Shown here: positions 1 to 30,042 of the stretch, one piece after another
Position numbering within the stretch: position 1 is the first letter of the stretch
How the letters are laid out: the number at the start of each line of letters is the position of its first letter
From: a virus
Taxonomy: Duplodnaviria > Caudoviricetes
DNA length: 30,042 bases
Reading direction: 5' to 3' (one strand)
IMG/VR virus record: IMGVR_UViG_3300030207_001809
Location: 1 to 30,042 of that record
Program-made: the position numbers and the translations under genes
Notes under the pieces: generated by a model
Seen by the model: the letters and a program-made list of their open reading frames with translations, nothing else
Database searches by the model: none
What the model was told of the DNA's origin: nothing

Positions 1-100
1 GGAGAGTATGTTGATATAGAGGAGCTATCAAGAGAGCCATATAAAAACTTAAATAAAATAATGAGTATTTTATATCGCCCAATAGTAAAAGATAATGGTA
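1..100 (+). repeat. Terminal direct repeat copy 1 (assembly circularity overlap)
   Basis: Identical to 29943-30042 except position 99 (T) vs 30041 (C). Confidence 0.97.
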
Positions 101-309
101 CAAGATACTCAATAGAAGAATATAAAGCTGATGATGAGATTTGGGAGGAGTTTAATGAATTTCCAATGTTAGCCGCTTATTCAGCCTTAGAGTTTTTTTT
201 TTGTTTAAGCAAAACACTACCAAGCAATTTAAACAAATATTTGAGGCAAGAAGTGAGGGAGAATTGGAACAAGAGACACGAACGCTTGAGAGTAAATGGG
301 GTTGGTTAA
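1..309 (+). CDS. 3' part of tail assembly chaperone (gpG-like); gene starts at 29625 and crosses the origin, about 208 aa in total
   Basis: Frame is continuous across the circular junction (…TISLGEYVDIEELSREPYKNLNKIMSILYRP…); T10 slippery run near the end. Confidence 0.75.
   Translation, partial: GEYVDIEELSREPYKNLNKIMSILYRPIVKDNGTRYSIEEYKADDEIWEEFNEFPMLAAYSALEFFFCLSKTLPSNLNKYLRQEVRENWNKRHERLRVNGVG
193..202 (+). other. Putative programmed -1 frameshift site (T10)
   Basis: GAG TTT TTT TTT TGT; the -1 frame is open to 452. Confidence 0.7.
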
Positions 310-452
310 ATATTGTTTTTTCGCTATGTAATGGCGATATACTAAATGTAGATAAAGTAACAAAACTAAAGCTATACACTGTACTGACTTATATGTGTTA
401 TACACAAGATAAGCAATCGGAGGGCAATAGTAATTATAATAATTTTAAATAA
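201..452 (+). CDS. Frameshift extension of the tail assembly chaperone (gpT-like)
   Basis: Lies in the -1 frame, starts inside the T10 run with only a TTG, contains KWGW…GD and ends in a TAATG overlap with the next gene. Confidence 0.7.
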   Translation: MFKQNTTKQFKQIFEARSEGELEQETRTLESKWGWLNIVFSLCNGDILNVDKVTKLKLYTVLTYMCYTQDKQSEGNSNYNNFK

Positions 453-964
453 TGGTAACATATAAAGAAATTACTGATATACTTAAAACAATAGCTACTA
501 ATCATTTTTTAATAAATTCATTTCATAATGGATTATTAGATGAGGTAGATATAGAAAAAATGGATAGTTCTAATTTTCCAATATTGTACGCTGAGCCTAC
601 TAATGCTAATATAGATACAGGCGTATTAACATATACTTTTAACATATATATAATAAATCAATTAAAAGAAGATTTAACAAATAGAGATACAGTTTGGAGT
701 AATACCTTAGAAATATTACAAGATGTAGTAGCAGAATTTAAACAAAACATATCTACTCAAACATCAGGAGGAGATAGTGGTAAAAAATATAGCTATGTAC
801 CTAATGAAGTAGTATTACAACTTCCCATAAGTCTAACACCTTTTACCGCCCGATTTGCCAACATTTTAACAGGTTGGGAGGCTACAGTAAGTTTAGATGT
901 AAATAATACTAACAATCTTTGTAATGCTCCTGTAGAGCCATCAGATTATAACCCAAGTACTTAA
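452..964 (+). CDS. Putative tail terminator/completion protein
   Basis: 170 aa, beta-rich pattern (FPILYAEP, YTFNIYI, GWEATVSL), tail module context. Confidence 0.55.
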   Translation: MVTYKEITDILKTIATNHFLINSFHNGLLDEVDIEKMDSSNFPILYAEPTNANIDTGVLTYTFNIYIINQLKEDLTNRDTVWSNTLEILQDVVAEFKQNISTQTSGGDSGKKYSYVPNEVVLQLPISLTPFTARFANILTGWEATVSLDVNNTNNLCNAPVEPSDYNPST

Positions 965-968
965 AGTT

Positions 969-1592
969 ATGATGTATTTATTTTTTAGAGAGCCAACAGG
1001 AAAGATACTTAAAGTACCAAATAATTACTCAGTAGCTGATATTACAAAATTTGGTACAAATGTAGTAGCTAAAGGTAAAGCGATATTAAGTAAATATAGA
1101 GGAGGCTACAAGGCTACAGGTACATTATTAAATAATTACTCTTTTAGTTCAAAGTTTACAAAAAATGGAGCTGTAATATCTCTTAACTTTGGAGCGGCTG
1201 GTTTATATTGGAGATTTATAAATGAGGGAGTAAGAGGAGCTGGTGGTCATACAGGTAGCGGTAGATTAAGGGGGGTTGGTAGTAAGTTTAGTTTTAAGCC
1301 TAATGGTAAAATGCCTCCTACTAACGCTATAAAAAGATGGATAACTGTAAAAGGTATATCTCCAAAAACAGGGCAAACTATTGACAGTATGGCTTATGGT
1401 ATGGCTACAGAAATTAAAAGGAGAGGGTTGTATAGAACTCAATTTGTAGATAAACCTATAAAGAGCGAATACAAAAAAATACCAGACACTTTAGTAGAAG
1501 CTATGGCTATAGATATAGATACGCTTTTAGAGAAGTTACCCGATCCAATAATTAGGGTTGATTTGAAAGGAATAGATTTTACAACAGGATAA
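969..1592 (+). CDS. Putative neck/tail completion protein (HK97 gp10/lambda gpZ-like)
   Basis: Basic protein with TGTL, YWRFINEG, MPP..AIKRW and EIKRRG motifs. Confidence 0.55.
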   Translation: MMYLFFREPTGKILKVPNNYSVADITKFGTNVVAKGKAILSKYRGGYKATGTLLNNYSFSSKFTKNGAVISLNFGAAGLYWRFINEGVRGAGGHTGSGRLRGVGSKFSFKPNGKMPPTNAIKRWITVKGISPKTGQTIDSMAYGMATEIKRRGLYRTQFVDKPIKSEYKKIPDTLVEAMAIDIDTLLEKLPDPIIRVDLKGIDFTTG

Positions 1593-1602
1593 AAAAATAA
1601 AT

Positions 1603-3066
1603 ATGTCAACAACAATTACACAAAAACCTAATAAATTAGTAGCGGCTAATAGTCCTATGGTATTTATAATATCTGAAAGCGTACCAGCTACTTATAACGC
1701 TTTTAAGTTTAGATATATAGCTCAAGTGTTTATAGATGGGGTAGAAAAATCAAGATTAAAAATACCTAAGAACGCTTCAAATGTTGCTATAGTAGATATA
1801 TCTCATATAGTTAGGAGCTATGTAGAAACACAGGAATCTAATGTAGGAGATATAGGAACAGATACAGCTAATGGCTCTATACATGAGCTTGGCGTAAGCA
1901 TACCAGCTAATCTATATTCACAAAATACTAATCAACTTGTAAAGGTAGAGGTTAAAGCTGGTTTTGAAAAAGCTGATACCGCCTTATTAGCTCCTACTGA
2001 AACACTAAACCAAGATAACGATACTATATACGCTATACCTGCGACTACTCCATATACAAAAACAGCTACTAATGTAGGAGGTTTAGATATAAGTGGAACT
2101 AATAATCCTTTAAAGTTTTTTGAAAACAACTCTACTAACGAGGAGCTATATAGCGTATTTACTAACGCTCCTAATGTTCAGTATGTTAGAGGTGGTAGCT
2201 CAACATCTGACAACAAAGATTTACTAACTATTTGCTTTAAGCAAGGGGATAGCGGAGCGAGTAGTTTATTGGATTTTGGAGATGATATAACTGATTTTAT
2301 AGTAAAGTATTATAATGCCTCTAATAGTGCCTTAAACTCAGTTACTGTAACTTGTAACGCCACAAATGGAGGGAGTACTCCAGCTCTCGCAAACACCACA
2401 GAAGAATCTATATTATATTTTGGTTGTGGCACAAGGAATTTTGAGCAACAAACTATAGATGATGACTTAAAGCCATCTGATTCAGGTAACAATGGTTGGG
2501 CGTATTATGTTGTAACAGGGCGTAACTCAAGCGGGGATAATTGTACTAAAAACTATTATTTTTTAAGATATGGAGCTATACAAGATGGCTTACCAGCTAT
2601 TGGTAGTACATTTACACAATTTAATATAAGGAATACAAGTTGCACAAAATACCCTAATATTAGGTTAGCTTGGCGTAATAGGTTAGGAGCTTGGGATTAC
2701 ATGAATTTTAGAGGAAAAAGTATTAACACTTTAAATATACAAGGGCAAGAGATGGAATCAGTACCCGGAACTTGGGATAGTGCTACTTACAATTATGAGA
2801 ATTACGATCGGGGTAAAAAGTCTTTATTTAAAACAGCTGATAAACAAATAAGCGTAACATCTGACTTTTTAACTGAGGAAGAATCTATCTGGCTTGAAGA
2901 ATTATTTACATCTATTAACATACAATTAATAGATGATAACGATATAGTATATCCTGTGGTAATAAGAGAAAGGAGTTATACTGTTAAAACTACTGTAAAT
3001 GATAAACAATTAATACAATATCAATTTACATTAAACTACTCTAACCCAATAAGAACTAATAGCTAA
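1603..3066 (+). CDS. Virion tail structural protein (distal tail-like)
   Basis: 487 aa, Thr/Asn-rich beta protein, C-terminal WRNRLGAWDYMNF domain, precedes the tail-tip gene. Confidence 0.55.
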   Translation: MSTTITQKPNKLVAANSPMVFIISESVPATYNAFKFRYIAQVFIDGVEKSRLKIPKNASNVAIVDISHIVRSYVETQESNVGDIGTDTANGSIHELGVSIPANLYSQNTNQLVKVEVKAGFEKADTALLAPTETLNQDNDTIYAIPATTPYTKTATNVGGLDISGTNNPLKFFENNSTNEELYSVFTNAPNVQYVRGGSSTSDNKDLLTICFKQGDSGASSLLDFGDDITDFIVKYYNASNSALNSVTVTCNATNGGSTPALANTTEESILYFGCGTRNFEQQTIDDDLKPSDSGNNGWAYYVVTGRNSSGDNCTKNYYFLRYGAIQDGLPAIGSTFTQFNIRNTSCTKYPNIRLAWRNRLGAWDYMNFRGKSINTLNIQGQEMESVPGTWDSATYNYENYDRGKKSLFKTADKQISVTSDFLTEEESIWLEELFTSINIQLIDDNDIVYPVVIRERSYTVKTTVNDKQLIQYQFTLNYSNPIRTNS

Positions 3067-3068
3067 AA

Positions 3069-6000
3069 ATGAAAGTAAGATTAGTAGCATATCGTAGAGA
3101 AACCACAACAGATGATTTATCTAACTTAACACAGTTTGAGTTAGATTTACAATCAGCTCCTCAAATATTCGCTAACTATAATTGGTTAGATATTAAAGAG
3201 CCTGATAAAAGAAAATCAAGTTTTAGTCAAACAATTAAAATACCTTTTACTGAAAGGAATAATAAATTTTTTGAGAGTTGGTTTGATGTGAATAGTGATA
3301 TATTAGTATTTGACGCATACAAAAAATTCCCAGCTATTATATTTGTAGATAGCGTACCACAACTACAAGGGTTTTTACAGTTAAAGTCTATATATGTAAA
3401 TGCGAGAATGTATGAGGTTGTAGTATTTGGTAATTCAGCTGATTTATTTAGTGATGTAAAAGGCAAGTATTTAGAAGATGTATTTACAACAGAATTAGAG
3501 GGTACTCCGGGAACTTTTGTAACAGATACAAGTTTAGACCACACGCTAACAAGAGAGAATGTTATAAACAGTTGGCAAAATGGACTAACTACTATAAATA
3601 GCGTACAAGATAAAGATGTAATGTACCCTGTAATAGATTATGGGCATACTACAAATCCTTTTAGTACAGGTATGTTTAGTAGCTTTTCAGGTTTACAAGA
3701 TATAATAGATGATAATGTTATAACAGGTTTTAATTGGTCTAATATTACTCAATTATTTGGTACGCTTACTCCAAGATTATTAAAACCAGCTATACGATTA
3801 CAAAGGCTTATATATATGTTATGCTCTAAGGCTGGTTATAGTATAAATAGTACATTTTTAGGAATTAATGGAGATGTTTTAGCTGATGATGTTGATTTTC
3901 ATAAAATATTCATGACTTGTGCTACTGAAAGTACTTATGTTAAAACTACGCCTATAGAGGCTTTTCAGGCGGTAGGAGCAGCAAGTCAAAATATAGATTC
4001 TTGTACAGGAGAAGATTGCTTAACCACAATACCTTTTACTTCAACTAATTATAATGGAGCGAGTTATTTTATCTTAAATCCCGGCACAGATGTACCCGGT
4101 AATGGATCGGCTTTTTTTATTCCTAATTATGGTAATAATGGAGAGGGTTTAGCTTTTGGTAATCAAGTAGTATTATATGATATATCTTTATCTATAGGCT
4201 GTCCAGCTAATGAGAATGATGGTACGCCTTTAAATAATTGGCAAGTACAACTCGCTATTTATACTGTTTATCAGAATGGTACATCGGCTTTTTTATCGCC
4301 TCAAACTTACGCCTTTAATACCAATAACACAGCTTCAACAGTAAACATCTCATATACTCCTAATGTGCAAACATCTCCCGGCTCATATAACTATTTATCT
4401 ATATGGTTTTCAGCTTCAAGTACTACTACTTTTACAGTTCAGAATCCTGAATGGACTTTAGTTAATAATGGCTCAGGGTTTTATTCTGATGGTTTTGAAA
4501 ATGGAACTGTAACAATGAGGGCAAATATGCCTAAAATAACTCAGGTAGATTTTTTAAAAGATATTGTAACAAGATATAATTTAGTAGTTTTAAATGACCC
4601 AAATAATCCCACACAACTTACTATAGAGCCTTATCAAGATTATATAGCTACAGGAAGTACCCAATATTGGACTGACAAACTTGATATATCTAAAGAGGCT
4701 GTAATAAAAACAACAGCCGAGCTACAAAATAGAACTCTCTTACTAACTGACCAAGAGGGTAATGATATGATAAACGAAAGATACCAAAATACTTATAATA
4801 GAGTATATGGTAGTATAGAGGTTAAAAATAGAAATGATTTTGCTCAAAACGATTTTAAAAATAGTAGCGTATTTTCTCCCTTTGTAGTTCATGGTATGCC
4901 AGACGCGAGTATTTTTGGCGTATTAGGTGGCGTTTCATCTTGGACAAAAATACCTATACACTACGCTGGGTATGTTAATGATAATGGAGAGTGGTCTGCG
5001 AGAAGTTCACAAAAACCCTCTTTATTTTATTATAGTGGAACTCCCTCTACCTTTGCTGGTTATGATGGTTTTAATGGCGTAGCTTGGGATTGGGCATTAA
5101 CACAGGCTGACTATGGTATAACTAATTTCTCTTGGGGTTATTCAGATGTATCGTCAATATTAGGCTATCAAGGATTCCCATTATGTTTACCTTATAATAT
5201 AGAAAGTGGAGATACTACAAACCCTTTAGATTCAGATAATCCTTTATTAACTACTAATAATATGTTATTTTGGACTTGGTATAGTGCTACATTTTACCCA
5301 TCTGGTTTTTTTGGTATTTGGGGAGGTAATGTATTTGGAGAAAATGTAACTCAAAATGGATATTATAATAGATTTTGGAGGCAATATATAAACGAGGTTT
5401 ATGATAATGAGGCTCGTATGATGGAATGTTATGTCAATTTATCTCCCGGAGATATATTTGAATTTGAGGCTAACGCTTTTAAAAATCCTGTATATATAAA
5501 GAATACTTTATGGAGGGTTTTGAAAATACAAAAACACTTAATAGGGGGTAACGAAAGTACAAAAGTAACACTATTAAAAGTATTAGAAAAAACTAATTAC
5601 GATTGTTATTTAAGTCCTACAAATTTTACTCCAGCTGGTAAAATACAATACACAGCCTCAGATGGCTCTTTAACATTTACAACTACTAATACTTGTTGTG
5701 AGGATTTAAATGAGAATTGGACTTTTGAAGAAACTAACGCAAGTACAGGAGAGGGTAACTGTTGGCATAATCAAGATTCTGTATCAATAGGAGGCGGAGA
5801 TGGTACTGATGTAGACCCAACTGTACCTCAACCTATGCCTATACTACCTCAATTACCTAATACACAAACTAACTTTATAGGTGTAGATGGATTAAATCAA
5901 AAATTCCAAAACATAGTATATAATTTAGAATCCTCTACAGATGATAACTCTACGCCAAATTACTTTACTGTTATGGGTAGTAGACCATTTGTATTACAAG

Positions 6001-6407
6001 TACCGGTAAATTATTTAATAACAATGAGAGTTGAGGTTACAGGGGAAATAGTTAAAGGCTCTAACATGGGTAAAGTTGGATTTTTTGAGGTATATGGTAT
6101 ATGTAAAAACAATAGCGGGGTATTAAGTCATTTAGGAACAACAGGAGGGGATTTAATAAGAGAGCAAAAAGATACAGGATTTGCTACTCCAACTTTTAGA
6201 GTTAATGTTTTAGAAAGCTCTACCAATGTTTTAAATCTAAAAATAATTGGAGGAGATTCTCAATCGTATCAATTTAAAGCAAAGGTAAGCGTAACAGCTA
6301 AACAGATTAGAGGTAACACAAAACAGCTCTCAATACCCGATCAGGCTATTTACCAAAATTCAGATTTTATTATGTATCAAAATGGAGGATTATTATTATG
6401 GAATTAA
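3069..6407 (+). CDS. Large tail tip/baseplate hub protein
   Basis: 1112 aa; N-terminal SSFSQTIKIP..NNKFF and YPVIDYG motifs; Cys-rich segment, Pro-rich linker and C-terminal beta domain. Confidence 0.65.
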   Translation: MKVRLVAYRRETTTDDLSNLTQFELDLQSAPQIFANYNWLDIKEPDKRKSSFSQTIKIPFTERNNKFFESWFDVNSDILVFDAYKKFPAIIFVDSVPQLQGFLQLKSIYVNARMYEVVVFGNSADLFSDVKGKYLEDVFTTELEGTPGTFVTDTSLDHTLTRENVINSWQNGLTTINSVQDKDVMYPVIDYGHTTNPFSTGMFSSFSGLQDIIDDNVITGFNWSNITQLFGTLTPRLLKPAIRLQRLIYMLCSKAGYSINSTFLGINGDVLADDVDFHKIFMTCATESTYVKTTPIEAFQAVGAASQNIDSCTGEDCLTTIPFTSTNYNGASYFILNPGTDVPGNGSAFFIPNYGNNGEGLAFGNQVVLYDISLSIGCPANENDGTPLNNWQVQLAIYTVYQNGTSAFLSPQTYAFNTNNTASTVNISYTPNVQTSPGSYNYLSIWFSASSTTTFTVQNPEWTLVNNGSGFYSDGFENGTVTMRANMPKITQVDFLKDIVTRYNLVVLNDPNNPTQLTIEPYQDYIATGSTQYWTDKLDISKEAVIKTTAELQNRTLLLTDQEGNDMINERYQNTYNRVYGSIEVKNRNDFAQNDFKNSSVFSPFVVHGMPDASIFGVLGGVSSWTKIPIHYAGYVNDNGEWSARSSQKPSLFYYSGTPSTFAGYDGFNGVAWDWALTQADYGITNFSWGYSDVSSILGYQGFPLCLPYNIESGDTTNPLDSDNPLLTTNNMLFWTWYSATFYPSGFFGIWGGNVFGENVTQNGYYNRFWRQYINEVYDNEARMMECYVNLSPGDIFEFEANAFKNPVYIKNTLWRVLKIQKHLIGGNESTKVTLLKVLEKTNYDCYLSPTNFTPAGKIQYTASDGSLTFTTTNTCCEDLNENWTFEETNASTGEGNCWHNQDSVSIGGGDGTDVDPTVPQPMPILPQLPNTQTNFIGVDGLNQKFQNIVYNLESSTDDNSTPNYFTVMGSRPFVLQVPVNYLITMRVEVTGEIVKGSNMGKVGFFEVYGICKNNSGVLSHLGTTGGDLIREQKDTGFATPTFRVNVLESSTNVLNLKIIGGDSQSYQFKAKVSVTAKQIRGNTKQLSIPDQAIYQNSDFIMYQNGGLLLWN

Positions 6408-6580
6408 AACTAAAATTAATGGGTATGTTTATACCAAAAGTACTACAAGTAGTAACTAAAATTGAGTTATCTGGCAAAGAGTTTGATTTTGTTTATGGTA
6501 TAGATGAATATAGTAAAGATTATAAAACTTTAAAAAAACAATTTAAAAGATTATTGGCATGTCAATCACAAGAGAAATAA
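6398..6580 (+). CDS. Small hypothetical protein
   Basis: 60 aa ORF overlapping both neighbours and filling the gap between them. Confidence 0.55.
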   Translation: MELKLKLMGMFIPKVLQVVTKIELSGKEFDFVYGIDEYSKDYKTLKKQFKRLLACQSQEK

Positions 6581-9042
6581 TATTAAAAGTAGATAGTAAA
6601 CAAGCTCAAAAAGGCTTAGATGATACATCAAAGTCTTTAAGTAAAGTAGGTAAAGAATCTAAAAAAACAGGTAGTAGCTTTGGGGGTATGGGTAAGGCTT
6701 TAAAGGGAGTTGGTATAGGTGTAGCTATTGGAGGATTTGCTATGTTATTTGACGCCTTTAGAAACAACCAAAAAGCCTCTGACTTATTTGCTCGGGTAAT
6801 GGTAAGGGTAAATCAAGTAGTAAGTTTTTTTGTAGATATATTAATAGGAGCTTTAGAAGTTGTAGATACTCTTACATTAGGTTTATTTAATTTATCTGGA
6901 GCGGCTGATACAGGAACTCAAGCTCTTATAAATCAAAGAAATGCTGTAGAGTTATTAAGCGCAGAATTAGAGGGAACAAAATTACAATATCAAACTTTAG
7001 CAGAAACACAAAGACAATTAAGAGATGATGAGACAGCTTCATTTGATGATAGAATAGCGGCTAATGAAGAATTAGGTAGAATATTACAAGAGCAATTAGA
7101 AGTAGAAAAAGAGGGCGTAATGGAAATCATCAAACTAAGAGAGATGGAGTTAGATTATGATTCTGATAATGTACAAAAGAAAAAAGAGCTAATAGAGGCT
7201 CAAAATATGTTATTAGAAATAGAGGAAAGAGTAAACAGCCAAAGATCGGAGCAACTAACCAACGAGAAGTCTTTAATTAGAGAAAGAGACCAAGTTAGGA
7301 AAGAGGCTTATGAGAAAGAGATGGAAAGGGTAAAGAAAGAGAAAGAAGAAAAACAGGAGTTATTTGACGCTATATCTCAAAACTTAGAAGATGAAAAAGA
7401 ATCTTTATCTATCTTAGAGCAATTAGAACAAGCTGAAAAAGATTACCAAGCGGCTTTATTAAAGACAAATCAAACAGTAACAGGTACAAGAATACAAAGT
7501 ACTGAGGAAATGATTAGGCTACAAGAGGAATTAAACTACTTACAAGACCCAAATAATGTACAAAAATTTTATGATGAAAGAGGTAGAGAGGAGATGTCAG
7601 AATATTTAAAAGGTAATAAGGAGGTAAATAAACATGTCGAAAAATTAATGCAAAAGTTTGAGGGAGCTTTTAATATAAATTTCTTTGATGACCAAGATTA
7701 TGAGTATCACTTTGACGAAATTAAAAAAGTATTTAGAGAAGTTCAGCAGTTACATAAATATATAAATGAAAGGGGAGATATGACTGAGCAAGAAATAGGT
7801 AAAGTACTATCAAGATTTGGTTATCAGGCGGCAAGTGGTAAGTTTTTGGTTAGCGTACAGTTACAGCGTACAGTACAGGAAATGTTTGCAACTTATGAGG
7901 AGGACGCTATACACTTTTACGACGCAATTTTAGACGCCAGATATGATTTTGAAACTAAATCTATGGAGAGTACTGAGAGAACTATGAAAGAGGAGGCGGC
8001 TTTAATTATTGCCGCTTTGGAAGAACAAGATAAAATAGTAACTAATCATAATCAACAAGTAACAAATAATGAGGGAGCTGTACAAACTGAAAGAGAAGAT
8101 TTATTAGAAGAATACAATAGGACAGTTTCAGGATTATATGCTGTAGCTGAGGAAAAAGTAAGATTGTTTAGGCGTGATTCTATGTCAGTAGAGATAGAGG
8201 ATATTATGGAACAATATAAAGAAATTTTTAAGTTAGCTGAGCATAACGCCGAATTGACAGAGGCTCTTACAGAAGAAAGAGAGAATGCTGTGGCTGAAAT
8301 AATTAGGAAATACGCTGAGGAGGAGGAAAGAATTGAAGAAGAAAAACTACAAAGGGAGGCTGATTTAAGAGAAAGGGATTTACAAAAAAGAATAGAGTTT
8401 GCTGAATACACAAGAAATACAGATAAAAGTGAGGCTGAATTAAAATTAGAGGAAGATTTATTAACAGAAGAAAATAGATTTAAAGAGCTATACGCTCAAT
8501 ACGAGGGTAACTACGAAAAACAAGAACAATTATTAGAGGCTCATGAAAAAAGGAAAGAGGATATAACTAAAAGATATATTAAAGCTGAGCGACAAATGAA
8601 ATTAGACGCGTTTCAACAAATAGCGGGAGACGCTAAAGATTTATTTGAGCAAGAGGCGGCGGCTTACAAACACTTGGCGGCTGCCGAAACTATTATAGCT
8701 ACTTATTCAGCCGCAACTAAGGCTATGGATTTTTGGAAAGGTAGCCCTATAGGAATAGCTCAAGCCTCAGTAATCGCTCTTTTAGGAGCTAAAAACTTAG
8801 CTAAAATATATGCGGTAGATACAGGAGATGGTGGTGGTAGTGGTAGTAATGGAGGTATAAGTGCAAGTGGTGGAGGTGGAGGTGGAGCGTTTAATCCAAT
8901 AGGAGGAACAGTATCTACGCCTTTAAATGTGTTTGGTGGAGGAGAAAGTAACTTCCCTCCTGTTCAGGCTTATGTTGTAGAAAATGAAATAACAAACTCA
9001 CAAGCTCTACAAAATGAATTAGACTTACAAGCTACCTTGTAA
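6559..9042 (+). CDS. Tail tape measure protein
   Basis: 827 aa; long E/K/Q coiled coil flanked by Ala/Gly hydrophobic helices; Gly-rich linker; VQAYVV C-terminus. Confidence 0.8.
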   Translation: MSITREIILKVDSKQAQKGLDDTSKSLSKVGKESKKTGSSFGGMGKALKGVGIGVAIGGFAMLFDAFRNNQKASDLFARVMVRVNQVVSFFVDILIGALEVVDTLTLGLFNLSGAADTGTQALINQRNAVELLSAELEGTKLQYQTLAETQRQLRDDETASFDDRIAANEELGRILQEQLEVEKEGVMEIIKLREMELDYDSDNVQKKKELIEAQNMLLEIEERVNSQRSEQLTNEKSLIRERDQVRKEAYEKEMERVKKEKEEKQELFDAISQNLEDEKESLSILEQLEQAEKDYQAALLKTNQTVTGTRIQSTEEMIRLQEELNYLQDPNNVQKFYDERGREEMSEYLKGNKEVNKHVEKLMQKFEGAFNINFFDDQDYEYHFDEIKKVFREVQQLHKYINERGDMTEQEIGKVLSRFGYQAASGKFLVSVQLQRTVQEMFATYEEDAIHFYDAILDARYDFETKSMESTERTMKEEAALIIAALEEQDKIVTNHNQQVTNNEGAVQTEREDLLEEYNRTVSGLYAVAEEKVRLFRRDSMSVEIEDIMEQYKEIFKLAEHNAELTEALTEERENAVAEIIRKYAEEEERIEEEKLQREADLRERDLQKRIEFAEYTRNTDKSEAELKLEEDLLTEENRFKELYAQYEGNYEKQEQLLEAHEKRKEDITKRYIKAERQMKLDAFQQIAGDAKDLFEQEAAAYKHLAAAETIIATYSAATKAMDFWKGSPIGIAQASVIALLGAKNLAKIYAVDTGDGGGSGSNGGISASGGGGGGAFNPIGGTVSTPLNVFGGGESNFPPVQAYVVENEITNSQALQNELDLQATL

Positions 9043-9066
9043 ACAATATTAACAATTTTATATATA
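9041..9066 (+). promoter_or_regulatory. Putative phage-sigma promoter copy (AAACAAT-N11-TATATATA)
   Basis: Same motif and spacing at 5 intergenic sites. Confidence 0.7.
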
Positions 9067-9074
9067 TAATTATA

Positions 9075-10088
9075 ATGGGAGAAAAAAATAAAAATAAAAA
9101 GAAAAAATTAGTAGAATTAGTAATAGACGAAAGAGCTGAAAGATTTGGAGTAGAGGCTATTAGCCTTGTCGAATTTCCAGCGATTGAATCGGATTGGGTT
9201 TTTTTCTCAAAAGACAATTTCTTATCGTTAGCAAAATTAGACGAAGAAAAAAAGACTTTGGTAGGAGCGGTACTTATTCCCGGTAAGGAGATACCTCGTT
9301 ACAATCAGGAGGAGGGCGAGGAGTACATAGTTTACTTTAGCGAAGAAACTATAAAAAAGGCTCAAGAGCTATTTATGAGCAATCTAAGAAACAATAACAC
9401 TACTTACGAACATAGAGAATCACTACAAGGATTAAGCGTTGTAGAGAGCTGGATTAAAGAAGATGAAAAATACGATAAATCCTCTCAATTTGGATTTAAA
9501 AATATGCCTCTTGGTACTTGGTTTGTAAAAATGAAAATTGACAATGAGGAAGTTTGGGAAAAAGTAAAGAATAAAGAAGTAAAAGGCTTTAGTATAGAGG
9601 GGTATTTTACCGATCGTTTGATAGAGGCTACTATGAATAAAACCAACTTTAAAAACTTAATAGATAAAATATCTGTTGTAGGAGCTTTAGATGGAGAGCC
9701 TTTATTTGCTACTAAAATTGAAGCTGAGGCATACGCTAAATTATTTAAGAATTGCGAGGGTTATCATGAGCATAAAGTAGAGGGAGTGATTAGATATATG
9801 GCTTGTACAGACCACTCACAAGCTACAGAAATGTATAAGAAAAAGAAAAAGAAAAAAAGATACACAAAAGAAGAAAGGTTAAATGATGAGGATTTGTTAG
9901 ATAGAATAAGAATGATAATAGCTAAAGATGAAAATGAGGAATACGCTTTAATGAAAGAGTATATAACTAAACAGGCTTTAGCTAAATACCCTTTTAGACA
10001 ATGTATCGCTGACATGAAAAAAAAATATGGTAAAAAATCAGCCGCCAAAATATGCTCAGCAATAAAAAGAGGTACAGTTAATAGGTAG
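9075..10088 (+). CDS. XkdF-type prohead serine protease with C-terminal accessory domains
   Basis: SLVEFPAIE, LVGAVLIP, FSEETI, VESWI, GTWFV and KGFSIEG motifs. Confidence 0.85.
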   Translation: MGEKNKNKKKKLVELVIDERAERFGVEAISLVEFPAIESDWVFFSKDNFLSLAKLDEEKKTLVGAVLIPGKEIPRYNQEEGEEYIVYFSEETIKKAQELFMSNLRNNNTTYEHRESLQGLSVVESWIKEDEKYDKSSQFGFKNMPLGTWFVKMKIDNEEVWEKVKNKEVKGFSIEGYFTDRLIEATMNKTNFKNLIDKISVVGALDGEPLFATKIEAEAYAKLFKNCEGYHEHKVEGVIRYMACTDHSQATEMYKKKKKKKRYTKEERLNDEDLLDRIRMIIAKDENEEYALMKEYITKQALAKYPFRQCIADMKKKYGKKSAAKICSAIKRGTVNR

Positions 10089-10094
10089 GCTGAA

Positions 10095-10120
10095 AAACAA
10101 TATTAAATAAATTATATATA
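10095..10120 (+). promoter_or_regulatory. Putative phage-sigma promoter copy (AAACAAT-N11-TATATATA)
   Basis: Motif upstream of the scaffold/capsid genes. Confidence 0.7.
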
Positions 10121-10138
10121 ACTATAAAATCATTTACA

Positions 10139-10831
10139 ATGAATAAAACTTTAGAAAAAATCAAAACTTTATTATCAGTAGATAACAAAGAATCAAAAGA
10201 AGTAAAAATGTATGCTGAGGCTATCTTAGAAGATGGTAGAGTAGTTGCTACAGAAGATGAAAAAATGGCTGTTGGGTCTGAGATATATGTTATTTCTGAT
10301 GATGGAGAGGCTTCGCCACTTGGAGAGGGTACATATACTTTACAAGATGGAGGAAAAATTACAATAGATACAGATAGTAAAATAACTGATTTAGGAGCTG
10401 ATGAGGAGCAAAAGAAAGAGGAGTATGAAGAAAAAGAAGAAATGGAGGAACATGAAAGTCCAGCCGAGAAAGCGGATTGGGCAAAGTCTTACGAGGAGTT
10501 AAAAGATAGAGTAGAGGAGTTAGAAAAAAGAGTATTTGGAGATGATAAAGATGTAGATGTAGAAATGTCAGAAGAAGTAGAAGAATCTAAAGAAGAAGTA
10601 GAGGAGGTAGAAGAAGTAGAAGATGAAAAATTAGAGATGTCAAAAGATATGGTAAATAGTTTAGTAGAAGAAGTGGAACACTTAAAAGCTAAATTAGTAG
10701 AATTTGAAAAAGAGCCAGGAGCTAAGGGTTTTAAACACAATCCTGAATCTACATCAAAAAAAGAAATAGTTAATATGTCAAAACTTTCAACACAAGAAAG
10801 AGTGGCGTACTTTATGAACAGAAATAAATAA
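10139..10831 (+). CDS. Capsid scaffolding protein
   Basis: Highly acidic coiled coil between the protease and the major capsid gene. Confidence 0.7.
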   Translation: MNKTLEKIKTLLSVDNKESKEVKMYAEAILEDGRVVATEDEKMAVGSEIYVISDDGEASPLGEGTYTLQDGGKITIDTDSKITDLGADEEQKKEEYEEKEEMEEHESPAEKADWAKSYEELKDRVEELEKRVFGDDKDVDVEMSEEVEESKEEVEEVEEVEDEKLEMSKDMVNSLVEEVEHLKAKLVEFEKEPGAKGFKHNPESTSKKEIVNMSKLSTQERVAYFMNRNK

Positions 10832-10855
10832 TAATAATAAAAAAACTTTAATAAA

Positions 10856-11782
10856 ATGGCGAATAAAAAATATAATTTTGCTGATAGTGTTACTTCTAAC
10901 TACGCTGGAGAGGCGGCAGCTGGGTATATATCGGCGGCTTTGCTTTCGGGTACTACTATGGCTGAGAATAACATAACTTTCTTAAACAATGTAAAGTACA
11001 AAGCAAATTTAAGAAAAATAACTATCGCAGGTACAGCTGGTAACTTAATGGCTGACGCTACTTGTGGTTATAATGATTCTGGTACTCTTACTTATGCTGA
11101 AAGAGTATTAGAGCCAAGAAATTTTGATGTAAATATGACGCTTTGTAAACAAGATTATTTATCATCTTGGGAGGGAGCTAATATGACAGCTGGACTTAAT
11201 GGAACAGTACCTCAAGCGTTTGGCGATTATATTATAGGTCAAACAGCTGCAAGAGTATCAGCTGAAATAGAAAAGTCTATTTGGGACGGTACTACTGATG
11301 AAAATGGTCAGTTTGATGGTTTTAGAAAATTATTACTTGCTGACGCTGATGTAAATGATGTAGCTGGAGCTACTACTTTATCAGCTGCTAATATCGTAGC
11401 TGAAATAGGTAAAGTAATGGACACTATACCTACAGCTGTTTATGGTAAAGAAGATTTAAGAATCTTTATACCTACATCAGCTTATAGATTCTATCAACAA
11501 GCTCAGGCTGCTCTTGGTTATGCTAACTTATACCAAGCTCAAGGCGAAGTACCTTTAACTTATGTAGGTATTCAAATAGCTCATGCTCCGGGATTAGCTG
11601 ATAATACTATAGTAGCTGGTAGAGTATCTAATATGTTTATGGGTACAGATGGCTCAAGCTCAGAAGTGAAGTTATTAGATATGGCTAATCTTGATGGTAG
11701 TGATGAAATCAGAGTAGTAATGAGATTTACAGCTGGTATTAATTACGCTTTTGGTAGCGATATGGTACTTTACGCAGGGTAA
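10856..11782 (+). CDS. Major capsid protein
   Basis: 308 aa; YAGEAA..YI, IWDG and FDGF motifs; strongly biased codons; followed by a terminator. Confidence 0.8.
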   Translation: MANKKYNFADSVTSNYAGEAAAGYISAALLSGTTMAENNITFLNNVKYKANLRKITIAGTAGNLMADATCGYNDSGTLTYAERVLEPRNFDVNMTLCKQDYLSSWEGANMTAGLNGTVPQAFGDYIIGQTAARVSAEIEKSIWDGTTDENGQFDGFRKLLLADADVNDVAGATTLSAANIVAEIGKVMDTIPTAVYGKEDLRIFIPTSAYRFYQQAQAALGYANLYQAQGEVPLTYVGIQIAHAPGLADNTIVAGRVSNMFMGTDGSSSEVKLLDMANLDGSDEIRVVMRFTAGINYAFGSDMVLYAG

Positions 11783-11793
11783 TGATAATTAAT

Positions 11794-11818
11794 GGGGGTT
11801 GAAATACACCCCCTTTTT
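11794..11818 (+). terminator. Intrinsic terminator after the capsid gene
   Basis: GGGGGT-tgaaatac-ACCCCC-TTTTT. Confidence 0.8.
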
Positions 11819-11843
11819 ATAAACAAAATAAAACAAATAAAAA

Positions 11844-12482
11844 ATGAGTTGTAATTTAACACTTGGACGCCTTGTTTCCTGTAAAGATTCTATAGGTGGT
11901 CTAAAAAAAGTTTTTTTCGTATCATCATTTTGCTCTAATATTCGTAGTGTATGTACTTTAGGTACAGGAGCGACAGCTAATGTAATGTCGGCGGCTGGAT
12001 TTACATTATGGGACGTAGCGGCTGATGATGGAGGTACTAACAAAACTACGGTTTTTCAATACGATTTGAGACCTAATTTATCATCAGTAACTATTAACAC
12101 AACATCAGACCCAGCTACAGGTACTACTTTTTTTGAACAAACTTTATCACTTTCTTTACAAAAGCTAACAGCTGCTCAATGTAATGAGATAAAGTTAATG
12201 GCTTATAATAGAAGTCAAGTATTTGTACAAGATATGAATGATAATGTATTCTTATTAGGTATGAATAATGGAGTAGATGTATCAGGAGGTACTATAGTAA
12301 CAGGAGCTGCTAAAGGAGATATGACAGGATTTACTATTGAGCTAAGAGCTGAGGAAACCGATCCTATGATTTGGCTACCAGCTACAGCTGGACCTGGCGA
12401 TAATGCGGGTACAGCTACAGCTAAATACCCATTTGATGGACTTAGTGATGAGACTAATTTAATTATCACTGTAGGAACATAG
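11844..12482 (+). CDS. Major tail (tube) protein
   Basis: MSC.LT.GR..CKDSIGGLK N-terminus, GTTFFEQTL and TGAAKGD..G motifs; followed by a terminator. Confidence 0.65.
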   Translation: MSCNLTLGRLVSCKDSIGGLKKVFFVSSFCSNIRSVCTLGTGATANVMSAAGFTLWDVAADDGGTNKTTVFQYDLRPNLSSVTINTTSDPATGTTFFEQTLSLSLQKLTAAQCNEIKLMAYNRSQVFVQDMNDNVFLLGMNNGVDVSGGTIVTGAAKGDMTGFTIELRAEETDPMIWLPATAGPGDNAGTATAKYPFDGLSDETNLIITVGT

Positions 12483-12497
12483 TAATAATCGTTACTC

Positions 12498-12530
12498 AAA
12501 AAGAAAGGGAGCTAATTGCTCCCTTTTTTT
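12498..12530. terminator. Bidirectional intrinsic terminator
   Basis: AAAAAGAAAGGGAGC-taatt-GCTCCCTTTTTTT. Confidence 0.85.
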
Positions 12531-12642
12531 ATAACCTATCAAAGTACCTTAATAATATTTGCTCTCGAGATTTTTTGTCTTTAATATGCCTTATCTTATC
12601 AAATTTTTTTATTAAGTTTTGTAGTAGTCTTTTTCCTTTCAT
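12529..12642 (-). CDS. Small basic 37-aa protein (only minus-strand gene candidate)
   Basis: MKGKRLLQNLIKKFDKIRHIKDKKSREQILLRYFDRL*; A-rich leader; stop abuts the bidirectional terminator; below the ORF-track cutoff. Confidence 0.6.
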   Translation of the reverse strand: MKGKRLLQNLIKKFDKIRHIKDKKSREQILLRYFDRL

Positions 12643-12736
12643 TTTTTTAATTATTAGTTAATAACAATCAAAATATAAAAAATATTTTATATTCCACTAT
12701 ATTTTATAAAGTTTTCTTTACAATTCGTACAAATAA

Positions 12737-12762
12737 AAACGATTTCTTTATTTATATATATA
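12737..12762 (+). promoter_or_regulatory. Putative phage-sigma promoter copy (AAACGAT-N11-TATATATA)
   Basis: Motif upstream of the portal-containing operon. Confidence 0.7.
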
Positions 12763-12780
12763 ATATAAACACTTATTATT

Positions 12781-12984
12781 ATGGCTTGGAAAGTTAAAGA
12801 ACAATACAAAGACTATAAACCCGGTACAATGAATTTAGCGTATGGTCAATTATTACCTCATCAAGTAGAGAATTTATCGGATAAAGTTAAAAAGAAGTAT
12901 TTTACAAATGATACTCCTAAACCAAAAAAGAAAAAAAAAGAAGTTAAAATAGAATCTAATCCCTATAACGAATATACTGACTAA
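12781..12984 (+). CDS. Hypothetical protein
   Basis: 67 aa with a Lys-rich tail, directly after the promoter motif. Confidence 0.65.
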   Translation: MAWKVKEQYKDYKPGTMNLAYGQLLPHQVENLSDKVKKKYFTNDTPKPKKKKKEVKIESNPYNEYTD

Positions 12985-13124
12985 TGGCTACAAAAGTAGA
13001 ATGTATAGAAATAGATGAAAAAATTAGAGAGGAGTTTGAAGAAAAATTAAACTCTATAACTAATGAAAATGATAAATTAAATTTATACACTGAATATTAT
13101 AATAAAATATTTAAAAAAGTTTAA
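12984..13124 (+). CDS. Small hypothetical protein (46 aa)
   Basis: MATKVECIEIDEKIREEFEEKLNS…; TAATG overlap, fills the gap exactly. Confidence 0.6.
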   Translation: MATKVECIEIDEKIREEFEEKLNSITNENDKLNLYTEYYNKIFKKV

Positions 13125-13126
13125 TA

Positions 13127-13708
13127 ATGGGAGTATATAATTTAAATTATTCTTCGGGAATGGCTCAAGTACAAAATATATTTTTTTATGAGAATATAAG
13201 TAGCCTTGTTGAGCCAAGTACTTTAACAGGAAAGTATTTACTCTTTTATTTTAGAGGTAGGAAAACTAATTGGATAAGATCGGCTGTAGCTTATCCTACA
13301 GCTAATGGAGATTATAACGCTCCAGAATACACTAATAACGATAGATGTTGGACTTTAAGGCTAACATTAGTATATCCTACAAGTTCAAATATAGCCTCTT
13401 ATGATGGAGCAAGTACTCTATATAGATTGTTAGGAAATTTTGTGCCTCCTATAAATGAAACTTTTGATATAGATGTATATTATAATAATACTCATACTTT
13501 AAATATAAATTCCTCTACTAAAATAGAGGGATTAAGTATTGTACTTAATGTTACAGTAGATGAAACTTTTGGCTCTATAGATTCTGATTTACCTATAAGC
13601 TATTTTACAGAATATACGAATAACGATTTGAAAGCTGAACTACCAATTTCAGGGGGTAAGCCTTATTCAAATAATGAGGATAATCAATATGGAACTATAA
13701 CTTGGTAA
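13127..13708 (+). CDS. Hypothetical virion protein (possible head closure)
   Basis: 193 aa, beta-rich, immediately upstream of the portal. Confidence 0.45.
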   Translation: MGVYNLNYSSGMAQVQNIFFYENISSLVEPSTLTGKYLLFYFRGRKTNWIRSAVAYPTANGDYNAPEYTNNDRCWTLRLTLVYPTSSNIASYDGASTLYRLLGNFVPPINETFDIDVYYNNTHTLNINSSTKIEGLSIVLNVTVDETFGSIDSDLPISYFTEYTNNDLKAELPISGGKPYSNNEDNQYGTITW

Positions 13709-13710
13709 AA

Positions 13711-15957
13711 ATGAAAAAGAAAGAAAAAACACAAATATCAGTACTACATTTATCCGAATTTAATCTACCAGCTATAGCGGAGATTGCCAATAAAGATTAT
13801 ATATCTTTTGGAGATGATAATTTATACCCACAATACTTATTAGAGCTATATAATGGTAGTAGTATAAATAACGCTATAATAAAAGGCGTGGCGGCTATGA
13901 TTTATGGAGAGGGTATTGACGCTACAGATAGAGATAATAGTCCTGAACATAAGGAACAGTGGCTAAAACTTACCTCTTTACTTAAAGGCTCACAAAAAGA
14001 CTTATTAAAATGCTTAGCTTTTGATTTAAAGTTATTTGGAATGTGTTATGTTAATGTAATATGGAATAAGCCAAGAACTAAGATAGTAGAGATGTATCAT
14101 ATACCTGCTCAATATATAAGAAGTGGTAAGACTAATAGTTATGGAGATGTAGAAATGTATTATTATAGTGCTGATTGGACGAATGTAAGGAAATTTAAGC
14201 CAAGAGTATATAAATCCTTTAGCTCTAAAGATAGAACTGAGGCAAGTCAAGTATTATGTATCAAAGATTATTCTCCGGGTAGCTATTACTATTCACTTCC
14301 TGACTATCAAGGCTCTACCTCTTATATTCAATTAGATATGGAGATAGCACAATTTCATCTAAGTAATATCAAATCGGGTATGTTTCCCAGCCTTGCTATT
14401 AATATGTCGAATGGAATCCCATCTCATGAGGAAAGAAGAAAGATAGAAAGACAAATCAACGATAAATTTGCTGGTAGTGGTAACGCTGGTAGAATATTAT
14501 TAACCTTTAATGATGGTAAAGAAACAGCTCCCGAAATAGTGCCTATTACTTCAAACGATAATAGCGATAGTTACCAATTCTTATCTCAAGAAACTACGAG
14601 AAAGGTTTTAACCGGACACAGAATAGTATCGCCTCTCCTATTTGGAGTAAAAGGAGATGGATCGGGATTTGGTAATAATGCTGATGAGCTTAGAGATAGC
14701 TACTCATTATTTAATAACACTGTTATTAAACCTTTCCAAAATACTTTATTAAGTGGATTAGAGCCAGTATTACAAATAAACGATATACATTTAGATTTAT
14801 ACTTTAAATCATTAAAACCAGCTGACTTTATTGACATAGAAACAGTAGCTAAAGTAAGCGAAGAAGAACAAGAGAAAGAGGGTATAGATACTGATGAGCC
14901 TGTAAAGAAAGAATTTAAGGCGTTAAAAGATATTGACACTAAACCAACTAAAGGTATGATTGCTGAGGCTAAAAAAGGCTTAGAATGGCGTAGAGAGTAT
15001 GGTAGAGGAGGAACTGAGACAGGTGTCGCAAGAGCGAGGACTATCTCTAATGGTCAAAATCTCTCAATATCAACGATTAAGCGTATGAATAGTTTTTTTG
15101 CAAGACATGAAAAAAGTAGTAAAGGAGGAGAGGGTTTTGAGCCGGGAGAAGATGGATTCCCAAGTGCAGGTAGAATAGCTTGGGCGTTATGGGGAGGAGA
15201 CGCTGGGCAATCATGGGCGGCTAAAAAAGTAAAAGAAATAAAAAATGTTGAAGAATTAACAGAATTAACAGAAGATGATAGTAAAGTATTTTTATCAAAT
15301 TTAAAAGGAACAGAAATAGATAAAGATGAGTGGTTTGAATTAGGCGAAATTGATACAGAAGATACTGATTCTAATACTGAGAGTAAATTCGAGGCTTTTG
15401 CTAATCAACATTTAAATAAATATTATGAGTTTGCAAGTGCAAGTAGAATACCATCTAACCCAGATAGTCCTAATAGTGATAGTAACGCTGGTTTTATAAG
15501 AGTTTTATATAGATACTCACAAAACATATCCTCTAAGAGTAGAGATTTTTGTAAACAAATGGTAAGGCTAAGTAAAGGAGGTAAGTTATATACAATTAAT
15601 AATTTAAAACAAGCCTCTAATCTAACAGTAAATAAAGGGTTTGGTAAAAAAGGGGCGGCTACTTATGATATTTTTAAGTGGAAAGGTGGAGTATATTGTC
15701 ATCATTATTTTGTTAGAAAATTCTTTGTAAGAAAAAGAGTACCTAAAGGCTCAGAAGTAACAATAGGCGGTAAGACTTATAAGGCGGGAGCTTACCTACC
15801 TAATGGAAGTTTAGATATGTTTAAAAATAGTTTTTTGTCGGAGGTTAATAGTGGTAGATTCGCTTCAAGTTGGAAGAAAATAAAAGGTCAAGAGCCTAAA
15901 GGTCCAGCTCCTACCTTAGCTCCTATTAATACTCCAACAAGAGGTAAATACAGTTAA
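13711..15957 (+). CDS. Portal protein with two C-terminal accessory domains (WGGD domain and MuF-like Cys/His domain)
   Basis: FGDDNLYPQYL, YYSLPDY, FAGSGNAG and H.IVSPLLFG motifs in the first ~390 aa; ATG at 13711 preferred over TTG at 13702. Confidence 0.85.
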   Translation: MKKKEKTQISVLHLSEFNLPAIAEIANKDYISFGDDNLYPQYLLELYNGSSINNAIIKGVAAMIYGEGIDATDRDNSPEHKEQWLKLTSLLKGSQKDLLKCLAFDLKLFGMCYVNVIWNKPRTKIVEMYHIPAQYIRSGKTNSYGDVEMYYYSADWTNVRKFKPRVYKSFSSKDRTEASQVLCIKDYSPGSYYYSLPDYQGSTSYIQLDMEIAQFHLSNIKSGMFPSLAINMSNGIPSHEERRKIERQINDKFAGSGNAGRILLTFNDGKETAPEIVPITSNDNSDSYQFLSQETTRKVLTGHRIVSPLLFGVKGDGSGFGNNADELRDSYSLFNNTVIKPFQNTLLSGLEPVLQINDIHLDLYFKSLKPADFIDIETVAKVSEEEQEKEGIDTDEPVKKEFKALKDIDTKPTKGMIAEAKKGLEWRREYGRGGTETGVARARTISNGQNLSISTIKRMNSFFARHEKSSKGGEGFEPGEDGFPSAGRIAWALWGGDAGQSWAAKKVKEIKNVEELTELTEDDSKVFLSNLKGTEIDKDEWFELGEIDTEDTDSNTESKFEAFANQHLNKYYEFASASRIPSNPDSPNSDSNAGFIRVLYRYSQNISSKSRDFCKQMVRLSKGGKLYTINNLKQASNLTVNKGFGKKGAATYDIFKWKGGVYCHHYFVRKFFVRKRVPKGSEVTIGGKTYKAGAYLPNGSLDMFKNSFLSEVNSGRFASSWKKIKGQEPKGPAPTLAPINTPTRGKYS

Positions 15958-15962
15958 AAATT

Positions 15963-16535
15963 ATGGCAATACAACACACTTTATTTATTAGTACAGGTAG
16001 ATTAAAAAAAGATACCTCTCTTGGCGAGAGTGTTTCAGATGACTTGTTACTACCTTATATACTAATGGCACAAGATAGATATATCTTACCTGTGCTTGGA
16101 ACAGATTTATACAATAAATTAGTATCAGATATACAAGGCGATAGCTTAACAGGTAATTATTTAACATTATTACAAACTTATATACAACCAGCTTTAGTAC
16201 AATTTGCCTACTCTACTTGTTTGCCATTTCTTCGTATTCGTATGGTAAATAATTCTATAGTAGCTATGAATACTGAACAAGGTACAGCTGTTACTCATGA
16301 TGATTTAAAACCTTTAATAAATGCCGCTTTAGACCAAGCTGAATTTTATAGAGAACGCTTAATAGATTATGTAGTAGATTCAAATTTTGCTGAATATCAA
16401 AGTAATTCCGATCCCGGAGAGCTTAGTCCTACAACAGCCAACTACTACGCGGGTTTAAATTTAGATGTAGCTCCTACTAATAATAGAATGAGAGCAATTT
16501 TAAGGAAAGCTGGAGTAACTATAGTAGATTGTTAA
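15963..16535 (+). CDS. Putative head-tail adaptor
   Basis: LFIS, AQDRYILPVLGTDLY and AEFYRERLIDY motifs; directly follows the portal. Confidence 0.6.
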   Translation: MAIQHTLFISTGRLKKDTSLGESVSDDLLLPYILMAQDRYILPVLGTDLYNKLVSDIQGDSLTGNYLTLLQTYIQPALVQFAYSTCLPFLRIRMVNNSIVAMNTEQGTAVTHDDLKPLINAALDQAEFYRERLIDYVVDSNFAEYQSNSDPGELSPTTANYYAGLNLDVAPTNNRMRAILRKAGVTIVDC

Positions 16536-16538
16536 AAT

Positions 16539-16655
16539 ATGCTTACAAAAAAAACAAAAAAACAAATAAAAAATAATATACAAAAACTTAAAAAGTATTT
16601 AAATGGCAACAGTAAAACTAACAGACAAGACAGCTCTAACAGAACAGGCAGGTAG
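16539..16655 (+). CDS. Possible small basic protein (38 aa)
   Basis: MLTKKTKKQIKNNIQKLKKYLNG…; overlaps the start of the next gene. Confidence 0.35.
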   Translation: MLTKKTKKQIKNNIQKLKKYLNGNSKTNRQDSSNRTGR

Positions 16656-17133
16656 TGGAGATTTATTAATGGTTGTAGATGTTTCTGATACTACAGGTAG
16701 TAGTGCGGGTACGAGTAAAAAGATGGATTTTAAATATGTTATACAAACAGATAAAATTTCTGTTAGTAATGCAGAATTTCAGGCTTTAGATTCTACGCCT
16801 AAAACCTTAGTAGGAGCTTTAAGTGGATATATGATTACTGTATATCAAGTTACAATTTTAACTACTTATGCCTCAGCTACAGATTCAGCAGGAGCGACTT
16901 TATTATTTAGTTATGATAGTTCTGAGGCTACTAATTATTGGTATAGTTATAGGCGTTTTATGAATACAGTTACTACTGATTCTTCATTTTGTTTTTCTCC
17001 TGAGCCAAGTTCATCAGGTAGTTGTAAATCATCTTTACTAAATAAACCTTTTGTAATGTTTTCATCAGCAGCTTTCAATGGTGGTTTTAGTGCTGATGTT
17101 TATGTAACCTATGCTTATACAAAAGTTTTATAA
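16603..17133 (+). CDS. Virion fibre/decoration-like protein
   Basis: KLTDKTAL…DLLMVVDVSDTT..AGTSKK N-terminus; Ser/Thr-rich beta domain. Confidence 0.55.
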   Translation: MATVKLTDKTALTEQAGSGDLLMVVDVSDTTGSSAGTSKKMDFKYVIQTDKISVSNAEFQALDSTPKTLVGALSGYMITVYQVTILTTYASATDSAGATLLFSYDSSEATNYWYSYRRFMNTVTTDSSFCFSPEPSSSGSCKSSLLNKPFVMFSSAAFNGGFSADVYVTYAYTKVL

Positions 17134-17134
17134 T

Positions 17135-18169
17135 ATGAAAATAAATCAAACACATATATACTTTTTTTTAATAGTTTTTGTTTTAGGGATAGGAACTTGT
17201 AAGGCTCAAGACTTTTTTAAGTACGCTACTTTTTATTCATCATTTAGTACTCAAACCTCTTATATAGAGAATCAGGATTATATAGCTATAAATAAAGGAT
17301 ATGAAGAAACCACACAAATCAACCCATTTGATTACTCTTTACAAATTGGTATTAGGAGAATCGCTTTTTTTGATTACGAGCAAAAGAAAAAAACTTGGTA
17401 TACAGGAGATGAAAAAAGTGTCGCGGATAATACTACTATTTCTTTTTACAATGGCTGGGAGTATTTACTTAATTATTCTTTTATTCGTAATCGTTCTGAA
17501 ACATTTATTAATAGAAATTTTTGGATTCGCTATATGTCAGATAAAAGCGTTACTAAATTTCAAATAAAAAATGATGAGGGTAGAGATTTAGAGTATATAT
17601 CTTTTGATACAAGATATAGAATTAGTAAAGGAGGTTTTAATTTTACTATGGGTATTGTTGGGCGTCAACACGCTGTCTACGGCGTATCTCCTATAGAGGA
17701 ATTTTGGCAAAGTGGAGAGAGTTCTTTCCAAGAATTAGCTGAGGACTTTGGTTATTCTACCCAATTTGTACAGGGTAATCATCATTGGTATAATAATGGA
17801 GAATTAATAGCCACTTCAAATGATGAGTTTTTTAAACATTATTTTGGCTCAGCTATAGCTCAATATAACCAAGAACAATTAAACGCTTTAGGGAGCGTCT
17901 ATGAGCTTTCTATGGTTATTGGAACGAGTTACTATTACTATAATAAAGACTATTGGTTACACGCTTGGCTAAATGTATTACCATATCACTATGGAATTAG
18001 TGATTATTCTTATGATTATGAGGGTGTTCCTACAGATGTTGATTTTGGGTTAGTAGCTGGTTGGAGGATTACTAAAAATTTAGGTGTATTTGTAGAGGGT
18101 ACTTATTTAGAGTATTGGGAGAAGCCTATAAGTGAATTTAGAATAGGGTTTAATTATTTAATATTTTAG
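17135..18169 (+). CDS. Predicted outer-membrane beta-barrel protein
   Basis: Signal peptide (…GIGTCKA|Q), aromatic-rich amphipathic strands, C-terminal FRIGFNYLIF; start at 17135 preferred over 17111. Confidence 0.65.
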   Translation: MKINQTHIYFFLIVFVLGIGTCKAQDFFKYATFYSSFSTQTSYIENQDYIAINKGYEETTQINPFDYSLQIGIRRIAFFDYEQKKKTWYTGDEKSVADNTTISFYNGWEYLLNYSFIRNRSETFINRNFWIRYMSDKSVTKFQIKNDEGRDLEYISFDTRYRISKGGFNFTMGIVGRQHAVYGVSPIEEFWQSGESSFQELAEDFGYSTQFVQGNHHWYNNGELIATSNDEFFKHYFGSAIAQYNQEQLNALGSVYELSMVIGTSYYYYNKDYWLHAWLNVLPYHYGISDYSYDYEGVPTDVDFGLVAGWRITKNLGVFVEGTYLEYWEKPISEFRIGFNYLIF

Positions 18170-18171
18170 TT

Positions 18172-18648
18172 ATGAAGAAATTATTAGTATTGTTTTTAAT
18201 TTTTAATTATGGATTTAGTCAAACAAATTGCGAATTATGTGTCGAGCAAAATGGATTTTATTGTGGAAATGACGAAGCTAATTGGACTCAGTATTCTCCT
18301 CTTGGTTGTGTGCCTAATGGTCTTAATAACTTGTATTACCTTAATGATGGTTGGTTAGATTGTGTAGATGGCTCAGATGAGGCTGAGGCTGTGCCTACCA
18401 CTTTAGAAGATTGCTCAGTATTTGACTATGTACCTTGTGATACTGTTTATGTAGAAGTTGTAGATACTTTATATGTTACTGAATATATTGATTGTATTAC
18501 AGGATTACCTTGTGGAAATACAGGAATTTTAGAGCTACTCCAAAAAACGAAAAACGAAAATAAAATATATAATCTAAATGGAAAGGAAATATATAGACGA
18601 GAAAATATATATATAGAAGATGGTAAAATTAACTTTAAAATAAAATAA
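18172..18648 (+). CDS. Secreted Cys-rich protein with an LDL-receptor class A-like motif and a T9SS-like C-terminus
   Basis: Signal peptide …YGFS|Q; GFYC…GCVP…NDGWLDCVDGSDE; C-terminal IYNLNGK…IYIEDGK.NFK. Confidence 0.65.
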   Translation: MKKLLVLFLIFNYGFSQTNCELCVEQNGFYCGNDEANWTQYSPLGCVPNGLNNLYYLNDGWLDCVDGSDEAEAVPTTLEDCSVFDYVPCDTVYVEVVDTLYVTEYIDCITGLPCGNTGILELLQKTKNENKIYNLNGKEIYRRENIYIEDGKINFKIK

Positions 18649-18651
18649 AAA

Positions 18652-18837
18652 ATGAAAGAATTAATCTTAAAATTTGTAAAAAGTAGAAAGTTTTGGTATG
18701 GATTTGTAACTCTAATACTAATACTTTTTTCTGAAAGTTTTGGAATTAGCGATACTAAAATGAATACTTTAGTAATCGTTACTGTTGCTTTAATTATAGG
18801 GCAAGGAATAGCTGATAGAAACTGTATTAAATGTTAA
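18652..18837 (+). CDS. Putative holin (2 TM)
   Basis: KSRKFW motif, two hydrophobic segments, IIGQGIAD. Confidence 0.6.
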   Translation: MKELILKFVKSRKFWYGFVTLILILFSESFGISDTKMNTLVIVTVALIIGQGIADRNCIKC

Positions 18838-18840
18838 ACT

Positions 18841-19131
18841 ATGGCTAAAGAAATCTCAGAAGATAGCAAATTTTTACTCTCAATAAAATCTATAATAGGA
18901 ATCGTCCTTTTAGTGTCAAGTTTTGTTGGTATGTATTGGAGTTTAAGTATGGAAATACAAGCGGCTAAGGAGTTACCTGTAGTAGAAATTCCCGATCCTG
19001 AAATTACAAGACAGGAATTAGATTTGAAGTTGGAATTAATCTCGACTACGGTTATGTCAAACGCTGATAAATTAGATAAAATAGAAACGCAGGTAGAAAA
19101 GATAGAGGAGAGAGTTTACGAGCTTAAATGA
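18841..19131 (+). CDS. Membrane-anchored coiled-coil protein
   Basis: One N-proximal TM helix followed by heptad repeats (LDKIETQVEKIEERVYEL). Confidence 0.65.
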   Translation: MAKEISEDSKFLLSIKSIIGIVLLVSSFVGMYWSLSMEIQAAKELPVVEIPDPEITRQELDLKLELISTTVMSNADKLDKIETQVEKIEERVYELK

Positions 19132-19505
19132 GATTTTTTATATATATATTATTGTGGGTAATTCCTTATCAATGTCTGAGCCAATCGTTTATTAACAAAT
19201 CTCAACTCAATGAGGCTCAAAAATCCACTGAGCCTATAGTAGTAGAGTTTTGGGCGGATTGGAACGACAGTAACAAATGTCAATTCTTAGGCAATCTTAA
19301 AGATTGTAGGAAGTACAGAATATGTATAGAGGATTTTCCTGATTTGGCAGAATCTTACAAGATTAGAGTATTACCTACAATAATTATTTTTAATAAAACT
19401 GAGGAGATAAAAAGGTATAAAGGAAATCTCCTTTTTGAATTAGATATTCAAAAACAAGATATACAAGCTATTATAGATAGTATAGTAATCTCAAAATATA
19501 GATAA
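19128..19505 (+). CDS. Secreted thioredoxin-fold protein lacking CxxC
   Basis: Signal peptide …QCLS|Q; VVEFWADWNDSN in place of WCxxC; LA..YKIRVLPTIIIF cis-Pro motif. Confidence 0.75.
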   Translation: MRFFIYILLWVIPYQCLSQSFINKSQLNEAQKSTEPIVVEFWADWNDSNKCQFLGNLKDCRKYRICIEDFPDLAESYKIRVLPTIIIFNKTEEIKRYKGNLLFELDIQKQDIQAIIDSIVISKYR

Positions 19506-19972
19506 TGATTTTATCAAAAAATTTTACACTAAACGAATTTACTAAAAGCGTTACAGCTATAAGAAACAATATAGATAATAGTCCAAGTTCTGAACATATA
19601 AGAAATATACAACTATTAGTAAAATATGTCTTACAGCCACTTAGAGACGCTTTAGGAAAGCCAATTAGAATTACATCAGGCTATCGGTCAGAAAATTTAA
19701 ACAAAATCATAAAGGGAAGTAAAAAAAGTTCCCACATGAAAGGACAGGCGGCGGACTTACAATTCAAAGTAGATGGGGTAATGAAGAATAAAGATATTTG
19801 GGATAAGGTTATAGAATTAGGATTACCTTTTGACCAAATGATAAATGAATTTGATTACTCTTGGATTCATATAAGCTATAATCATGAATATAATAGAAAG
19901 TCATTATTAGAGGCTTATAAAGAAAGTGGAAAAACTAAATATAAATATCATACAATAGAAAAAGGATTATGA
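19505..19972 (+). CDS. Endolysin, peptidase M15A family
   Basis: LSKNFTL.EF, SGYRS, SSH..GQAAD and WIHISY zinc-peptidase motifs. Confidence 0.9.
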   Translation: MILSKNFTLNEFTKSVTAIRNNIDNSPSSEHIRNIQLLVKYVLQPLRDALGKPIRITSGYRSENLNKIIKGSKKSSHMKGQAADLQFKVDGVMKNKDIWDKVIELGLPFDQMINEFDYSWIHISYNHEYNRKSLLEAYKESGKTKYKYHTIEKGL

Positions 19973-20361
19973 AAATACTAAAAACAATATTTGGAGGAGG
20001 AGCTGATAAATTAGTAGAATCTGTAGGAGGTGTATTAGACAATCTAAGTACATCTAAAGAAGAAAAATTAGAGGCTAAAAGAAAGATTAAAGAGCTAATG
20101 GTAAATCATCAAATAGAAGTAGAGAAGAATGTAAGCGAAAGATGGAAAGCAGATATGAATAGTGATAGTTGGTTGTCTAAAAATGTAAGACCTCTTGTAT
20201 TAGTGTTTACTATTGCCTGTACTATGCTACTTGTATTTATAGATAGTGGTAGTATTACCTTTCAGGTAGAGGAAAAATGGACAGATTTACTACAATTAGT
20301 TTTAATAACTATTATTGGAGCTTATTTTGGTGGTAGGTCAGTTGAGAAACTTAAAAAATAA
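19969..20361 (+). CDS. Holin (3TM/GTA-holin-like)
   Basis: RWKADM.SDSWLSKNVRP and GAYFGGRS.EK motifs, hydrophobic helices. Confidence 0.8.
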   Translation: MKILKTIFGGGADKLVESVGGVLDNLSTSKEEKLEAKRKIKELMVNHQIEVEKNVSERWKADMNSDSWLSKNVRPLVLVFTIACTMLLVFIDSGSITFQVEEKWTDLLQLVLITIIGAYFGGRSVEKLKK

Positions 20362-20364
20362 AAT

Positions 20365-21093
20365 TTGAGGAACAATAGGTACAGATTAAAACCTAACGAA
20401 ATTACTATACTAAAGGATATAAGAAAGCCTAAAGTAAATCGGTTGGTAATTGGAGATATACATTTACCCTATACACACCCAAAATATTTAGAACACTGTC
20501 AGCGTATAGCTGAATTATATAATTGTACCGCTTTTTCAGCTACAGGAGATATAATAGATTCACATTTTGGGAGCTTTCACTCTACAAATACTGAAACACA
20601 TGGAGCAAAGTATGAATTAGACATGTGTATAGAACAGATGAAAGATTGGAATAGAGCCTTTAAAAATGTAGATGTTACGATCGGGAATCATGATTTAATT
20701 GTCCATAGGAAATGTGAGGAGGGGGGTATAGATAAAAGATGGATTAGAGATTTTAATGATGTTTTAGGCTGTCCGGGTTGGAATTTTGAAGAAAAATTTG
20801 TACATGATAAAGTCTTATATGTACATGGTACAGGTTGTAGTGGTAAAGCTATAATGAAGCGTGTACAAAATTGGGGTATGTCTATGGTACAAGGGCATAT
20901 ACATACTGAGGCTTTTGCAATATATACAGCCTCTCTTAATGATTTAAAGTATGGCGTACAAGTTCCTTGCGGTATAGATTATAAAAGTTTCGCATATTCT
21001 TACGCTAAATTTCATACCGCTAAACCAATATTAGGCTGTGCTGTTATTTTAGATAATGGTAGATTACCTATAATTTGTCCAATGGAATTATGA
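20365..21093 (+). CDS. Calcineurin-like metallophosphoesterase
   Basis: GDIH, GDIID, GNHD, HG and GHIH motifs; TTG start. Confidence 0.85.
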   Translation: MRNNRYRLKPNEITILKDIRKPKVNRLVIGDIHLPYTHPKYLEHCQRIAELYNCTAFSATGDIIDSHFGSFHSTNTETHGAKYELDMCIEQMKDWNRAFKNVDVTIGNHDLIVHRKCEEGGIDKRWIRDFNDVLGCPGWNFEEKFVHDKVLYVHGTGCSGKAIMKRVQNWGMSMVQGHIHTEAFAIYTASLNDLKYGVQVPCGIDYKSFAYSYAKFHTAKPILGCAVILDNGRLPIICPMEL

Positions 21094-21141
21094 TATTAAC
21101 AATCTATCGTTAATAAACTTTCTTAATATTTATTAAATTAT

Positions 21142-21172
21142 TTTGTCATTTATAAAAAAAGTATTATATTTG
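21142..21172 (+). promoter_or_regulatory. Bacteroidota primary-sigma promoter (early)
   Basis: TTTG (21142-45), 19-nt spacer, TATATTTG (21165-72): exact match to the -33/-7 consensus. Confidence 0.8.
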
Positions 21173-21241
21173 TTTCATACAACCTAAAAATGTAACAAGT
21201 AATTAAGGTTGGTTACTTAACTAAAAATTAAACTAAAAGAG

Positions 21242-21427
21242 ATGAAAAAAATAAATATAGACTTATCACAAAAAGAAATTAAAAGATTAAAGAATATGAT
21301 TGAAGAACACTATGCTTGTCAACCGTATGATGAAAATAATATTGATTCAATTTTATATCACAAATTAAATTTTATAACTCGCTTTAAATGTGATTCAAGT
21401 ATTATCAATTTATCATTAGAAAAATAA
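21242..21427 (+). CDS. Early hypothetical protein
   Basis: 61 aa, first ORF after the host-type promoter. Confidence 0.65.
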   Translation: MKKINIDLSQKEIKRLKNMIEEHYACQPYDENNIDSILYHKLNFITRFKCDSSIINLSLEK

Positions 21428-21451
21428 TATTAACTAAAAACTAAAAGAGAA

Positions 21452-21706
21452 ATGAAATTAAAAGTAATATCAATAAAATACAATAAAACAAGGAGAGGTA
21501 TATCTTATATAGCTAAAACTAATGTAAAAGGTGTAGAAATAATTAATGATGGTATGGGGGGAGAAACTTTTTTAGATGGAGAATGGAGTAAAGTTAAACC
21601 TTATTATAATATAGATGAATGTGAATTAGAATCATTAATAAATGATTTTGAGATGGTGGGTAATGAGTTTGATGAGCTAAATATGGCTTATAGAATGTAT
21701 AAATAA
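21452..21706 (+). CDS. Early hypothetical protein
   Basis: 84 aa with an NDG.GG.T motif. Confidence 0.7.
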   Translation: MKLKVISIKYNKTRRGISYIAKTNVKGVEIINDGMGGETFLDGEWSKVKPYYNIDECELESLINDFEMVGNEFDELNMAYRMYK

Positions 21707-21712
21707 AATAAC

Positions 21713-21737
21713 AAGGGGGTGGGATTCCCCCTTTTTT
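21713..21737 (+). terminator. Intrinsic terminator
   Basis: AAGGGGG-tgggatt-CCCCCTT-TTTT. Confidence 0.8.
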
Positions 21738-21748
21738 AATATAAAAAA

Positions 21749-22204
21749 ATGAAAAATATTAATAAAATGTTAAATGATATGAAAAAACAATTAACACAAT
21801 TACAAGATGAACGAAGTGAGTTTGATAGGTATATGGAAGAATATAGAAGAAAATCAGCTCGTTCAAAAGAACTAAGTAAGCCTGAATTTTACGATACAAT
21901 TAAAGCTAAATGGAGAATAGATTATATTGAGTATGTAGGTAGAGTTATTGAGGTAGCAAAAGACCATATTACAGGAGATAACTTTAGCGATTTGCCAAGT
22001 AGTAGCTATGAGAGTTCTATATTTACAGGTACTAAAAAAGAATTTGATGATATGATGAGCGTTTTATATACAAAGCCACACAATCAAATTAAAATAATAG
22101 GTACTTCTTTTTATGAGGATATAGTACAAGGAGCTTATGGAGAGGATATAGACCATAATGAAGTTATGAGAGAGTATGAGGATTATTTAAAATCGAAAGA
22201 GTAA
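21749..22204 (+). CDS. Hypothetical protein
   Basis: 151 aa ORF with an N-terminal coiled coil. Confidence 0.7.
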   Translation: MKNINKMLNDMKKQLTQLQDERSEFDRYMEEYRRKSARSKELSKPEFYDTIKAKWRIDYIEYVGRVIEVAKDHITGDNFSDLPSSSYESSIFTGTKKEFDDMMSVLYTKPHNQIKIIGTSFYEDIVQGAYGEDIDHNEVMREYEDYLKSKE

Positions 22205-22392
22205 TGGCTGTAAAATATATAGAAACACAAGAGCTAACTACTTTCGCTTGTAGTGGCGAAGATACCCATATAGGAGGGTATGATGATAATGGTAACGAGG
22301 TAATAATTAAAGTAAACACCTATCAATTATTACATACTTTAGATATTCCTTATATGAAAAATCAATTAACTAAATACATTAAAGAAAAATGA
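22204..22392 (+). CDS. Hypothetical protein
   Basis: 62 aa, translationally coupled on both sides. Confidence 0.65.
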   Translation: MAVKYIETQELTTFACSGEDTHIGGYDDNGNEVIIKVNTYQLLHTLDIPYMKNQLTKYIKEK

Positions 22393-22784
22393 TAAATACA
22401 TTTGAAGAATACACATTTGAGCTTACAGAATACGAGAGGGAAACTTTACAACCTATAATAATAAAAGGCTTAAAAGCGAGGATCGGTAAAGAAAACTCAA
22501 TAACTAATAAGAAAATATGTAAAGCTCTTAAAGATTTAAGGCACGATATTACAGAGCCAAGATTAAGAAAAATAATACATAATATAAGGGCAAATAATAT
22601 TATACCTTTATTATTATCTACTTCTAAAGGTTATTTTGTTGCGAAAGATAATAAAGAAGTAGAGGATTGGATTAAGTCTATGGAGCAAAGAATTAACTCT
22701 CAAAAGCAAATATTAAACGCTATAAAGAATCAGAAATATAAAAAAGCAACTACTCCAGCTCCTACTACTTTATTTTGGGATTAG
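22389..22784 (+). CDS. Putative winged-helix DNA-binding protein
   Basis: ITNKKIC…ITEPRLRKIIHNIR…STSKGYF pattern. Confidence 0.55.
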   Translation: MINTFEEYTFELTEYERETLQPIIIKGLKARIGKENSITNKKICKALKDLRHDITEPRLRKIIHNIRANNIIPLLLSTSKGYFVAKDNKEVEDWIKSMEQRINSQKQILNAIKNQKYKKATTPAPTTLFWD

Positions 22785-22795
22785 GATAATAAAGT

Positions 22796-22821
22796 AAACG
22801 ATTTGTAAAAAAATATATATA
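22796..22821 (+). promoter_or_regulatory. Putative phage-sigma promoter copy (AAACGAT-N11-TATATATA)
   Basis: Motif upstream of the replication/sigma operon. Confidence 0.65.
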
Positions 22822-22840
22822 TTTATAAAAAATAATTGTT

Positions 22841-23050
22841 ATGGATAATGTAAATTTAAATAAATTGGCTCACACTTTAGCTATTGAGGATTGTAAAAGA
22901 ATGTATGGAGATGAGGCTATGTACAAAATAAATTATGATGAGTTTTGTGGATTAGTTTTAAAAACTCCTGTAAAAAAGACTTATAATAAATTATACGATC
23001 GGTATTATTTAACTTTAAATAAATTAAAAAATGATAAAAATGAGATATAA
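22841..23050 (+). CDS. Hypothetical protein
   Basis: 69 aa ORF after the promoter motif. Confidence 0.65.
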   Translation: MDNVNLNKLAHTLAIEDCKRMYGDEAMYKINYDEFCGLVLKTPVKKTYNKLYDRYYLTLNKLKNDKNEI

Positions 23051-23267
23051 AGTACTAAACACTACTCAAACTGTGAGAGAATCTATATATAGAATTATGC
23101 ACAGAAAAAAAATTACTAAAAAAGTAATAGAGAAAAAAATGGGTTGTTCTTACCCAACGATATTATGTAAAATTGAGAATCCGGGAAATTTTAAATTTTC
23201 TGAATTATTAGAGCTATGTAATATTTTAGATGAGGACTTTAACGATTTACTAATTAAAATTAAATAA
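23031..23267 (+). CDS. Cro/XRE-like helix-turn-helix protein
   Basis: ITKKVIEKKMGCSYPTILCKIENPGNFKFSELLELCNIL. Confidence 0.7.
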   Translation: MIKMRYKVLNTTQTVRESIYRIMHRKKITKKVIEKKMGCSYPTILCKIENPGNFKFSELLELCNILDEDFNDLLIKIK

Positions 23268-23271
23268 CAAA

Positions 23272-23652
23272 ATGAAAAAATCAAAATTAACTAATATACA
23301 AGCTAATGGTAATTGGAAAGACTTTTATAAATTTGATGTAGAGTTTGAAGATGGTACGATCGGTACTATTTTTAAAAAAAGCTCAGAACATAGATTAGAA
23401 ATAGGTAAAGAATATAACTATTCTAAGAATGAGAAAGGCTCTATTAAAATTATTCCAGAGGGTGGTGTTTATACTACTAACTATACAAATAATGATGAAA
23501 GGCAAAAGTATATCATTAGGCAAAGTATGTTAAAAGCGGCTGTAGATTTTCACTCTGGCTCAAGCTGTACTACTGCTCAAGTTATAGGAACAGCCGAAGA
23601 ATTTGAGGAGTGGGTTTTAAATAAAAAGAAACCTGTAGAAGTACCTTTTTAA
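23272..23652 (+). CDS. Putative single-stranded DNA-binding protein
   Basis: OB-like beta N-terminus, IIRQSMLKAAV helix, C-terminal EVPF tail. Confidence 0.5.
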   Translation: MKKSKLTNIQANGNWKDFYKFDVEFEDGTIGTIFKKSSEHRLEIGKEYNYSKNEKGSIKIIPEGGVYTTNYTNNDERQKYIIRQSMLKAAVDFHSGSSCTTAQVIGTAEEFEEWVLNKKKPVEVPF

Positions 23653-23720
23653 CATTAGTATGTTAATAACTAAAGACTAATAAATAAAACATTTAAAATT
23701 AAAATACTATAAATTAGCAC

Positions 23721-24509
23721 ATGTCAAAATCTATTTTAGCCTCTACACCCTTTCTTATATTAAACAAATCTCTTTTAGTTAATTATGGTATAGAGGCTAA
23801 TGTAGTTTTATCTCATCTTTACCAACAACAAAAATATTTTAAAGAAAATAATAAATTAATAAGTGGTATGTTTTTCTGTACCACTAAAAATATAAGCTGT
23901 TCTACTACCCTTTCCTATCATCAGATTAGTAAGGCTATAGCTACTCTTACTAACGGGGGTATAATTAAAGTGGTAAGAAAGGGAGTACCAGCTAAATTAC
24001 ATTTTCAAATAGACGAATCCCAGATATTAAAAATTTTAAAATCAAGTAATGAAAAATCTTTAATACAAGATTGCGAAAATTTCTATGACAAGATGTTAAA
24101 AGATTCTACAACTATTAATAATAATAAAGAAATAAGAATAAAGAATAATAATAATATATCCCCAAAAGATAAATTTTTAAATGATTTAAAAACATTAGAG
24201 CCTAAAAACTTTATAGAAGATTTTTTAGATTATTGGACAGAGGAAAATTCTAAAGGGAAAATGAGATGGGAATTAGAGAAAACTTGGAATACTTCTTTAA
24301 GATATAAAAGATGGGTTAGGAATAATGCTAAATTTGAAAAAAGTAAAAGTACCGATCCTAATTTTCCTGATTATTATGATGTTCATTTTGCTAAAAGGTT
24401 AGAGCAAGACCACACAGCTCTAAGAAGTTACTACAAACATTTAGAGAGCTTAGGCTATGAGAAAAAAGTAAATAGTTATGATGGGAAAATTAAATGGATT
24501 AGAAGATGA
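23721..24509 (+). CDS. Replication initiator protein
   Basis: N-terminal wHTH (…KGVPAKLHF), Asn/Lys linker, FLDYWTE…KMRWELEKTW…RW domain. Confidence 0.7.
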   Translation: MSKSILASTPFLILNKSLLVNYGIEANVVLSHLYQQQKYFKENNKLISGMFFCTTKNISCSTTLSYHQISKAIATLTNGGIIKVVRKGVPAKLHFQIDESQILKILKSSNEKSLIQDCENFYDKMLKDSTTINNNKEIRIKNNNNISPKDKFLNDLKTLEPKNFIEDFLDYWTEENSKGKMRWELEKTWNTSLRYKRWVRNNAKFEKSKSTDPNFPDYYDVHFAKRLEQDHTALRSYYKHLESLGYEKKVNSYDGKIKWIRR

Positions 24510-24649
24510 ATATAATAGTATCAATAATATGGAATGGATTACTAATAGGCATAAGACATTATGAGCCTGATAAAAACCACCCATACTTTGAGATGAGAAT
24601 ATATTTACTATTAATACAATTAACAATATTTATAGATAGAAGAAAATGA
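24506..24649 (+). CDS. Small hydrophobic protein (47 aa)
   Basis: MNIIVSIIWNGLLIGIRHYEP…; ATGA overlaps at both ends. Confidence 0.65.
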   Translation: MNIIVSIIWNGLLIGIRHYEPDKNHPYFEMRIYLLLIQLTIFIDRRK

Positions 24650-24996
24650 AAGAAGTAGATTTACAAAATTCAGTAGTAGCATATTTAGAGCGTACTAAAA
24701 TGTTATTTACTTGCACACTTGGGGGATTGTTTTTAGGTAAAACTAATTGGAAACAAAAAAGCATACTAAAAAGACAATACAAAAAAGGAATACCAGATGT
24801 ATTAATTTTTGAGCCATCATATTATAATAAATATAATGGATTAATGATTGAGCTAAAAATAAAAGGAAACTACCCAACAGAATCACAAAAAGAATGGATA
24901 GCTAAATTAAATGCAAGAGGATATAAAGCTGTGATATGTTATACCTTAGATGAGGTAATAGATGTTATAAAAGATTATAAAAATGAGACCATTTAG
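24646..24996 (+). CDS. VRR-NUC family nuclease (PD-(D/E)xK)
   Basis: E..LQ, GIPD, IELK and PT..QKEW motifs. Confidence 0.85.
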   Translation: MKEVDLQNSVVAYLERTKMLFTCTLGGLFLGKTNWKQKSILKRQYKKGIPDVLIFEPSYYNKYNGLMIELKIKGNYPTESQKEWIAKLNARGYKAVICYTLDEVIDVIKDYKNETI

Positions 24997-25261
24997 ATTC
25001 TATAAAAACATAAGAAAGCCTAACCATACTATACATACTCACTGCTTTGTATTTTTTGTAGATGATGGGTTTAATGAAAAAACTTATATACTTAGAGATA
25101 TATATACAGATTTTGAGGATATGGATTACGAACATTATATAGATTTAAAAGTAATGGATTTAAGAAAAAAGTATAGAAATAATGTAAAAATAGAGGGTAG
25201 TAAATTAGGGATTTGGGAGTACGAAAAACTACTAAAACTTGGAGTACCTAAATTGTGTTAA
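24983..25261 (+). CDS. Hypothetical protein
   Basis: 92 aa, overlapping its neighbours. Confidence 0.6.
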   Translation: MRPFRFYKNIRKPNHTIHTHCFVFFVDDGFNEKTYILRDIYTDFEDMDYEHYIDLKVMDLRKKYRNNVKIEGSKLGIWEYEKLLKLGVPKLC

Positions 25262-25791
25262 TATTAAACAAATATATAAACAAAAACTATGCCAACTTAT
25301 TATTAATAAGTAAAAAGATTACATCTAATAAGATACCAGATTATGAGGATTTGTTGCATGAAGTTATATTAGATTTATATAATAAGGATCGGGATTTAAT
25401 AATGGGATTAATAGATAGAGAGGAGTTAGCTTATTATATAGTTAGAATGATGGTTAATCAATATCACTCATCTACCTCTCCTTTTTTTAATAAGTATAAA
25501 AAATATTATAGTATAAATAAACAATATTTAAAAGAATATATATTTAATAATAAAGATTGGAGGATAGATGGTAAAAGTATTGAACAATTAGAGATAAATG
25601 AAAGTAGGTTAAAATGGATAGAAGAAAAAAGTAAAAACCTTAGTTGGTTTGATTATTCTATTTTTAAAATATACTTTTATGAGAAACATAGCCTATCCTC
25701 TATGGAGAGAGCTACAAAGATTAACCGCAATACTTTAGGTAAATCAATAAGAACAGTAAAAAAATATTTAAAAAAAATAATAAATGATTGA
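25255..25791 (+). CDS. Phage RNA polymerase sigma-70/ECF-like factor
   Basis: Region 2-like EDLLHEVILDLY…YIVRMMVN; region 4-like HTH SLSSMERATKINRNTLGKSI; GTG start. Confidence 0.7.
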   Translation: MLILNKYINKNYANLLLISKKITSNKIPDYEDLLHEVILDLYNKDRDLIMGLIDREELAYYIVRMMVNQYHSSTSPFFNKYKKYYSINKQYLKEYIFNNKDWRIDGKSIEQLEINESRLKWIEEKSKNLSWFDYSIFKIYFYEKHSLSSMERATKINRNTLGKSIRTVKKYLKKIIND

Positions 25792-25909
25792 ATTTTTAAA
25801 ACACTTATTTGGCTTATGTGGAGAAAGCCATATAAATATATTTACATTATTAGTAATATCTCCTTTAATTATTTACTTAACCTATAAAATAATAAGATAT
25901 GTCAGATAA
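25784..25909 (+). CDS. Small membrane protein (41 aa, H-x4-CGE-x-H)
   Basis: MIEFLKHLFGLCGESHINIFTLLVISPLIIYLTYKIIRYVR; fills the gap with overlaps. Confidence 0.65.
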   Translation: MIEFLKHLFGLCGESHINIFTLLVISPLIIYLTYKIIRYVR

Positions 25910-26270
25910 ATCAAAAGGTATTGGAGATGATATAGCCAAACTAACTAAGGCTACAGGTCTTGATAAATTAGCTAAAAAAGTATTAGGAGATGATTGTGGC
26001 TGTGATGAGCGTAGAAAACAGCTTAATCAATTATTCCCAAGATTTAAAAACATAAGGCAATTTACAGAAGATGAGATTAAGATATATGAAGAAGTATTCC
26101 CATTAAAAAGTAATGGAGTTTTAACACCGGGAGAGAGGACAGTAATATCAGCTTTATATCATAGCGTATTTGGTAGTCCTCCTGAGTGGAGTAGTTGTAG
26201 TCCTTGTAATAAAAAAGTGTTAAGTAACTTAAAAAAAGTATATGATAAATCTTGTAAAATAGATGATTAG
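25899..26270 (+). CDS. Conserved-looking Cys-motif phage protein
   Basis: GIGD.IAK.TKATG, DCGCDERR and CSPC motifs. Confidence 0.7.
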   Translation: MSDKSKGIGDDIAKLTKATGLDKLAKKVLGDDCGCDERRKQLNQLFPRFKNIRQFTEDEIKIYEEVFPLKSNGVLTPGERTVISALYHSVFGSPPEWSSCSPCNKKVLSNLKKVYDKSCKIDD

Positions 26271-27336
26271 TATAGGTACAGATTTTAGTGGTATAGGAAG
26301 TCCTGAACAGGCTTTAATAAAATTAGGCGTAGAGCATGAAAGTAAATTCGCTTGTGATTATGATAAGTTTGCTAAACAAAGCTACTTAGCTAATTATAAA
26401 CCGGATATATTTTATGATGATATAACTAAAAGGAATCATAAACAAACGCCTTATGTAGATTTATATGTAGCAGGATTCCCATGTCAAGCGTTTAGTATGG
26501 CTGGTAAAAGAGAGGGTTTTGATGATACGAGAGGTACTTTATTTTTTGATTTACTACAATACTTAAATGAGCAGAAACCCAAGTACTTTATTTTAGAAAA
26601 TGTTGTAGGTTTGCTATCTCACGATCGGGGTAGGACTTTCCAAACTATTTTAGATTGTTTAGCTAAAACAGTAAATAAACAATATTTTTTAACTCCACCT
26701 GAGAACTTGGGTTATCATATTTATTATAAAGTTTTAAATACTAAAGATTATGGAATACCTCAAAATAGAGAAAGGATATTTATAGTAGGTTTTAGAGAAG
26801 ATAAACACTCTTTTAAGTTTCCTAAAAAAATGCCATTAAAAATATCTCTTGCTGGTGTATTAGAAAAAGAGGTAGATGATAAATACTTCCTAAGTGATAC
26901 TATGGTAAAGGGAATAGCTAAAAGTAATTTTAAAGAGCGAAAGCCTTTAGATACAACGGGTATATGCTCTACTTTAAAAATAGGAGGAGATGTACCATGT
27001 TTTGATGTTAAGGGTGGCTCAATGCAGCCATATCCAAGAGATTATAAACAAAAGAAAGTAAAAAGACAGCTAAGGTTTGAAGCCAGAAATGATATATTAG
27101 CTAATTGTGTTTTAACTGATTCTAATAGTAGTTTAGTAAAAAAAAATAAAAGAATAAGAAAATTAACGCCTTTAGAATGTTTAAGGCTACAAGGCTTTCC
27201 TGATTCTTTTTATGATAAATGCAAAGAAGATGGATTAAGCGATACACAATTATACAAACAAGCTGGGAACTCTATGACAGTAGATGTTATGGCTTATTTA
27301 ATAAAAGAGATATTAGTAAATGAAAAATCACACTAA
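26263..27336 (+). CDS. DNA (cytosine-5) methyltransferase
   Basis: FSGIG, GFPCQ, ENV, Q.RERIF and YKQAGNS motifs. Confidence 0.95.
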   Translation: MISIGTDFSGIGSPEQALIKLGVEHESKFACDYDKFAKQSYLANYKPDIFYDDITKRNHKQTPYVDLYVAGFPCQAFSMAGKREGFDDTRGTLFFDLLQYLNEQKPKYFILENVVGLLSHDRGRTFQTILDCLAKTVNKQYFLTPPENLGYHIYYKVLNTKDYGIPQNRERIFIVGFREDKHSFKFPKKMPLKISLAGVLEKEVDDKYFLSDTMVKGIAKSNFKERKPLDTTGICSTLKIGGDVPCFDVKGGSMQPYPRDYKQKKVKRQLRFEARNDILANCVLTDSNSSLVKKNKRIRKLTPLECLRLQGFPDSFYDKCKEDGLSDTQLYKQAGNSMTVDVMAYLIKEILVNEKSH

Positions 27337-27610
27337 AGTATATATGACTTTTTTTTACTTAGATGAAAGCGATTTTATAGGCTGTGAGATGTGCGGTAGT
27401 GAAGCTACTGACATACATCACATTTTAAGGCGTGGTATTGGGGGTAGTAAATGTAAAGACTACATAGAAAATTTATCCGCCCTTTGTAGAGATTGTCATA
27501 ATATGGCTGAAACAAATAAAGAATTTAATGTATATGTAAGAATAAGGCATTTAGAATTAATTAATAAATATTTATATGAAAATCACATTAGTAAAAATAA
27601 ACACTCTTAA
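27320..27610 (+). CDS. HNH endonuclease
   Basis: CEMC, DIHH and NL..LCRDCH motifs. Confidence 0.85.
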   Translation: MKNHTKVYMTFFYLDESDFIGCEMCGSEATDIHHILRRGIGGSKCKDYIENLSALCRDCHNMAETNKEFNVYVRIRHLELINKYLYENHISKNKHS

Positions 27611-28079
27611 TATTGCTGAATATAACCCAAGACAAATTAGCAATAAACAATATGAAGATTTAAAAAAGTCTATAGACAAATTTGGAATGTGTAAACCTAT
27701 AGTAGTTAATACAAACCCTGAAAGATTATATACTGTTATTGGAGGACACCAACGCTTAAAAGTGCTACAAGATTTAGGAGCAGAGAAAGTACCTATAGTA
27801 ACAGTTAATCTATCTTTAGAAGATGAAAGAGAGTTAAATGTAAGGCTAAATAAAAATACAGGAGATTGGGATTTAGATATGTTAGCTAATGAGTTTGATA
27901 TAGATGATTTAAAAGATTGGGGTTTTAAAGATGTAGAGTTAGGATTTAACATAGACAAAATAGAGGAAGAAAAAGAAAAAAGTATAGTATTAACAATAAA
28001 AGAAGAAGATATAAGCAAAGCAAGTAACCTACATAAAGAATTAACAGAAAGAGGTTTTAATGCTACAATAAAATGGTAA
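27576..28079 (+). CDS. ParB/Srx-like domain protein
   Basis: YNPR, SIDKFG..PIVVN and GGHQR motifs. Confidence 0.85.
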   Translation: MKITLVKINTLNIAEYNPRQISNKQYEDLKKSIDKFGMCKPIVVNTNPERLYTVIGGHQRLKVLQDLGAEKVPIVTVNLSLEDERELNVRLNKNTGDWDLDMLANEFDIDDLKDWGFKDVELGFNIDKIEEEKEKSIVLTIKEEDISKASNLHKELTERGFNATIKW

Positions 28080-28462
28080 AAAAATTTAACAAAATGAACA
28101 AAAAAGAACACATAAAGAAAAAAATGTTATTAGAGAGCTTAGAGAAATCTTTAGGTATAGTATCAACAGCTTGTACTCAAGCCAATGTAAGTAGAAGTAG
28201 TTTTTATAAATGGTATAATGAAGATGAAGAATTTAAAAATAAAGTAGATGAGATTGATAATGTAAAATTAGACTTTGTAGAAAGCAAGTTATTTACTAAT
28301 ATAGGTAATGGAGATTCAAGATGTATTACATTTTACTTAAAACACAAAGGGCATAAAAGAGGATATATACAACAGCAAAATATAAATTTAACTTCTAATG
28401 ATGAAGAAATAAATAAAATAGAAATTGAAATCATTAAACCTAAAAGCGACAGTAGTACTTGA
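28073..28462 (+). CDS. terS: Terminase small subunit
   Basis: HTH LGIVSTAC…VSRSSFYKW, FYLK.KG..RGY; directly upstream of TerL. Confidence 0.75.
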   Translation: MVKKFNKMNKKEHIKKKMLLESLEKSLGIVSTACTQANVSRSSFYKWYNEDEEFKNKVDEIDNVKLDFVESKLFTNIGNGDSRCITFYLKHKGHKRGYIQQQNINLTSNDEEINKIEIEIIKPKSDSST

Positions 28463-29594
28463 GAAGAATCTTAACGCCACAACAAGGGTAGTAGTAAATC
28501 AAGGAGGTACGAGAAGTAGTAAGACTTATTCTCTCGCTCAATTAATAATCCTAAAGGCTTTACAAGAAAAAGGCAAGGTATATACAATATGTAGAAAGAC
28601 TTTACCAGCTCTTAAAGGTACAGCCTATCGGGATTTCTTTAATATTTTAGAGGAACATAATTTATATAATCCTGACAATCACAATAAAAGCGAATTAACA
28701 TATAGACTAAATAATAATGAAATAGAATTTATTAGCGTCGACCAGCCAGTGAAAATCCGAGGTCGCAAAAGAAACACACTTTGGCTCAATGAGGCGAATG
28801 AGTTCACTTTTGAAGATTGGGTACAGCTCTCATTAAGAACTACAGAGAATATATATTTAGACTTTAATCCCTCCGATCCCTATAGTTGGATTTATGACAA
28901 TGTTATAAATAGAGATGATTGTACATTTATTAAATCTACTTATTTAGACAATCCCTTTTTACCAGAAGAAACTATAAAAGAAATAGAAAGGCTAAAAGAT
29001 TTAGATAGTAATTATTGGGCGGTATATGGATTAGGAAATGTGGCAAGTGCAACCGAGACAGTATTTCGTAATTTTGATATATGCGATAATATACCAAATG
29101 AATCTACTTTAATCGCTATTGGGATTGATTGGGGGTACTCTAACGACCCAACAGCGTGTATAGAGCTATATAGGTTAAATGATGATTTGTATGTAAAAGA
29201 ATTAATTTATACTAAAGGATTAACAAATCAAGATATAGCTAATAAGTTAAGAGAATTAAATGTAAACAATAGGACAGAGATTATATACGATAGTGCTGAG
29301 CCTAAGAGTGGAGAGGAGCTAAGGCGTATGGGATTCTTAATGTACCCATCTAAAAAGGGAGCAGATAGTATAAATATGGGTATAGATGTTTTAAGAAGAT
29401 TTAAGATAAACATTTTAAAAAGTAGTATAAATGCTATAAATGAATTTAAATACTACAAATGGCTTACAGATAAAAATGGAAACATAGTAAACAAACCAGC
29501 CACAAACCAAGCCGATCACATTATAGACGCTGTTCGGTATATAGCCTTAAATAAGCTAATGACTAATTATAGCGGTAAATACTATGTATTATAA
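28425..29594 (+). CDS. terL: Terminase large subunit (PBSX/XtmB type)
   Basis: GGTRSSKT Walker A, LWLNEA Walker B, FNP, GIDWG and DHIIDAVRY motifs. Confidence 0.95.
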   Translation: MKSLNLKATVVLEKNLNATTRVVVNQGGTRSSKTYSLAQLIILKALQEKGKVYTICRKTLPALKGTAYRDFFNILEEHNLYNPDNHNKSELTYRLNNNEIEFISVDQPVKIRGRKRNTLWLNEANEFTFEDWVQLSLRTTENIYLDFNPSDPYSWIYDNVINRDDCTFIKSTYLDNPFLPEETIKEIERLKDLDSNYWAVYGLGNVASATETVFRNFDICDNIPNESTLIAIGIDWGYSNDPTACIELYRLNDDLYVKELIYTKGLTNQDIANKLRELNVNNRTEIIYDSAEPKSGEELRRMGFLMYPSKKGADSINMGIDVLRRFKINILKSSINAINEFKYYKWLTDKNGNIVNKPATNQADHIIDAVRYIALNKLMTNYSGKYYVL

Positions 29595-29618
29595 ACGATT
29601 ATTAACTTTTTATATATA
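29593..29618 (+). promoter_or_regulatory. Putative phage-sigma promoter copy (AAACGAT-N11-TATATATA)
   Basis: Motif upstream of the tail operon. Confidence 0.7.
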
Positions 29619-29624
29619 TAATAA

Positions 29625-30042
29625 ATGAGTAAAGAAAAAATAACACTAAACATACCTACCTCATGGAACGAAGTAAGTATAGGAATGTATAAAAAATTTA
29701 CTGATTTACAAAAACAAGATATACCTACTGATGAAAAAAATGTAAAAGTAGTATGTATATTATGTAATGTAGATGAGGATTTATTAGCGAGATTTCAATA
29801 CAAAGATTTAAAGCTAATATCTAAAGATTTAGCTAAGCTATTAAATAATGAGCCAAAGAAAGAGGCTAACGATTTAATAAAGAGAGTAGAGTTTAATGGT
29901 AAAAAATATGGGTTTATCCCTAATTTATCTACTATTAGTTTAGGAGAGTATGTTGATATAGAGGAGCTATCAAGAGAGCCATATAAAAACTTAAATAAAA
30001 TAATGAGTATTTTATATCGCCCAATAGTAAAAGATAATGGCA
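29625..30042 (+). CDS. 5' part of tail assembly chaperone (continues at position 1)
   Basis: MSKEKITLNIPTSWNEVSIG…YGFIPNLSTISLGEYVD; open to the window end, absent from the ORF track. Confidence 0.8.
   Translation, partial: MSKEKITLNIPTSWNEVSIGMYKKFTDLQKQDIPTDEKNVKVVCILCNVDEDLLARFQYKDLKLISKDLAKLLNNEPKKEANDLIKRVEFNGKKYGFIPNLSTISLGEYVDIEELSREPYKNLNKIMSILYRPIVKDNG
29943..30042 (+). repeat. Terminal direct repeat copy 2
   Basis: 99/100 identical to 1-100. Confidence 0.97.

Follow-up and report, generated by a model that had tools for sequence, protein, structure and literature searches.

The window, that is the whole stretch of 30,042 nucleotides analysed here, is an AT-rich 30-kb tailed-phage genome whose genes lie on the plus strand and include those for a tape measure protein, a head protease, a portal, a terminase, an M15 endolysin, a 3TM holin and a metallophosphoesterase. 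Its completeness is 100% according to CheckV, and its last reading frame ends in the same 13 residues that begin the open reading frame at position 61. The window and variants of it are present in marine metagenomes (four DNA runs). Since the best cultured match to a neighbouring structural gene belongs to the Nonlabens phage P12024 (27% identity), we infer a flavobacterial host; the source is likely an uncultured marine phage infecting such bacteria. Just upstream of the endolysin, five genes (here A to E) are packed between positions 17,135 and 19,505 of the plus strand; neighbours overlap or are 2-3 nt apart, and the endolysin gene starts within the end of E, at 19,505. The tight arrangement described in the initial annotation is thus evident from the coordinates of the reading frames. 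The median dN/dS, calculated against 10 close relatives, lies between 0.08 and 0.17 for each of A to E; the five genes are real and under purifying selection. The three junctions between a signal peptide and a glutamine that had been noticed in A, B and E are present in the sequence and are supported by conservation across homologues, signal peptides having been assessed by eye and by this conservation. Glutamine at position +1 is reported as the Bacteroidetes rule for signal peptides (PMC5837995). In a hydropathy scan of the whole genome, the only membrane-like genes besides C and D were those for the tape measure and the 3TM holin, together with the signal peptide of A.

Gene A (17,135 to 18,169, plus strand) encodes a protein of 344 amino acids, predicted to be an exported 12-stranded outer-membrane beta-barrel, in agreement with the barrel proposed at first sight. 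The AF2 model folds into a 12-stranded barrel (pLDDT 78.8, pTM 0.70), the strands show alternating hydropathy and the sequence ends in YLIF, with a C-terminal phenylalanine. The predicted protein therefore combines the three marks of an outer-membrane beta-barrel, namely a closed amphipathic barrel, a signal peptide and a C-terminal aromatic residue. A small residue followed by glutamine occurs within residues 13-40 in 99 of 100 homologues. Judged from strand order, a long and conserved turn of 31 residues (76-106) would face the periplasm and a large and conserved insertion of 75 residues (180-254) the cell exterior. Six charged strand residues are invariant (R74, E109, R118, R132, R160 and E321). 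No Pfam, PHROG or NCBIfam model matches A, which has 231 near homologues and, at 50% clustering, 331 representatives; its best Atlas neighbours are viral clusters. Among structures, VIA placed Tsx first (Z 14.6, rmsd 3.8, 182 aligned residues), followed by EstA (12.7), KdgM (12.3) and NanC (12.0), and Foldseek returned FapF/NanC. The barrel size and topology are those of known 12-stranded barrels (Tsx, KdgM/NanC, autotransporter, FapF, LpxR, OMPLA; Z 9-14.6), but identities are only 6-13% at an rmsd of about 4-5 Å and none stands out enough for a function; the matches of the modelled structure give none. An enzymatic role similar to OMPLA or LpxR was considered and rejected, as those matches reach only Z 9-10.6, below Tsx.

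Gene B (18,172 to 18,648, plus strand) encodes an exported, acidic and cysteine-rich protein of 158 amino acids, composed of an LDLa-like head, a length-variable DT/EY stalk and a short T9SS-like tail. Variation of the stalk leads to family lengths from 148 to 271 amino acids. The hydrophobic N-terminus reads as a Sec signal peptide, with Gln17 present in 22/22 homologues. The label 'LDLa/T9SS-like' given to this gene at the outset is weaker than it sounds. Against the LDL-receptor class A model PF00057, B scores 12.8 bits and a homologue 16.8, below the cut-off of 24.1 (E 0.14 and 0.008, respectively), and only the acidic DCxDxSDE end is matched. The tail matches neither of the T9SS models TIGR04183 and PF18962, and measures about 45 amino acids compared with the 72-75 positions of C-terminal domain (CTD) models. 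Two motifs of the T9SS CTD, a glycine-containing beta3-beta4 loop and a lysine-containing last strand, were found to be necessary (PMC11285876). In a comparison by eye with these published motifs, the tail of B has YNLNGK, in which G137 is invariant in both sets inspected (22/22 and 69/69), and a lysine-rich last strand. Because the tail keeps two necessary motifs yet misses the T9SS models, type IX export of B can, on sequence grounds, be called plausible. The structural model of B, a helix with short strands at pLDDT 41 (51-59 in the tail), is too poor to be used.

The place of B is an optional, swappable slot, occupied in related loci by B, by an unrelated family of 175-200 amino acids or by cysteine-repeat proteins of 600-1,600 amino acids. 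Three unrelated cargo bodies share the same type of tail, and among related bodies some carry a full T9SS domain at the end and others the short tail. Eight of the 21 large cargos tested exceed the Por_Secre_tail cut-off, as does L240, and the same short tail is found on chromosomal proteins of a Flavobacteriales genome. B is probably a passenger that would be exported by the type IX secretion system of the host. A comparable case is the T9SS type A cargo of the 'Cryophage' (PMC7468147), in which variable phage genes are likewise tagged for the host type IX system; the Pfam tag of that cargo is the one carried by the 8 of 21 large cargos and by L240. The 'Cryophage' cargos are described as glycosidases, whereas those found here are cysteine-rich acidic proteins and the tail of B in the window is short and below the cut-off. 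No barrel, thioredoxin or coil is mentioned in the available part of the 'Cryophage' report.

Gene C (18,652 to 18,837, plus strand) encodes a membrane protein of 61 amino acids with two hydrophobic segments and is a holin candidate (phrog_9987, E 1e-5). In relatives it is replaced by two unrelated small two-helix families or is absent, and it is probably an ordinary second holin. The peptidase M15 endolysin (19,505 to 19,972, plus strand; PF08291, E 1.5e-18; phrog_894) and the 3TM-family holin (19,969 to 20,361, plus strand; phrog_3427, E 6e-29; PF11351 just under the cut-off) follow downstream of E.

Gene D (18,841 to 19,131, plus strand) encodes a single-pass membrane protein of 96 amino acids. 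Its hydrophobic segment starts at residue 13, and the C-terminal part of 61 amino acids is acidic, cysteine-free and heptad-like, resembling a coiled coil; hydropathy and this remainder agree with the membrane anchor plus coiled coil announced in the initial annotation. The distribution of charges suggests that the N-terminus lies inside and the C-terminus outside. Homologues measure 89-114 amino acids, and in 100/100 no cysteine follows the membrane segment. D matches phrog_20984 weakly, and its Atlas neighbours are viral clusters.

Gene E (19,128 to 19,505, plus strand), which overlaps the end of D, encodes an exported thioredoxin fold of 125 amino acids. It matches the thioredoxin family PF00085 (E 2e-7, score 31.3 against a cut-off of 23.5) and stays below the cut-off of TIGR01068 (38 versus 97 bits). 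The fold signature, the tryptophan before the active site and the cis-proline are shared with the family; E differs in being exported and in having both catalytic cysteines replaced by invariant asparagines. The resulting NxxN (N46 and N49) and the cis-proline P83 are found in 100/100 homologues, none of which has a redox-active CxxC site, and the thioredoxin without CxxC expected from the first reading is thus real. Since these residues are invariant, E probably serves for binding and not as an oxidoreductase. Glutamine is kept in the matching signal-junction column in 99/100 homologues. One to four cysteines are present in 94/100 homologues of E; mature A of the window has no cysteine.

Which of these genes belong together was examined in related loci. 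From 303 matches to E, clustering at 90% identity gave 164 clusters, 88 of which have 5 kb on both sides. D lies within 6 kb of E in all 88 dereplicated loci and is adjacent to it in 85; A lies within 6 kb in 87, the exception being an inverted A about 8 kb away. The observed gene orders are A-B-C-D-E, A-D-E-cargo, D-E-cargo-A and lysin-D-E-A-holin, and in five loci A (with or without B) and D-E are inverted and about 7-8 kb apart. The trio is found in 30-kb, 60-115-kb and contractile-tailed phages; one contig with tail sheath and tube genes carries it between cargo and endolysin. Sequence distances correlate weakly between A and D (Spearman 0.20) and more closely between A and E (0.49) and between D and E (0.52). 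A tailed cargo gene is located within 6 kb of E in 82/88 loci and next to one of the core genes in 63. In G012, a complete genome of 39.7 kb, the order is lysin-D-E-A-holin and a cargo gene is absent throughout; B is not needed for the trio. The conserved unit therefore consists of three genes, A, D and E, and not of five: the co-occurrence supposed for the whole cassette holds for these three across the 88 loci and fails for B, which is swappable and sometimes absent, and for C, which is replaced or missing.

The lysin-like neighbour of the trio changes family among relatives, from M15 to phrog_3000/33083, DUF5675 or, in a contractile-tailed phage, a wall-binding/amidase protein. A recognised lysin-like gene lies within 6 kb of E in 69/88 loci and is adjacent in 38, as judged with three models, one of which, DUF5675, is without proven lytic function. 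Adjacency is found in 33/40 B-type loci and in 5/48 of the others, in which a lysin is within 6 kb in 29/48 and cargo is adjacent in 24/48. Holin-like genes lie within 6 kb of E in 60/88 loci.

The trio occurs in an estimated thousand or so IMG/VR stretches. Each IMG/VR scan covered the best 80 loci per query, out of an estimated total of at most about a thousand for A and E and of about 6,800 for the holin, so that the samples are biased towards the queries and the loci are phylogenetically non-independent. The barrel is present in 15 of 41 whole records, which comprise P12024L, four fragments anchored on E and the 36 longest of the 80 records anchored on the holin. It is found in 7/8 genomes that are at least 90% complete and were retrieved by the 3TM holin alone. 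In 6/15 records it is more than 30 kb away from this holin; taking the genome as closed leaves 15-34 kb in five of them. The Nonlabens phage P12024L, a cultured relative with the same gene order and holin family, has no barrel, nor does the complete genome G009. In tblastn searches of 50,697 GenBank phages, A had no match, D nothing meaningful and E only ordinary thioredoxins, and no cultured phage with the trio was found there. Pattern scans of GTDB contigs gave no A and one weak E. A matches 3/401 Flavobacteriales genomes (one phage contig, one lone chromosomal copy accompanied by a broken second, one weak match) and E matches 3/401; outside phage contigs, the matches to A or E in this set are the lone chromosomal A, a D-E pair in a chromosome, where it lies at the edge of a contig, and a weak one. 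None of 60 relatives of the chromosomal A carrier has A, and searches around the two chromosomal carriers (of A and of D-E) revealed no further chromosomal case. An origin as a host operon was rejected on the basis of the 3/401 and 0/60 counts. The trio resides almost only in phages, with sporadic chromosomal copies.

The initial annotation saw no convincing lipobox o-spanin, and a regex pattern search of all 387 possible starts of 30 amino acids or more in the six frames of the complete genome agrees: 0/387 starts have a lipobox, and neither a lipoprotein partner nor a unimolecular-spanin reading frame was recognised by this pattern, which detects evident lipoproteins in related loci. None of the window genes tested matched a spanin family in PHROG, Pfam or NCBIfam. 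For comparison, 27 of 80 holin loci had enough flanking sequence, 9 with a barrel and 18 without one nearby (in 4 of these 18 a barrel is present at another place of the record). Within 4 kb of the holin, no credible lipobox gene was found in the latter (0/18), and the one match was an internal start in a holin. The barrel-free cassettes of P12024L and G009 also contain no lipobox gene; in both, the lysin is directly preceded by a gene for a membrane coil. Homology of D to this gene in G009 was not supported (probability 10%). Since barrel-free relatives equally have no lipobox gene, the absence of spanins is a general trait of the group and not one that sets the trio apart, and the suggested anti-correlation with Rz/Rz1 did not emerge, as relatives without the trio also have no recognisable spanin. 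Bacteroidota phages are able to encode spanins, as the candidate spanins reported for Porphyromonas phages indicate (PMC10367356), and only unimolecular spanins were found in Bacteroidetes phages in another study (PMC12596118). According to PMC6139136, spanins occur in 586/677 phages and none in 91/677. A spanin-independent peptide route also exists (10.1101/515445).

The reading favoured here, with a probability of roughly 40%, is that A, D and E act together like a spanin, as a bridge between the two membranes by which the outer one is opened during lysis. D would be anchored in the inner membrane and extend its coil into the periplasm, where E, as a non-catalytic adaptor, would bind both D and the periplasmic side of A. 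The outer-membrane anchor, a role played elsewhere by the o-spanin lipoprotein, would be supplied by A. After holin and endolysin have removed the wall, the trio would open the outer membrane. Such a set of a coil in the inner membrane, an adaptor in the periplasm and an anchor in the outer membrane follows the logic of spanins. Two-component spanins such as lambda Rz/Rz1 and T4 PseT.3/PseT.2 similarly comprise an inner-membrane protein and a periplasmic coil encoded among lysis genes (PMC6139136). Their periplasmic length ranges from 62 to 300 residues, which includes the about 170 of D plus E, and their genes may be away from the holin in larger phages, those of T4 being apart from both holin and endolysin (PMC6139136). 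The trio differs in having a barrel and a thioredoxin fold in place of the outer-membrane lipoprotein, in the absence of any sequence match to spanin families and in the lack of a periplasmic cysteine in D. At least one periplasmic cysteine is present in the complex in 507/528 two-component systems (PMC6139136); in the trio, E has one to four cysteines in 94/100 homologues. In favour of the bridge, the trio lies among late and lysis genes in genomes without a lipobox spanin, persists without cargo in G012 and stays within 6 kb of a lysin in 69/88 loci while the lysin family is swapped; the presence of the barrel in 7/8 near-complete genomes is close to the share of phages with spanins (586/677; PMC6139136).

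Several observations weigh against this bridge. P12024L, a lytic relative, and G009 have neither a barrel nor a lipobox gene in the cassette, and the trio was not seen to replace spanins (0/18 barrel-free holin loci with a credible lipobox gene). Outside B-type lineages the linkage to lysins is loose (5/48 adjacent, against 24/48 for cargo), and the barrel is far from the 3TM holin in 6/15 records. D is cysteine-free after its membrane segment and its distances are weakly correlated with those of A (0.20). A simple anchor role would moreover leave the conserved extracellular insertion of A, its invariant charged strand residues and the frequent cargo unexplained. The barrel features suggest a role at the surface. 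In the main rival reading, which we consider somewhat less probable than the bridge, the barrel, with cargo where present, would alter the surface of the infected cell to block or sense other phages, with E and D relaying this to the inner membrane, in superinfection exclusion or in the timing of lysis and not in lysis itself. Outer-membrane disruption and surface remodelling or exclusion had both been offered in the initial annotation. The rival is in line with the dispensability of the trio in some relatives, the size and conservation of the insertion, the swappable and length-variable cargo and the loose lysin linkage outside one lineage. Precedents are lambda Lom, which blocks LamB as cited in bioRxiv 10.64898/2026.10.24.761521, and the lysis inhibition known from T4 and N4. 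Exclusion proteins, however, do not require a partner in the inner membrane; the barrel is conserved and not hypervariable (dN/dS 0.17), and its occurrence in 7/8 near-complete genomes that differ widely in size points to a more fundamental requirement.

The closeness of cargo (within 6 kb in 82/88 loci, adjacent in 63), the tail type common to three unrelated bodies, the 8/21 large cargos passing the Por_Secre_tail cut-off and the resemblance of A to 12-stranded transport barrels such as FapF would also suit a private secretion or display aid, in which A, D and E act as chaperone, shuttle or surface anchor for T9SS-tailed cargo alongside the host type IX system. This is improbable: the trio is intact without cargo in G012, 6/88 loci have no cargo nearby and the tails are of host type, so the host machine should suffice. 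The T9SS barrels are PorV and PorP/SprF; none is among the 50 VIA matches listed for A, and a T9SS chain appears only at rank 42 in Foldseek (TM 0.31). Still less probable is that the products belong to the virion, or that they are exported independently of each other and share no more than a place in a late operon. A to E follow the head-tail genes, in five loci A (with or without B) is separated by about 7-8 kb from an inverted D-E or vice versa, and distance correlations reach only 0.20-0.52, but the conserved signal peptides with +1 glutamine point to export, the trio is kept across unrelated virion types and D and A accompany E in each of the 88 loci examined. The least credible is a role of A as an anion-selective channel through which nutrients would be taken up during infection, helped by E and D. 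In its favour are the small-solute channels Tsx, KdgM and NanC as best structural matches and the invariant Arg and Lys on the strands of A; against it, the genes are late, an inner-membrane coil would not be needed and the 70 commonest neighbour clusters include neither binding proteins nor metabolic genes.

Searches of the open-access literature brought up no account of the trio, in agreement with the earlier impression that no system of this composition is described. Phage outer-membrane barrels and phage T9SS cargo as such are already known (bioRxiv 10.64898/2026.10.24.761521; PMC7468147). Like A, lambda Lom and 1,603 outer-membrane proteins of huge phages are phage-encoded exported beta-barrels that may alter the host surface (bioRxiv 10.64898/2026.10.24.761521); Lom has 8 strands and stands alone, whereas A has 12 strands and fixed partners. 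The words 'thioredoxin', 'spanin' and 'T9SS' do not occur in the main text of that preprint.

By what means phages without spanins breach the outer membrane of Gram-negative hosts is a standing question, for which the spanin-like bridge of A, D and E, encoded in only about 1.7 kb of coding sequence, provides a specific and testable candidate. More tentatively, the trio may belong to a third class of machines with which phages lyse the outer membrane, namely a spanin of three components with a barrel as anchor and a redox-dead thioredoxin as linker. Most phages that infect abundant marine flavobacteria, from siphophage-like ones of 30 kb to large contractile-tailed ones, would use it, and it would often display host-secreted cargo on the doomed cell. 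Even if its role were instead exclusion or the timing of lysis, the trio would be a new phage system that spans the envelope and acts on major marine polymer degraders.

Several kinds of small lipoprotein, apparently unrelated to one another, are encoded at or near the gene for the predicted outer-membrane barrel (A) in 6 of the 88 dereplicated module loci (L045, positions 4278-4478; L164, 7571-7762; L321, 14363-14554; L356, 7724-8272; L383, 8108-8662; L395, 7817-8561) and also in L314 (1955-2365). Some of these products resemble o-spanins, the outer-membrane lipoprotein half of two-component spanins, in their Pro/Lys-rich composition.

A family of small proteins, 56-62 amino acids long and mostly with four cysteines, is present in 28/88 module loci (for example L288, 2809-2979, and L260, 6984-7154). 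Its members share a conserved WINSW motif at the N-terminus and an FGFEI-like C-terminal end, and their gene frequently adjoins the lysin gene or the trio formed by A, the membrane-anchored coil D and the exported thioredoxin-fold protein E. The complete barrel-free phage genome G009 encodes such a protein as well. No match was found in Pfam, NCBIfam or PHROG, and a profile search detected no member in the window.

In larger phages, series of short genes with strongly basic, Lys/Arg-rich products surround the module (L218, 11226-12492; L221, 8392-8640; also many 55-70-kb relatives); these products are possibly DNA-packing or internal head proteins. The portal protein of the window (13702-15957) has a long C-terminal extension and an internal phrog_2859 domain at residues 409-520; its full-length relatives measure about 600 to 870 amino acids. 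Just upstream of the terminase genes lie a C5 DNA methyltransferase, an HNH nuclease and a ParB-like gene (26263-28079), and the methyltransferase had no match among the 162 related loci compared.

Sporadic chromosomal copies of module genes occur in small marine Flavobacteriales genomes. G100 carries a lone intact barrel gene among housekeeping genes (contig C35, 9379-10593) and a broken copy (C25, 16678-16941), and G340 carries D-E at a contig edge, followed by an aminopeptidase-like gene (C183, 1-475). Two other contigs, G234:C32 and G197:C58, are phage contigs binned into bacterial genomes; the former has genes for tail sheath and tube proteins, together with probable ribonucleotide reductase and queuosine-pathway genes.

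In L205, L206, L225 and L237, the M15 endolysin gene is directly preceded by a second, D-like membrane-coil gene (phrog_20984, E-value 3e-12; at 10949-11275 in L205). The D-like proteins thus make up a broader family of lysis-cassette proteins.
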